DNA of 64,000 bases from the NCBI GenBank assembly GCA_963662265.2, contig CAXXHA010000029.1, positions 128,001-192,000 on the forward strand, in the 5' to 3' direction. This DNA is from Spirochaetia bacterium (GTDB lineage Bacteria; Spirochaetota; Spirochaetia; CADAEX01). A model generated the notes under the pieces. It did not search any database and was not told the origin of the DNA. It saw only the letters and a program-made list of their open reading frames with translations. The position numbers were made by a program, and so were the translations under genes. Shown here piece after piece: positions 1 through 64,000 of this stretch; within the stretch, counting starts at the first letter, position 1; every line of letters begins with the position of its first letter.

Positions 1-260
1 AGTCCAGGGTCAATGTTGCACCTAAAACCGGTTTTACTTTCTCAATGGGGCCGAAAGAACTCATCGAAATGGTAGGTTTTACAAAAGAGGATTCTGAGAG
101 TCTTTTGAAGGAACTTTTTGCTAACAGCAAAATATCTATCCAGGACAACAAGATAAGAACTTCCGATACCGAGGAAATATCCAAACAGGCGAATTACTTC
201 AGGAAAATGGAGAAGATCGAACAGTCACGACGTAAGAGTTCTATTATGTCCGGTTTCTGA
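1..260 (+). CDS. C-terminal fragment of a gene truncated by the window edge; possibly a spirochaete Crp/Fnr-type protein
   Basis: Frame is open from the window edge (SRVNVAPKTGFTFSMGPKELIEMVG...) to TGA at 258-260. Family is by recalled resemblance only. Confidence 0.45.
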   Translation, partial: SRVNVAPKTGFTFSMGPKELIEMVGFTKEDSESLLKELFANSKISIQDNKIRTSDTEEISKQANYFRKMEKIEQSRRKSSIMSGF

Positions 261-483
261 TTTTTGCTGAAATGATATATCTTAAATCAATTGAAATAAT
301 TACTACGCAAAAACACAACAGTATCCCGAAGGGCCTGTCCGGTTTCTGATTATCGCTGCTTTGTAATATTCTTAAACATAAAAAAGAATTACAACTGAAA
401 AACATCGGATGGAAAAGACCTGTTTATGTGAAAATGAGTTTATATCTGCATGCTGATTCTCATGAAAAAATAAATTGATGAAA

Positions 484-1185
484 TTATCTCAGTGGCGGGA
501 AATTGGAAATATCTCCTGCTGAAATTGATATTTCACTGTATACTTTCTTGTATTTCACAATCTGCTGAAGTCCCCCTTTGCTTTCAAGGGGGAAAATAAT
601 TTCACCCAGCGATTTGAGGATATCGAAAAAGGTAGGTGAAACCTGCTGTACTGAACCATGGATGAAAATTGCATCAAACGGCCCGTATCCCTGGAAAGCA
701 TCAGCTGCTGAACCGTAAAAAATATTTATATTGTTGTATTTGTCCTCAAGGAGGGTATCGTAGAGATCTTCCTTTGTTGTGTCTGTTTCTATCAGATATA
801 CATTATCATAAAAATATGAAAAAAGTGCTGCTGCATAACCTGCATTGTTCCCTATAATCAGGACTTTCTCTTTTTCCCTTGTATCAAACATATTCAGTGC
901 CTTCACTATATCAGATACCGGAGGTATTTTTTTCCCGTTGGAAAGGGGAACAGCAGTCTCTGTATATGTGTATTTCCTGAATCGTTCAGGGATAAAGTAT
1001 TCCCTGTCTATAAGCTCAATAGAATAGAGGAGTTTTCTGTCCCTTATACCCTGGTTTTCTTTTAAATAATCTATAAGCTGGGCCCTTTTTTCATTCATGC
1101 TTTCACCTGATACCTGTGAAAAGGTTAAAGCAGCTGAGCATGAGTATAATAGCAGTATAAAAAGAAAGCCTTTCAGATTTTTCAT
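484..1185 (-). CDS. Protein-L-isoaspartate O-methyltransferase (PIMT/Pcm)-like protein with N-terminal signal peptide and degenerate SAM motif
   Basis: PIMT-like motifs IDREYFIP, GPFDAIFI, LKSLGEIIFP. SAM motif I reads VLIIGNNAGYAAA. Hydrophobic N-terminus. Confidence 0.7.
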   Translation of the reverse strand: MKNLKGFLFILLLYSCSAALTFSQVSGESMNEKRAQLIDYLKENQGIRDRKLLYSIELIDREYFIPERFRKYTYTETAVPLSNGKKIPPVSDIVKALNMFDTREKEKVLIIGNNAGYAAALFSYFYDNVYLIETDTTKEDLYDTLLEDKYNNINIFYGSAADAFQGYGPFDAIFIHGSVQQVSPTFFDILKSLGEIIFPLESKGGLQQIVKYKKVYSEISISAGDISNFPPLR

Positions 1186-1282
1186 GAAATCAATATATCA
1201 TAAACAGTTTTTTTATTGAATCACTGTTCTTAATTTGATAATATATCGCGATACCGGTAAATACCCAGGAGGAAATACTCAA

Positions 1283-3931
1283 ATGAACGCAATTGAACTT
1301 GAAAAAACGTATAATCCGAAAGATTTTGAAGACAGGATTTATGAATCATGGATGGAGAACAAGGAATTCTCCCCGAAAGACGATAACGGAAAAAATCCTT
1401 TCACAATAGTCATTCCTCCTCCAAATGTCACAGGTGTCCTTCATATGGGACACGGATTAAATAACTCTCTTCAGGATATTCTTATCCGTTACTACAGAAT
1501 GTGCGGAAACCCTACACTCTGGCTTCCGGGAACAGACCATGCAGGTATTGCAACTCAGAATGTTGTGGAAAAGAGACTTCTTAAAGAGGGCAAATCACGG
1601 CATGACCTTGGAAGAGAAAAATTCCTTGAAAAAACATGGGAAGTTAAAGAGGAACATCATAATATAATAAAGAAGCAGCTTGAGAAAATCGGCTCATCAT
1701 GTGACTGGGACAGAGAAAGGTTTACAATGGATGAGGGCTTGAGTGAAGCTGTAAGGGAAGTTTTTGTAACGCTCTATGAAAGAGGTCTTATCTACAAGGG
1801 TAACTACCTTGTAAACTGGTGCTCTTCATGCGGTACTGCGCTTGCAGACGATGAAGTTGAACACCAGGAAATAGAGGGTAAGATGTACCATTACTACTAT
1901 CCTCTCTCTGACGGATCAGACAAACTTGAAATAGCCACTACTAGACCTGAAACAATGCTTGGTGATACATGTGTAGCTGTAAATCCCGAAGATGACAGAT
2001 ATAAAAAATATGTCGGAAAGATGGTTAAACTGCCTCTTACATCAAGGGAGATTCCTGTAATTGCAGACTCCTATGTTGATATGGAATTCGGTACAGGTGT
2101 TGTGAAAATTACTCCTGCCCATGACCCCAATGACTGGGAAATCAGTGAAAGACATAATCTTGAAAAAATAAATATTCTTACTGAAGACGGAAAACTTAAT
2201 AACAATGTCCCTGAAAAATACAGGGGTATGACACCTCTTGATGCAAGAAAGGCTGTTATCGAAGATCTTAAAGAGCAGGGACTCTACATAAAGGATAGAG
2301 TTCATCCTCACCAGGTTGGCCACTGCTACAGGTGTGACACTGTAATTGAGCCTTTCATGTCGGAACAGTGGTTTGTAAAAATGAAGCCTCTTGCTGAAAA
2401 GGCTCTCTCAGCATGGAGAAACGGTGAAGTTGAATTCTATCCAAAGAGATGGGAAAACACATACAAGCACTGGCTTGAAAATATCAGAGACTGGTGTATT
2501 TCAAGGCAGCTCTGGTGGGGGCACAGAATTCCTGTATGGCACTGCAAAGACTGCGGCGAGATGATTGTTGCAAGAAAAGATCCGGATAAGTGTCCCAAAT
2601 GTTCATCAACAAACCTCAGGCAGGAGGATGATGTACTTGATACATGGTTTTCTTCATGGCTCTGGCCTTTCTCAACTCTCGGATGGCCTGAAAATACTGA
2701 TGATATGAAGAAATTCTTCCCTACATCAACACTTGTAACTGCCTATGATATTATCTTTTTCTGGGTAGCCAGGATGATTATGGCAAGTCTCGAGTTTACA
2801 GGACAGGTTCCATTCAAGGATATTTATATTCACGGACTTGTAAGGGCTAAAGACGGGAGGAAAATGTCCAAGTCTCTCGGCAACGGAATCGACCCTCTTG
2901 ATGTAGTTGAAGAATACGGAGCAGATGCATTCAAGTTTACACTTGCTTTCCTTGCTGCTCAGGGACAGGATATTCTCATTGATATGGAATCATTCAAATT
3001 CGGGTCCAAGTTTGCAAACAAGATCTGGAATGCTTCCAGGTATCTTCTGATGAATATTGAGGGAAGAAACCTTATTGAATTCGATAAAATTGAAAAGAAC
3101 TCAACTGATAAATGGATACTGAACCAGCTTAACGAAGCAGTTGCAGGTGTTGAAAAAGCAATGAAATCATACAGATTTAATGATGCGGCAAAAGCTGTAT
3201 ACGAGTTTTTCTGGAACGATTTCTGCGACTGGTATGTTGAAGCTTCCAAGCTTTCTCTCTATTCAGACAGTGATGAAGAGAAGGACAGGGGTATTTCAAT
3301 ACTTATTCATATACTTAATGATTCACTTAAGCTTCTTCATCCTTTTGTTCCGTTTATTACAGAGGAGATTTACCAGAAACTTCCTCTCAATGAAGGCAGT
3401 ATTGTAAATGCTTACTATCCTGAATATAAAGAGGAAAACAAGGACACTGAGCTTGCATCAAACTTTTCATCCCTCCAGGAGCTTATCAAGGCTGTAAGAA
3501 CCATGAGAAGTGAGTTCCAGGTTGCACCATCAAAGAAAATAAAGATGTTTATCTGTCCTGATGAGGGATTCAGGGCGGCTTCTTTCTTTGAAGAGCAGAC
3601 AGAGCTTATCAAGTTCCTTGTTGCAGCATCAGAAATTGAATTTATTTCATCGAAACCTGAGGAAAAGGGATTTATTCCAGTTGCAGGAAACGGGTTCGAA
3701 GTATATGTATCGCTCAAGGATGTGATTGATATTCCGAAGGAAATTGCAAAGCTTAAGAAAGATATTGAAAAACAGGAGAAACTCCTGAAACGGACAGAAG
3801 GAAAGCTCAGTAATCCTTCATTCCTCGACAAGGCTCCTGCTGAAATTATTGAAAAGGAAAAAGCTGCCAAAGAGGAAATGAGTCAGATGATTGACAAGAT
3901 GAAGCAGAACCTCAAGGAGCTTTCTGAGTAA
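1283..3931 (+). CDS. valS: Valyl-tRNA synthetase
   Basis: PPPNVTGVLHMGH, DWCISRQLWWGH and KMSKS motifs; C-terminal coiled coil; AGGAGG RBS before ATG 1283. Confidence 0.98.
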   Translation: MNAIELEKTYNPKDFEDRIYESWMENKEFSPKDDNGKNPFTIVIPPPNVTGVLHMGHGLNNSLQDILIRYYRMCGNPTLWLPGTDHAGIATQNVVEKRLLKEGKSRHDLGREKFLEKTWEVKEEHHNIIKKQLEKIGSSCDWDRERFTMDEGLSEAVREVFVTLYERGLIYKGNYLVNWCSSCGTALADDEVEHQEIEGKMYHYYYPLSDGSDKLEIATTRPETMLGDTCVAVNPEDDRYKKYVGKMVKLPLTSREIPVIADSYVDMEFGTGVVKITPAHDPNDWEISERHNLEKINILTEDGKLNNNVPEKYRGMTPLDARKAVIEDLKEQGLYIKDRVHPHQVGHCYRCDTVIEPFMSEQWFVKMKPLAEKALSAWRNGEVEFYPKRWENTYKHWLENIRDWCISRQLWWGHRIPVWHCKDCGEMIVARKDPDKCPKCSSTNLRQEDDVLDTWFSSWLWPFSTLGWPENTDDMKKFFPTSTLVTAYDIIFFWVARMIMASLEFTGQVPFKDIYIHGLVRAKDGRKMSKSLGNGIDPLDVVEEYGADAFKFTLAFLAAQGQDILIDMESFKFGSKFANKIWNASRYLLMNIEGRNLIEFDKIEKNSTDKWILNQLNEAVAGVEKAMKSYRFNDAAKAVYEFFWNDFCDWYVEASKLSLYSDSDEEKDRGISILIHILNDSLKLLHPFVPFITEEIYQKLPLNEGSIVNAYYPEYKEENKDTELASNFSSLQELIKAVRTMRSEFQVAPSKKIKMFICPDEGFRAASFFEEQTELIKFLVAASEIEFISSKPEEKGFIPVAGNGFEVYVSLKDVIDIPKEIAKLKKDIEKQEKLLKRTEGKLSNPSFLDKAPAEIIEKEKAAKEEMSQMIDKMKQNLKELSE

Positions 3932-3969
3932 TTTCTTCGTGAAATAAGATATAAAAGGAAAAAATGTAA

Positions 3970-5691
3970 ATGAGATTAAGCAGATATTTTCTAAGAACAT
4001 ATAAGGAAGCTCCCAGGGATGCCCAGACACCCAGTCATATACTCATGCACCGGGCAGGGATGATACAGAAACTGACAAGCGGTATTTATAATTATCTGCC
4101 GCTTGCCTGGAAGACTATCAAAAAAATTGAGGCAATTATCAGGGAGGAACTCGACAGGAGAGACTGCCAGGAAGTTCTGATGCCTGCAGTCCAACCTTCT
4201 GATCTCTGGGAGGAAAGCGGCAGATGGAACTACTACGGACCTGAACTTCTCCGTTTCAAGGACAGGAAAAATGCAGATTACTGTCTGGGTCCTACTCACG
4301 AAGAGGTAATTACAGACATGGTCAGAAGGAATATCAATTCCTACAAGCAGCTTCCTGTAAACCTCTACCAGATTCAGACAAAATTCCGTGACGAGATAAG
4401 ACCCCGGTTTGGTTTAATGAGAGGCCGGGAATTCATAATGAAAGATGCGTACAGCTTTGATACTGATGATGAAGAGTCAAAGAAGAGCTACCAGAAGATG
4501 TATGAGGCATATACAGATATATTCACCCGGTGCGGTCTCAGGTTCAAGGCTGTCGATGCTGCTACAGGAGCAATCGGGGGCGATATGTCTCACGAGTTCC
4601 AGGTGCTTGCGGAAACAGGGGAGGATGAAATACTTTCCTGCTCAAAATGCAAATATGCCGCAAATGTGGAAAAAGCTGTAACTGTACGGGATATTAAAAA
4701 ACCTGCTGATGCTGGTAAGTGTGAAGTCAGTGAAGTTCATACTCCCGGTGCAAAAACTATTGATGAGATTACTGATTTCCTCAAGAAATCAGCAGACCAC
4801 ATGATTAAGACTCTTATCTATCTTATTGATGATGAACCTGTTGCAGTTCTTGTAAGGGGAGACCTTGAAGCGAATGAAGCCAAAGTTCAGTCATCTCTCG
4901 GCGCAAGCGCTGTCTTTCCGGCAGATGAAGAAACAGTAAAGAACGTTACTGGAGCCGAGGTAGGATTTGCAGGACCATTGAATCTTAAAGAGGATATAAA
5001 AATACTTGTCGATGAGCAGCTTTATGCATATACCGACATGGTTTGCGGCGCAAACAAGACTGATTATCACCTTACAGGTATTGATCCTGAAAGAGATATA
5101 AAGCCGTTTAAAGTTGGAGATTTCACTTTTGCTCATCCCGGAGAAAAATGTCCGCACTGTGAAGGGACTCTCGAATCATACAGGGGAATCGAGGTGGGAC
5201 AGGTATTTTTCCTGGGTGATAAATATTCAAAGGCTATGAACTGTAATTATCTTGACCGGAACGGCAAGGAAAAACCCATTGTCATGGGCTGCTATGGAAT
5301 AGGTGTAGGAAGAACAATGGCAGCTGCAGTTGAGCAGAACCATGATGAATACGGTATTAAATGGCCGGCAGCAATAGCTCCTTTCGAAGCAGTTGTTCTG
5401 CCTCTCCAGTCAAACAAGGAAGAGGTGATGGATCTTGCTGAAAAATTCTACTCAGAGCTTCAGGCTGCGGGAATAGATACAGCTATTGATGACAGGAAAG
5501 AGAGAGCAGGTTTCAAGATGAATGATGCAGACCTTATCGGATATCCATTGCAGCTGATTATCGGAGCAAAGATGATTGAGCAGGGCCTTGTAGAGATAAA
5601 GGAAAGATCAACAGGTGAGAAGAGGGAAGTGAAGATTGAAGATGCTGTAAACGAGATAACTTCTAATCTTGCAAAACTCAAGAATCAATAA
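3970..5691 (+). CDS. proS: Prolyl-tRNA synthetase with editing insertion
   Basis: LGPTHEE, KFRDEIRPRFGLMRGREFIMKDAYSF and MGCYGIGVGR motifs. Confidence 0.98.
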   Translation: MRLSRYFLRTYKEAPRDAQTPSHILMHRAGMIQKLTSGIYNYLPLAWKTIKKIEAIIREELDRRDCQEVLMPAVQPSDLWEESGRWNYYGPELLRFKDRKNADYCLGPTHEEVITDMVRRNINSYKQLPVNLYQIQTKFRDEIRPRFGLMRGREFIMKDAYSFDTDDEESKKSYQKMYEAYTDIFTRCGLRFKAVDAATGAIGGDMSHEFQVLAETGEDEILSCSKCKYAANVEKAVTVRDIKKPADAGKCEVSEVHTPGAKTIDEITDFLKKSADHMIKTLIYLIDDEPVAVLVRGDLEANEAKVQSSLGASAVFPADEETVKNVTGAEVGFAGPLNLKEDIKILVDEQLYAYTDMVCGANKTDYHLTGIDPERDIKPFKVGDFTFAHPGEKCPHCEGTLESYRGIEVGQVFFLGDKYSKAMNCNYLDRNGKEKPIVMGCYGIGVGRTMAAAVEQNHDEYGIKWPAAIAPFEAVVLPLQSNKEEVMDLAEKFYSELQAAGIDTAIDDRKERAGFKMNDADLIGYPLQLIIGAKMIEQGLVEIKERSTGEKREVKIEDAVNEITSNLAKLKNQ

Positions 5692-5844
5692 AATATGTGT
5701 CTGTCCTGATTTGAAGCAGAAAAAGTTAATGAAGCAAACTGTTGAGCATTTTTCAGGACTGTATGAATGAAAATTAAAAGCTGATGTTTTCTGAAATTTA
5801 AATATCAGCCAACCGGCTGTATTATGCAGCTGTTTATATATAAA

Positions 5845-5882
5845 AGGCGGAGAATCTTTGATGATTTTCCGCCGTTTTTTTT
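5845..5882 (+). terminator. Intrinsic terminator after valS-proS, possibly bidirectional
   Basis: GGCGGAGAATC-loop-GATTTTCCGCC followed by a T run, between convergent genes. Confidence 0.65.
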
Positions 5883-6055
5883 ATTGTAAAATATTTGTTG
5901 AAGCCAGAATACTGATTCTGTTTGCAAGGTTAATTGAAAAAACATATAACATATTTTGTTTACATGAAATATTATTTTTGACAAAATCATTGTCAACGAA
6001 ATAATCTAAGCGCTGAACAGATAAACAAAATTACAAGTTTTTTTATCATATCAGG

Positions 6056-6937
6056 TCAGCTGTCAATCCCCCTGCGGTCAGATGTATTGAATTTCACTTC
6101 AGCCTTGTCAAAGCCGGGGTATCCTGTTCTGAATACTGCCTTGCCGTCAAAGTTCATGTTAAGTTTTCTTCCGCTGATTGCAGATTTTATAAGTTCAAGA
6201 CCTACTTCTGCAGGATTTACTGAAATTGGCAGTGTTATCCTGTTTTCCCCGTTTTCCTTGAAATCTGTGCTTGTGCGGGACATCCCTTTTCCCCATGTTA
6301 CAGTATTGACCTTGAAATCATAATCAATGGAATCAAGTGAAAGTGAGAAGTTATTCCTGTTTCTTATGCGCAATACAAGTTCCAGCTCGCTCTTGAACGG
6401 ATTAAGGCTTTTCAGGTTGAGGCTGTCAATTGCAATTTCCGGAAGCTTCACTGCGGGAAAAGATCCTTCATGTTCAACCGGAAAAGAAGCTTTGCCGAAA
6501 ACAGGCAGATCAAATGTGAAAACATTTTTGATTTTATAGGCAATCTGATCTTTTCCCTTTATATCTCCATACATGCTGTAAAGGTCTTTATATGTGAGAG
6601 TAACGGGAAGTTTTATAACACTCCTGTCATCAGGTTCAATTCTAAGAGGCTCTTTTGTTTCACCCTTGATAAGGGAATTCCCCTCAATTTCAAGATCATA
6701 GGCATATCCTGCCATTTCGACACCGACAGAATTCGGATTATCAACATTAAATGAGAAATCAAGAGTTATATCCTGGAAACTGATATCTGATATTTCAGCC
6801 TTGTCAAAAGATACTTTAGGTTCCTTGAATATGTTTTCAAGTGTTGCACAGGAAAATAGAAATAAACCTGTTATTGCAATAACAGAAATAATAATTATAT
6901 TTTTTAGCTGTTTGTTATTAATCATTATTAACCTCAT
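6056..6937 (-). CDS. LEA type 2 / WHy tandem-domain lipoprotein
   Basis: Lipobox LFSC; two repeats of the VxNPN/IRNRN...YDL/YDF pattern. Start codon uncertain. Confidence 0.8.
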   Translation of the reverse strand: MRLIMINNKQLKNIIIISVIAITGLFLFSCATLENIFKEPKVSFDKAEISDISFQDITLDFSFNVDNPNSVGVEMAGYAYDLEIEGNSLIKGETKEPLRIEPDDRSVIKLPVTLTYKDLYSMYGDIKGKDQIAYKIKNVFTFDLPVFGKASFPVEHEGSFPAVKLPEIAIDSLNLKSLNPFKSELELVLRIRNRNNFSLSLDSIDYDFKVNTVTWGKGMSRTSTDFKENGENRITLPISVNPAEVGLELIKSAISGRKLNMNFDGKAVFRTGYPGFDKAEVKFNTSDRRGIDS

Positions 6938-6990
6938 AATTTTTGATCTGGTATGTATTATAACCCGAAAAATGAATAAATAATAAGTAT

Positions 6991-8859
6991 TCATTTAATA
7001 TCAGTAATTAAATATTCTTCAAGCTTCTCAAGCCTCATCGACTTTGCATAATACCATCCCTGAACAGTTGTGCAGTGTTTCCCCTTGAGATAATTTAGCT
7101 GGAATTCGTTTTCAACCCCTTCTGCCGTAACTTCAATTCCCATTGAATTACCCATTGAAATAACTGCATCTATTATCGGGTAACTGCTCCTGTCAGCTCC
7201 TTCTGAAATTGAATCAACAAAAGTCTTGTCAATTTTCAGGTTATGTATATCCATTTTAAGAAGGTAGCTGAGGCTTGAATAGCCTGTCCCGAAATCATCG
7301 ATTGCTATTCTGAATCCCATTTCTGTCAATTCCTGGATATTCTGGAGAAGAACAGGATCGTTATCCAGCTGAAAACGTTCAGTAACTTCAAATTCAATCA
7401 GGGGGGGGCTGCAGCCGGAAAGTGAAAGTTCTCTTGAAATGAAGTGGATAAAAGTGCTGTCTTTAAGGTCGTGAATTGAAAGGTTTACTGCAAATGTGAA
7501 TTTTTTATCTTGCGGTTTAAAATGCGCCCTGTCTGAAAACACTTTCCTTATTATCCATTTGGTGAGATTTCTGATAATACCGCTTTCCTCGGCAGCCGGA
7601 ATAAAATCTCCCGGTGATACTATGCCGAGTTCCGGGTTAATCCACCTTATGAGGGCTTCAGCGCTGCAGCATCTGTTTTCGCTGATGCATATTTTCGGCT
7701 GGTATTCCATGTGAAATTCACTGTCAAATTCAGATTTATGAAGAGCCTCTGTAAGCCTGTAGATATACTGTTCCTTCATGACAGATTTCTTGTCATGATA
7801 GAGGATATCTCCCGGAGATTTTGATTTTTTATCAAAAAGAGATATCAGGTTGCCTGTAAGCTGGGAAACTGTTGATCCTTCATGAGGAAACCTTGAAACA
7901 GCAATTGCATAGTTTACATAAACATTCCTGTTATTAATCCTGTATACCCTGGATAAGTCTTTAAGCAGAGATGAACATAAAAAATCAAGAGATTTCTTTT
8001 CGGAAATATCGGCGCTTATCATGAAAACTGATCCGCTCCATCTGCCAGAAATATCAGAGCCTGATGAAATTATCCGTTTTGCAGCCTCTTTAAGCACCAT
8101 GTCGCAGTTTTCAGTTCCAATATTATTATTGAGGTTGTTGAAATTCAGTATTTCAATTCCGATAAGACTGAAATATTTATCTGTTAATTTGTTTGCGAAA
8201 CATTTTGTTTTAAGCAGCTGTTCAAGATTACTCCTGTTGGGAAGCCCTGTTATCTGATCTGTAAATGCGAGGTTTATAAGTGATCTTATTACCTTCCTTA
8301 TACAGATAATAGTTGCTGTACTGAGAAGTCCTGAAACAATTATTATAAAGGTAAAAGAAATTCTGTAGTCATAATTATTGAAAAATGATTCTTCCGGGAA
8401 TCCTCCTGCGGCGATTCTTATTACAGTTCCTGCTGCAATAAGCAGGGGCAGTAAAACTCCGAATCTGAAATCAAGAATAAGATAAAAAATAGGGATAATC
8501 GCGAAAATTACCAGGGGCCCCCAAACTGGAAATCCTCCAAGATTGATTATTTCGCCGGCTGCAAGAATTAAAATCCCAGATACAATAATAATCTGGGGCG
8601 GGTAGAGGTTTCTTGTTGCAAGAAAAACAGGAGTTGCTGAAACAAATAAGGCAGCAGATGTATAAAACATTATTTTTATGATGAGTGTATCTGCCGGAAT
8701 AAGAAATAATCTGTATGGTAAAGATAAAAAAAGGGCTGTACAGGATATTATATATATAATCAGAAGCCTGATTTTTGATAGCAGGGGTATAGTATTCCTG
8801 TCTTTTTTTATAAAGAAAAAGAAATCATATAATTTAATTAATTTTTCCCTTTCTGTCAT
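6991..8859 (-). CDS. Membrane-bound degenerate GGDEF + EAL c-di-GMP phosphodiesterase
   Basis: About 5 TM segments; DQITGLPNR; GGDEF replaced by SGSVF; intact EAL (AEALIRW, DDFGTGYSSL, AEGVE). Confidence 0.9.
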   Translation of the reverse strand: MTEREKLIKLYDFFFFIKKDRNTIPLLSKIRLLIIYIISCTALFLSLPYRLFLIPADTLIIKIMFYTSAALFVSATPVFLATRNLYPPQIIIVSGILILAAGEIINLGGFPVWGPLVIFAIIPIFYLILDFRFGVLLPLLIAAGTVIRIAAGGFPEESFFNNYDYRISFTFIIIVSGLLSTATIICIRKVIRSLINLAFTDQITGLPNRSNLEQLLKTKCFANKLTDKYFSLIGIEILNFNNLNNNIGTENCDMVLKEAAKRIISSGSDISGRWSGSVFMISADISEKKSLDFLCSSLLKDLSRVYRINNRNVYVNYAIAVSRFPHEGSTVSQLTGNLISLFDKKSKSPGDILYHDKKSVMKEQYIYRLTEALHKSEFDSEFHMEYQPKICISENRCCSAEALIRWINPELGIVSPGDFIPAAEESGIIRNLTKWIIRKVFSDRAHFKPQDKKFTFAVNLSIHDLKDSTFIHFISRELSLSGCSPPLIEFEVTERFQLDNDPVLLQNIQELTEMGFRIAIDDFGTGYSSLSYLLKMDIHNLKIDKTFVDSISEGADRSSYPIIDAVISMGNSMGIEVTAEGVENEFQLNYLKGKHCTTVQGWYYAKSMRLEKLEEYLITDIK

Positions 8860-8907
8860 ATATCAGATTTTATTATACACAGGGGAAAAATAAAACATAT
8901 TATTTTT

Positions 8908-9501
8908 TTAATTGAGATAATTTCTGATTCCTGAGAATACCATTTCCGCAGATATTGCTGAAAGTATAAGTCCTGTTATTCTGCTCAGTATTGAAAGTCC
9001 TTTTTGCTTAAGTATTTTTTCTATCCATGGTGAAACAAAGAGTGTGAGACCCAGGAAAAATACAGAAAGTCCCAGGGCTGTAAAACCTGTAATATATCCT
9101 TCGGGAGTGCTGAATTCTGAACCAAGTACCATCAGAATACCTGTTGTGCCAGGGCCGACAGTTATTGGAATTGCAAGCGGAACAACAGAGATATCATTTC
9201 CCTCAACAGTTTTGGATTGTGCGCTGTTGCCTCTTACAAGGTCTACCGCGCTTAAAAAGAGTATGGCACCAGCACCGATCCTGAATGCATCTATTGTTAT
9301 GCTGAAAAGGTTGAAAATCGCATTTCCGCCGAAAAATATCACAGTACAGATTACTTCCACTGCAAGTGTTGTTTTAAGGACAAGGACAATCTTTTCTCTG
9401 AATGTATAATCCGATGTATAAGACAGAAACATTGTTACTACAAAAAAAGGTGTAAAGATGAAATACAGCTGCAGAGTCATTGTAATTATTTTATTCAGCA
9501 T
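8908..9501 (-). CDS. MarC family membrane protein
   Basis: AFRIGAG, VPLAIPITVGPG and RITGLIL motifs. Confidence 0.9.
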   Translation of the reverse strand: MLNKIITMTLQLYFIFTPFFVVTMFLSYTSDYTFREKIVLVLKTTLAVEVICTVIFFGGNAIFNLFSITIDAFRIGAGAILFLSAVDLVRGNSAQSKTVEGNDISVVPLAIPITVGPGTTGILMVLGSEFSTPEGYITGFTALGLSVFFLGLTLFVSPWIEKILKQKGLSILSRITGLILSAISAEMVFSGIRNYLN

Positions 9502-9636
9502 TTATATCCTCCTTTATATTTTAATAACATTAAACTGACCCCTGTATCAATAATACAGGGAAAAAGAGGGAAAATATTTTATTTTCCGATTATAATAAGA
9601 AAGTATAAGTATTATGTGCTGATGGAAAGGGTATTT

Positions 9637-10065
9637 ATGAAAAGAATCAATAAAACACTTGTAATAAAATTTGTCATTATTTCAGTAATTATTTTTACAA
9701 CGGGATCATGTTCTTCTGCAGGATCAGTTCATAAAAAACTGATAGGGAAGTGGAAAGTTGAACTTGCAGAGTTTTCTACAGGGGAAACTGTTAAAGATCC
9801 TGATATGATTATTGAGTTTCTGGATACAGAATATATTGTATATACAAAAGGAGAGGAAAATTTCTCTCTTCATTATCAGGTGAAAAAAGATTATATAAGT
9901 TTTTATCTTGAAACATTCTGGAAAGGTCAGAAGCAGGGGGAAAGGCTTCATTTTGACGGAGATGACAATTTACGTCTTGAGCTGTCTGATGAACTGAATG
10001 GAGTCAGGATTGATCTCAAATACTATCTTGTGAGAATTGTTGAAGATGATTCTGAGGCAAAGTAA
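9637..10065 (+). CDS. Lipocalin-like lipoprotein
   Basis: Signal peptide ending GSC; LIGKW motif; beta-rich sequence. Confidence 0.55.
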   Translation: MKRINKTLVIKFVIISVIIFTTGSCSSAGSVHKKLIGKWKVELAEFSTGETVKDPDMIIEFLDTEYIVYTKGEENFSLHYQVKKDYISFYLETFWKGQKQGERLHFDGDDNLRLELSDELNGVRIDLKYYLVRIVEDDSEAK

Positions 10066-10112
10066 TCTGTATATCTATTGATGAAAACCTGTTAAGTAAA
10101 TAAAATGCTGAT

Positions 10113-10466
10113 ATGGCAACAAAAAAAAGAATACTGGATTTTATACTTGGACAGATTGAGATAGAAAGAGACGGTTATATAACATATACAAAGAAATTTG
10201 GTAAATATGTTTTTACTTTCAATGGTGAAATATTTGCCCGTATTGTTGATAAAACACTGTATCTGACGGGAACTAATGCAGGGCGGAATTTTCTGAGAAA
10301 TCCTGTAAAGGGTACTCCGTACAAGAATGCTGATCAGCATTTCATAATTTCTGAAGAACAGTACAGCGACAGTGAATGGTTCAGCACCCTTGTTGATATG
10401 ACTATTGAAGAAATACTTTCAAAAAAACCTTATTTAAAAAGACACAGGCATGATGATGATCTGTAG
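10113..10466 (+). CDS. TfoX N-terminal domain protein
   Basis: ITYTKKFGKY...GEIFARIVDKTLYL...PY pattern resembles TfoX_N. Confidence 0.7.
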   Translation: MATKKRILDFILGQIEIERDGYITYTKKFGKYVFTFNGEIFARIVDKTLYLTGTNAGRNFLRNPVKGTPYKNADQHFIISEEQYSDSEWFSTLVDMTIEEILSKKPYLKRHRHDDDL

Positions 10467-10679
10467 AAAAATATGCAGAATAATAATTCAGAAATATTAT
10501 AACAGATAACATAAAAAAATATTATTTACAAAACAATATATATAAGAAAATGGAATAATATTTCCAAATGAAAATAAAATGAAAAAATAATTGTTGACTG
10601 CTCACTTTTGCTGTTTTAAACTTCCGAAAAAGGTATGAAGAATATAAATTTATTCTCGCCTGTAAAGGAGTTTTTAAAA

Positions 10680-11831
10680 ATGAAAAAAATCTTACTTTTA
10701 ATGCTGGCACTGGTAGTTATTTTTCCTGTGGCTGTTTTTTCCGGCGGCTCAAAAGAAAAGAAAGAAGTTCCTGTAGAGAAGGAAGAACCGGTAGAAGAAT
10801 ATTCCTATGACAAACTGGTTGAACTGGCTAAGGCAGAAGGAGAGCTTGTTGTATATGATACATCAAGCAAGATTGTTCCAATCGGCAAGGCTTTTCAGGA
10901 AAAATACGGCATAACAGTAAAAGCAACAAAGATGAAAAACCCCGAACAGGTTGAGAGAGTAAAAAGGGAAGTTGATGCCGGTAATATCCAGGTTGATGTC
11001 GTCGGTTTGAGTGACGGCCCTATTATTGTGAATGAACTTATTCCGCAGGGATATCTTGAAAACTGGATACCTCCTGATTTCAAGGACAGAATACCAAAAG
11101 AATTCCATTATCCTCTTACTTACCGTGTAGGACAGAAGACTTTCGGATACAACTTTGAATCATATGACAAGTGTCCTGTAACAAATATCTGGCAGCTGAC
11201 AGAACCAGAATGGAAAGGAAAGGTTTTCACCAATGACCCTGCTGCAAACCCGACTCTTCTGGGATTTTTTGTTGCAATGACAAAACCTGAAAATGCGGAA
11301 AAACTTGCTAAAGCATATGAAAAGCTTTACGGGAAAAAAATAATTCTTGAAGAGGAAAATGCGGGATGGGAATTCCTTTTGAGATTGTTCAGAAATAATC
11401 CTGTAATTATGAAGTCTGATGGAGATGTTGCAGAAGCTGTAGGTGCTCCGGGACAGGAAAAAGCTCCTGTAGGATTCTATACTTATGCGAAGCAGAGAGG
11501 CAATGAAGATGGTCTTAAACTGGCAGTAGCTTTTGATATAGCGCCTTTTATCGGATTTGCAAGCGGAACATATGCCAACCCGGTTAAAGGGTGTAAACAT
11601 CCCAATGCTGCAAAACTGTTTGTAAGATTTCTTCTTACAGAAGAAGGTATTAAGCCTCACATGAAGAAAATTGGTGTTTATTCACCGAATCCAGATATTC
11701 CTGTTCACAAGGATGATGATCTTGGATCATGGAATGCATGGAGCAAATACATGATAGTTCTTGATGATGAGCTGACATGGAAAATCGGACAGGATGTTCT
11801 TGATCTCTGGCTGATCACTGTTGGTAAATAA
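10680..11831 (+). CDS. ABC transporter substrate-binding protein (AfuA/Fe3+-like family)
   Basis: Signal peptide; AKAEGELVVY, LTEPEWKG and HPNAAKLF motifs; AAGGAG RBS. Confidence 0.85.
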   Translation: MKKILLLMLALVVIFPVAVFSGGSKEKKEVPVEKEEPVEEYSYDKLVELAKAEGELVVYDTSSKIVPIGKAFQEKYGITVKATKMKNPEQVERVKREVDAGNIQVDVVGLSDGPIIVNELIPQGYLENWIPPDFKDRIPKEFHYPLTYRVGQKTFGYNFESYDKCPVTNIWQLTEPEWKGKVFTNDPAANPTLLGFFVAMTKPENAEKLAKAYEKLYGKKIILEEENAGWEFLLRLFRNNPVIMKSDGDVAEAVGAPGQEKAPVGFYTYAKQRGNEDGLKLAVAFDIAPFIGFASGTYANPVKGCKHPNAAKLFVRFLLTEEGIKPHMKKIGVYSPNPDIPVHKDDDLGSWNAWSKYMIVLDDELTWKIGQDVLDLWLITVGK

Positions 11832-11867
11832 AACCTGATAATTAAACTAAATTAAAGGATCTTTTAT

Positions 11868-13685
11868 ATGTTTTTTCATAAAAACGATCAAAGTCTTGCC
11901 CTGTGGGCAAGACATCGTTATAACAGGCTTCGCAGTGATCCTACACCAATCATTGCTCTGCTTCTTGTTGCAGCACTTACATATCTGGTGCTTGGCCCCC
12001 TTATTGCCCTTGTTACCGAGGGGTTCAGAACCCAGTTCAGGGATGTTGCTCGTATCGGAAGTGAAGAGGGGTCTCTGACATTGTATTATTTTCAGAGAGT
12101 CTTCACATCAAGAATAAGCAAGACAATATTCTGGCTGCCTCTTCAGAGAACACTGATGCTTGCGGTAGTAACCCTGACAGGATCAATCCTTCTCGGTTTT
12201 GTTCTTGCATGGATTCTCGTCAGAACAGACTGTCCAGGATCATCCGCGTTCAGTAAAATGATGATACTTCCATATATCATACCTTCATGGACATTTGCCC
12301 TCGCGTGGATAACAATATTTAAAAACCGGAAAATAGCAGGGTCCATGGGAATTGCAGAAACACTTGGTTTCACGCCACCTGACTGGCTTGCATACGGTTT
12401 TATACCGATTGCAATAACTCTGATGTTCAGTCTTTTTTCATTGTCGTTTTTATTGTTTGCAAGTTCACTTCAGACAGTCGATGTACAGCTTGAAGAATCA
12501 GCAAGGATGGTTGGAACAAAAAGGCATGTAATAATGACAAGAATACTCATGCCTATGCTGCTTCCTGCGCTTATGTCTTCAGGTCTTCTTATTGTATCAA
12601 GAACAATAGGATCTTTCGGAACACCATATCTTCTCGGATCACCAATCAAGTATACGCTTCTGTCCACTACACTCTATGGAGCAGTTCAGAGAAGTGAACA
12701 GGGAATTGCAAGTATTCTGACTCTGGTGATCGTACTTATTGGTATGTCTGCAGTTGCTGTTGATATATTTTTTGTTAAGGAAGCAAGAAGATTTGTTACT
12801 GTTTCTGGAAAAGGATCATTTCAGAACAGACAGAAGCTTGGAGTTTTCAAGTATCCTGTTTATATGTTTGTAGTGGTAATTGTACTGATATCAATAGTAC
12901 TTCCTATTCTTGCGCTTATGATATCAACAGTGTCGTTAAGGATGGGAGTCTTTACTCTGGACAATTTTACACTTGACTACTGGATAGGGAAATCAATACC
13001 AAGGCTTGCAGGGCTGTCAGGAATACTCCGGAATCCTGATGTACTGATGTCTGTTTATAACAGCGTGAGAATTGTTTCTGTTGTAGCGCTTCTTTCAGGA
13101 TGCCTTGGAACATTTATTGGTTATGTTTCAGTAAAATATTCAGGAACAAGGATTGCGTCATATCTGAAACAGCTTTCATTCCTTCCTTACATAATTCCGG
13201 CAATTGGTTTCGGAGCAGCATATCTTACTCTTTTCGCTGTAAGAAGGGGACCGATACCGAGTCTTTACGGAACAATGGGGCTGATAATACTTGCCATGTC
13301 AATCAAATATCTCCCTTTTGCTGCCCGGACCGGAACTGCCGCAATGATGCAGCTGGGTAAAGAGCCGGAAGAGGCTGCTATGATTTGCGGCGCTCCATGG
13401 AGACAGAGATTTTTTAAAATAGTTGTACCAATTCTTAAAAAGACACTTGTTACAGGTATAATCCTTCCTTTCATTTCAGGGATGAAAGAACTTGTTCTTA
13501 TAATTTTCCTTGCAACACCAGGACTTGAAATGATGACTACACAGGTGCTGCGGTATATAGATTATGGATACACACAGATGGCAAATGCTGTAACAGTAGT
13601 TATAGTTTTTGTAATTTTAGTACTTACACTCCTGCTGCAGAAAATTACAGGCAGCGGTATTACCAGCGGATTAAAAGGAAGTTGA
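11868..13685 (+). CDS. ABC permease with two fused modules (AfuB/FbpB-like)
   Basis: Two EAA loops (LEESARMVG, PEEAAMICGA); about 12 TM segments. Confidence 0.9.
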   Translation: MFFHKNDQSLALWARHRYNRLRSDPTPIIALLLVAALTYLVLGPLIALVTEGFRTQFRDVARIGSEEGSLTLYYFQRVFTSRISKTIFWLPLQRTLMLAVVTLTGSILLGFVLAWILVRTDCPGSSAFSKMMILPYIIPSWTFALAWITIFKNRKIAGSMGIAETLGFTPPDWLAYGFIPIAITLMFSLFSLSFLLFASSLQTVDVQLEESARMVGTKRHVIMTRILMPMLLPALMSSGLLIVSRTIGSFGTPYLLGSPIKYTLLSTTLYGAVQRSEQGIASILTLVIVLIGMSAVAVDIFFVKEARRFVTVSGKGSFQNRQKLGVFKYPVYMFVVVIVLISIVLPILALMISTVSLRMGVFTLDNFTLDYWIGKSIPRLAGLSGILRNPDVLMSVYNSVRIVSVVALLSGCLGTFIGYVSVKYSGTRIASYLKQLSFLPYIIPAIGFGAAYLTLFAVRRGPIPSLYGTMGLIILAMSIKYLPFAARTGTAAMMQLGKEPEEAAMICGAPWRQRFFKIVVPILKKTLVTGIILPFISGMKELVLIIFLATPGLEMMTTQVLRYIDYGYTQMANAVTVVIVFVILVLTLLLQKITGSGITSGLKGS

Positions 13686-13687
13686 TT

Positions 13688-14773
13688 ATGGCGGAAATAA
13701 AGATAAAAAATCTAGTAAAGAAATTTCACGGAAGTGTTAAAGCAGTTGATTCGTTATCACTAACTATTGAAGATGGGGAATTTGTAAGCTTCCTTGGCCC
13801 ATCCGGCTGCGGAAAAACCACTACGCTGCGTATGCTTGCAGGGCTTGAAGAACCTACATCAGGGGCAATCAGCCTTGATGATACGGTTTTTTATTCATCG
13901 GGAACAGGCGATTATGTTCCGACAGAGAAAAGAAACATGGGCCTGGTTTTTCAGAGCTATGCGTTATGGCCTCATATGACTGTCAGGGACAATATCAAAT
14001 TCGGGCTTGTTCAGCAGAATGTTCCGAAAAATGAACAGAAGGAGAGGATAGATAATGTTCTTAAGCTTCTGCAGATTGAAAACCTCGGAAAGAGGTATTC
14101 ATTCCAGATATCAGGTGGACAGCAGCAGAGGGTTGCTCTTGCAAGAATGCTGGCACTCAGGCCCAATGTTCTTCTTCTTGATGAACCTCTTTCAAACCTC
14201 GATGCTCAGCTTAGAATAGAAATGAGGTCCGAACTGAAAAGACTTCATAAAAAACTCGGCAATACAACAATTTTTGTTACACATGATCAGCTCGAGGCAA
14301 TGACTCTGTCAACAAGGATTGCTGTTATGAGTGAAGGGAAACTTCAGCAGTATGGTACGCCGCTTGAAATATACAGAAAACCTGCAAATCTTTTTGTAGC
14401 GAAGTTTGTTGGAAGTCCTCCTGTAAATATAATAACAAAAGATATATCATCCGGACTCTTTGACTCTGCAATAAAATATCTTAAAGAGTCAGGTCTGGGC
14501 GATGCTGCTGAAAAAACTGTTTATATCGGGCTGCGTCCTGAAAAAACAAAAGTAAATGAGTCTGTAAGCGGAAGCTGGAAAGTTGAAGCGACAGTTGCGG
14601 CCATGCTCCCAACTGGACCTGAATGGATTCTTCAGACAGAGTCTGACAAAACATTTTTTTATTCAAGCATAAGCAAAGACCCTGACTTTGAAGCAGGGGA
14701 TAAATGCAGTATGGAATATCTTAAAGAAGATTTTCTCCTTTTTGACAGGGATGAAAAACGGATAGATTTCTGA
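13688..14773 (+). CDS. ABC ATP-binding protein (AfuC/MalK-like)
   Basis: GPSGCGKT, ISGGQQQR, LLLDEPLSNLD. Confidence 0.93.
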   Translation: MAEIKIKNLVKKFHGSVKAVDSLSLTIEDGEFVSFLGPSGCGKTTTLRMLAGLEEPTSGAISLDDTVFYSSGTGDYVPTEKRNMGLVFQSYALWPHMTVRDNIKFGLVQQNVPKNEQKERIDNVLKLLQIENLGKRYSFQISGGQQQRVALARMLALRPNVLLLDEPLSNLDAQLRIEMRSELKRLHKKLGNTTIFVTHDQLEAMTLSTRIAVMSEGKLQQYGTPLEIYRKPANLFVAKFVGSPPVNIITKDISSGLFDSAIKYLKESGLGDAAEKTVYIGLRPEKTKVNESVSGSWKVEATVAAMLPTGPEWILQTESDKTFFYSSISKDPDFEAGDKCSMEYLKEDFLLFDRDEKRIDF

Positions 14774-14888
14774 TTCCGATGATATTTACATTCTTTGAAA
14801 GAAATTATATAGAAATATCTAATAAAATAAAAAATTAACTACCAGCTATGCTGGTAAATCTGGAAGGGTTTTACGGCTCATCCATTAT

Positions 14889-14918
14889 AAAATCCTCCTG
14901 AAATAAAGGGGGATTTTT
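14889..14918 (+). terminator. Hairpin/terminator downstream of the ABC operon
   Basis: AAAATCCTCCT-GAAATAA-AGGGGGATTTT inverted repeat. Confidence 0.55.
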
Positions 14919-15064
14919 CATCATAAGACAGTTTTTGAAAGTGGATGCAACTTTAACAAATAATAGAAATATTGTATTATCACAGAAATTTTTACATATT
15001 CCGGTTATCAAATAAATATTTATCCGGATATTACTGAATAAAAAATAATTAAGCGGGAAAATAT

Positions 15065-16681
15065 ATGGTAAATGTCTCAGGGTTAAGAGTTACTCTTGGT
15101 GAAAGAGTGCTTTTTAATAATGAAAACTTTCTGATAAGGAAAAATGACAGGATAGGCCTTGTCGGGCCGAACGGTTCGGGGAAATCAACAATATTCAAGG
15201 TTATTACAGGCAGGGAAAAACCTGATGACGGGGTGATAGCTGTTGATCCAGGTACTGTCATAGGGTATTTCAGCCAGGATGTCGGTGAAATGGGGGGAAG
15301 GAGCGCACTTGAAGAGGTTCTTTCCGGCGCAGGTAAAATATCGGAAATCGGGGAGGAACTGGGCAGGATAGAGCATCTTTTTTCAGAGCCCATGGATGAT
15401 GAAGAGATGGACAGGGTGATGAGCAGGTACGGGGAACTACAGGCTGAGTTCCAGGATGCAGGCGGTTATGAACTTGAAACAAATGCGAAGACTATACTTT
15501 CGGGTCTTGGGATAGGTGAAGACAGGTGGGATAATCCTGCCGAGTCTTTCAGCGGAGGCTGGAAGATGAGAATTGAGCTTGCAAAAATACTCCTTTTGAA
15601 TCCTGATCTGTTATTAATTGATGAACCGACAAATCACCTGGATATGGAATCCATAGTGTGGCTTGAAAGCTGGCTCAAGAATTTTAAGGGTGCAATTGTG
15701 ATGACAAGCCATGACAGGGAATTCATGACCAGACTCTGTTCCCGTACCATAGAGACGGCCGCAGGTGCAGTTACAACCTATTCCGGTGATTATGAATTTT
15801 ACCTGAGGGAACGGGAAATACGGCGTGAGCAGCTTATAGCATCTTTCAAAAGGCAGCAGGCAATGCTTGCAAAGGAAGAGGAATTTATTGCCAAATTTGC
15901 AGCCCGGGCATCTCATGCGGCACAGGTACAGTCCAGGGTAAAGACAATTGAAAAAATAGATAGGATTGTTGTTCCGCCGGATCAGAAAATAATGAAGCTG
16001 AAACTTCCTGAATGCAGAAGAAGCGGAGATATTGTTGTAAGCATGGAAAAACTTGCAAAAAGCTGGACAATGAATAACGGGGAAGAACTGAACGTTTTCA
16101 GAGGAATAACTGGTGTTGTTGAAAGACAGAACAAGATAGCTGTTACAGGAGTAAACGGAGCAGGGAAATCAACACTCTTAAAAGTCATAACAGGGCAGAC
16201 TGATGCAACTGAAGGCAGCAGTACTCTCGGCGGAAGTGTGGAAACAGGCTATTTCAGCCAGTATTCTTCTGATATTCTTGACCCTGAAAAGACAATATAT
16301 GAAGAAGTGCATTCAAGGATACCGAATGAGACAAAAGGTTATGTCATGAATCTTCTGGGTTCTTTTCTGTTTTCCGGCGATGATGTTGATAAAAAGATTT
16401 CAGTACTCTCAGGAGGGGAAAAAAGCCGGGTTATGCTTGCTCTTCTTTTCTCACAGCCTCTTAATTTCCTGGTCCTTGATGAGCCTACAAACCATCTTGA
16501 TATTGCAAGCAGGGAGGTGCTTCTGAATGCTCTCAGGGATTTTGAAGGTACTGTAATGGTTGTAAGTCATGACAGGTATTTTCTCAGGAATTTTGTAAAC
16601 CGGGTTTTTGAAATTGATCATGGCAAAATGAATATTTTCGAAGGCGATTATAACTATTACCAGGAAAAGAAAGAGGAATAA
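15065..16681 (+). CDS. ABC-F family ribosome-associated ATPase
   Basis: Two ABC domains (GPNGSGKS and GVNGAGKS; DEPTNHLD twice); no TM segments. Confidence 0.93.
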   Translation: MVNVSGLRVTLGERVLFNNENFLIRKNDRIGLVGPNGSGKSTIFKVITGREKPDDGVIAVDPGTVIGYFSQDVGEMGGRSALEEVLSGAGKISEIGEELGRIEHLFSEPMDDEEMDRVMSRYGELQAEFQDAGGYELETNAKTILSGLGIGEDRWDNPAESFSGGWKMRIELAKILLLNPDLLLIDEPTNHLDMESIVWLESWLKNFKGAIVMTSHDREFMTRLCSRTIETAAGAVTTYSGDYEFYLREREIRREQLIASFKRQQAMLAKEEEFIAKFAARASHAAQVQSRVKTIEKIDRIVVPPDQKIMKLKLPECRRSGDIVVSMEKLAKSWTMNNGEELNVFRGITGVVERQNKIAVTGVNGAGKSTLLKVITGQTDATEGSSTLGGSVETGYFSQYSSDILDPEKTIYEEVHSRIPNETKGYVMNLLGSFLFSGDDVDKKISVLSGGEKSRVMLALLFSQPLNFLVLDEPTNHLDIASREVLLNALRDFEGTVMVVSHDRYFLRNFVNRVFEIDHGKMNIFEGDYNYYQEKKEE

Positions 16682-16838
16682 AACGGATCTGGAAATGTGA
16701 AATAAGCTTTATCAGCATTCTGTATTCAACAACAAATCGAGATATAAAGCATTACATCTTAAAAGACATTTAAATTAAACCCATTATAATAAGCTGATCA
16801 AAAAAACATATTGTATGAAGCCGGGAGTAATACATGAA

Positions 16839-19292
16839 TTAACTGTCATACAGAATATTATGCACTGTTTTAGATAATGTGTAGATTGTATAAGGCTTCT
16901 GAAGAAAAGCGCTTATTCCGAGCTGTATAACTTCCTGTACACGGTTGTCATACTGGAATCCTGATGTTAATATCACTTTTATATCAGGATTTATCTCTTT
17001 CAGAAGGAGATATGCCTCCTTTCCCGACATTTCCGGCATTATCATATCCAGTATAACTGCTTTTATGCTGTTTTTATTTTCCTTGTATATATTCACACCC
17101 TCAAGACCGTTTTTAGCTTCCATGACGCTGTATCCGCATGTTTTAAGAATATCAGAGGCAGTTTTTCTTATGGCTTTTTCATCATCAATAATAAGTATAA
17201 GACCTTCACCACGCAGTCTTTCCTGTTTTATGTCATGATTTATCCCGATGATTTTATCATCAGTCAGAGCGGGAAGATATATATTGAATTTTGATCCGAA
17301 ACCAGGTTCTGAATATACATCGATAAAACCGTCATGCTGTTTGATTATGTTATATACCATGGACAGTCCCAGGCCGCTTCCTTCACCTTTTTTCTTTGTA
17401 GTGAAAAAAGGATTAAATATATTTGATATTGTTACTGAATTCATTCCTACACCTGTGTCTTTGACTGACAGGATGAAATATTTTATGTTTTCCATTGAAG
17501 GATGATTTTTCAGCATATATGAATCAGGGGTTATTTCCTTTACCGACACTGTAAGATCTCCTCCCCAGTGATCATCTTTGTTCCTCATAATTGTCATTGA
17601 ATGTTCTGAGTTGACACAGAAATTAAGAAGCGCCTGTTCCAGTAGATTCGAATCTCCTCTTATAAATGCTGGTTTTTCAGCAGGTATAATATTTATATTT
17701 ACCGATTTATCAAAAGAATTTTTTCCAATCTGTATTACATTATTAACAATTTCATTAAGATCAATTCTGCTGAAAATTATTTCCTGTTTCCTTGACAGTG
17801 CCAGAAGCTGGTTAACCATGTTTGATGCCCTGCTGCTGCATTCATTCATTGTGGATATGTATTCAGTAAGTTGGTCTGTTTCAATTTTTCCGTTATCAGA
17901 AAGGTTGTATTCTATCAGGGAAAGAGTTCCTATAATTCCTCCCAGCATATTATTGAAATCATGGGCAATACCTCCTGCAAGGGTTCCTACAGTCTCCATT
18001 TTCTGAGCCTGCCTGAGCTGTTCATCTGATTTCTGTATCGAATTAATCATGCTTTCCAGAATACTTCCAAGCTCCCTTGTTTCAAGTGTCCCGCTGACAG
18101 GAATATCTGAATTTTCTATACCGTTCTTTTCAATGTTCTGCGCAGCTATCATAAGTTTGTGGAGAGGTTTTGTAAGATTCTGTGAAAGTAAAAGAAGCAA
18201 TGCAGTGATGACACCTATGAAAAAAACTGAGAGGAATATAATATGTTTTGACAGTTTTTTGACAGGTTTTTCTATTTCATCCATATAAATCGATGATGCA
18301 ATATACCAGTCGAGTGGTTTAAAATAAATTATATATGCCTGTTTTCTGAACCGGAAATCGTTTTCAAATCCAGGTTTATCCCATAAATAATAAAAAGGAA
18401 TATCGGAAGTTTCAGATGCTTTAATTAGATCATCGAAAATATTTTTTCCTGTTGCAGGATTAATCATTTTCCTTACATCCTGCCCTTCAAGGGTTGGATG
18501 AATAAGCATGGTATTATCGCCAGTGAAAACATATATATAACCGTTGTCAGCTATTTGTACCTTTGAAAAGGTCTCTTTCAGTTCCTCGAGTACTGCATTT
18601 ATTCTGAGTTCCACATCTTTTTCAATATCATCGATATAGACACCGGTTCCTATAATCCAGTTCCATTTTTTATATAATTTCACATGTGATATTTTAGGCT
18701 GATCAGAAGACAATTCTTCCCCGAGCGGCTTGGGCCACAGGTATTCCACAAATCCTTCACCGGAACTGAGACATATATCAACAATTTCTTGAAAAAGGTT
18801 TTTACCGGAAACTGAAAAAGTATTGAAAACTTCATTGCTTAGTATTGTATTATTCAGTTCAGGCATAACAGGATGCATTATCATCTCTGGAAAAGGTTTT
18901 CCTGTATCATTGATCCAGAAATAGCCAACTCCGTTGTCATACCTGATTTTTTCTATATTTTTTAAAGCTTCAGTTTTTGCCTCTGTTTCTGATAAAACTC
19001 CATCTGAATATTTTTTATAATATGAATCAATGAGGTTGAAAACTATATTTGATATGTTTTTCAATTCTTTCTGTCGTTGTTTTTTCGATATATCTTTCTG
19101 GAAAAGTATGCTCTGATACTGGTTCTGGACGCTTAAAAATATAGAATTTACAAGGTTATGGGCATATTCATTCTGAGATTTAAGAATAGTTCTCTGGGTA
19201 GCAATCTGGACAAGGAAAATCATGATAAACAAAGTAAATATAATTGTTCCAAGTACATAGAATAAGAGTTTTGATCTCAGTGACTTAAACAT
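16839..19292 (-). CDS. Hybrid sensor histidine kinase (Cache domains, HAMP, HisKA, HATPase, receiver)
   Basis: GYFWIND/HP Cache motifs; GIAHDFNN; FFTTK...GLGL; receiver ILDMIMP...KP. Confidence 0.92.
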   Translation of the reverse strand: MFKSLRSKLLFYVLGTIIFTLFIMIFLVQIATQRTILKSQNEYAHNLVNSIFLSVQNQYQSILFQKDISKKQRQKELKNISNIVFNLIDSYYKKYSDGVLSETEAKTEALKNIEKIRYDNGVGYFWINDTGKPFPEMIMHPVMPELNNTILSNEVFNTFSVSGKNLFQEIVDICLSSGEGFVEYLWPKPLGEELSSDQPKISHVKLYKKWNWIIGTGVYIDDIEKDVELRINAVLEELKETFSKVQIADNGYIYVFTGDNTMLIHPTLEGQDVRKMINPATGKNIFDDLIKASETSDIPFYYLWDKPGFENDFRFRKQAYIIYFKPLDWYIASSIYMDEIEKPVKKLSKHIIFLSVFFIGVITALLLLLSQNLTKPLHKLMIAAQNIEKNGIENSDIPVSGTLETRELGSILESMINSIQKSDEQLRQAQKMETVGTLAGGIAHDFNNMLGGIIGTLSLIEYNLSDNGKIETDQLTEYISTMNECSSRASNMVNQLLALSRKQEIIFSRIDLNEIVNNVIQIGKNSFDKSVNINIIPAEKPAFIRGDSNLLEQALLNFCVNSEHSMTIMRNKDDHWGGDLTVSVKEITPDSYMLKNHPSMENIKYFILSVKDTGVGMNSVTISNIFNPFFTTKKKGEGSGLGLSMVYNIIKQHDGFIDVYSEPGFGSKFNIYLPALTDDKIIGINHDIKQERLRGEGLILIIDDEKAIRKTASDILKTCGYSVMEAKNGLEGVNIYKENKNSIKAVILDMIMPEMSGKEAYLLLKEINPDIKVILTSGFQYDNRVQEVIQLGISAFLQKPYTIYTLSKTVHNILYDS

Positions 19293-19332
19293 TTCAATCC
19301 CTTCCAGAAGATATATAAGTGTCGAATAAAAT

Positions 19333-19461
19333 ATATAAGGGAATCTATAAAAACTATGTTTTTTAATTTTGCATTATTTTATTCTAATTTACTCTCTAGA
19401 TTCTTACGTGATAATAATTTCTTGTATTCCAAAAACATAGTTTTTTCTTATAGATTCCCTT
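19333..19461. mobile_element. MITE-like element (about 125 bp) with imperfect terminal inverted repeats
   Basis: AAGGGAATCTATAAAAACTATGTTTTT from 19337 matches the reverse complement of 19431-19461 apart from a 4-nt indel. Its first 57 bp recur inverted at 25696-25752. Confidence 0.55.
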
Positions 19462-19693
19462 GTGGGCAAACGTCTATGGAAAAAACTCGCTTTTGCGAGT
19501 TTTTAGAAGCGCCCATAAATAATAATAGGTTTTCGGATTGATAAATGCAAATCAAAAAAATAATTGGGCAGTTGCTTTTTTATGAAAAGGTTTGATATTT
19601 ATCATGAAAAAAACTAATTAACATCATGTAAAAATCTCATTTAAATTGAAACAGACTTTGCTGTGTAATATAATTAATTTTAGGAGGTCTGTT

Positions 19694-19891
19694 ATGCTTG
19701 TATCAGTAGAACCAATGGGGGATTTATTCGGCATAAGAATCCCGGGTTATATCATGAAAAAACTTCATATCGGCAACCAGGTGGATCTTGAAGTCCATGA
19801 CCATGATATTCTCATGAAACCTGTAGATACATGGGAAGAAGGAAGTCCTGAACAGATATATAATGAAGCTCCTGAAAACGACTGGCAGTAG
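19694..19891 (+). CDS. AbrB/MazE-family antitoxin-like protein, with no adjacent toxin
   Basis: AGGAGG RBS; MLVSV..MG..FGIRIP...VDLEV...ILMKPV fold pattern; acidic tail ending DWQ. Confidence 0.7.
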   Translation: MLVSVEPMGDLFGIRIPGYIMKKLHIGNQVDLEVHDHDILMKPVDTWEEGSPEQIYNEAPENDWQ

Positions 19892-20345
19892 AGTTCAGCT
19901 TTTATATTTGTTTCACGCCAGATTGTTTGCAGTGTGATTCTTGTACTTTTGTTTTTTCTGTTTACCTGAAAAAGTTGTTTTTATGATTTCCTGTCTGTAT
20001 TTATGCTGATTAAAGGTTTCACAGCTGTTCAATTATCCGCCGTAACTGGTATGCTGTATGGAAAAATATTTTACGGCGGATTAAATTAAGATATTATCCA
20101 GTTTATAAATATTTCAAGGTAATAAAGGAAAGCCTGAAAATGATCAAAATCAAAAATATGTTTTTATACTGAATACTTTAACCTGTTTATTGATAAGTAT
20201 TAATGCTATAAACTTTAATCAACAACCCCTTTGTCACCAGTTCCGGTGGTACTGGTTTTTTATAAGCTGCGGGATTAGACATGACCTGCGAATAAAGCAG
20301 AATATGAGTTCTGCTTATTTTTTTAATGAAAGGAAGTTCTGTTTT

Positions 20346-20795
20346 ATGGATAATAACTCTGTTTTAAGAAGTCTGCGATATATTCTCAATGCCGATGACA
20401 AGAGGATGACTGAAATATTTTCAGTTCAGGGGAGAAGTCTTGATATATCCAAGGTAAGCAGCATGCTTAAAAAGGAAATTGAAGAAGGATATACAGAGTG
20501 CAGTGATGAACTTCTTATACAGTTTCTTGACAGTCTTATAATTTTAAAAAGAGGTCCCAGGGATTCATCAAAACCGGAACCTAAAAAAGAAATATTAAAT
20601 AATAATCTTATACTGAAAAAACTGAGAATTGCTTTTAATTTTAAAGAAGATGAAATGATCAGAACATTTACCGACGGCGGATATGCTATTGCTAAATCTG
20701 AACTGAGTGCATTTTTCAGGCGGAAGGATCATAAAAACTATAAAGATTGCGGTGATCAGCTTATGAGGAAATTTCTAAAGGGGCTTTCTGTTTAA
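20346..20795 (+). CDS. DUF1456 (YehS-like) protein
   Basis: NNSVLRSLRY, NNLILKKLRIA and SELSAFFRR..HKNY..CGDQ..RKFL motifs. Confidence 0.88.
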   Translation: MDNNSVLRSLRYILNADDKRMTEIFSVQGRSLDISKVSSMLKKEIEEGYTECSDELLIQFLDSLIILKRGPRDSSKPEPKKEILNNNLILKKLRIAFNFKEDEMIRTFTDGGYAIAKSELSAFFRRKDHKNYKDCGDQLMRKFLKGLSV

Positions 20796-20800
20796 AAATA

Positions 20801-21652
20801 ATGGATAATTATATCTTTCTTGATACAGATAAAAAAACAGCCGGGTATTTTTCATCTCTGAAACAGAGAGGTATTGAAAAAACAGCAGTAGACCTGGAAG
20901 GGGAGTTTAATCTTCATCATTACGGGGAGCATTTGTGCCTTATACAGATTTATGACGGTGAACAATGTGTAATAATTGATCCGCTGAAAGTTTCTGTATC
21001 GCTGATAAAGAATTTTTTCGAAGACAGTTCAGTTCTTAAAATAATGTATGGCTGTTCCACAGACAGAACACTTCTCTACCGGAAATACGGAATAAGTTTA
21101 AATTCAGTAATGGACCTGTACCTGGCTTCGGAAATCCTCGATTATCAGAAGAAAGGGCTTGATTCGATGCTTGAATATCATTTTATACTGAATAAGAAGA
21201 ATAAAAAGAAATATCAGAAATATAACTGGATGAAGAGGCCTGTTCAAAAAGGAGCCCTCGAATATGCTTCAGAAGATGTTGCATATCTTTTCAAACTCAG
21301 TACTGTACTTATGAAAGAGATGTTTGAAAGGAATCTTATCGAAACATATATTCTGAAAAATAATGAATTGCAGATACGTCCGATTACAGAAGACCCGGTA
21401 CCCGGTATTCTTAAAAAAAGAAGATACAGAAACCTTTCCAAAAAAAGCAAGAAAATATTCCTGAGCCTCTTTGATATGAGGGATAAATATGCGGAAAAAC
21501 TTGACCTGCCGCCAAACAGTGTTTTTTCCAATGATGATTTATTCAGTCTGGCATCCTTTGCTTTAATTCCGGAAAAAACACCTGTTTCATCAAAAATGAA
21601 CAGTAAAATGCGAGAGGATATTTATGATGATATCAGGCGCTGTATAGGATGA
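20801..21652 (+). CDS. RNase D-like 3'-5' exonuclease with HRDC domain
   Basis: AVDLEGE, CLIQI, W..RP...LEYASEDV; HRDC-like RDKYAEKLDLPP..VFSN. Confidence 0.85.
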   Translation: MDNYIFLDTDKKTAGYFSSLKQRGIEKTAVDLEGEFNLHHYGEHLCLIQIYDGEQCVIIDPLKVSVSLIKNFFEDSSVLKIMYGCSTDRTLLYRKYGISLNSVMDLYLASEILDYQKKGLDSMLEYHFILNKKNKKKYQKYNWMKRPVQKGALEYASEDVAYLFKLSTVLMKEMFERNLIETYILKNNELQIRPITEDPVPGILKKRRYRNLSKKSKKIFLSLFDMRDKYAEKLDLPPNSVFSNDDLFSLASFALIPEKTPVSSKMNSKMREDIYDDIRRCIG

Positions 21653-21660
21653 ATTATTTT

Positions 21661-23076
21661 TTACATTTTTTTATGATAATATTCCGCAAATTTAAAATCT
21701 TCTTCCATGATGTGATCTTTAAGCCAGTTGTATAGAAATTCCTCAACATTATCGGAAAAAGCATAATTCCTGTTTCTGTTGAGTTCAATTACTTTCTCTG
21801 AGAGAATTCTGTGTTCTTTTATATGATCTTCGCTGAAGGGATAATCTGTTTCTCTGAAAAGATCTTCCTCATTTGCAAAATGTTCAATTGTAGATTCAAT
21901 CAGCCTGTCATAGTAAACAGTAAGTAGATCCTTGTCATATCCTTTTTTTATTGCTTTTGTAAAATTATCTGTGATTTCAAAAAGATTCTGATGTTCCTCG
22001 TCAATTGCCAGTATTCCTGTGTTGTAATCATCAGACCAGTCGAATAATGATGTTTTTGATCCCAATGAAAATATTTTTGATTTTTCAGAATCATTTACAA
22101 GCAGAAGCAGACTATCATTTTTCTCAAGTACAGTATCTGGTGAAGGATTATTTAATACAGTATTATCCATTTTTTTAAGAACAGGAATGCTTTCAGCTCC
22201 TGTCCTCTTTTTTACATCAGCTACAGTGATTTCCTCATCATTGAAGTGGTTGTATATTTTTAATGTATATCCCATGACTGACATCTGTTTGTAGTCAGAT
22301 GTTTCAATATTTTTATTTTTACTGAATTTCTTTTTAATCTGGTTGGCAATCTGTTCTCCCCCCATCTTAAGAGGATAAACAACCTTGTTTGCTCCTGCTC
22401 TTATCAACCTGTTTTCAATGTCTGATTTGTAACCTCGTGCAATAATAAAAAGATCAGGGTTTAACTCCCTGGCTGCAAGAGATACATACATATTAATGGA
22501 ATCATCACCCATGCTTACAACAATCCCCGATGCTTTTTTTATTCCAGCCTGGATAAGTGTTGAATCATAAGTTGCCTTTCCAATAACTGTCAGATAATTT
22601 CTTTTCTGTGCCCAGGAAGCAGTTTCCTCATTGTTTTCAACAACAACAAAAGGAATATCAGAGTCGTGGAGTGAATATGATATTGAACTTCCTATTCCAC
22701 CGAAACCGCATATAATGTAGTGCCCTTTGAGATTTTTAATTTTTTTAAGCATTTTGCTTTCTCCGAAATATCTTTTAAAGTTGTTTTCAACAAAAGCTCT
22801 TGCCAGCTGTGTTGCAAAAACAGCGGCAGAACCAAGTCCGCAGAAAATAAGAAATACAGTGAATATTCTTCCTGCATCTGACAGCGGTTTTGTTTCGCCG
22901 TATCCCACAGTGGTAATTGATATAGCTGTCATGTAGAAGCTGTCCATAAGTGTCCAGTCTTTCTCAATAAAATAATATCCGAAAGTCCCGGTGCAGAAAA
23001 TTATAATTATGAGTATCAGTATTTTAAATAAATTATATTTTTGTGATTCCATCTTTAATACATTTTCGTCTTTCAT
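21661..23076 (-). CDS. 2-TM potassium channel + RCK (TrkA-N) + C-terminal bacteriohemerythrin fusion
   Basis: TTVGYG filter; IICGFGGIG Rossmann motif; hemerythrin motifs IDEEH, HFANEE, HIKEH, WLKDHIMEED. Confidence 0.92.
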   Translation of the reverse strand: MKDENVLKMESQKYNLFKILILIIIIFCTGTFGYYFIEKDWTLMDSFYMTAISITTVGYGETKPLSDAGRIFTVFLIFCGLGSAAVFATQLARAFVENNFKRYFGESKMLKKIKNLKGHYIICGFGGIGSSISYSLHDSDIPFVVVENNEETASWAQKRNYLTVIGKATYDSTLIQAGIKKASGIVVSMGDDSINMYVSLAARELNPDLFIIARGYKSDIENRLIRAGANKVVYPLKMGGEQIANQIKKKFSKNKNIETSDYKQMSVMGYTLKIYNHFNDEEITVADVKKRTGAESIPVLKKMDNTVLNNPSPDTVLEKNDSLLLLVNDSEKSKIFSLGSKTSLFDWSDDYNTGILAIDEEHQNLFEITDNFTKAIKKGYDKDLLTVYYDRLIESTIEHFANEEDLFRETDYPFSEDHIKEHRILSEKVIELNRNRNYAFSDNVEEFLYNWLKDHIMEEDFKFAEYYHKKM

Positions 23077-23183
23077 GTAAATAAAATTGATAACAATTAT
23101 TATTACAAAAAGTTGTCGTAAATATTCAGTTTTTCTATTAAAATTAGTTAATAATTAAAAAAAACACACTTTCAAGGAAAATT

Positions 23184-25628
23184 ATGATAAAAAAAATATC
23201 AGTATGTTTTTTATATACATTTCTTTTCATATTTTCAACTGTTTCAGTTTATTCAGATGTAGATATAAGCCTTTTATGCCAATCATTATTCAGTGAAGTT
23301 AAAGTACCTATTCTTATTATTGATACTGATACATCTGTAATAGTTGAGCTGAACAAAGCTGCTGTTGATTTTTACGGATATGATTATGATGAAATCAAAG
23401 GTATGAATATCAGTGAAATCAATACAATGAGTGCTGAAGATGTCAATTCGGAAATTAATAATACAGTAAATGAAAAAAGAAATCATTTTATATTCAGGCA
23501 CAGACTTTCTGGGGGAAAAATACGGGATGTAGAAGTTTATTCATCTCCTGTTGAAATCGGGGGGAAAAAATATCTTACATCTTTCATACATGACATAACT
23601 GAAAGAAAAGATATGGAAAATAAACTTAAAGCCAGTGAAGAAAGGGGCGCAATTGCGGAAAGTTTTGCAAGATACGGCAACTGGGTTTTAAATATGAATA
23701 ACGGAAATTTTACCGGTTCCGAAGGGGCAAAAAAAATATTCGGATATGAAGATGATGTTTTTACAATAGCTGAAGTTTATGAGGTAATACTTCCTGAATA
23801 CAGGGAAATGATTGATAGTGCGTTACGAGAACTTGTAAGTTCAGATATTCATTATAATATAAGGTACAAAATAAAGAGGAAAACTGACGGAAGAATAATT
23901 GATATAGCATCGACTGCCAGATATGATCATGATAAAAATACAGTTTTCGGCATTATTCAGGATATAACCGAGGAAACAGCAGCATATGATCTCCTTTATT
24001 TCAGGACCTCTATATTTCTCTCAGTGCTTTTTATTATTCTTTTCATACAGTTTGTAGTAATTGTTTTCTATATCCGGGCCAACAATATGAAAAAAGCTGC
24101 ACAGGCGACTCTGGTTGAGAAATCAAGGGAATTTGACAGGTTTTTCAGCCTGAAATCAGATATTTTATGTGTCTTCGATAAAAACGGATGCCTGATTAAG
24201 ATAAATGAAGCATGTGAGAATCTGATGGGAGTATCTATGGAAGATGCTGTTGAATCTGATATTTATTCATATATTGATACGGATGACAGGGATAAATTTT
24301 CAGCTGCACTTCAAGCAATAACAGAAGATGGAGATACTTCAACTTCGGAAGTTGCTGTTATCAGCAATGATAACGGGAAAAGATATGTAGAGTGGAATAT
24401 AAGCCGTGACAGCGGTTTTTTCTACGGTGTTGCCCGGGATGTGACTGAAAGAAGAATCAATGCTGAAAAGCGGCTGAAAATGGAGAAACAGATACTTCAG
24501 ACTCAGAAACTTGAAAGCCTTGGCGTTCTTGCAGGAGGTATTGCCCATGATTTTAATAACATACTTATGGCAGTTCTCGGCTATACAGAACTTGCACGGA
24601 TGGAAATAAGTTCGGCATCACCTGCATACGGCAATCTCAGGGAAATTGAAGCTGCATCAAAAAAAGCCTCAAGGCTGTGCAGCCAGATGCTTGCATATAC
24701 CGGTTGTGCCTCCTATAACCTTGAAAAGGTTAATATAAATAAACTGATAAATGAAATGATTCATCTTGTAAAAACACTTATAACCAAGAAAGCTGTTCTG
24801 AATTTAAGCCTGGAGGAAAATATATCAGCTATTGACGCAGATCCGTCACAGATAAGCCAGGTGATTATGAATCTTATAATAAACAGTTCTGATGCGATTG
24901 GTGAAAGTAACGGAGTTATTTCAATTTCGACAGGTTCATCTTTTTTTGATGTTGATTATCTGTCGAAAACAACAACATATGAAAATCCTGAACCTGGAAA
25001 ATATGTTTATTTTGAAATTTCCGATACAGGATGCGGTATTTCTTCCGGTGAAGTGGAAAGGGTTTTTGAACCGTTTTATACAACTAAATTTACAGGCAGG
25101 GGACTGGGGCTCGCGGCGGTTCAGGGAATTGTCCGGTCGCATAAAGGTTCAATAAAAGTTTACAGTGAAGAGGGCAAGGGAACCAACTTCAAGGTGATGT
25201 TTCCTGAGGCTGACAACGGTAAGAAAATTTCAGAACCTGATGAAAATGGAGAAAAAAGCAGCTGGAAAGGTTCCGGCACTGTACTGTTTGTTGATGACGA
25301 AGATACTCTTAGATTTCTCGGCTCGGATATGCTGAAGAAACTGGGTTACAATGTTGTAACAGCAATTGACGGAAGTGATGCTGTCCGGAAATACAGGGAA
25401 CTGAAAAGCGAAATTGATTTTGTCATACTTGATCTTACAATGCCTAACATGGACGGCAGCCAGGCTTTGAGTGAAATTAGAAATATAAATAACGATGTTG
25501 ATGTTATTGTTGCAAGCGGATACAGCTATAATGATATTGTTGCAAGATTTTCCGGTAAAAATATTTCCGGAATAATACAGAAACCCTATTCAATGGATAA
25601 AATAAGGGAAATACTTGAAAACATATAA
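23184..25628 (+). CDS. Hybrid histidine kinase with three PAS domains and a receiver
   Basis: PAS/PAC motifs (HDITERK, QDITE, RDVTER); GIAHDFNN; FYTTKFTGRGLGL; LDLTMPNMDG. Confidence 0.92.
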   Translation: MIKKISVCFLYTFLFIFSTVSVYSDVDISLLCQSLFSEVKVPILIIDTDTSVIVELNKAAVDFYGYDYDEIKGMNISEINTMSAEDVNSEINNTVNEKRNHFIFRHRLSGGKIRDVEVYSSPVEIGGKKYLTSFIHDITERKDMENKLKASEERGAIAESFARYGNWVLNMNNGNFTGSEGAKKIFGYEDDVFTIAEVYEVILPEYREMIDSALRELVSSDIHYNIRYKIKRKTDGRIIDIASTARYDHDKNTVFGIIQDITEETAAYDLLYFRTSIFLSVLFIILFIQFVVIVFYIRANNMKKAAQATLVEKSREFDRFFSLKSDILCVFDKNGCLIKINEACENLMGVSMEDAVESDIYSYIDTDDRDKFSAALQAITEDGDTSTSEVAVISNDNGKRYVEWNISRDSGFFYGVARDVTERRINAEKRLKMEKQILQTQKLESLGVLAGGIAHDFNNILMAVLGYTELARMEISSASPAYGNLREIEAASKKASRLCSQMLAYTGCASYNLEKVNINKLINEMIHLVKTLITKKAVLNLSLEENISAIDADPSQISQVIMNLIINSSDAIGESNGVISISTGSSFFDVDYLSKTTTYENPEPGKYVYFEISDTGCGISSGEVERVFEPFYTTKFTGRGLGLAAVQGIVRSHKGSIKVYSEEGKGTNFKVMFPEADNGKKISEPDENGEKSSWKGSGTVLFVDDEDTLRFLGSDMLKKLGYNVVTAIDGSDAVRKYRELKSEIDFVILDLTMPNMDGSQALSEIRNINNDVDVIVASGYSYNDIVARFSGKNISGIIQKPYSMDKIREILENI

Positions 25629-25695
25629 TCGAGTCTGAAAGAAAAAAATCAGAAAATGATTCACAATTTATTATAACAAAAGAGACTGTATTCTG

Positions 25696-25752
25696 AATTA
25701 GAATAAAATGATGTAAAATTGAAAAACATAGTTTTTAGAGATCCCCTTATAT
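25696..25752 (-). repeat. Inverted copy of the left end of the 19333-19461 element
   Basis: Reverse complement matches 19333-19389 at 52/57 positions by manual alignment. Confidence 0.85.
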
Positions 25753-25925
25753 AAACTTCTCACAGAAAATCTGATTTAGTTAGTAGAAATGAATCAGTAG
25801 TCCGGATAACACCCCTTCTTTCTATTGGATAATATTCATTATTAAATTATAATTGAGAAAAATGAAAAAAAGAAAAAATCTGATCATGAAAAACTGTCAG
25901 AAAAATAAATATAGAAGAGAACATA

Positions 25926-27581
25926 ATGAAATTTGAAGAATTCAACATTGATGATGAACTCCTGCGTGGACTGAATGATGCAGGATACACAGAATGTATG
26001 CCGGTGCAGGAACAGACATTGCGGCTTACACTGGAAGGAAAAGATGTAGAAGTTCAGTCGCAGACTGGAACAGGAAAAACCGCAGCATTTTTAATAACAG
26101 TATTTCAGCTGTTTCAGAAAAACAGGGAGAACAGGAGAAAAACACTTATCGTAGTCCCTACAAGGGAACTTGCAGTACAGATAGAGCAGGAAGCTAAGCT
26201 GCTTTCAAAGTATATTGATATAAATATTGTAAGTATTTTCGGCGGTACAGGATACAAAAAACAGGAAGCCCTGATAGAGCAGGGTGCAGATGTTATAATC
26301 GGTACACCGGGGAGGCTCATTGATTTCGGAAAATCAGGTAAAATAAAATTCAGAGAAATAGGTACACTTATTATTGATGAAGCAGACAGGATGTTTGATA
26401 TGGGTTTTATTCCGGATCTCAGGTGGATGATGAGAAAAATGCCGGCAAGAGAACAGCGGAATACAATGCTTTTCAGCGCCACTCTAAACAGCCGTGTAAG
26501 ACAGCTTGCCTGGGAATATATGAATGAACCTGAAGAAATAGAAATTGCTCCGGAAAGTATTACTGTGGAGGAAATAGAGCAGGTTTTATATCATGTTTCC
26601 AAAGAGGAAAAGCTGAAACTGCTGCTTGGGATACTGAATAAGGATAAACCTGAAACAGCGGTGATTTTTATCAACACAAAACAGCATGCTGTAGAGCTTT
26701 CGAAAAGACTGAACCATAACGGATTGAAGTCAAGTTACCTGATGGGAGACATGCCTCAGAAGAAAAGGCTTTCAATTATAAACAGGGTAAAGTCCGGTGA
26801 AATCAAGCTGCTTGTAGCAACAGATGTTGCTGCGAGGGGACTTCATATAAATGATCTTGAGATGGTTTTCAACTATGATCTTCCTGAGGACTGTGAGAAT
26901 TATGTACACAGAATAGGAAGAACTGCCAGGGCAGGAAAAACAGGTAAGGCTGTATCTCTTGCCTGTGAGAAATATGTATTTGCGCTTCCTTCAATTGAAG
27001 AGTATATAAAAATGAAAATTCCGGTTGAGTGGGCTGATGAAGAACTTTACGCGGAAGACCTGAGCGAGGGAATAAGGTTCAGACACGAAAGAAGATCTTC
27101 TTCGGGACGAACTGACAGCAGGAGAACTTCAGGCCGAAGCAGGCGGGGTTCCAACACTCAGCACAGTTCAGGGTATGGAAACAGCAGAAGGACTGACTCG
27201 GGACGGAAAAATACAGAAAGGCAGAATTACAGGAAAGAAAGTCCTGTATCTGACAGCAGTTATACAGACAGCAGAAAAACTGCATCTTCATCCAGATCCG
27301 GTAGAATGGTGAAAAGCGGCAGAAATGAAAACAGGAATGACAGCAGACGTAAAGGATTTTCAGAAAACCAGAAAAACCGTGGGAACTACGGAAACAGGAA
27401 ACGGAATGAAAATAACAGCTTAAGCAGGAAGAATAACCGTTCCTATGAAGATCGAATCAAATATTACAATGAAAAGTACGGTGAGAATATTGCAGTATCA
27501 GATAAGAATGTTTCTGAAAACGACAGCAGAAAAAAATCCGGAAAAAAATCAATTTTAAAGAGAATATTCGGACTTAAATAA
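25926..27581 (+). CDS. DEAD-box RNA helicase (RhlB-like) with R/S/N-rich disordered tail
   Basis: QTGTGKT, PTRELA, TPGR, DEAD, SAT and HRIGRTAR motifs. Confidence 0.95.
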   Translation: MKFEEFNIDDELLRGLNDAGYTECMPVQEQTLRLTLEGKDVEVQSQTGTGKTAAFLITVFQLFQKNRENRRKTLIVVPTRELAVQIEQEAKLLSKYIDINIVSIFGGTGYKKQEALIEQGADVIIGTPGRLIDFGKSGKIKFREIGTLIIDEADRMFDMGFIPDLRWMMRKMPAREQRNTMLFSATLNSRVRQLAWEYMNEPEEIEIAPESITVEEIEQVLYHVSKEEKLKLLLGILNKDKPETAVIFINTKQHAVELSKRLNHNGLKSSYLMGDMPQKKRLSIINRVKSGEIKLLVATDVAARGLHINDLEMVFNYDLPEDCENYVHRIGRTARAGKTGKAVSLACEKYVFALPSIEEYIKMKIPVEWADEELYAEDLSEGIRFRHERRSSSGRTDSRRTSGRSRRGSNTQHSSGYGNSRRTDSGRKNTERQNYRKESPVSDSSYTDSRKTASSSRSGRMVKSGRNENRNDSRRKGFSENQKNRGNYGNRKRNENNSLSRKNNRSYEDRIKYYNEKYGENIAVSDKNVSENDSRKKSGKKSILKRIFGLK

Positions 27582-27628
27582 TAAGATTTTTTGTAATTTC
27601 ATTTGTAAGGAGATTGCAGGAAAAAGAT

Positions 27629-27660
27629 AAAACAGCTGATTGTTCAGCTGTTTTTTTTTT
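27629..27660 (+). terminator. Intrinsic terminator
   Basis: AAAACAGCTGA-TTGT-TCAGCTGTTTT followed by a T run. Confidence 0.8.
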
Positions 27661-27902
27661 GGAGAAGAACTGAAAATATCAGTGTTTAGATTAAATTATT
27701 ATAATGTGATTGTTCTATGATTTATAATACCTGCTGCTAAAGAATTCAGAAATAATACTGAAAGCTTTGGTATAAATATGTAAAAAAAAGCATCCCGGAG
27801 AGCTGTTTAGCAATAATAATATAAATAAATATGCAGTCTAATTGACTTTTATGCATATTTTTACATATTATGAATCATATTTTTTAAAAAACGGAGAAAT
27901 GA

Positions 27903-28640
27903 ATGAAACTCAGTAAATTGATTATTGCACTGATTATTTCTTTAATTGCGCTCACTGGATGTGCAGAAAAGAAAGAAGCTATTGTTATGGGAACTAATGC
28001 TGCATTCCCGCCATTTGAATTTATCGGCGGAGAATCCGGTGATGAAGTAGTAGGATTTGATGTAGAGATTGCAAAAGAAATTGCAAAAGATCTCGGCGTT
28101 GAACTCAGAATTGAAGATATGGAGTTTGATACACTTCTTACAGCGCTTAATGCAGATAAAATAGATTTTGTTATAGCAGGTATGACAATCAATCCAAAGA
28201 GAGCGGAAAGTGTGAACTTTTCAGAACCTTATTATGAGGCAACACAGGCTGTTATTGTTCAGAAGGGTCAGGATGTGATAAAGGTGATTGATGATCTTAA
28301 AGATAAAAAAATGTCAGTACAGCTTGGTACAACCGGAAATGATATGGCAAGTAAATACACATCAGAAGGTAATATTTCTGCGTTTAACACAGGTTTTGAA
28401 GCTGTAATGGAACTTAAAAACGGAAAGGTTGACTGTCTTATAATTGACCAGCAGCCTGCAATGAATTTTGTAAATAAAAATCCTGAACTTGAAATAATTT
28501 CATTTGATTTTGATCCTGAGTATTATGGTATAGCTATAAAAAAGGATAATAAAGAACTGCTTGATTCTGTTAACAAGACACTTTCAAGACTTAAAGAAAG
28601 CGGTAAATATGATGAACTGCTTTCACAGTTCATGAAATAG
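27903..28640 (+). CDS. Polar amino acid ABC substrate-binding lipoprotein
   Basis: Lipobox LTGC; GTNAAFPPFE, GFDVEI, VQLGTTG. Confidence 0.92.
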   Translation: MKLSKLIIALIISLIALTGCAEKKEAIVMGTNAAFPPFEFIGGESGDEVVGFDVEIAKEIAKDLGVELRIEDMEFDTLLTALNADKIDFVIAGMTINPKRAESVNFSEPYYEATQAVIVQKGQDVIKVIDDLKDKKMSVQLGTTGNDMASKYTSEGNISAFNTGFEAVMELKNGKVDCLIIDQQPAMNFVNKNPELEIISFDFDPEYYGIAIKKDNKELLDSVNKTLSRLKESGKYDELLSQFMK

Positions 28641-28643
28641 ATA

Positions 28644-28742
28644 CTTGATAAAAACTTGTTTTTATCAAGAGCGACAGAGACTTTCTCGAAGAGAAAGTGC
28701 TCGATAGCGTCATAAAACTTGATAAAAACTTGTTTTTACCAA
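28644..28742. repeat. Composite palindromic intergenic element (A-B-A')
   Basis: 12-bp palindrome CTTGATAAAAAC-TT-GTTTTTATCAAG at 28644-28669, repeated from 28718 with an internal mismatch; central hairpin ACTTTCTC-GAA-GAGAAAGT at 28680-28698. Confidence 0.85.
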
Positions 28743-28762
28743 TATTATTATAGGAGACACAT

Positions 28763-29443
28763 TTGTTTGATGCCGTAAAAAGGACTCTAATTGAAGAGCT
28801 TTGGGACGCAGGTCCCAACGGCATAACACTTCTATTTAACGGACTTAAGGTTACCCTTGTGGTAACCTTATTTGCTGTTTTTACAGGTGTTGTGCTGGGT
28901 ACAATTATTGCTCTCATGAGAATGTCCAAAAACAGACTACTCAATCTCACAGCAAGAGGTTACACCGAATTAATAAGAGGAACTCCGGTACTTGTACAGC
29001 TTCTTATTATCTATTTTGTTGTTTTTCAGGCTTTTGATGTAAATAAGACAATGGCTGCAATAATTGCTTTTGGAATTAACTCCGGAGCATATGTTTCAGA
29101 AATTATCAGAGCCGGAATACAGGCTGTTTCGAAGGGACAGATGGAAGCTGCGAGGTCTTTAGGTATGCCCCACAGCATGGCAATGAAAGAGATAATACTT
29201 CCGCAGGCAGTTAAAAATATTCTTCCCGCTCTGGGTAATGAATTTATTGTTCTTCTGAAAGAGACTTCAATAATTGGATTTATCGGTGGGAATGACCTGA
29301 TGAGAGCAGGTAATAAGATAAGAAGTATTACCTATGAGGCGACAATACCGCTTATTGCAACAGCAATCATTTACCTTATACTTACTCTGACCCTTTCACA
29401 TCTTCTTGCAAGGGCTGAAAGGAGGATGAAAAACAGTGATTAA
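28763..29443 (+). CDS. Polar amino acid ABC permease
   Basis: [32 protein letters not shown]; TTG start with AGGAG RBS. Confidence 0.92.
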
Positions 29444-30160
29444 AGTAGTCGATCTTCATAAATATTTCGGAAAACTTGAAGTCCTCAGGGGAATTACTGA
29501 AAGTGTTGCACCTGGTGAAGTAATAAGTGTAATAGGTCCTTCAGGAAGCGGAAAGAGTACATTCCTGAGATGTCTGAACCTGCTTGAGGAACCGACCTCG
29601 GGACATATTTTTATCGAAGGGACAGAGTATTACAGATACTGCAACAGATATAAACAAGCTGCGTGAAAAAGTGGGAATGGTTTTTCAGCAGTTTAATCTG
29701 TTTCCCCATAAATCTGTCATGGAAAACATAACTCTTGCACCTGTTAAGCTTGGCAAGATGAGCGTTAAAGAGGCAGAGGATAAAGCTGTAGAACTGCTTG
29801 AACGGGTAGGGCTTTCTGACAAGGTTAATGAATATCCGAACCGGCTTTCCGGTGGACAGAAGCAGAGAGTAGCTATTGCACGTGCTCTTGCAATGAATCC
29901 TGATATCATGCTTTTTGATGAGCCTACAAGCGCACTTGATCCTGAAATGGTAGGTGAAGTACTTGATGTAATAAAGAAGCTGGCATCGGAAGGGATGACA
30001 ATGGTTGTTGTGACCCATGAGATGGGGTTTTGCAAGAGAGGTCAGCAACAGGGTTCTTTTCATTGATGAAGGGGTTATTGTCGAGAACAGGCCTCCTGAA
30101 GAACTGTTCGGGAATCCGCAGAATGAAAGGACAAAGGATTTTCTTTCAAAAGTACTGTAA
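29436..30160 (+). CDS. Polar amino acid ABC ATPase (GlnQ-like), with two frameshifts that are probably sequence errors
   Basis: [24 protein letters not shown] across frames. Removing one base at about 29620 and one at about 30028 restores an ORF ending FLSKVL* at 30160. Confidence 0.85.
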
Positions 30161-30180
30161 AATTATTATAATCATGAAAT

Positions 30181-30211
30181 AAATGCACTTTTTTTAAAGT
30201 GCATTTTTTTT
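30181..30211. terminator. Intrinsic terminator between convergent ABC operons
   Basis: AAATGCACTTT...AAAGTGCATTT followed by a T run. Confidence 0.7.
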
Positions 30212-30441
30212 AATAAAAAAACTTTAAAAAGTATTTTCAGGGTTGTGTCTAATTAACTGTATTTTTGAGTTTTTAAACAAAGACATTTTTTGTCAGCCAT
30301 CTTGTTGTTGTGAAGAAGTGCAACAAGATCTTCTATTGATGTGAAACAGTGTCTGAACCAAAACAGTTGCAACAAAATAATTACTGAATCAAAAAAGTGT
30401 CTGAATAAAAATAATTACTGATATTCAGAGCCTGCTGTAAC

Positions 30442-31220
30442 TTAATGATTATCAAGTGAACCGATAGGTATTATATGACGCATTGAGCCGTCATTTATAA
30501 TCTTAGCTTCAACACTGTAAACCTCCCTGATCATCTCCGGAGTCAGACTACTGTATCAGGTTCTCCTGATGTGTAAACAGTGCCATCTTTAAGGACTACA
30601 ACATTGTCAGCGTAACGTGAAGCAAGTGAAAGGGAATGAATCGCAACAAGTGTCGTTATCCCCTTATCCTTTGTAACAGCTGAAATCTGTTCAATGATTC
30701 TGAGTTCATTCCTGAGATCAAGACTGCTGGTCGGTTCATCTAGAAGCAGTACTTCAGGAGAGTTGACCAGAGCCTGGGCTATTGAGACAAGCTGTTTCTG
30801 CCCTCCGCTCAATTCATTGATATAACGGGTTGCAAGATGATCAATATTGAGAAGCTTCAGGACTTTCATGACTTTTTCAAGTTCATCATCTCCTACCCGA
30901 AGGGTAAGGTTCTTCAGAAGCCCGAGAAGGACAGCTTCAAATACAGAAATCTGAGCTTTGAATGATGTGTCCTGGGGGAGGTAGCTTATATGTCTGTACA
31001 GATCCCTGCTTTTGACAGATCCACTGTTTCTACTGTGAAATAAGATATTTCCATGTGCTTTTTCAATCCCTGCTATGCACTTAAGAAGCGTGGATTTCCC
31101 TGCAGCATTTGGGCCTATGAGAGCTGTAAGCCTGCCGGGTGGTATATCGAGTGATATATTTCTGAGTACAGGTTTCGATCTGCTGTAAGAAAACTCAAGA
31201 TTTTCAATTGCAACTCTCAC
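30442..31220 (-). CDS. Metal-chelate (FecE/BtuD-like) ABC ATPase, frameshifted near 30545
   Basis: GPNAAGKS, LSGGQKQ, LDEPTSSLD. GTG start overlaps the permease stop. Tail LTPEMIREVYSVEA lies in another frame. Confidence 0.85.
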
Positions 31221-32260
31221 CAGAAACTCCTTTTTGAACGGAGAAGGAGGAAAAGAAGAAAAGGTACTCCTATAAAAGAGGTGATGATTCCAATTGGAAA
31301 AATTGTCCCGGGGATCAATATCTTGCTGAGAATGGAAGAAACTGAAAGGAGGAAAGAACCGCAAAGGATAGATGCGGGGAGAAAGTATCTCTGTTCTTCA
31401 CCTACAAGCATTCTTGCTATGTGCGGGCCTGCAAGACCGACAAAACCTATAGTACCAACAAAGGCAACAACAGATCCTGTAAGTATTGATACAAGTACAA
31501 GAACCCTCAGTCTCAGTCTTTCTACATTTACCCCGAGGCTTTTTGCCTTTGTTTCTCCCAGTCTCAGGGAAGTAAGTTCCCATGCATCCCTGAAAAGGAT
31601 GGGTAATATAGCAAGAAAGATCAGAACTGTAAAGAGAAGTTTAGGCCATGTTGTTTTTGAAAGGCTTCCGAACATCCAGAAGACAATAGCCTGAAGTTCT
31701 TCCTCTGCCGCATAGTATTCAAGCACTGCCATTCCAGCATGAAAAAGGAAAAGAACAGCAATTCCCGCAAGTACCATTGTCTCTGAGCTGAACTTTTTTC
31801 TCCTGGCAAGAACTATGATAAGGATGCTTGTAAGAAGTGAGAAAAAGAAGGCATTCAGCGGGATCAGTAAAGTGGTACCGAGGGGAACTACTCCGACACC
31901 CAGGACTATGGCAAGAGCTGCCCCGAAGCCTGCAGCTGCTGATACACCCAGGGTGTAGGGGCTTGCAAGGGGGTTGTTCAGTATTGTCTGCATCTCAGCC
32001 CCTGCGGCTGAAAGGGATGCTCCGGTAATGAGTGCCATAAGGGCAATTGGAAGCCTGAGGTCCCATACTATGAACCTTGTTACCTTTTCAACCGATGAGG
32101 GGATAAAAACTGATCTGAAGATATCAGTCAGTGAGAGCCTTGCGGGTCCCACCGATATATCAAGGAGAAAAAGCAGGAAAGTGGCAGAAGACAGAGCAAT
32201 AATAATTGATATTTTTCTGCCTGTTATATGCTCATATATATGTCTGGAAGATGATTTCAA
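31217..32260 (-). CDS. FecCD/BtuC-family ABC permease
   Basis: LRLP, NPLASPYTLGVSAAA, IGFVGL..PH motifs. Confidence 0.93.
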   Translation of the reverse strand: MKSSSRHIYEHITGRKISIIIALSSATFLLFLLDISVGPARLSLTDIFRSVFIPSSVEKVTRFIVWDLRLPIALMALITGASLSAAGAEMQTILNNPLASPYTLGVSAAAGFGAALAIVLGVGVVPLGTTLLIPLNAFFFSLLTSILIIVLARRKKFSSETMVLAGIAVLFLFHAGMAVLEYYAAEEELQAIVFWMFGSLSKTTWPKLLFTVLIFLAILPILFRDAWELTSLRLGETKAKSLGVNVERLRLRVLVLVSILTGSVVAFVGTIGFVGLAGPHIARMLVGEEQRYFLPASILCGSFLLSVSSILSKILIPGTIFPIGIITSFIGVPFLLFLLLRSKRSFW

Positions 32261-32296
32261 TCCTGATTTTCTCCTTTTTCTAAGATTTGAGACTGC

Positions 32297-33470
32297 CTAT
32301 TCTGACAGAGATTTCATCCATACACCGCTGTATGGTATGGGGCTGAAGTTTTCGTGAAAAGCCCTGAAATTTGACTCAGGATCGATATCTGAGAAAAGAT
32401 CGGGATAGAGCCAGCATGCAACAGATTGTATACCTGCGAAATTATAGATCCTGAAGGAAAAACCATGAAATATACTGTGAACCTGCCTGTTTTTTACTGC
32501 GGTAAGCATGTCCCAGCCGTCTCGGCGGGTAAAGTTTTCAAGTGATTTTTTTGAAATATCATCTGTGGCATGATAGCCGAGCCGCATGGAAGACTCATTT
32601 GCAGGCCAGTAGGAGCCGCTTATTATAATGATGTCAGGATCTGTATCAAGAAGATATTCCGGGTTTACAGGGCTGCTCCCTTTAATAACACCATCTGCAA
32701 TATTTACCCCTCCTGCTTTGGCAATTAGTGCACCAAGCCCCTGCTCAGATGAGTAGGTGTTTGCATATGTATCAGGTCCCTTTGAACCGACTTCGATATA
32801 GGCGCTTCTCTTTTCACCGTCAAATGATGCGAGACGGCTGGATACTATGTTTACCTGGTCAGTGTAAAAGTCAGTCACTTTTTTTGCCCTTTCTTCCCTG
32901 CCTAATAGTTTACCGATAAGGGTTGTGCTGGGTACGGGATGGTTGAAAGGATCAAGATAATAGTCAAGGAAAATACTCTTGATACCCACATTCTCAAGCC
33001 GCCTGATATCTTCGCTTACCCCCTTCTGAATCCTTGAGCCAGAGAGGAAAGACTACCACATCAGGCTGCAGGCTGATGACAGTTTCAACGCTGAAGTCTC
33101 CCTTGTAATGATGACCCACAACAGGTATGTCAGTAACCTTGGGGTATACTTTTTTATAGGCAAGAAATGTGTCCTGGTCATAAAGATTGAGATCAGAACC
33201 CCATCCTGCAATACTGTCGAGAACTTCAGCGCCCCCGACTGCTGCGAATTCATGCAGGTATCTTGACGATGCCAGTATAATCCTGTCTGCCGGAAGTGAT
33301 AATGATACTTCTCTGCCTGCCATGTCGGTGACTGTTGTCATTTCAGGAGCTTTGTCTGATCCTTTTTCTTCATTACCTCCTGCAAGGCAGTTTACTGCCG
33401 GAAGAAAGGCGATCAGTGCAAGAATTATGACTGCCTTTGTGATTGATTTTTTAAGTGTTTTTGTTTGCAT
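32297..33470 (-). CDS. Metal-chelate ABC substrate-binding protein (BtuF/FepB-like), one frameshift in the C5 run at 33019-33023
   Basis: Signal peptide; TVTDMAGREV, SVETVISLQPDVV, EYLLDTDPDII and AVKNRQV across two adjacent ORFs. Confidence 0.85.
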
Positions 33471-34224
33471 GTTCCTTTTTAATTTTTCTCCCTTTTATTA
33501 AAAATGTTGCCGGCTGAAGTGCCAACCTGTAAAGAAGGCGCATATTTTTCGCCCTTATTTTCCTGATTTCTGTCAAAGTTTCTGTTGAAATATTCTCAAG
33601 TCCCGCGTATTCAAATAGATTGCCGGCCTCTTCAGGAGCAACTCCGGTCGAAAAGGGGAGGCTTTCGTTTATGTGAAGATCATAACCAAGATTGTTGGGA
33701 TTGTTTTTTTCATAGATGAAGATTGCAGCCTTTCTGCACAGTTTTTTCAGCTTTCCTTTGAGAGATAAATAATTCCATTGACCGTCTATACATATTATTG
33801 AACCCCCGTTCCTGAGAACCCGGGACCAGTGGGTAATTGCTTTCTCAGGGTTTGGAAGAGTCCACAGAAGCCATCGGCAGACAACACAGTCAAAAGATTC
33901 TGACGGGAATGGCAGTTCTTCGGCATCACCTATGTGGAAATCTATATCCAGGTTGCTTTCAACAGCTTTGCTGCGGGCTTTTTCCAGCATCCCTTCTGTA
34001 ATATCCATGGCTGTTAAACGGTGTCCCATTTCAGCCAGGGAAAGTGATACAAAGCCTGTACCTGCACCGATGTCGAGAATATCAAGATTTTCTCCATGCA
34101 GGTGGTTTCCGAATAAAGACTGATAAGCTTTTTTTTCTTCTGCTTCTTCACGCGGGGCAGGGAACCTGTCATATGTATCGCTTCGTTTATTCCAGTATTT
34201 AATGATATCACTTTTAACTTTCAT
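33451..34224 (-). CDS. Class I SAM-dependent methyltransferase
   Basis: ILDIGAGTG, GDAEELPF...FDCVVCR..LWTLP, RVLRNGG. Confidence 0.92.
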   Translation of the reverse strand: MKVKSDIIKYWNKRSDTYDRFPAPREEAEEKKAYQSLFGNHLHGENLDILDIGAGTGFVSLSLAEMGHRLTAMDITEGMLEKARSKAVESNLDIDFHIGDAEELPFPSESFDCVVCRWLLWTLPNPEKAITHWSRVLRNGGSIICIDGQWNYLSLKGKLKKLCRKAAIFIYEKNNPNNLGYDLHINESLPFSTGVAPEEAGNLFEYAGLENISTETLTEIRKIRAKNMRLLYRLALQPATFLIKGRKIKKEHANKNT

Positions 34225-34297
34225 GAATATTATCCGTATAAAAATATGAATATTGCACCTGAGAATCAGATGAAGAAATATTTATTGAAACAGCTGC

Positions 34298-34711
34298 TTA
34301 ATCTTTCCCCATACATTTGCCGCAATATCCCTCAATAACAATGTGATGAAAATGGGGATGAAAATCATGTGTTTTAACCAGGCTGTCCTTCAGGTTTTCG
34401 AATAGTTTTTCATCGCATTCTATGATTGTTCTGCATTTTTTGCAGATGAGGTGGCAGTGGTGGTGGATTTCGGCGTGATGGTAGACTGTATGGTTATCTA
34501 CCTCGCTTTTAAAGACGCAGCCGGCCTTTTCCAGAAGATCAAGATTCCTGTATATTGTCGACTTGTTGACTTCAGGCAATTTCTCCTGTACCGCGGAGAT
34601 AATTGTTTCTGCTGTCAGTTCGTGACTGGAATCATGAATAGCATCGACTATTATTCTTCTCTGGGGTGTGAGGCGGAGTCCTTTTTCTTTAAGTATACTA
34701 ATGCAACTCAT
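34298..34711 (-). CDS. Fur-family metalloregulator (His-rich, Zur/Nur-like)
   Basis: GLRLTPQR, STIYRNL, HHHCHLICKKC, GYCGKC. Start placed at ATG 34711, downstream of the promoter. Confidence 0.92.
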   Translation of the reverse strand: MSCISILKEKGLRLTPQRRIIVDAIHDSSHELTAETIISAVQEKLPEVNKSTIYRNLDLLEKAGCVFKSEVDNHTVYHHAEIHHHCHLICKKCRTIIECDEKLFENLKDSLVKTHDFHPHFHHIVIEGYCGKCMGKD

Positions 34712-34715
34712 ATCA

Positions 34716-34760
34716 AATGCAACCAGTTGCAATTGTAGGACTCAGAATAAGTTATGTCAA
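34716..34760 (-). promoter_or_regulatory. Sigma70 promoter with an overlapping palindromic operator candidate
   Basis: TTGACA (34760-34755), 17-bp spacer, TACAAT (34737-34732). Palindrome TGCAAC-TG-GTTGCA directly follows the -10. Confidence 0.7.
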
Positions 34761-34914
34761 CCGAAATTGAATAATTTAATAATTGTTTATAAAGGATGAG
34801 CTGGTTTTATAAACTGATAAGAGTGTATTTTAAAATAAACTGAATATAACATTACTGCAGGATAGAATCATCCTGCAGCAATGTTTTCATAACTGGTTTA
34901 TTGACAGGGAATTA

Positions 34915-37826
34915 TCAGATGAGTTCATTTTTTCCATTCATAATATTGTTTATGACTCTTATTACTTCTGGGTCAAACTGGCTGCCGCTTCCCTTGTTAA
35001 GCTCTTCCATTGCAGTCTCGTGGGAAAGCCCTTTCCTGTACGGCCTGTCGCTTGTCATTGCATCATAGGCATCTGCCGCAGAAATTATTCTTGCTTCAAG
35101 AGGGATCTGGCTTCCTTTCAGGCCGTCCGGATATCCTGATCCGTCATAGTTTTCATGATGATATCTTGCACCCAGGGACATCCTTTTTAATGATATCGTA
35201 TCAGCCATGATTTTTGATCCGATTACGGGATGCTGCTGCATAATATCAAGTTCATCTGAGTCAAGTGGGCCGTCTTTCCTGATAATTGTGTCTGCTATGC
35301 CTATCTTTCCTATATCATGAAGAAGAGCCATGTATTCAAGGTTTTCAATCTTTTCACTTCCCATCTTCATTGCTTTTCCGATTCTGCTTGAAAGATCTTT
35401 AACCCTGCTGACATGTCCATGAGTATATGGATCTTTCGCTTCTACAGCTCCTGCAAGGGATGTTATTGCATCCATATAAACCTGGTGCAGCTCACGTCTC
35501 TTCTTCACCTGGAGACTGTGAAGAAAAAGAAATACTGCCAGCATGACAATGAAAAGAAAAACTGTTACAAGAAGATAAAAGAGGGGGCTGTTGTAGAAAT
35601 AATCCTTTTTCCTGAAGCTGTATGCCAGGATAGGATCTGACCAGTAGCCGTCATTGTTGCTTACCTTGAGGTAGAAATTATAATTTCCGGCCGGCAGATT
35701 AGTATAGCTTGTCTTTCTCTGGCGTGTTTCTTCAGACCATTTATCATCAAAACCTTCAAGATAGTATCTGAAACCGGTTTTTTTCAGGGACAACATAACT
35801 GAACCCGGTGTAATCAATATCAATCCTTTTGACTTCTGCTTCAATTATTTCCGGAAACAGATCAGGAGTTTTATTGTCAAGTTTAATTTCCTCTACAAGA
35901 GCATTTGATTTTACAGTATTAATATTTGAAATCCCGGGATCATATACAGAAATACCCCTGCTTGTGGGAAACCATATACTTCCTTCAGCATCCTTGTAAT
36001 ACCATGAAACCGGTGTTATCCCGGCAAGAAGGCCGTCTGTTGTATCATAGCGTTTAAACTCGATTGGTGTATTATGAAAAAGATAGGTGTAGAGAATACT
36101 CTTTTTTACAGTCTGAAGACCGCTGTTCAGGGCAAACCATACATTGTCATTGCTGTCAAAAACTGTAAAAAAAAACAGCGTTGGAATCAAGCCCGTTTCT
36201 TTCTGATATATGATATATCTCTTCTCCAAACCATATAGAAACACCTTTGTTTGTACATATCCAGGTATTTCCTTCAGCATCTTCTGTAATTCTGAATACA
36301 ATATCGCCTGCAATTCTGCCGCTGTCAGAAGTGACAACTTCTATTTTGCCGCTTTTTGTATCCAGGATATTGATGCCTCCTCCGTCTGTGCCTATCAGAA
36401 TGCTGCCGTCCCTGTTTTCATGAAGAGAAAGGATATAGTCATTGCTTAAACCGTTATTTACAGTGTAAATATTTTCAATTTCAAATGTTTCAGGGTTTAT
36501 TTTATTAAGCCCCGATCTTGTGCCGCTCCATATGTAGCTGTCGGAACTCTCAATCACTGTTCTTGTCTTGTTGAATGAAAGTCCGTTGTCACTGTTCAGA
36601 CTCCTGATAATTCTCCCTTTATCAGCTACAATAAGACCGGAACTGCTGTATGTTGATATCCACAGACGTGACTTGCTGTCTTTATATATATTCCTGATTC
36701 TTGTCCCTTTGAGGGATTCTGTCAGGCTGTTTTCAATTATCCTGTCACCGGAAAGGTTATAAAGACCGTCATCAGTTCCCGCCATAAGTGAACTGCTGTC
36801 ATACCTGATTATTGTGTTAACTGCTTTCTCAAGTCCGTATGAATTTGAATAGTTTGTGAATTTTCCCATGCTGTATTTCTGCATTCCGGATACATCGGAT
36901 ATTACCCATAAATTATCTTCACGGTCCTGAAAAAGTGAATTGACAGAGTTGTTTATAAGGCCGTTTTCCTCGTTGATAATTCTGAAACTACCGTAGGATT
37001 CATCAAAGTATCCTATTCCCCCTTCAGACCAGAACCATATCTTACTGTCAGAAGTTTCCAGAAAGCCTTTGATTGAAAAAACATTCTCCATCCTGAATTC
37101 TCTGATATTGTTTTCCTTCTCAAGAATTACAGAACCTGAGACAGTGCCAAACCAGTTTCTGTTTGAGGAATCTGAAAATACCGATGTGTACTGTTCAGAA
37201 CTTTTGCTTACCGGAGGGGAATATTCAGCAAAACTGCTTCCTGTGTAGCTGTATAATTTGCCCTCATTTGTTACAGCGGTAAGTATTCCCCTGTTGTCAA
37301 GGTAGAGGGAAGTGATAATCTTGCTTTCAAGAAATATCTTCTTTTCAGGGGAATCAAAACCTGCAGCAGGGACAAACAGAAGGCCTCCTGCTGTGCCTAC
37401 CCATAAGTTGCCGTTCCTGTCAAACGAAAGCGATCTTACCGAAAGGTCGGGCAGGCCGGATTCTGTACCGTAAACGATGAATTTATAATTATCCATCAGT
37501 ATCAGACCATCGCTGTTTGTGCCGATCCAGAGTTTTGTGTCACTGCCTTTTAATAAAACCCTTGCAGTATCAGATGGGTATCCGCCCCTGTTATTCTTAA
37601 AAATTTTAAAATCCACTCCGTCAAAGCGGATTAAACCTTCATAACTGGCTATCCAGATGTAGCCGTTGAAATCCTGTTCTATATCAAGAGCATTGTTTGC
37701 GGGGAAATCATTGTTGTATTTCCAGTATGTTGATGTCATGTTGCAGAGCCAATCTTCTGAAAACAGGTTTAAAGGAAGCAATAGTAATAGAAGGAATATA
37801 TGATATTTACGGTTTATGAAAAACAT
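34915..37826 (-). CDS. Beta-propeller + Y_Y_Y + TM + HD-GYP phosphodiesterase, with two homopolymer frameshifts
   Basis: Repeated D..G.LW.GT propeller blades; YTNLPAGNYNF; EAKDPYTHGH, LHDIGK, HHENYDGSGYP. Shifts at the A9 run (36167-36175) and the T7 run (35778-35784). Confidence 0.85.
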
Positions 37827-37879
37827 GTAAAACCCCTGAAAAAAATCCTGCACATTATGTGCAGGATTGATTGAATAAG

Positions 37880-39283
37880 TTATTCATGAAGGAAAGACTC
37901 AATTATATTGAGACTGTCAGCAGATACACTGACAGTTCCCCTTTCATCTCTGAATACGGGAATACCGTTGCTGTAATAGACAATACTTATGTTATGATCT
38001 CCCGGGGGAAGAGTAAGGTCAGTTACACTTGCGCGCGCGGGAAAGTAGGGGCATATTCTGAGGTCTGCGTTTTCTGTTGCATCAACAGCAACATCGGCAG
38101 CAATTCCCATCAGTCCGCCAAGTATTCCGCTGTTCCTTGTTCCCATTTCGGTTTTTGCCTTTTCCTTGAGAATGTTTTTAACAACTGTCCTGATTATTGT
38201 TTTACCGATAACAAAAGGCTGTTTAAGAAGATATATTTCCTCGGAAATATTTTCCATATCTTCGATTCTTTCCAGTTCCCGTACAACTGTCCCGTCAATT
38301 TCGAGTTCTATCCTGTCAACAGCTGTTCCCATCAGGTGCATTTTCGGATACTGGAATTTAAAGTGGTAGCCCCCTTCAACTCCGGGCATATAGATATTGT
38401 CAAACCCGACAACATTCTTCACATAGTCAGTGTCCTGGCTTGTTGCTGCTATCCATACAACATCCTCTGTTGTATGAAGGTAAAATGTTTCTGCAAGCTT
38501 CCTGGGGGAGTTGCCTGTGAAAGCAACAACACTTAAGTATGCCTTGTCTTTTTCCTTTCTGAGTGCCGGAATTTCAGGCTGAGGGAAGCTGTAGAGGTGA
38601 CTCTGGAACTGAAAAGCCTTGTTTATCTCATCACCTTCAATACGTGCATCATCATAGCTTTTATCTGATCTGTACAGAAGGAGCCCGAGATACCTTGCAA
38701 GCACATCGTTATGGAAACGGTTTTTTCTTGCAATAATTTCACCTTCAGGATTATCGGATGAATTATAATCCTCAATCATTTCCCTGTATTTGTCTTCAAG
38801 TACATTGAGTTTTATATTTACTTTTCTTATTTCGACAAGAGCACTGTCTTTCTGCTGCATGGCTATGTAGTTGAGCGCTTTGAAGATATTTATATAAATA
38901 TCTTCATAATCCTCTCCGCTGTAGTCAAGCGTGTTGTCATTGATTACACCAGAAGCGATTGCTTTGGAAATGCTTTTTGTATAAAGCTCCTCAATTCCCT
39001 GTTCAGCCAGTGTAAGCGCTTCATTGCTTTTTTCATATTTTCCCGCGTAATGATAAAGCATCCCTGTATCAAGATAAAAAAGTACCCTGTCTTTTTCCTT
39101 GTAGCTGATATCTCTGTATCCCTCTATTACAGCTGCGGCAACTTCATAGTTTCTTGTTGCATAATGTTCAGCTGCATCCTGATACTGGTCCTGCTTTGTC
39201 ATTGTCGTGGCGCAGGATGAGAAAATTATCACTGCCGCGGCAGTGATAATATATTTGATTGTTTTTTTCATTAAATCAGCCAT
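37880..39283 (-). CDS. TPR-like lipoprotein (COG3014-like)
   Basis: Lipobox FSSC; Y.GEDYE and ENADLR motifs; directly downstream of an lpoB-like gene. Confidence 0.7.
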   Translation of the reverse strand: MADLMKKTIKYIITAAAVIIFSSCATTMTKQDQYQDAAEHYATRNYEVAAAVIEGYRDISYKEKDRVLFYLDTGMLYHYAGKYEKSNEALTLAEQGIEELYTKSISKAIASGVINDNTLDYSGEDYEDIYINIFKALNYIAMQQKDSALVEIRKVNIKLNVLEDKYREMIEDYNSSDNPEGEIIARKNRFHNDVLARYLGLLLYRSDKSYDDARIEGDEINKAFQFQSHLYSFPQPEIPALRKEKDKAYLSVVAFTGNSPRKLAETFYLHTTEDVVWIAATSQDTDYVKNVVGFDNIYMPGVEGGYHFKFQYPKMHLMGTAVDRIELEIDGTVVRELERIEDMENISEEIYLLKQPFVIGKTIIRTVVKNILKEKAKTEMGTRNSGILGGLMGIAADVAVDATENADLRICPYFPARASVTDLTLPPGDHNISIVYYSNGIPVFRDERGTVSVSADSLNIIESFLHE

Positions 39284-39293
39284 TTAAAGTATT

Positions 39294-39914
39294 TTACCAG
39301 CTTGTTTTTGATTTCTTGATAAACTTCTTGACTTCTTTTGATCCTATCCAGACCTTTTCATTGCTCTCAAGATTTATAATTTCCATATCAACCTGATAGA
39401 GAACTACTTTCTTGCCGTCTACTGCATCGGTAACAGAAGTGATCTGACCTATCATCATGAAATCAGCTCCTGTTTCCGCAACAAGATCCTTTACCGTCTC
39501 CATAGTTGCAAAAGTCTGCTGGTCTTTTCTCTCTTCCCTGATTTCATCTCTTTCTATCTTGCTTGCTACAAATTTTACTTTGCCGCTGTTAATGAGTTCT
39601 CTTTCAATATCTTTGACGAAAACACCTGTTTCTATATGTTCCGAACTTTTATTTCTTATTGTTCCTACAATAAGAACCGGTTTTTCGCCCCTTGCTGCTA
39701 TGTAATCTGTGAGCCATGGTCTTGAAAGAGAATCGGAAACCATTTCTTCGGCTACGAGACGTGAATCTGTATCATTCCATCTGCCGCTTAAGTCGATAAC
39801 TTCTTCAGAATCTGTACGCTTTACAGTTGTAGAAGCGCATGAAACTAATACCATAACTGTCAGAAGTACAACAGCTGCCAGTTTCGCTGCTGATGCTATT
39901 TTTTTAAATTCCAT
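39294..39914 (-). CDS. LpoB-family lipoprotein (PBP activator-like)
   Basis: Lipobox LVSC; DLSGRWNDTDSRLVAE, NKSSEHI, GADFM motifs. Confidence 0.85.
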   Translation of the reverse strand: MEFKKIASAAKLAAVVLLTVMVLVSCASTTVKRTDSEEVIDLSGRWNDTDSRLVAEEMVSDSLSRPWLTDYIAARGEKPVLIVGTIRNKSSEHIETGVFVKDIERELINSGKVKFVASKIERDEIREERKDQQTFATMETVKDLVAETGADFMMIGQITSVTDAVDGKKVVLYQVDMEIINLESNEKVWIGSKEVKKFIKKSKTSW

Positions 39915-40128
39915 AAAATATTCTCCTTAGAGTAGTATTGATTAACTTATATAAATTATTCCATAAATAGTACAGGATTACAACGAATATTGGATAATAT
40001 TATAAGCTGAAAAATAAAAAGATTTTATATTTGTTATTGTAAAACAGGGATATTATTATAAAACACGGCATAAGAACGAATTATTTGAATCGCCAATTGT
40101 ATTACCTCACAGGAGTATTATAGGAACA

Positions 40129-41061
40129 ATGAAAGTACTGATACTGAAAAAATATGGAAATACTGTTCATGAAATCATAAAGGAAAGTTTTCCTTCAGAA
40201 TGGGAGATTAGTATGTCTGATCCTGAAGGCTGGGATGATCTGATCGGTAAAGCAGATATTCTAATCCCCTCTCAGATGAAAGCCGGCAGGGAATTGCTTC
40301 AGAAAGCTGAAAAGCTCAAAGTCATTCAGACAGGCGCGGGTTACGATAACGTTGACCTTGAATACTGCAGGGAAAGGGGTATAAGGGTAATGAATGCACC
40401 TGCAATCAACTGCAGCGAGGTAGCAGAGCATACATTTGCCTTTATATTCCAGCGGTATAAGAAGATTATGGAACTTGATTCAGAAATCAGGAAAGATCTC
40501 TGGTCAAAAAAGAAAGTGGGGCGAGCATTATCAGACCTTTCAATAGGTATTGTCGGTTACGGAAACATAGGCAGAAGAGTTTCGGAAATTGCTTCTGTAT
40601 TTAATATGAAAGTTTATGTCTATTCAGCTTATTCTGAAAAGTGGTACAGAAAAAATATTCATTTCACTGATACACTAGATGAACTGCTTGCGGAATCTGA
40701 TATTGTGACTCTTCATACATCAGCAGGCAGGGAAAAGTATGATATGATTTCTGACAGGGAATTTTCTCTCATGAAAAAAGATGCTTTTCTTATCAATACG
40801 GCAAGAGGCGCTCTTGTCGATGAAGATGCCCTCTGCAGGGCGCTGGACAGCAGGAAGATTTCAGGTGCAGCTCTTGATGTTTTTAAAGAGGAACCTCTTC
40901 CTTCCGGCAGCAGGCTAAGGAATTACAGCAACATTATAATGACTCCCCACAATGCGGGGGAACCTGACCTTGATAAATCATACAGGAAGAGGTTTGAATT
41001 CTTCTGCAGAAATATAATCACAGAGCTTGAAGGGGGAGAGCCGGAAGGTGTAATTGTGTAA
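40129..41061 (+). CDS. D-2-hydroxyacid dehydrogenase (SerA-like)
   Basis: GAGYDNVD, GIVGYGNIG, INTARG, DVFKEEP, TPHNAG. Confidence 0.92.
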   Translation: MKVLILKKYGNTVHEIIKESFPSEWEISMSDPEGWDDLIGKADILIPSQMKAGRELLQKAEKLKVIQTGAGYDNVDLEYCRERGIRVMNAPAINCSEVAEHTFAFIFQRYKKIMELDSEIRKDLWSKKKVGRALSDLSIGIVGYGNIGRRVSEIASVFNMKVYVYSAYSEKWYRKNIHFTDTLDELLAESDIVTLHTSAGREKYDMISDREFSLMKKDAFLINTARGALVDEDALCRALDSRKISGAALDVFKEEPLPSGSRLRNYSNIIMTPHNAGEPDLDKSYRKRFEFFCRNIITELEGGEPEGVIV

Positions 41062-41144
41062 AATATCCTGGCCGGAATATTATTCCAGAAGCGGGGGAAA
41101 TGCTGACTGAGAAAAGCTTAAGCTGCCTGAAAGTTTCAAATAAA

Positions 41145-42351
41145 TCAGTCTGAATCCCTGTTCCTGTTTTTGAAATAATATTTTATCCCTTCAGCGAGAC
41201 GGTAGAAGTCTTCCCTTTTGCTGTATAATCCCAGTGAAAGTCTCAGCGATTTGGATGCTCTTTCCTCATTCCTTCCCATGGCTGTTAGTACCTGGGATTT
41301 CCCCTTTATATTGTCCGAGCACGCGCTGAATCTGCTTAAACATATATTATTGAATATGAGAAAAGAAATAAAATCCTCAATATCATATATATCAGGCAGG
41401 CTTATGCAGAGGACGCCGGGAACCCTGAGGGAAGGTGATTCAAGTATTATATTGTGAGGAAGGCTGGTGAGTATGGAAAGCCCCTCGGAAGTAAGTATTT
41501 TCAGCCTTTTATATTCACTGTCGCAGTTTTTTTTCAGCTGGGTAAATGCTTCTGACATTGCTGCAATTCCCGGCGTGTTTTCCGTGCCGGGGAAAAAACC
41601 GTTTTCCTGTTTGCCGCCGTCCCTGACAGGTTTCATCTGTATTGAATCAGGTTTGTAGAGAAGGCCGGTGCCTTTCGGCGCATATATCTTGTGGCTGCTC
41701 ATTGCAAACATATCACAGTAATCAATCCATTCTTCAAGAGGAAGTCTTGGTACTGCCTGCACAGCATCTGCAAATACAATACCCCCTGCATCCGCTATTC
41801 TTGAATATATTTCTTTGACAGGCTGTATACCCCCTGTTTCATGATTGACCGGGGAATAAACGCAGATGATTTTTTTATCCCTGTTTTCTGAAAACAGCCG
41901 ATGCAAGGGTTGAAAGGTCAATTCTTCCCTCTTCTGTTACTTTCAGTATTTTATAGCGGTGTCTCGGGAGTTCTGTTATGTTTTTAAGGACAGATGAATG
42001 TTCTATAGCTGTTGTAAGGAAGAATGAATCATTAAAGGTTTTATATAGGCCTTTTATTCCCGTAAATAGGGATTCGGAACCGGAAGATGAAAAATAGAAA
42101 TGATCCGGATTCTTCCCGAAAAAATCTGCAATATTTCTCCTGCAGTTATCCATAGCCTGCCAGGCGACAACTCCCGAGGCATGGTAGCTTGAGGGGTTTG
42201 CCCAGTGCTCTCTGCATGATTTTTCAAATGCGGCAATTGTTTCCTTTAGAACAGGAGTTGTCGCATTATAGTCCATATAAACAGTACCTGACTGTGCATA
42301 ATTTTTAATTTTAGTCAGCAACTTTTTTTTTCTTTCACAATTACAAGCCAT
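41145..42351 (-). CDS. Cysteine desulfurase (IscS/NifS-like), frameshift near 41908
   Basis: YMDYNATTP, ANPSSYH, IEHSSV, NHETG, DAVQ, SSHKIYAPKG (PLP Lys) and SAC catalytic Cys. Confidence 0.85.
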
Positions 42352-42590
42352 ATCGATATTTATTTTAAATAAGGAATTATGTCAATTCTTTTCAAGAATA
42401 ATTATTAAAATATGTACATACAATTAATGTTTAAATTGGAATAAGTTATTTAGCATGTTATTACTGAACATGAAAATTAAATAAGCTGCAACAGGTTATG
42501 ATTAAAATTAAACATATGGAGTAACTGTAAAAATCTTAATTCGGCCAATTTAATAGAATAAAAGTACAATATCTGATATATTAATTCCTG

Positions 42591-43767
42591 ATGAATAAAT
42601 ATACAGACAGAATCATGGATATTTATGATCCTCCAATAGTGAAATTCAAGGCTGAAGCTGAAAAGCGAATTGACAGAAGCAAAACTGTAATCAATCTGAA
42701 CCAGGCAGTCCCCTTCCTATCCTGCGCCTGTTGAAATCACAGATGCGGTGAGAAAGGAGATTGAAAATCCATCATATTCCTTTTATACAAAGGATGAAGG
42801 GAAAGATGAACTGAGACAGAGAATATCTGAAGAGGTAAATGCAATGTTTTCTGTAAATACAGAAATGGAAAACATATGTGTAACCTCAGGGGCAAATAAT
42901 GCCTTCTATTCAATTCTTCCGGTAATTGCGGAATCAGGTGATGAAATAATCATATTTACCCCGTATTACTTCAACCACTACATGTCAATAAAGGCATACG
43001 GAATTGTACCTGTTGAAGTTTGCTCTTGATTCTGATGATAATTTTTCAATACCATTTGAAGTTCTGAAGGAAAAAAATAAACAAAAGGACAAAGGCAGTT
43101 GTATTTGTCAATCCTTCAAATCCGACCGGAAGGTCCTACAGCATGGAAGAGGTTGAAAATCTTCATAATTTCTGCATGGAAAATAATATTTACCTTGTAA
43201 GCGATGAAGTCTATACCCATTTTCCATGATGATTATCCCATGCAGGGTTCTGTCATGAGGCTTGATGATTTCCTTGATTCAAGAACTGTGTGTATAAATT
43301 CCTTTTCCAAGATATACAGCATAACAGGGCTGAGGGCAGGTTACATAACAGCTTCTTCCGGTTTTATAAGGCAGTTTATAAAAATCCAGGATTCAAATAT
43401 TATCTGCGTATCATCTCTTGCACAGGACAGCAGCTCTTGCCGGAATGGATAAAATGTTCATCATGGCTTGATGAAAAAATAAGGCCTGATGAGAAGAAAG
43501 AAGGAAATGTTTTTAAAACTGTTTGCGGAAAGAGAATCAATGTTTAAAATTGTATCATCAGGTTCTTTTTTCCTTTATCTCAATTATGATAAAGAGATCG
43601 GATCTGAAGAACTCTGTTACAGGATGATTGAAAAGGAGAATATTGTTTCACTTCCCGGAACCTGCTTCGGTTCTGACCAGGGGAGGGCTTTGAGGCTTGC
43701 TCTTGGAAATGTTGAAAGTGCGAATATTCCTTTTGTAGTTGATAAACTGACAGGTTTCAGTATCTGA
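42591..43767 (+). CDS. Class I/II PLP aminotransferase with multiple frameshifts (assembly errors or pseudogene)
   Basis: Fragments in different frames: VTSGANNA, PYYFNH, NPSNPTG, SDEVY, SFSKIYSITGLRAG, PGTCFG, LRLA. Confidence 0.75.
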
Positions 43768-43808
43768 AAACAGGATGGAATTATTAAATAATAAACAGGA
43801 GTAACAGC

Positions 43809-44326
43809 TTGGATACAAATAAAACAGATATAATAAAAAAGTATTTCAATACAGATAATGTGATATTCAGTTTCGATAAAAAGATAAAGCTTGATGAATC
43901 TGCATATTCGCCATTTTTTATTGATATAAACGGGAATACTGTCCCATCCCGAAGAGAGGGATTTCATAAAAAAAAACAGCTCTGCAGTCTTCTTGAAAAA
44001 GAGGGAATTGATTTTGATATTGCAGCAGGAGCCGACCATTCAGGCATACCGTTTACAGTGGCTGTAAGCGGAAATTACGGTAAACCTCTTGTATATATAA
44101 GAAATTCCAACAAGAAAACACGGTAAAACAGAATAAAACAGAAGGAAGAATATCAGGCGGAGAAGATGCTGTCCTTTTTACAGACTACTATTCATCTGAA
44201 GAAAAGATAAATTTCGCAGTTGATGCTCTCAGGGAATCTGATGTGAATATAAAAGCTGTTCTTACTGTTTTAAACTATTCAGATGAAAAAGAGTATGATG
44301 GGATAAAGATCCTTTCCCTGTTTTGA
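43809..44326 (+). CDS. Degenerate orotate-PRTase-like domain (separate gene or N-terminal half of a fusion); two homopolymer insertions
   Basis: SPFFID, AGADHSGIP, KPLVYIRNSN. After removing one A from each of two A4 runs (about 44115 and 44125) it continues KKHGKQNKTEG...AVLFTDYYS. Confidence 0.6.
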
Positions 44327-44365
44327 TAAAGATGATTTTTTACTGATGCTGTAAGGGATAAAAGA

Positions 44366-45082
44366 TTGGCTTCTGATGAAATAATCAGGAAGCTTGAAAA
44401 AGGCAAAGATAATGTTGCAGCATCATACAATGAAAGCATGGTAAGGGAAGGGGCTGAAATACTTCTTGAAATAAATGCTGTTTCACTCTCTGTTTCAGAG
44501 CCTTACAGGTATGCCTCCGGTATACTGAGCCCGATTTACTGCGACAACAGGCTTCTTATCTCATATCCCGATAAATGGGACAGGATTATTGATTTCATGA
44601 TAAACCTGATTGAAACAAAGATAGGAATTGAAAATTTTGATATCATAGGCGGGACATCTACGGCAGGTATTCCCCATTCAGTGAAAATAGCGGAAAGGCT
44701 AGATAAACCACTTGTTTATATAAAGTCGGATACCGGAAATACCGGCAGGATGTCTGAAATAGAAGGCAACATGGTCTCAGGCAGGAGAGTTCTTATTATT
44801 GAAGACCTTATCAGCAAGGGGGGCAGCGCGTTGAAGGCTGTCAAAATGGTAAGGGATAAAAACGGTATTGTAGATTACTGCCTTGCTATTTTTACTTATG
44901 AAATGGAAAGCAGTAAAAAGGCATTTGAAGAAAACAGCTGCAGAGTTTTTACTGTTTCAAGGTTTTCGGGGCTGATAGAAACTGCGGCTGAGAAAGAATA
45001 TATAAACAGCAGCGAAATGGAAAAAGCGCTTGACTGGAACAGGGATCCTGAAAACTGGGGGAAAAAACATGGATTTGAATAA
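44366..45082 (+). CDS. pyrE: Orotate phosphoribosyltransferase domain
   Basis: YASGILSPIYCDNR, TAGIPH and PRPP motif VLIIEDLISKGGS; adjacent to pyrF. Confidence 0.88.
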   Translation: MASDEIIRKLEKGKDNVAASYNESMVREGAEILLEINAVSLSVSEPYRYASGILSPIYCDNRLLISYPDKWDRIIDFMINLIETKIGIENFDIIGGTSTAGIPHSVKIAERLDKPLVYIKSDTGNTGRMSEIEGNMVSGRRVLIIEDLISKGGSALKAVKMVRDKNGIVDYCLAIFTYEMESSKKAFEENSCRVFTVSRFSGLIETAAEKEYINSSEMEKALDWNRDPENWGKKHGFE

Positions 45083-46019
45083 TAATTTTGCAGACAGACT
45101 GCTGAATGCTATAGATGAAAAAAAGAATCCTTCTGTAGTGGGGCTTGATCCGAATCTTGAAAAAATGCCTCCACACATTGTTGAAAAATACCTGGGCGGC
45201 AGGGGGTTTGATCCTGAGGCCGCATCAGATGCAGTACTTGAATTCAACAGGGGAATTATTGATTCTGTATGCACAATTGTACCTGCGGTTAAGCCGCAGA
45301 TTGCCTATTATGAGGTTTTCGGGGAATTCGGTATAAAGGCATTCCGTGAAACTGTGGAATATGCTAAGGAGAAATCGCTTCTTGTAATCGGCGATGCAAA
45401 GAGAAATGATATAGGATCGACATGCCAGGCCTATTCAGATGCATTTCTCGGAAAGGTTAAAATCGGAGACAGCGAAGAGGAGATTTTCGGTGTTGACTGC
45501 CTCACTGTGAACGGTTACCTGGGTTATGACGGGATTGAACCGTATATAAAAAACTGCTCGAAATACGGCAGGGGAATATATATTCTTGTAAAGACATCGA
45601 ATAAGGGATCTGAAGAATTTCAGTGTATATCATGCGAAAAAGGGACAAACTTCCAGATTATGGGAGAACTTGTATCTTCCTGGGGTGAAGAGCTTGTAGG
45701 AAAGGAAGGCTACAGCTCTGTAGGCGCTGTTGTCGGTGCAACATTTCCGGAAGAAGCTGAAATACTCAGAAAACAGATGAAAAAAACACTTTTCCTTGTT
45801 CCCGGGTACGGCGCACAGGGGGGGACTTCAGATGCTGCAGTCAACTGCTTCAATCCTGACGGCAGAGGAGCGATTGTGAATTCATCCAGGGGAATAATAT
45901 ATGCGTGGATGGGTAAGGGCGATGGAAAAGACTATAAAAAATACACAGAGGAAGCTGCACTTGAAATGAAAAAAGATCTTGGAGCAGCCCTGAAAAAGGG
46001 GAATAAATACAGATGGTAG
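45069..46019 (+). CDS. pyrF: Orotidine-5'-phosphate decarboxylase (type 2)
   Basis: VGLDP, KPQIAYYE, DAKRNDIGST, LVPGYGAQGG, NSSRGI. Confidence 0.95.
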   Translation: MDLNNNFADRLLNAIDEKKNPSVVGLDPNLEKMPPHIVEKYLGGRGFDPEAASDAVLEFNRGIIDSVCTIVPAVKPQIAYYEVFGEFGIKAFRETVEYAKEKSLLVIGDAKRNDIGSTCQAYSDAFLGKVKIGDSEEEIFGVDCLTVNGYLGYDGIEPYIKNCSKYGRGIYILVKTSNKGSEEFQCISCEKGTNFQIMGELVSSWGEELVGKEGYSSVGAVVGATFPEEAEILRKQMKKTLFLVPGYGAQGGTSDAAVNCFNPDGRGAIVNSSRGIIYAWMGKGDGKDYKKYTEEAALEMKKDLGAALKKGNKYRW

Positions 46020-46300
46020 AAAATAAATCACAGAGAGCGATTATTACAGTTCTCGGGGCAGATAAAACAGGTATTATTGCAGGCGTTACAGCAAAGCTTG
46101 CCGAACTGAAAATCAATATTCTTGATATTACACAGACAACAATGCAGGACCTTTTTACAATGATTATGCTTGTGGATTTTGAAAAATCGGAAATAAGTTT
46201 TCACGATGTTGTTGAAGCACTCGAGGAGAGGGGAAAGGAGCTGAATGTTCAGGTCAGGATGCAGCATGAGGATATTTTCCATTCAATGCACAGAATCTGA
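46013..46300 (+). CDS. ACT-domain protein (UPF0237)
   Basis: ITVLGADKTGIIA, NILDITQT, QHEDIF..MHRI. Confidence 0.9.
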   Translation: MVENKSQRAIITVLGADKTGIIAGVTAKLAELKINILDITQTTMQDLFTMIMLVDFEKSEISFHDVVEALEERGKELNVQVRMQHEDIFHSMHRI

Positions 46301-46447
46301 TATATTTTCCCAGAAAAATATTTATAGATATTGAAAATATTGCTGAATAAATATCGGGCAAACATATCTATGAAAGAATGTTAAAAAAAGAGATAACTGA
46401 TTAACAATAATCAGACATGAAAAATCCAGTATCCGAGGATAAACAGA

Positions 46448-47809
46448 ATGCTTAAGACATCAGAAATAATTGAAACTATCAGGATGATTGATGAGGAGAA
46501 TCTTGATATAAGAACTATTACTGCCGGAATTTCACTTCTTGACTGCGCAGACAGCAGCGGAAGCAGATCCCGGGAAAAAATATATGAGAAAATTACCAGA
46601 ATTGCGGAAAATCTTGTAAAGACAGGGGAGCAGATAGAGCGGGAATATGGCATACCGATAATTAATAAAAGAATTTCAGTCACCCCTGTATCACTTGTTG
46701 CAGGAGCATCAGATGATACAGATTATACAGAATATGCAAAAACCCTGGACCGGGCAGCAGAGACCTGCGGTGTGAATTTCATAGGCGGTTTTTCAGCCCT
46801 TGTTCACAAGGGATTTTCAAAGGGTGACAGAATACTTCTTTCATCCATACCGCAGGCTCTTTCTGAAACAGAAAAAGTATGTTCATCTGTAAATATTGCA
46901 ACTACAAGGGCAGGCATCAATATGGAAGCTGTTGCCGAGATGGGGTATATAATCAAGAAAACAGCTGAACTCACAAAGGACAGGCAGGCGATCGGGTGCG
47001 CGAAACTCGTGGTATTTGCAAATGTACCTGAGGATAACCCTTTCATGGCAGGCGCATTCCACGGAGTGGGAGAAAGCGAGGCAGCGATAAATGTGGGAGT
47101 TAGCGGTCCCGGTGTAGTTCAGAATGCAATAAAAAAGATAGGCCCTGATGCTGATTTCGGTCATGTATCTGAAGCGATAAAAAAAGCTGCTTTTAAAATA
47201 ACCAGGGTCGGGGAACTTGTTGCAAGGGAAGCATCCAGAAGGCTTGGGATAAATTTCGGCATAGTGGATCTTTCTCTCGCACCTACTCCTGCAAGGGGGG
47301 ACAGTGTGGCACATATACTTGAGGAGATGGGGCTTGAAACCTGTGGTACTCACGGTACAACAGCAGCACTGGCTCTTCTCAATGACGCGGTGAAGAAAGG
47401 GGGATCAATGGCTTCCTCCTATGTCGGGGGTTTAAGCGGCTCTTTCATTCCTGTCAGCGAAGACAGGGGAATGATTGATGCGGTCAAGGCTGATGTACTT
47501 ACGCTTGATAAGCTTGAAGCAATGACATGTGTCTGTTCTGTGGGACTTGATATGTTTGCAGTACCCGGAGATACAAACGCAGAGACGCTTTCAGCAATAA
47601 TTGCGGATGAAGCTGCAATAGGTGTGATAAATCAGAAAACAACAGCAGTGAGAGTTATTCCTGTACCGGGAAGTAAAGAGGGCGATATGGTTGAATTCGG
47701 AGGTTTACTCGGAAGGGCGCCTGTAATGAATATACACAAGGCATCAAGCGATGTTTTTATAAGGAGAAGGGGTAGAATACCTGCTCCTATCAATGCGCTT
47801 AAAAACTGA
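46448..47809 (+). CDS. UPF0210 / DUF711 (PFL-like fold) protein
   Basis: ETIRMI...[41 protein letters not shown]. Confidence 0.92.
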
Positions 47810-47960
47810 TGCCTAAATAGATATTTTTTTGATTAAGATGAATGATTGGTTTTCAGGAAAATATCTGTTCCTGGTATTAAATATGAATGTCATTTAATGA
47901 TAATAAAGTCTGAATGGGAAATTATTAAAACATTTCTGTAGGAAAAATGAGGGGAATGAA

Positions 47961-48824
47961 ATGAATAAACCTGTAATGGAAGTTGCTGCTATACATGATT
48001 TATCAGGTTACGGGAGAGCATCTCTTACTGTTGCTATTCCTGTACTGTCTGCAATGGGGATACAGGTTTGTCCTCTCCCTACATCTGTTTTATCCACACA
48101 GACAAGCGGTTTTACCGATTATTCATTTGCAGATTTTACCGATAACATGGAAAAAGTAATTCAGCACTGGAAAAAACTTGATATAAAATTTGATGCGGTT
48201 TATACAGGTTTTCTGGGTTCCGGAAGACAGATTTCAATTATTGAGGATTTTATCAGGTTTTTCAGAAAAGAAAGGCAGATAGTTGTCGTTGATCCTGTTA
48301 TGGGAGATAACGGGAAATCATATGATACAATAGATGACGGAATTATCAACGGGATGAAGTCTCTTGTGTCTCTGGCTGATATAATAACACCTAACGTTAC
48401 CGAGGCTTCAATGCTGATTGGAGAGGATGTCAGGCTGGAAAGCGATAAACACAGGAAAACAGTTCTGAAAAAACTTTCAGAAATGGGTCCTGACAGGGTT
48501 GTAATAACAAGTGTTCCTGAAAAAAACAACAGGATGTCTGTAATAGCCTATGAAAGGAATACAGAAAGCTTCTGGAAAATGGAACATAATTTTATAGATG
48601 CCTACTACCCGGGAACAGGCGATATTTTTACAAGCGTTCTGACAGGAGCTCTTCTCAACGGGGAGAGCCTGCCGATGGCTATGAACAAGGCTGTAAGCTT
48701 TCTGTCGCTGGCAATTAAAACAAGCTACGGTTATAACATTCCGAGGCGTAACGGTGTAATGTTTGAAAGAGTAATATCAGAACTTCCAAAGCAGCTTAAA
48801 GTGCTTGAATATGAAACATTCTGA
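47961..48824 (+). CDS. pdxK: Pyridoxal/pyridoxamine kinase
   Basis: HDLSGYGRASL, YTGFLG, VDPVMGDNG, TPNVTE, GTGD. Confidence 0.88.
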   Translation: MNKPVMEVAAIHDLSGYGRASLTVAIPVLSAMGIQVCPLPTSVLSTQTSGFTDYSFADFTDNMEKVIQHWKKLDIKFDAVYTGFLGSGRQISIIEDFIRFFRKERQIVVVDPVMGDNGKSYDTIDDGIINGMKSLVSLADIITPNVTEASMLIGEDVRLESDKHRKTVLKKLSEMGPDRVVITSVPEKNNRMSVIAYERNTESFWKMEHNFIDAYYPGTGDIFTSVLTGALLNGESLPMAMNKAVSFLSLAIKTSYGYNIPRRNGVMFERVISELPKQLKVLEYETF

Positions 48825-49716
48825 GAAAAATATGCAGATTAAAGAAAACATGAACAGGAACGAGCCGGGAATGGTTGTCACTGATTTTGACGGCACCCTG
48901 TTCAGCGATGAAAAAAAAGTCAATGAGAAGGATTATAATACACTAGTAAGACTCGGAGAAATGGGGATAAAAAGGGTAATAGCAACAGGCCGGTCTATTT
49001 TCTCCGCATCAAAAGTCATTGAACGGGATTTTCCGATAGATTATCTTGTTTTTTCTTCCGGGGCAGGTATCATGAAATGGAAGAGCGGTGAACTGATCCG
49101 CCACTATTCAATAAAATCAGAATCAATCAGGAATATCTACAGTGTGCTTGAAAAAAGAGGAATTGATTTCATGCTGCACAAGGAAATTCCCTATAACCAT
49201 TATTTTTATTCTGTGAAACAGTCAGATGAAAAAAACAGTGATTTCGAAACCCGCTGCACTCTTTACAGCGATTTTATACTTTCAGGCGGCAGAAATGAAA
49301 TTTTCAAGCTTGAAAATGCCACACAGTTTCTTGCAATAAAAAGTTCAGAAGAATTTAATAATCCTGAAAAGATTTACCACGAGATTAAAGAGAGCCTTCC
49401 TGATATGAAAGTGATAAGAGCTACTTCTCCTATAGACGGGAAATCCCTGTGGATTGAGATTTTTCCTGTTGAAGTATCCAAGGCAAAAGCAGCTGATTTG
49501 ATCTGCGGTATAAAAAGAATTGATAAAAGCAATGTCATGGTGATTGGAAATGACTACAATGACGCTGATATGCTTAAATGGGGCGGGGATAACAGTTTTG
49601 TTGTTGAAAATGCTCCGGATGAATTTAAAAAAATATTCAGAAATGTAAGTTCAAATAATAGCTGCGGTTTTTCAGAGGCTGTGGAAAAATGGCTTTCAGG
49701 AAAAACTGAAGTCTAA
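48811..49716 (+). CDS. Cof-type HAD phosphatase
   Basis: DFDGTL, ATGR, VSK and GNDYND motifs. Start codon uncertain. Confidence 0.88.
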   Translation: MKHSEKNMQIKENMNRNEPGMVVTDFDGTLFSDEKKVNEKDYNTLVRLGEMGIKRVIATGRSIFSASKVIERDFPIDYLVFSSGAGIMKWKSGELIRHYSIKSESIRNIYSVLEKRGIDFMLHKEIPYNHYFYSVKQSDEKNSDFETRCTLYSDFILSGGRNEIFKLENATQFLAIKSSEEFNNPEKIYHEIKESLPDMKVIRATSPIDGKSLWIEIFPVEVSKAKAADLICGIKRIDKSNVMVIGNDYNDADMLKWGGDNSFVVENAPDEFKKIFRNVSSNNSCGFSEAVEKWLSGKTEV

Positions 49717-49977
49717 TACCTCCCGGTCTGGTTTACATTTTTTTACAGATATACTTTCTGAAATAACTGGGGAGGATTATCTTCAACTTTCAGAGTGATG
49801 GATATCTGAAAAATATATCGGGAATCTTTTATTCAAAACCAACAATCATGATTTCCATTTTTCAATAAATGCTTTATCATGGATTTGAATATGCTGACAT
49901 GATTATTTATATCTGCAATATACGGGACAGAGGTTTGTCAGAAAAATTAATGCTGATTTATATTACAGGGGATTTTT

Positions 49978-50511
49978 ATGGATATGAAATATGATATTAA
50001 CGGAGCAATAAGAAAGGTAAAGGATTTTCCGAAAGAGGGGATACTTTTTTATGATATAACAAGTGTGCTTTCCAATCCGGAAGCTTTTAATTACTGTCTT
50101 GATATTATGGAAGAACGTTACAGGAAAAGTCCTGTTACCAAAATAGCAGCAGTAGAGGCACGGGGATTTATATTTGCATCTCCACTTGCAGACAGGCTTA
50201 ATCTTCCTCTGGTGCTTGTAAGGAAAGCAGGAAAGCTTCCGGGGGAAACTTTTTCAAAAAGCTATTCACTTGAATATGGAGAAGACAGGGTGGAAATACA
50301 GAAATGTGATGTCAGTAGTGAAGATACATTTATTGTTATTGATGATCTTATTGCTACGGGAGGCACAATCAGGGCAGCTTGTGATCTTATTTCTGAAAAC
50401 GGCGGGAAAATTGAAGAAATATTTGCTCTTGTCGGACTTCCCTTTCTTAATTATGATCAGGTGCTTAAGGATTATTCAGTTAAAACTGTTGTAAATTATG
50501 ATCATGAATAG
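49978..50511 (+). CDS. apt: Adenine phosphoribosyltransferase
   Basis: DFPKEGILFYDI, EARGF, RKAGKLPG, LEYG, DDLIATGGT. Confidence 0.96.
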   Translation: MDMKYDINGAIRKVKDFPKEGILFYDITSVLSNPEAFNYCLDIMEERYRKSPVTKIAAVEARGFIFASPLADRLNLPLVLVRKAGKLPGETFSKSYSLEYGEDRVEIQKCDVSSEDTFIVIDDLIATGGTIRAACDLISENGGKIEEIFALVGLPFLNYDQVLKDYSVKTVVNYDHE

Positions 50512-50547
50512 TTTGTATATTTTATGAAACTAGTTTTTTGATATCTA

Positions 50548-50576
50548 TTGACATAAATATTGATTTTATGTATTTT
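50548..50576 (+). promoter_or_regulatory. Putative sigma70 promoter for the tRNA
   Basis: TTGACA, 17-bp spacer, TATTTT. Confidence 0.5.
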
Positions 50577-50664
50577 TATTTTCGAACAGAACAGATGATC
50601 TGAAGGTCACTGATTCAGTTCCTTAAAATGAATTGATTTTATAATCACTTCATTTTAAGTCTAT

Positions 50665-50738
50665 TAGCCCGATGGTGTAATTGGCAACACGCGAGATTCT
50701 GGTTCTCGTTTTGAGGGTTCAAGTCCTTCTCGGGCTGT
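50665..50738 (+). tRNA. tRNA-Gln(CTG), CCA not encoded
   Basis: Acceptor TAGCCCG/CGGGCTG; D-arm GTGT..ACAC; anticodon arm CGAGA-TTCTGGT-TCTCG; T-loop GGTTCAAGTCC. Confidence 0.93.
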
Positions 50739-50745
50739 AAAGCAT

Positions 50746-50782
50746 AACCGTTCAGTTTTGATAAGCTGAACGGTTTTTTTTT
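50746..50782 (+). terminator. Intrinsic terminator after the tRNA, shared with the convergent kinase gene
   Basis: AACCGTTCAG...CTGAACGGTT followed by a T run. Confidence 0.8.
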
Positions 50783-52349
50783 ACCGATTCAGGATTTTAT
50801 ATACCGTTTTCCTTACTTCAGAACCTGAAAAAGGTTTGTGCAGAATTCCTGTTAATTTAAATTCAGCAGGTATTCTGCTGCTGAAAGATATTAATCCTGA
50901 GCATAGTAATACAGGTACAGTTATATTGATTTCTGAAAGTTTTTTGATGAAGGAATCTGTATCTGTATTATTTATATAGATATCAGAAATTACCAGATCA
51001 AATTTATTATCAACATTTTCAATTCTTTCAAAAGCTTCATTGGGTGATGAATAAAATTCTGTCCTGTAATTGGATTTATCGAGAATACTGCGTAAAAGAG
51101 ATCCCAGTGATTTATCTTCATCAATAATGATTATATTTTCCCCGGAACCGGATAATGAATTATCCGGGATATTGATATTATCATCAGAATTATCTGAAAC
51201 CGGCAGAAAAAGTGCAATTTTCGTTCCCAGTCCCGGAGCAGAATGGATAGCTATGTTTCCCCCGTGACTCTTTATTATCCCGTATGCCAGAAACATTCCA
51301 AGGCCTGTATTACTGTTTTTCTTTGTCGTGAAAAAGGGTTCAAATATTTTTTCTTTGGTATAATTATCCATGCCGGCGCCTGTGTCACATATTTCAATTT
51401 TAAGATAATTTCCGGGACTCATATCGATATAATTATTCTGCCAGTGATAATCCAGATACTGTTTATTCAATAAGATACTGATTTCACCCTCTTTATCTCC
51501 AATGGCCTGAACTGAATTGGTACAGAGATTGAGAAGCACCTGGTAAATCTGTACAGGGTCTGCTGAGATCTCAGAATCATCATCAATAGTTGTATTGACT
51601 ACAATAGTTTCCGGCAGAGATGGAGTGATGAAATTAACTATTTCATTTATAATCGGAGATATTCTGACAGGTTTGAAATTCTTTGTATTCCTTCTTGTAA
51701 AGGAACGGATTTCATTTACCATTGATATTCCCCTGCCGACAGCTTCTTCTATTGATTCAAGAAAGGAAATCTGTTCAACAGGATTATTAATATATTTCTG
51801 GGCCATCTGGGTATTTCCAAGTATTGCCGCAAGTATATTATTGAAATCATGGGCAATGCCGCTTGAAAGTGTTCCAAGTGCTTCCAGTTTACGTGTCTGG
51901 CTTAATCTTTTTTCATATTCAAGTTTACTCTCTTCGAGTTTTTTCAATTCTGAAATATTTATATGCGTCCCTATAATCCTGTCAAGAGAACTGTCCGGTT
52001 TTAATATTTTCAAGGCTCTTGAGAGTATCCATGAATAGGAGCTGTCTTTTTTTCTAAGTCTGAAGTAATTCTCATACAGTTCCTTTTCTTTATCATTTAC
52101 AAAGTTATCGAAAGTATTAATTGCATTGTCTCTGTCTTCATCATGAAGCAATTCTATCCAGCATGTTTTTAATGAATCACTGTTAAAAGGCATAAAGCTT
52201 TCAATATTCCATCCAAGCATTGAAAAATATTCTTCGCTGAACCAGAATGAATTTGTATTCCTGTAATATTCCCATGCACCGGTCTTTGAAACACGTATGA
52301 AAGTTTTATATCTTTTTTCATTGAATTCTTTTTCATTTGCTGTTTCCAT
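50781..52349 (-). CDS. Cytoplasmic PAS hybrid histidine kinase
   Basis: PAS_3-like domain; GIAHDFNN; FEPFFTTK...GLG; divergent receiver. Confidence 0.9.
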   Translation of the reverse strand: METANEKEFNEKRYKTFIRVSKTGAWEYYRNTNSFWFSEEYFSMLGWNIESFMPFNSDSLKTCWIELLHDEDRDNAINTFDNFVNDKEKELYENYFRLRKKDSSYSWILSRALKILKPDSSLDRIIGTHINISELKKLEESKLEYEKRLSQTRKLEALGTLSSGIAHDFNNILAAILGNTQMAQKYINNPVEQISFLESIEEAVGRGISMVNEIRSFTRRNTKNFKPVRISPIINEIVNFITPSLPETIVVNTTIDDDSEISADPVQIYQVLLNLCTNSVQAIGDKEGEISILLNKQYLDYHWQNNYIDMSPGNYLKIEICDTGAGMDNYTKEKIFEPFFTTKKNSNTGLGMFLAYGIIKSHGGNIAIHSAPGLGTKIALFLPVSDNSDDNINIPDNSLSGSGENIIIIDEDKSLGSLLRSILDKSNYRTEFYSSPNEAFERIENVDNKFDLVISDIYINNTDTDSFIKKLSEINITVPVLLCSGLISFSSRIPAEFKLTGILHKPFSGSEVRKTVYKILNR

Positions 52350-52511
52350 CGATAATCAACCTTATATGAGGATATAATAATTATAAGTTTTATATATTAA
52401 AATGCAAAAAAAAACAGGCTGCAGATCACCGATTAATTAACGGATCAATGCTGCCTGATATATTTCTGCTAAAAATGTTTTTATCCACCTGAATGGATGA
52501 ATAATACTTTA

Positions 52512-54077
52512 TCAGTTGCCGTTGAAATTGTTGTAATAGTAGTCAAAGCTGTCTATAAGAGCTTCCCATGATGCTTCTATGATATTTTCTGAAACACCCA
52601 CAGTATCCCATTCTCTCTCGTGGTCAGTAGTTGTTACAAATACTCTAACCTTTGCCGCAGATGCTGACTGGGGATCAAGTATTCGCACCTTATAGTCAAT
52701 AAGGCTTATTTTCTCGAGAAAAGGGTGCTGTGGAACGAGAGCGTCTCTTAACGACTTGTCAAGAGTATCTACAGGACCTACGCCTACAGCAGCACCCATC
52801 ATGTTCATGCTTTCCGATTCCATGAAAACACGGCCGACTGTTTTACTCTGGATAGAACCTGTCTTGAATGATTCAAGGTGGTAGTTATTGAGGTTTATTA
52901 TTGGTTTATACATGCCCATGGTTTTTCTTATAAGTATGTCGAAAGAAGCTTCTGCCGCTTCATATTCATAACCGAATTCCTCTTTTTCCTTGAGAACATT
53001 GATAAGTTTTTTAACTTCAGGGCTGTTCTTGTCAAAGTTTCCGTATTTCTTGAGCTTGTTTACGATTGTGGATTTTCCCGAAAGTTCTGAAAGCAGTATC
53101 TGCCTGGAGTTCCCAACCTTGCTGCTGTCAACATGCTCCATAAGCTCAGATGCCTTTTCAATTACATCGGCGTGCTGGCCTGCCTTGTGGCTGAATGCGG
53201 CTTCTCCAACATAGGGCTGTCTTTTCTCAGGGATAATGTTTGCCATCTCATATACATAGCGGGAAAGAGATGTGATATTCTCTATTTCAGAATCTATGTT
53301 TGCAGAGTAATCAGATTTAAGGGAAATTGTAGGAGCAATTGAACACAGGTTTGCATTGCCGCATCTTTCTCCCCAGCCGTTTACAGTACCCTGTATATGC
53401 ACAGCTCCGTAATCAAGCGAGAGGAGGGAATTCGCAACAGCTGTTCCACAGTCATTATGAAAGTGGACTCCTACAGGAGCGAGTTTATCTATAGGTAGAC
53501 TTTTCAATATGGAAATCACTTCAGAAGGGAGAACCCCCCCGTTGGTATCGCATAAAACAAGTGCCTTTGCTCCGGCTTCGGTTGCAGTTTCAAGCACTTT
53601 AAGGCAGTAGTCGCTGTCATCCTTGAAGCCGTCGAAAAAATGTTCAAGATCGAAGAAAACCTGGCGGCCGTTTTTCTTCAGGTAATCAATTGATTCGTAA
53701 ATCATTTCAAGGTTTTCAGTGTCAGTAGTCTTTATGACTTTCTCGACATGTGCCTTCCATGATTTGCCTACTATTATGATATGCTCCATATCGGAACCGA
53801 GAAGCGCATTAAGATGGCTGTCTTCCGCTGCCTTGATTTTCGGTTTCTTTGTAGACCCGAATGCTACAATCTTCGCGTGGCTGAAATTTTCCTTTTTCAC
53901 CTGTTCAAAAAAAGCTGCCTCTTTTTTATTGGCAAGGGGAAAACCTCCTTCTATATAATCGATTTTCATTTCATCAAGTTTATGTGCAATCTTTATCTTG
54001 TCAGAAAGGGTGAAATTAATTTCTATACCCTGCATCCCGTCACGTAGTGTAGTATCATATAGGTCTATTTTCTTCAT
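52512..54077 (-). CDS. cimA: Citramalate synthase
   Basis: YDTTLRDGMQ, IVGKSW..HV, DLEHFFDG, LCDTNGG, WDTVGVSENIIEASW. Confidence 0.88.
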   Translation of the reverse strand: MKKIDLYDTTLRDGMQGIEINFTLSDKIKIAHKLDEMKIDYIEGGFPLANKKEAAFFEQVKKENFSHAKIVAFGSTKKPKIKAAEDSHLNALLGSDMEHIIIVGKSWKAHVEKVIKTTDTENLEMIYESIDYLKKNGRQVFFDLEHFFDGFKDDSDYCLKVLETATEAGAKALVLCDTNGGVLPSEVISILKSLPIDKLAPVGVHFHNDCGTAVANSLLSLDYGAVHIQGTVNGWGERCGNANLCSIAPTISLKSDYSANIDSEIENITSLSRYVYEMANIIPEKRQPYVGEAAFSHKAGQHADVIEKASELMEHVDSSKVGNSRQILLSELSGKSTIVNKLKKYGNFDKNSPEVKKLINVLKEKEEFGYEYEAAEASFDILIRKTMGMYKPIINLNNYHLESFKTGSIQSKTVGRVFMESESMNMMGAAVGVGPVDTLDKSLRDALVPQHPFLEKISLIDYKVRILDPQSASAAKVRVFVTTTDHEREWDTVGVSENIIEASWEALIDSFDYYYNNFNGN

Positions 54078-54092
54078 AAATCTCTCCCTTTT

Positions 54093-55595
54093 TTATAAAA
54101 AATTGGTTTTATTCAATGCATTAACATAAGCTATTGCGCTTGCTTCAAGGATATCTGTGGAAGACCCTCTTCCTTTGAGCTTGTTCCCGTCAACTTCTAT
54201 TGAAACAAAAACTTCCCCCATAGCCTGTTTTCCCGGTGTTACAGCTGATACCTTGTATTCTTTAAGAGTTGCTTTTATTTTTACCGCCCTTTCTATAGCA
54301 TTGAATATGGCATCAACCGGACCGTCACCTGTTGCAGCTTCTTCCATGACCTTGTCATCGTTAAGTACTCTTACAGTTGCTGTCGGAACTGATGTGTTCC
54401 CTGAAATAACATTAAAGTAATCAAGCTTGAATACTGCTGATTTCATTCCAAGTTCATCAGTAACAATAGTGATAAGGTCGTCATCATAAACCTCTTTTTT
54501 CCTGTCAGCAATATAAAGGAATCTCTTGTAAATATTCTGGATTTCCTCTTCCGACAGTTTGAACCCGAGTTCTGAAACCCTGCTCTTGAAACCGTGAAGA
54601 CCGGAATGGCGTCCGAGTACAATATCGCTGTTTTCCCTTCCGATTGATGCAGGTGTCATTATTTCATATGTTTCCCTGTTTTTAAGGAATCCGTCCTGAT
54701 GAATACCTGATTCATGTGCAAAAGCATTTGCACCTACTATTGGCTTGTTTCTTGCAAGGTTAAGCCCTGTAATATTTGATATGAGACGTGATGAATTATA
54801 TATATGATTTGTATTTATGTTTGTTTTATACGGGAGCTTGTCCTTCCTTACATACATAGCCATGATAAGTTCTTCAAGAGCCGCATTTCCCGCTCTTTCC
54901 CCTATGCCATTGAGAGTTACTTCAGCCTGTCTTGCCCCGTTATCAATAGCTGCTACAGTATTTGCAACAGCAAGGCCGAGGTCATTATGGCAATGAACAG
55001 AAATAACTGCTTTATCAATATTAGGCACATTGTTTTTAATATTGTGAATGAAATTGCCGAATTCCCTGGGTACAGCATAACCGACTGTATCCGGAATATT
55101 TATGACAGTGGCTCCGGCATTAATTACTTTTTCTATAATCCTGTAAAGAAACTCAGGTTCGCTTCTTGATGCATCTTCGGGTGAAAATTCAACTTCACCT
55201 GCCTTGTTCCTTGCGTAAGTGACTCCCCTGACTGCCATTTCAATCACGTCTTCGGGTGATTTGTTAAGCTTGTACTTCATATGGATTGGAGAAGTTGCAA
55301 TAAAAGTGTGAATTCTGGAAGACGCTGCTTTTGCAAGGGCTTCTGATGCTGCATCAATATCTTTTTCAACAGTTCTTGCAAGAACAGCAATTGTGCTGTT
55401 TTTGATTTTTTCAGCTATCTGCTGGCATGCCTGAAACTGGAATGGTGATGAAACAGGGAAGCCTGCTTCAATAACATCAACACCAAGTCTTTCAAGCTGA
55501 ACAGCTATTTCATATTTCTGTTCAATTGACATGGATGCACCGGGTGACTGTTCTCCGTCTCTTAATGTTGTATCAAAAATATAAATTTGATCCAT
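54093..55595 (-). CDS. leuA: 2-isopropylmalate synthase
   Basis: FDTTLRDGEQSPG, HCHNDLG, GIGERAGN, FAHESGIHQDG; regulatory domain GDGPVDA. Confidence 0.96.
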   Translation of the reverse strand: MDQIYIFDTTLRDGEQSPGASMSIEQKYEIAVQLERLGVDVIEAGFPVSSPFQFQACQQIAEKIKNSTIAVLARTVEKDIDAASEALAKAASSRIHTFIATSPIHMKYKLNKSPEDVIEMAVRGVTYARNKAGEVEFSPEDASRSEPEFLYRIIEKVINAGATVINIPDTVGYAVPREFGNFIHNIKNNVPNIDKAVISVHCHNDLGLAVANTVAAIDNGARQAEVTLNGIGERAGNAALEELIMAMYVRKDKLPYKTNINTNHIYNSSRLISNITGLNLARNKPIVGANAFAHESGIHQDGFLKNRETYEIMTPASIGRENSDIVLGRHSGLHGFKSRVSELGFKLSEEEIQNIYKRFLYIADRKKEVYDDDLITIVTDELGMKSAVFKLDYFNVISGNTSVPTATVRVLNDDKVMEEAATGDGPVDAIFNAIERAVKIKATLKEYKVSAVTPGKQAMGEVFVSIEVDGNKLKGRGSSTDILEASAIAYVNALNKTNFL

Positions 55596-55680
55596 AATTT
55601 TTCTCTCCTATATTGCTTTCAAGTTTTCAAGAAAGTCTCAGTCTCTGACAATAAAACCAGTTTTATTATTCACTCAGGGT

Positions 55681-55719
55681 AAAAAAAAAAGCCGCCCTGT
55701 TGAAGGACGGCTTTTTTTT
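55681..55719 (-). terminator. Attenuator terminator upstream of leuA
   Basis: mRNA AGCCGUCCU-UCAAC-AGGGCGGCU followed by a U run, between the leader ORF and leuA. Confidence 0.85.
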
Positions 55720-55732
55720 ATGGTTATCAGCA

Positions 55733-55831
55733 TTATCCTTCCTGCAAATTTTCCCCGCTAATTAGAATAATAATAATGAGTAGGTTAATAATTGCAGAAA
55801 TTGTAATGTTTTTAATGGATTTCTCTGTCAT
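55733..55831 (-). CDS. Ile/Leu-rich attenuator leader peptide, 32 aa (MTEKSIKNITISAIINLLIIIILISGENLQEG)
   Basis: Hand-translated: 10 Ile codons (all ATT) and 4 Leu codons (two CTA); followed directly by a terminator and then leuA-cimA. Confidence 0.82.
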   Translation of the reverse strand: MTEKSIKNITISAIINLLIIIILISGENLQEG

Positions 55832-55998
55832 ATATACCTGTTTAACTAATGATTTAAAAATTGTCAAGAAAAAAAGTGTAAAAAACAATTATCTATGAAA
55901 AAAAATTATGATAATAAGGCAGAAAAACACTGATGTTAGTGGTAAAAAGAGAATAAAATAGGCTTGACCTGTAATTTTAATAACCATAAAATTATAGT

Positions 55999-57729
55999 AT
56001 GGGAAAAAAAGATGTTTTCGAACAACTAGCTGATGACCTTCCTGATGATGAAAGAATTACGATGCTGAATGAGATAAAAGAGGATCTCAAGAAGCATCAA
56101 AAAGTTGAAAGCAAAGAGCCTGAAAAACAGATAAAGAAAGACAAGGAACACAAACTTGTTGAAACAGAATATCATAATTCAAGTCTTATAGATAAAATAC
56201 AGCTGTTTATCAAAAAAATTATTACCGGAAAATCTGTATATGCTTTAATGAAAGAAAAGATGATTAAAAATCTTGGGAAATCTGTAGAACATGATTACCC
56301 CGGATTCGTTGATATCAAGGATTCAAGAATTAAGGAACCATACTGCAATGAAATCCAGCTGCTGAAAACTTCAATAGCTGATATTACTGACGTTTTCAAT
56401 GTTATTGAAAACTTCGGGAAAGCAGAATTTTACCAGTTTATTGCAGCTTCTGAAATGTCTGAACTTGAAGAGACACTGGAAAAAAATACTGATCCTGACT
56501 TTATTCTTAGAACAGGGCTTGTAACAGAGCGTAAAAAAGTACGAAATGAAATTATAAGGCAGTATCATGATATTATTGAATCTGTTGACAGTATTGAAAA
56601 GGAAAAGGTTTATGAGATAATCAGGGCTTTTTTTCTTTTAAAGCAGCTTGTTATATTTAATTTTGACAGTTTCTCCAGAAAAATTGAATTTGAGCCCAAT
56701 GGCAATAAATTCTCATCATTCGGCAACTGCAGAAAAATTATCAGGGATCTGTATGAGATAGTATTCAACATACAGAATTCCTCTGCTCCATACAAGAAAC
56801 TCCTGAGATATATGGCGGAATTCTATTATGAAAAGGGTGATGCGGCTGCAAAAGTTTCCAGGGAAGATTTTCTGAATAAAATGCTTAACAAGCTGATAAG
56901 TGATTTTAATGTCATAGAAACATTCAGCAAAAACACCCCTATGAAGAATCTGATAAAATATATGTACAAGGATTTTCATTATGAGCCGGGAAAAATTACC
57001 GGCGGTGAAGAGTGGTTCAATGTCTATAAAAATTATCTTAAGGAGAAAATTGACAGAAAGTATGATATCTTTCTGAACGATCAGAAAAAGAATGATATTC
57101 TTCGTAAACTCAGACATTTCATAGATACACTGCCGGATGAGAAGAATCTTAATTTTTCCGTGGATGTGAAGGAACGTATTTATAGATTTGAATACGCAAA
57201 CCTGTTTTTCTATCTGAAAGAGCTTAAAAACACATTTTACCAGAAAAAAATAGAAAGAATTGTCTCTGCAGTACTGCTTGACGGTGCTTTTTACAAGGAT
57301 ACAAATAAAAAGGAATTATACGAGGCATATAATTTTCTGAATACAATAGATGTTGAATTCAGAAATTTCAAGAACAGGATAGATCCCGAGAGTGAAGAAA
57401 TAAAAAATATCAGAAAATACAATTTCGAAGAGACATCCAAGAAGCTCCAGAAAAAGAAAACCGAACGTTTTATAAACGAAATCAATGAGAGCCTTCTCGA
57501 AAAATACAATGAATACTACAATGCATTTGTTTCTGTCAGCAATGTACTTTATGGAATTGTGAACGGCAATATAGGCGGTAAATATGACACTCTTTCCAAT
57601 GTTTCAGATGTGTGTGAAGAAAAAACTTTCATGTCGCTGACATCAATAAATACTGTAAACAATAATCTCAAGGAAATGCTGAAGATGCTGAATGACCTTA
57701 CTGATCTCTATGGTATAAAAAGTGAATAA
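55999..57729 (+). CDS. Spirochaete conserved hypothetical protein (DUF5312-like)
   Basis: Long helical ORF with GGEEWF, G.FYK..N and GKYDTLSN motifs; family by recalled resemblance. Confidence 0.6.
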   Translation: MGKKDVFEQLADDLPDDERITMLNEIKEDLKKHQKVESKEPEKQIKKDKEHKLVETEYHNSSLIDKIQLFIKKIITGKSVYALMKEKMIKNLGKSVEHDYPGFVDIKDSRIKEPYCNEIQLLKTSIADITDVFNVIENFGKAEFYQFIAASEMSELEETLEKNTDPDFILRTGLVTERKKVRNEIIRQYHDIIESVDSIEKEKVYEIIRAFFLLKQLVIFNFDSFSRKIEFEPNGNKFSSFGNCRKIIRDLYEIVFNIQNSSAPYKKLLRYMAEFYYEKGDAAAKVSREDFLNKMLNKLISDFNVIETFSKNTPMKNLIKYMYKDFHYEPGKITGGEEWFNVYKNYLKEKIDRKYDIFLNDQKKNDILRKLRHFIDTLPDEKNLNFSVDVKERIYRFEYANLFFYLKELKNTFYQKKIERIVSAVLLDGAFYKDTNKKELYEAYNFLNTIDVEFRNFKNRIDPESEEIKNIRKYNFEETSKKLQKKKTERFINEINESLLEKYNEYYNAFVSVSNVLYGIVNGNIGGKYDTLSNVSDVCEEKTFMSLTSINTVNNNLKEMLKMLNDLTDLYGIKSE

Positions 57730-58474
57730 ATTTATAGAAACTGATTCTGATAATTACCTTAAATTCGATTTCAGCACATCTGATTCACCTGAGTGTATTA
57801 TGTCTCTCAGATCTGCAGGCGGAATGGGAAGAAATACTGATCCTGAAACAGCAGAGCGCAGGAATTTTCTGGAAAAGACAGGTGTAGAGGATTATTTTAA
57901 GCTTAACCAGACTCACAGCCGGATTGTTCATAATGCTGCAGATCTAGGCAGTGCTGATAACGTTGTTGAAGGGGACGGCCTTTATTCCTTCAGCCGTGAA
58001 AATATACTTGCTGTTACTGCCGCAGACTGCATGCCTGTGTTTTTCTTCAGCAGATCAGAAGGAGTATTCGGGGTTCTTCACTCCGGATGGAAAGGTACCG
58101 GCATATCGATAGAAGCTGTCCAGGAGATAGAGAAAGATGCCGGCAGACAGATTGATGACTTTGAATTCATACTTGGGCCTTCAATAGGGTCCTGCTGTTA
58201 TGAGGTGGACCGTGACAGGGCAGAAGTATTTGAAAATCTTTATGGAAGTGATTCTGTAGTTACAAGGGATAATTCCGGCTATAAAAAAGAAAGCGGAAAA
58301 AGATATTATCTTGATCTCATAAAGGCAAATACAGCTGTTCTTGATAAAAAAGGGATTAAAAATATTAAAATAATTGAAAACTGCACCTGCTGCAGTGAAA
58401 ACTTCTATTCTTTCCGCGGAGATGGGCCGAAACAGTTCAGGCTCATGCTTGCACTAATCGGATATTTTAGATAA
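57722..58474 (+). CDS. pgeF: PgeF/YfiH (laccase-domain) protein
   Basis: QTHS, TAADCMP, HSGWKG, GPSIGSCCYEV, CTCC...YSFR. Confidence 0.9.
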   Translation: MNKFIETDSDNYLKFDFSTSDSPECIMSLRSAGGMGRNTDPETAERRNFLEKTGVEDYFKLNQTHSRIVHNAADLGSADNVVEGDGLYSFSRENILAVTAADCMPVFFFSRSEGVFGVLHSGWKGTGISIEAVQEIEKDAGRQIDDFEFILGPSIGSCCYEVDRDRAEVFENLYGSDSVVTRDNSGYKKESGKRYYLDLIKANTAVLDKKGIKNIKIIENCTCCSENFYSFRGDGPKQFRLMLALIGYFR

Positions 58475-58484
58475 TTTAACTGGT

Positions 58485-60218
58485 ATGGATAATGTTAAAG
58501 ATATACTCAGAAAAAAGATCTTCAGTGCTGTAAGCAGTATTGCAGATAATATAGATTCAAAACCGGAGGATATAGTAGTTGAAACACCTCCGAAGCCGGA
58601 ACTCGGGGATTATGCTTTTCCCATGTTTCCCTTTGCAAAAGCCTTGAGAAAATCTCCTGTTCAGATAGCTTCCCAGATTGCTGAAATGCTTTCAGCAGAT
58701 GATGCTAACAGCTATCAGGCAACAGGCCCCTATATAAATGTCAAAATAAAAAGAGACTCTGTTGTCAGTGACACCCTCAGGCAGGTGGAAGAAGAGGGGG
58801 ACAGGTACGGTTTCAGCAACAGCAGAAGCGGCGAAAAGATAATGCTTGAATTTTCATGTCCCAATACAAATAAGCCTCTTCACCTCGGGCACCTAAGAAA
58901 TGACTCATTGGGTGAAAGTGTTTCAAGAATTCTCAAGGCAAACGGAGCTGATGTTAAAAAGGTGAACCTGATCAATGACCGGGGTATTCATATATGTAAA
59001 TCAATGCTTGCCTATAAGGAACTTGGAAACGGGACAACACCTGAATCTGAAAACATGAAAAGCGACCATTTTGTAGGCAAGTATTATGTTGAATTCACAA
59101 ATCTTTCAAAACAGGATGAAAAGGCAGAAGAAAGAGCGCGTGAAATGCTTGTTAAATGGGAAAAAGGCGATGAAGAAACCATAAAGCTCTGGAAACAGAT
59201 GAACAGGTGGACAATTGACGGTGTTAATGAGACATATGAGAAGACAGGTATTTCCTTTGACAAGGTATATTATGAAAGCGAAACATATGCTTCAGGTAAA
59301 GAGGAAGTACTGAAAGGTATTGAAAAAGGGGTTTTCTACAAAGATGAAAAAGGAACTGTCTGGGTTGATCTTGAAGATATCAACCTTGACAAGAAAGTTC
59401 TTTTAAGGGCTGACGGAACATCTCTATATCTTACACAGGATTTAGGAACTGCTATCAAACGGCATGGAGACTGGCCGTTTGAAACTCTTATATATGTTGT
59501 TGCATCTGAGCAGCAGTACCATTTCAAGGTTCTTTTCGAAGTTCTTTCAAGGCTTGGCTATAAATGGGCTGAAAACCTTTACCATCTTTCATACGGAATG
59601 GTTAACCTTCCTGAAGGGAAGATGAAATCCCGTGAGGGAACAGTTGTTGATGCTGATGATCTTTTTGCTGAACTCGCATCAATGGCGAAAAATGAGATTA
59701 TTGAAAAAGAAAGGGCTGAATTTATAGATGATATCGAAGATACATCGGAAAAAATAGCTCTTTCAGCTCTCAACTACTATCTTCTTTCCACAAATCCGAC
59801 AAAGGATATGATATTCAATCCAAAGGAATCTCTCTCCTTCAACGGAAACACAGGTCCTTATCTTCAGTATATGGGGGCCAGGATAGTAAGTATTTTAAGA
59901 AAATTCGGCAGAAATGCAGACAGGGCATCGGTTGATACTTCACTTCTGAAAACTGATGATGAGTGGGATCTGATAAAAATGATAGGTGCATTTTCAGATG
60001 TAGTTGAAGAGGCCGGCAGGGAATATAACCCCGCTTCTGTAACTTCCTACACATATGAACTTGCAAAAAGATTCAGTAAATATTATCATGATGTTCAGAT
60101 ACTCAACAACGAAGACAGTAATCTTGTTGAGGCTCGTGTATATCTCGTCGAAATGGTACTGCAGGTACTGAAAAACTGTTTCAGCCTGATAGGGATACCG
60201 TTTCTTGAAGTTATGTGA
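58485..60218 (+). CDS. argS: Arginyl-tRNA synthetase
   Basis: EFSCPNTNKPLHLGH, KMKSREG, GNTGPYLQY. Confidence 0.97.
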   Translation: MDNVKDILRKKIFSAVSSIADNIDSKPEDIVVETPPKPELGDYAFPMFPFAKALRKSPVQIASQIAEMLSADDANSYQATGPYINVKIKRDSVVSDTLRQVEEEGDRYGFSNSRSGEKIMLEFSCPNTNKPLHLGHLRNDSLGESVSRILKANGADVKKVNLINDRGIHICKSMLAYKELGNGTTPESENMKSDHFVGKYYVEFTNLSKQDEKAEERAREMLVKWEKGDEETIKLWKQMNRWTIDGVNETYEKTGISFDKVYYESETYASGKEEVLKGIEKGVFYKDEKGTVWVDLEDINLDKKVLLRADGTSLYLTQDLGTAIKRHGDWPFETLIYVVASEQQYHFKVLFEVLSRLGYKWAENLYHLSYGMVNLPEGKMKSREGTVVDADDLFAELASMAKNEIIEKERAEFIDDIEDTSEKIALSALNYYLLSTNPTKDMIFNPKESLSFNGNTGPYLQYMGARIVSILRKFGRNADRASVDTSLLKTDDEWDLIKMIGAFSDVVEEAGREYNPASVTSYTYELAKRFSKYYHDVQILNNEDSNLVEARVYLVEMVLQVLKNCFSLIGIPFLEVM

Positions 60219-60299
60219 TCAAAAGAGGGGTCTATTGACCTTGATTGATTATTGTGGTATATGAATATACTGAAAAATACAATATGGTAGGGAATTAGA

Positions 60300-60614
60300 A
60301 TGTACGCACTGGTTGAAATTAAAGGAAAACAATACAAAGCAGAAAAGGGAGCTGTCCTCAAAGTAGATAGAATTGATTCTGAAAAAGGTGATTCTCTCGA
60401 ATTCGATAAAGTTCTTATGCTTAGTAATGATAGTGATGTTAAAATTGGTACTCCTTATGTAGAGGGAATCAAGGTACAGGGTTCTGTAGAGGATCAGATT
60501 AAAGATAAAAAGGTAGTTGTGTTCAAGTACAAAAGAAGAAAAAACTACAAAAGAACACAGGGCCACAGACAGCAGTATACTCTTGTTAAAATCAACGACA
60601 TAGTCGGAGCATAA
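60300..60614 (+). CDS. rplU: 50S ribosomal protein L21
   Basis: MYALVEIKGKQYK...GHRQQYT. Confidence 0.97.
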   Translation: MYALVEIKGKQYKAEKGAVLKVDRIDSEKGDSLEFDKVLMLSNDSDVKIGTPYVEGIKVQGSVEDQIKDKKVVVFKYKRRKNYKRTQGHRQQYTLVKINDIVGA

Positions 60615-60622
60615 CAGATAAA

Positions 60623-60955
60623 TTGCTGAAAATTCTGATCAGGCTTGATACAGGCAGAGTATTGAGGGAAATCAGAGCATCAGGACATGCGGGAGATGAT
60701 GCAAAGGGGCATAATACAGTCTGCGCCGCTGCAACATCTCTTATCAGGTCTGCATGCAGAACTGTTACATGTGATTCAGAAATAAAATCCATGTTTTCTG
60801 CACCTGAACCTGGACAGCTGGACTTCAGTATTCATCATTATGAATCACTGAAGTCGGAGTGGTTGAAAGGAATAACTGATTATTTGTTAACAGGATTAAC
60901 AGATCTTGATAATGAATATCCGGAATATTTTGAAATAAATATAACAACTATTTGA
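60623..60955 (+). CDS. prp: Ribosomal-processing cysteine protease Prp family
   Basis: SGHAG...VCAA His/Cys dyad; lies between rplU and rpmA. Confidence 0.85.
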   Translation: MLKILIRLDTGRVLREIRASGHAGDDAKGHNTVCAAATSLIRSACRTVTCDSEIKSMFSAPEPGQLDFSIHHYESLKSEWLKGITDYLLTGLTDLDNEYPEYFEINITTI

Positions 60956-60966
60956 AGGAGATATAA

Positions 60967-61218
60967 ATGGCTCATAAGAAAGGCGGCGGTAGCTCAAAGA
61001 ACGGAAGAGATTCAAATTCCAAGAGACTTGGTGTAAAAAAATTCGGCGGTGAAGTAGTAACTGCAGGATCAATCATTGTAAGACAGAAAGGTACAAAATT
61101 CCACTGCGGTGACAATGCAGGTCTCGGAAGAGATTATACAATTTTTGCTAAACTTGACGGAAAAGTTGTATTTACAAGCAGAAAAGGAAAAAAATATATT
61201 TCTGTTGAAGCAGTTTAA
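60967..61218 (+). CDS. rpmA: 50S ribosomal protein L27
   Basis: [16 protein letters not shown]. Confidence 0.98.
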
Positions 61219-62244
<1,026 letters not shown>

Positions 62245-62295
62245 TGCAGGTATATATAAATTCTTTTAATTTGCATTGCTTTTGCCACAATGTAA

Positions 62296-62343
62296 GCCCC
62301 TTTCAGGGGCGAGACTGCAAAACCACCAGCAACGCAGGTGGTT
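62296..62343. repeat. Double-hairpin element resembling an IS200/IS605-family end or REP
   Basis: GCCCCT-TTC-AGGGGC, then AACCACC-AGCAACGCA-GGTGGTT; GC-rich within an AT-rich spacer. Confidence 0.5.
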
Positions 62344-62355
62344 GATGGCTGAATA

Positions 62356-62925
62356 ATGAAAATTCTTATATTCGGCGGAAGCTTTAACCCGCTACATAAC
62401 GGACATCTGTTTATAGCAGAAGAAGCAAAATACACACTTTCCTACGACAGAGTTATTTTTGTCCCTTCAAATATATCTTCGCATAAAGAAGACAGGACAG
62501 GACTGGACCCTGAAGCCAGATTCAGCATGCTTGAAGAGGCATTGAAGGAATATCCTGATTTTACAGTCGACAGATTTGATATAGAGCATGGCGGAGTATC
62601 ATATTCAGTAAATACAATTGACCATATTTACAGGAACTACAGATTTGACGGAAAACCGGGATTTGTAATAGGGGATGATCTTCTGCCGGGGTTCAATTCA
62701 TGGAAAAATGTTGATGAACTCATTAAAAAAATCGATCTGGTAGTTGTGAGACGTGAATCAGATGAGAAAATTGAATCTGAATACCCTGATTATTACATAG
62801 ATAATACAGTTCTGCCGATATCTTCTACAGATATAAGAAACAGAATCAAAGAGGGTAAATCGGTTAAATTCCTTGTTCCTGATATAATCAGGGAAATGAT
62901 TGAAAAAAATGGTTATTACAGATAA
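62356..62925 (+). CDS. nadD: Nicotinate-nucleotide adenylyltransferase
   Basis: FGGSFNPLHNGH, IGDD, ISSTDIR. Confidence 0.95.
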   Translation: MKILIFGGSFNPLHNGHLFIAEEAKYTLSYDRVIFVPSNISSHKEDRTGLDPEARFSMLEEALKEYPDFTVDRFDIEHGGVSYSVNTIDHIYRNYRFDGKPGFVIGDDLLPGFNSWKNVDELIKKIDLVVVRRESDEKIESEYPDYYIDNTVLPISSTDIRNRIKEGKSVKFLVPDIIREMIEKNGYYR

Positions 62926-63505
62926 TAAAATAAAAGAATTTGATAAATATTTAAAAGAAAACCTTTCCTATGAAAGATATGCTCATTCATTGTCGACAGC
63001 TGAAACTGCTGAAAAACTCTGCATCAATTTCGGAATAGATCCTGTGAAGGGGTATTTCACAGGGCTTGTTCATGATATTGCCAGGGAATATGATAATGAT
63101 GAAATTATAAATACATGTGTAGAAAAGGGTGAAAAAGTACATGAATGGGAAGAAAGAGAACCTGTACTTCTTCATGGAAAAGCGGGAGCAGGAATTCTTA
63201 AAAATGATTTTTCAGTAAGCGACGAGGAAATACTTGACGCAGTGCGTCTCCATACAACCGGAGCTCCCGGTATGAGCAGTCTTGCAAAAATTCTTTTTAT
63301 ATCAGATTATATTGAACCATGCAGAAAGCATATAACTGAAGAATATCTTGAGAATCTTGATTTCAGTGATATGAATATAATGCTTAAAACTGTTCTTGAA
63401 TCTATAATTGAATATATGAAATCACGAGGCGGAAAGCCTTCAGATATATCAATAGAACTGTTAAAGGAACTGGAAACATGCGAAGAAACAGTAAACCAGA
63501 TATAA
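62909..63505 (+). CDS. yqeK: YqeK HD-domain Ap4A hydrolase
   Basis: RYAHS, VHDIAR, LLHG, HTTG, SDYIEP; follows nadD. Confidence 0.88.
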   Translation: MVITDNKIKEFDKYLKENLSYERYAHSLSTAETAEKLCINFGIDPVKGYFTGLVHDIAREYDNDEIINTCVEKGEKVHEWEEREPVLLHGKAGAGILKNDFSVSDEEILDAVRLHTTGAPGMSSLAKILFISDYIEPCRKHITEEYLENLDFSDMNIMLKTVLESIIEYMKSRGGKPSDISIELLKELETCEETVNQI

Positions 63506-64000
63506 ATATAATATTTCTTCTTCTTATCCTGACTATTTTAGCAGGAACCGGTGTATATATATTTCTGCAGCTGAGGACTGATGAAATAACACACAAGGTG
63601 GAACAGCAGGAGGAAATTGTCTTAAATATTAATATCTGCGACAATGAAAAACTTCTTTTTTCAGAACTCCTTATATACAATACAAAAACACACAAAGCTG
63701 CGATTTTCAACATACCCGGCAATTACGGATCAATAATAGACAAGATCTCAAGAATTGCACGGATAGATGTGCTGTTTGACAATAAAAAACCGAAAGATTT
63801 TGTCGAGAAAATTGAAAAAATAACAGAACTTGAAATTCCCTATTATATAAATATTGATATAAAGAATGTCGCAAAAATAGTTGATCTTATATCAGGGCTT
63901 GATATTTTTATAGCAAATCCGGTTGAAAATATAACTGAAAAGGATATTGTCCTGTTACCGTCCGGAAGCAATATGCTTGACGGCGACAAGATTGTATCTT
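63478..64000 (+). CDS. LCP (LytR-CpsA-Psr) family protein, 5' part, truncated by the window edge
   Basis: MRRNSKPD, then a TM segment, IFNIPGN, KIVDLISGL, LPSGSNMLDGDK; open to the window end. Confidence 0.75.
   Translation, partial: MRRNSKPDINIIFLLLILTILAGTGVYIFLQLRTDEITHKVEQQEEIVLNINICDNEKLLFSELLIYNTKTHKAAIFNIPGNYGSIIDKISRIARIDVLFDNKKPKDFVEKIEKITELEIPYYINIDIKNVAKIVDLISGLDIFIANPVENITEKDIVLLPSGSNMLDGDKIVS

Follow-up and report, generated by a model that had tools for sequence, protein, structure and literature searches.

A Potassium Channel Fused to a Bacteriohemerythrin Domain in a Spirochaetia Bacterium: A Candidate for Oxygen- or Redox-Dependent Gating

The Gene and Its Pore Domain

In the window, which is the whole stretch of 64,000 nucleotides of Spirochaetia DNA analysed here, a gene of 471 codons followed by a TAA stop codon was identified on the reverse strand at positions 21661..23076. 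The gene forms a single, stop-free frame and codes for a fusion of a K+ channel, an RCK domain and a hemerythrin domain (P0001). A search for this architecture, which had been suggested in the initial annotation, revealed that the fusion spans the full length in 96 of the best 120 database relatives. For the N-terminal part, a pore with two transmembrane helices (2-TM) and a TTVGYG selectivity filter had been proposed. Both were confirmed, the pore by an Ion_trans_2 match to residues 22-96 (22789..23013, reverse strand; Pfam E 9e-18) and the filter by reading of the sequence at residues 55-60 (22897..22914, reverse strand, read from 22914 to 22897). Among the 96 full-length relatives, T56 and G58 are present in all 96, G60 in 91 and T55 in 88.

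The N-terminus of the protein may be located at the ATG of Met9 (23052-23050, reverse strand) instead of at 23076, because both same-genus orthologs, found in the loci L004 and L005, begin at the equivalent of Met9. An SD-like motif is absent ahead of Met1 as well as ahead of Met9.

The pore matches the MthK pore chains by sequence and full-length MthK by fold. MthK, the Ca2+-gated K+ channel of Methanothermobacter (1lnq, 6oly), was the best fold match in Foldseek (E 2e-18 over about 330 columns), with a sequence match of 2.7e-22. The features that characterize MthK-type single-RCK channels are a 2-TM pore with a K+ filter of the form T-[VI]-G-[YF]-G and a single C-terminal RCK domain, complete with both lobes, after the inner helix; both were found here. 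The gene product is thus predicted to belong to the MthK/GsuK architectural class, as a 2-TM channel selective for K+. Unlike the present protein, MthK is devoid of a hemerythrin domain.

The RCK Domain and Its Likely Ligand

The RCK domain claimed in the initial annotation was recovered as a TrkA_N match to residues 120-235 (22372..22719, reverse strand; Pfam E 4.5e-28), which represents the N-lobe. The C-lobe, at about residues 264-338 (22063..22287, reverse strand), was assigned from the alignment to the C-lobe of GsuK RCK2 and from a weak TrkA_C match to residues 286-331, which at a Pfam E of 0.011 lies under the cut-off. In the AF2 monomer model, this region contains strands (270-328) followed by a helix (329-338).

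The N-lobe carries a GxGxxG motif at residues 124-129 (G124-F-G126-G-I-G129; 22690-22707, reverse strand), and the acidic residue E147 ends beta2. Both elements are well conserved in the 96 relatives, with G124 kept in 96, G126 in 87, G129 in 88 and an E or D at position 147 in 93. A GxGxxG after beta1 combined with an acidic end of beta2 is the hallmark of the nucleotide-binding KTN/RCK domains, such as KtrA and GsuK RCK2. In agreement with this, the nearest solved relatives of the RCK domain alone are KtrA and RCK2 of GsuK from Geobacter sulfurreducens (4gx0, 4gx2, 4gvl), the latter aligning over both lobes with an E of about 1e-24 (4e-25 to 1.1e-24 in three entries). These comparisons argue for an RCK domain of the nucleotide-binding type and not of the Ca2+ type present in MthK, so that a second ligand is likely. 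GsuK was reported to be activated by ADP and NAD+, with a pocket for the ADP beta-phosphate on the second RCK domain (PMC3510474). GsuK differs in that it contains two tandem RCK domains per chain, and therefore needs no internal start, and in that it contains no hemerythrin domain.

The Hemerythrin Domain

The C-terminal part, in which a hemerythrin domain retaining seven di-iron ligand positions had been noted, was identified as a bacteriohemerythrin domain at residues 344-466 (21679..22047, reverse strand), with an NF033749 score of 92.3 bits versus a cut-off of 84. It is also matched by TIGR02481 (score 93.9, cut-off 51.75) and by the Pfam family Hemerythrin PF01814 (residues 354-465, E 3.8e-10, score 40.8 versus 25.3). 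The ligand positions H362, H399, E403, H418, H422, H455 and D460 follow the pattern H, HxxxE, HxxxH, HxxxxD, and each of the seven falls on its counterpart in the solved hemerythrin domain of DcrH (2avk, E 4e-11), in an alignment that runs from end to end. The complete set, HHEHHHD, is intact in 92 of the 96 full-length relatives, and the remaining four are devoid of one or two ligands. The AF2 model contains a four-helix bundle at residues 356-470, with helices at 356-377, 382-410, 415-431 and 444-470; the means of pLDDT over ten-residue blocks range from 81 to 98 in this region.

The linker between the RCK and the hemerythrin domain varies from 9 to 35 residues across the relatives, which argues against a rigid lever. 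When complexes of the RCK domain (109-340) and the hemerythrin domain (343-471) were predicted with alignments, scores of 0.01 and 0.00 were obtained (mark 0.32), values which say nothing either way on docking.

DcrH, a chemoreceptor of Desulfovibrio vulgaris (2avk, 2awc), contains the nearest solved hemerythrin. The domain is C-terminal, as in the present protein, and DcrH is a signalling protein in the membrane of an anaerobe. Its output, however, is a methyl-accepting chemotaxis signalling domain and not an ion channel. The DcrH hemerythrin domain is named an O2 sensor in the title of a paper cited as reference 72 by PMC8846402. The initial annotation had also referred to hemerythrin domains as sensors in regulated enzymes, and support for this was found in the same source, according to which the oxidation state of the iron in hemerythrin domains controls a diguanylate cyclase, VcBhr-DGC, and an HD-GYP phosphodiesterase, Bhr-HD-GYP (PMC8846402). 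These two proteins resemble the channel fusion in that a hemerythrin is joined to an output domain, and they differ by an N-terminal placement of the hemerythrin, by outputs that are soluble enzymes and by the absence of a membrane pore. For Bhr-HD-GYP, redox switching without an O2 adduct was described, with iron bound only in the ferrous form (PMC8846402); by this analogy, not every hemerythrin domain binds O2.

In agreement with the view of the initial annotation that a channel of this type has not been characterized, none was found in titles and abstracts of the literature combining hemerythrin or bacteriohemerythrin with potassium (channel) or Ion_trans_2. The text of a hemerythrin survey (PMC4919030) names only fusions to MCP, GGDEF and HAMP domains, and its list of 56 architectures (Fig 4, S2) may include a channel fusion.

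The Internal Start Codon at Met109

For MthK, it was shown that a soluble RCK domain is produced from the internal Met107, located just ahead of the RCK domain, for assembly of the octameric ring (PMC2154359), as had been stated in the initial annotation. For E. coli Kch, an RCK-bearing K+ channel, a separate RCK domain is likewise produced from Met240, and an octameric ring is formed (PMC13563188). Kch is otherwise different, with a 6-TM membrane part, a reported activation by Zn2+ and Cu2+ (PMC13563188) and no hemerythrin domain.

In the present gene, the ATG of Met109 (22752-22750, reverse strand) and a GGAG motif 8 nt upstream of it (22764-22761, reverse strand) were located exactly where an internal start had been proposed. 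A product starting at this candidate codon is predicted to be a soluble RCK-hemerythrin protein of 363 amino acids. The SD-like motif is here a mere 4-mer, with a duplex energy of -6.6 kcal/mol, which corresponds to the 5.3rd percentile of the in-frame positions of the gene. An SD threshold of -6.4 or lower is reached by about a fifth of the first start codons in the window and by 5.4% of background positions. The Met109 site passes this threshold and is stronger than the N-terminal start of the gene (+1.0).

A methionine is found at this position in 87 of the 96 full-length relatives, and it could be kept for structural reasons. The conservation of the start codon and the SD motif, which the initial annotation had proposed to test, was followed at the nucleotide level in 88 related loci from many phyla. 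The codon equivalent to Met109 is ATG, TTG or GTG in 77 of them (ATG 51, TTG 18, GTG 8). Where the column holds a leucine, it is encoded by TTG in 18 of 24 cases, versus 14.5% of the Leu codons in the same genes, and where it holds a valine, by GTG in 8 of 8, versus a background of 34%. GGAG or GAGG was identified upstream of this column in 67 of the 88 loci, versus 12.9% of in-frame positions, and the mean SD duplex energy is -7.6, compared to -3.7 at 729 other in-frame ATGs. Within the fusion loci, GGAG is present in nine of ten, with L018 being the one without any, and it is encoded via different residues, namely G-E, G-A, R-R, G-R and W-R. The low-GC fusion loci use GGA for the motif in six of six cases (GGA accounts for 75 of 185 Gly codons there), and the fusion locus with 72% GC uses the rare AGG (3 of 47 Arg codons). 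Since both the start-codon identity and the SD motif are kept at the nucleotide level, an MthK-style internal start before the RCK domain is supported by the sequence comparison.

Genuineness and Distribution of the Fusion

That a channel gene and a hemerythrin gene, separate in reality, were joined artificially is extremely improbable. The gene is one stop-free frame, and it is spanned, junction included, by contigs from two samples and studies (X4 record 9, covering 21200-23477, and X5 record 19, covering 21658-23500). The full length is common to the 96 relatives named above, and nine intact independent fusion loci were identified in other genomes. A misassembly, which the initial annotation had named as a finding that would overturn its proposal, or a joining of genes during gene calling is thus ruled out by the spanning contigs of the second sample and study together with the recurrence of the fusion. 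The fusion loci are found in records titled Spirochaetaceae, Sediminispirochaeta, Maridesulfovibrio, Myxococcales and Fibrobacteraceae. A homolog, P0067, belongs to Desulfovibrio inopinatus, which can be cultured.

The fusion is rare. Within a sample of 301 genomes of the phylum, a channel match was obtained in 62, and in the window's own genome alone does this match extend through the hemerythrin. The syntenic ortholog in a complete genome of the same genus consists of 334 amino acids and stops before the hemerythrin domain, by which comparison the hemerythrin is an accessory module, dispensable for the channel. In a tree of the pore-RCK part, hemerythrin-less rows, some of which may be shortened gene calls, lie nested among the fusions, and at least 9-10 changes are required. 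When longer relatives without hemerythrin were scanned, a receiver or a receiver combined with Hpt was found on the same pore-RCK scaffold in nine of nine; the tenth scanned protein, P0147, consists of RCK and hemerythrin and lies outside this count. By their domain content, the C-terminal slot of the pore-RCK scaffold takes swappable signalling modules, namely hemerythrin, receiver and receiver with Hpt. A read-through of 790 codons at L063, considered as a larger fusion, turned out to be a hemerythrin-less channel, a stop codon and then a separate gene.

The Host and the Genomic Context

The host genome is 90.6% complete. Matches to three rubrerythrins, four [FeFe]-hydrogenases and PFOR were identified, and at this completeness the terminal oxidases COX1 and cytochrome bd were not found. 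Judged from this gene set, the host is a fermentative anaerobe. A free-standing hemerythrin is encoded in the genome as well. Among the sequencing runs listed as containing the channel gene, none was an RNA run. In the window, the gene is flanked by histidine kinases, which do not represent a conserved context, since in an all-against-all comparison of the ORFs flanking ten fusion loci only the channel itself was shared, and no operon partner was identified. Scans of 21400-23400 revealed six promoter-like sites, versus 9.9 expected from shuffles, and four weak terminator-like sites inside the gene; both were uninformative.

Proposed Mechanism and Alternatives

On the basis of these data, a mechanism can be proposed in which the pore would be built from four full-length subunits. 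An octameric gating ring would arise by pairing of the four RCK domains tethered to these subunits with four soluble RCK-hemerythrin chains, whose translation would begin at the GGAG-N8-ATG of Met109. The initial annotation had suggested as many as eight di-iron sensors for the ring; because the hemerythrin domain would also be part of the internal product, this number holds if the internal start is used. As the RCK domain keeps the Rossmann nucleotide motif, the basal ligand of the ring would probably be a nucleotide such as ADP or NAD. The C-terminal hemerythrin on its flexible linker would act as a DcrH-type sensor, in which O2 or another oxidant would convert the diferrous site into the oxy or the diferric state. 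This would alter the N-terminal segment of the hemerythrin, the one joined to the RCK C-lobe, and so bias the ring toward the open or the closed state, and exposure to oxygen or oxidants would by this alter K+ flux and membrane potential in a fermentative anaerobe. This explanation as a whole, comprising an MthK/GsuK-class channel, an octameric ring, a nucleotide ligand and O2 or redox sensing by hemerythrin, is given about even chances. The more pointed version, a K+ channel gated directly by O2 or redox state, with a ring of eight di-iron sensors, half of which would come from internal translation, that serves as an electrical oxygen alarm, is put forward tentatively and with clearly less confidence than that.

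With the same architecture and ring, the hemerythrin domain might report cytosolic Fe2+ (in the apo versus the holo form), NO or peroxide in place of O2, much as iron or redox state is sensed by some hemerythrin-like domains; this reading is held to be unlikely. The reading would fit the ferrous-only iron and the redox switch without O2 adduct of Bhr-HD-GYP (PMC8846402) and the iron dependence of an anaerobe rich in Fe-S enzymes, and the sequence does not separate O2 from other oxidants. However, the nearest solved relative is the hemerythrin of DcrH, called an O2 sensor in the title of reference 72 of PMC8846402, and 92 of the 96 relatives have the full ligand set of O2 carriers. It is improbable that the domain is not a gating sensor and serves as a local scavenger of O2 or oxidants, as an iron store or as an aid to ring assembly or stability, with the RCK domain gated by nucleotides or cations alone. 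In the same genus and in other close relatives the channel works with no such domain, the linker is of variable length and the RCK domain has a conserved ligand motif of its own, all of which would be compatible with such a role, whereas the fusion with intact ligands occurs in at least four phylum-level groups as judged by record titles, and bulk functions could be performed by the free-standing hemerythrin. The receiver and Hpt domains that fill the same slot in sister channels also speak for an input module and against a protective add-on.

Finally, Met109 might be unused, with the full-length chain as the only product. The ring would then form in another way, for instance from four RCK domains or through the pairing of two channels, and four hemerythrins instead of eight would be present per pore. 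The weak 4-mer at this site points in this direction, as does the presence of an SD sequence in only 20-40% of the genes in the window. This possibility is nonetheless held to be improbable, given the bias to TTG and GTG and the SD enrichment that this single column shows across 88 loci, the survival of the motif via different residues and rare codons, and the experimental precedents of MthK (PMC2154359) and Kch (PMC13563188). For the preferred reading, that of an O2- or redox-sensing ring completed by an internal product, the physiological setting would be that of an anaerobe responding to oxygen through its membrane potential. In Spirochaeta aurantia, chemotaxis is linked to membrane potential, which is mentioned here as background and is not used as evidence.

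Significance

Hemerythrin sensors are known to drive chemoreceptors, and Ca2+, nucleotides and metal ions are known inputs of RCK rings. The known outputs of hemerythrins further include enzymes of c-di-GMP metabolism (PMC8846402). If the proposed mechanism is true, a gas- or redox-sensing ring would introduce a new input class to K+ channels and a new output class to hemerythrins, and the whole path from O2 or an oxidant to a change in K+ conductance and membrane potential would lie inside one protein. Anaerobic spirochaetes, sulfate reducers and fibrobacters would then possess an electrical oxygen alarm, which could feed into motility or aerotaxis and into metabolic shutdown without a kinase or a second messenger. 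Taken together with the receiver sister fusions, this would indicate that signalling inputs to bacterial ion channels can be plugged in generally at the C-terminus of the RCK ring.

The system is of relevance to electrical signalling in bacteria and to the reaction of strict anaerobes to oxygen, and it would provide a small prokaryotic model for direct action of O2 or redox state on a K+ channel. The protein could be amenable to expression, structure solution and activity measurements by simple spectroscopic and flux read-outs. Beyond the hemerythrin fusions, the comparison across loci provides nucleotide-level support for internal initiation before the RCK domain as a conserved trait of single-RCK channels.

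Domain Organization of the Channel Protein

The gene at 21661..23076 (-) is an open frame of 471 codons. Pfam matches above threshold were identified for Ion_trans_2 (residues 22-96, E 9e-18), TrkA_N (residues 120-235, E 4.5e-28) and Hemerythrin (residues 354-465, E 3.8e-10), in addition to a sub-threshold match for TrkA_C (residues 286-331), all encoded on the minus strand, and the NCBIfam bacteriohemerythrin domain model gave 92.3 bits at a cut-off of 84. The selectivity filter TTVGYG (22914-22897, -), Met109 (22752-22750, -) and a GGAG motif 8 nt upstream of Met109 (22764-22761, -) were found on the sequence exactly where the initial annotation had placed them. Since the two same-genus orthologs both begin with the equivalent of Met9, the true N-terminal start is probably located at 23052-23050, and the annotated Met1 (stretch 23050-23076) is probably not the real one. 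Neither of these N-terminal ATGs is preceded by a Shine-Dalgarno (SD)-like motif, while the internal Met109 is.

The AlphaFold2 model, for which 65 relatives were used, has a mean pLDDT of 90.3, with low-confidence segments only in two linkers (residues 257-263 and 338-340), and full-length MthK chains came out as its top structural matches (E 2e-18, about 330 columns). On the sequence level, pore and RCK together matched MthK with 2.7e-22. For the RCK alone, the second RCK of GsuK was nearest (about 1e-24 over both lobes), followed by KtrA. The glycines of the Rossmann signature G124-x-G126-x-x-G129 are kept in 96, 87 and 88 of the 96 full-length relatives, respectively, and an acidic residue at position 147 is present in 93 of them. 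Because of these neighbours and the conserved signature and acidic residue, the protein is assigned an MthK-like architecture with an RCK of the nucleotide type, predicted to bind a nucleotide. For GsuK, ADP and NAD+ were identified as activators, with the pocket for the ADP beta-phosphate on the second RCK domain (PMC3510474). The same genome also encodes a second, distant channel-RCK paralog (L002, G000:C13:99433-100161; 27% identity over residues 17-239, 396-codon open frame).

The hemerythrin region forms a four-helix bundle in the model, and the solved hemerythrin domain of the chemoreceptor DcrH can be aligned with it over the whole length (E 4e-11). The seven ligands coincide, which bears out the full set of di-iron ligand positions claimed at the outset. 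This HHEHHHD set (H362, H399, E403, H418, H422, H455, D460) is complete in 92 of the 96 full-length relatives; the remaining four carry H418Q (two proteins) or H362L with E403Q (two proteins). Apart from this domain, the window's genome was found to encode a single hemerythrin, which is free-standing.

Genuineness of the Fusion

The region 21200-23500 was compared with contigs from four sequencing runs. In two runs from one sample, from which the window may itself derive, it was present in one piece with zero differences. It was also covered, with one substitution, by two runs that belong to another sample and another study; here, X4 record 9 spans 21200-23477 and X5 record 19 spans 21658-23500. 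One X4 contig (depth 2.8) has a 1-base gap in an A-rich run at the stop codon (21663), absent from the other three runs.

Among the best 120 relatives in the protein collection, 96 are full-length (at least 420 aa), and the architecture of Ion_trans_2, TrkA_N and Hemerythrin is present in 93 according to precomputed annotation. In a library clustered at 50% identity, the match extended from pore through hemerythrin in 15 of the best 150 representatives. Intact fusion loci were identified in records of Spirochaetaceae, Sediminispirochaeta, Spirochaetia, Maridesulfovibrio, Myxococcales and Fibrobacteraceae, and other members (Desulfovibrio inopinatus, Fibrobacteria, Spirochaetales) are labelled "bacteriohemerythrin" or "voltage-gated potassium channel" by their sources. 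Misassembly, which had been considered in the initial annotation, is excluded by the second-sample contigs spanning the gene and by the recurrence of the fusion in other records, so that an artefact is exceedingly improbable. A fusion copy with a disrupted reading frame was seen in a Humidesulfovibrio MAG record (L028, about 4001-5402), with unrelated residues in place of the last hemerythrin helix; the copy is a pseudogene unless the break comes from an error of assembly.

The Candidate Internal Start at Met109

For MthK, four additional RCKs originate from an internal start at Met107 (PMC2154359), confirming the precedent invoked for this gene, and Kch likewise has an internal start at Met240 (PMC13563188). 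Residue 109 is Met in 87 of the 96 full-length relatives, the others having Leu (4), Val (2), Ile (2) or Ala (1). Channel ORFs from 88 loci, 10 hemerythrin fusions and otherwise hemerythrin-less relatives from many phyla, were aligned on the DNA level; five of 93 loci were omitted, namely L002, L012, L028 and L091 (too short, too divergent or broken) and L003, a stand-alone hemerythrin without a channel ORF. The counts over the 88 loci overstate independence because the loci are related: the codon in the Met109 column is ATG in 51, TTG in 18, GTG in 8, CTG in 3 and another in 8, a usual start codon (ATG, TTG or GTG) thus being conserved in 77, and 67 have GGAG or GAGG at a distance of 4-18 nt upstream, compared to 12.9% of 31,342 in-frame positions. 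Leu in this column is encoded by TTG in 18 of 24 cases, against 14.5% of the Leu codons in those genes, and Val by GTG in 8 of 8, against 34%. The mean anti-SD duplex energy is -7.6 kcal/mol at this column and -3.7 at 729 other in-frame ATGs.

GGAG is present in nine of the ten fusion loci, where it is encoded via different residues (GGA-GAA, GGA-GCN, CGG-AGG, GGG-AGG, TGG-AGG). The low-GC fusion loci use GGA in 6 of 6 cases, GGA making up 75 of the 185 Gly codons of those genes, and the fusion locus of 72% GC uses CGG-AGG, with AGG accounting for 3 of 47 Arg codons. Protein constraints alone hardly account for such nucleotide-level conservation of start codon and SD. In the window gene, the internal site reaches -6.6, compared to +1.0 for the N-terminal ATG without SD; among the first start codons of the window, only about one in five has an energy of -6.4 or lower, and among background positions 5.4%.

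The predicted Met109 product would comprise residues 109-471, that is, RCK and hemerythrin, and an MthK-like ring would therefore carry eight hemerythrins. In two database proteins, P0147 (361 aa) and P0132 (279 aa), the first residue is precisely the Met that corresponds to Met109, and nothing but the RCK and a hemerythrin, or the beginning of one, follows; each may be a separate gene, or a gene caller may have chosen the internal start on a truncated contig.

The C-Terminal Position and the Proposed Mechanism

A Pfam scan of ten relatives of non-standard length showed that the hemerythrin is replaced by a response-regulator receiver domain in four proteins (454-467 aa) and by receiver plus Hpt in four (588-604 aa), and identified an N-terminal Hpt with a C-terminal receiver in one of 773 aa (together P0129, P0134, P0137, P0153, P0130, P0136, P0148, P0179 and P0131); the tenth, P0147, gave RCK and hemerythrin. 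Two genome-scan loci, L082 and L087, have a receiver-type tail as judged by eye. From their domains, the receiver- and Hpt-bearing proteins look like phosphorelay-controlled K+ channels, for which a literature search returned no paper. Since these modules occupy the place of the hemerythrin, they support the C-terminal position as a site of signal input to the ring. Among relatives, the linker between RCK and hemerythrin is 9 to 35 residues long, so any coupling would be by docking of the tethered domain and not by a rigid lever.

In bacterial hemerythrins such as VcBhr-DGC and Bhr-HD-GYP, the di-iron centre is oxidised by O2 and its state controls the adjacent output domain, Bhr-HD-GYP switching by redox state without an O2 adduct (PMC8846402). 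For the protein described here, a K+ pore would be gated by a nucleotide-type RCK ring, on which the oxidation or oxygenation of up to eight tethered hemerythrins would exert an additional bias; this is the most likely reading, and we give it an even chance. That the domain senses iron, NO or peroxide instead of O2 is unlikely, the ligand set being the one shared with DcrH. A protective or structural hemerythrin without effect on gating is less probable still, given the input modules found at the same position. An unused Met109 start, leaving four hemerythrins instead of eight, is rated similarly improbable in view of the conserved start codon and SD, and bears on the stoichiometry only.

The literature searches yielded no description of a hemerythrin-bearing K+ channel, in line with the initial statement that no characterised channel of this type is known, and in databases the family has automatic names only. 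A survey of hemerythrins counted 56 architectures, of which its text mentions fusions to MCP, GGDEF and HAMP only; its figure and supplement may list the present one (PMC4919030). Both halves are of well-known kinds, and their combination is an uncharacterised variant.

Host and Distribution

In the 90.6%-complete genome, no match to a haem-copper oxidase or cytochrome bd was found; matches were obtained for rubrerythrin (3), [FeFe]-hydrogenase (4) and PFOR (several). These genes are consistent with a fermentative anaerobe, to which O2 would be a stress signal.

The fusion is present in one same-genus genome (65% identity). In another, G001, a complete single contig, the syntenic ortholog (L005, ORF 1501-2505, 334 aa, 72% identity) stops just before the hemerythrin; its flanks match the window ORFs 19646-19891 and 20190-20795, and the 283-aa ORF at 20801-21652 is missing there. 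Of 301 sampled genomes of the phylum, 62 match the channel at 1e-30 or better; the match extends through residue 471 only in the window's genome. In a quick maximum-likelihood tree (residues 15-335) of 120 relatives, a list chosen with the hemerythrin-bearing query, hemerythrin-less members lie within fusion clades, implying at least 9-10 changes, although some short members may be truncated calls. Because of this patchiness in genus, phylum sample and tree, the hemerythrin is regarded as an accessory module that is easily gained or, more likely, lost.

No neighbour gene is shared across the ten fusion loci. The locus is flanked by two genes whose translations, judged by eye, are large hybrid sensor histidine kinases that include receiver domains, at 16839-19292 (-) and 23184-25628 (+), an arrangement not conserved in the other fusion loci; the latter kinase is divergent from the channel gene, with a spacer of 107 bp.
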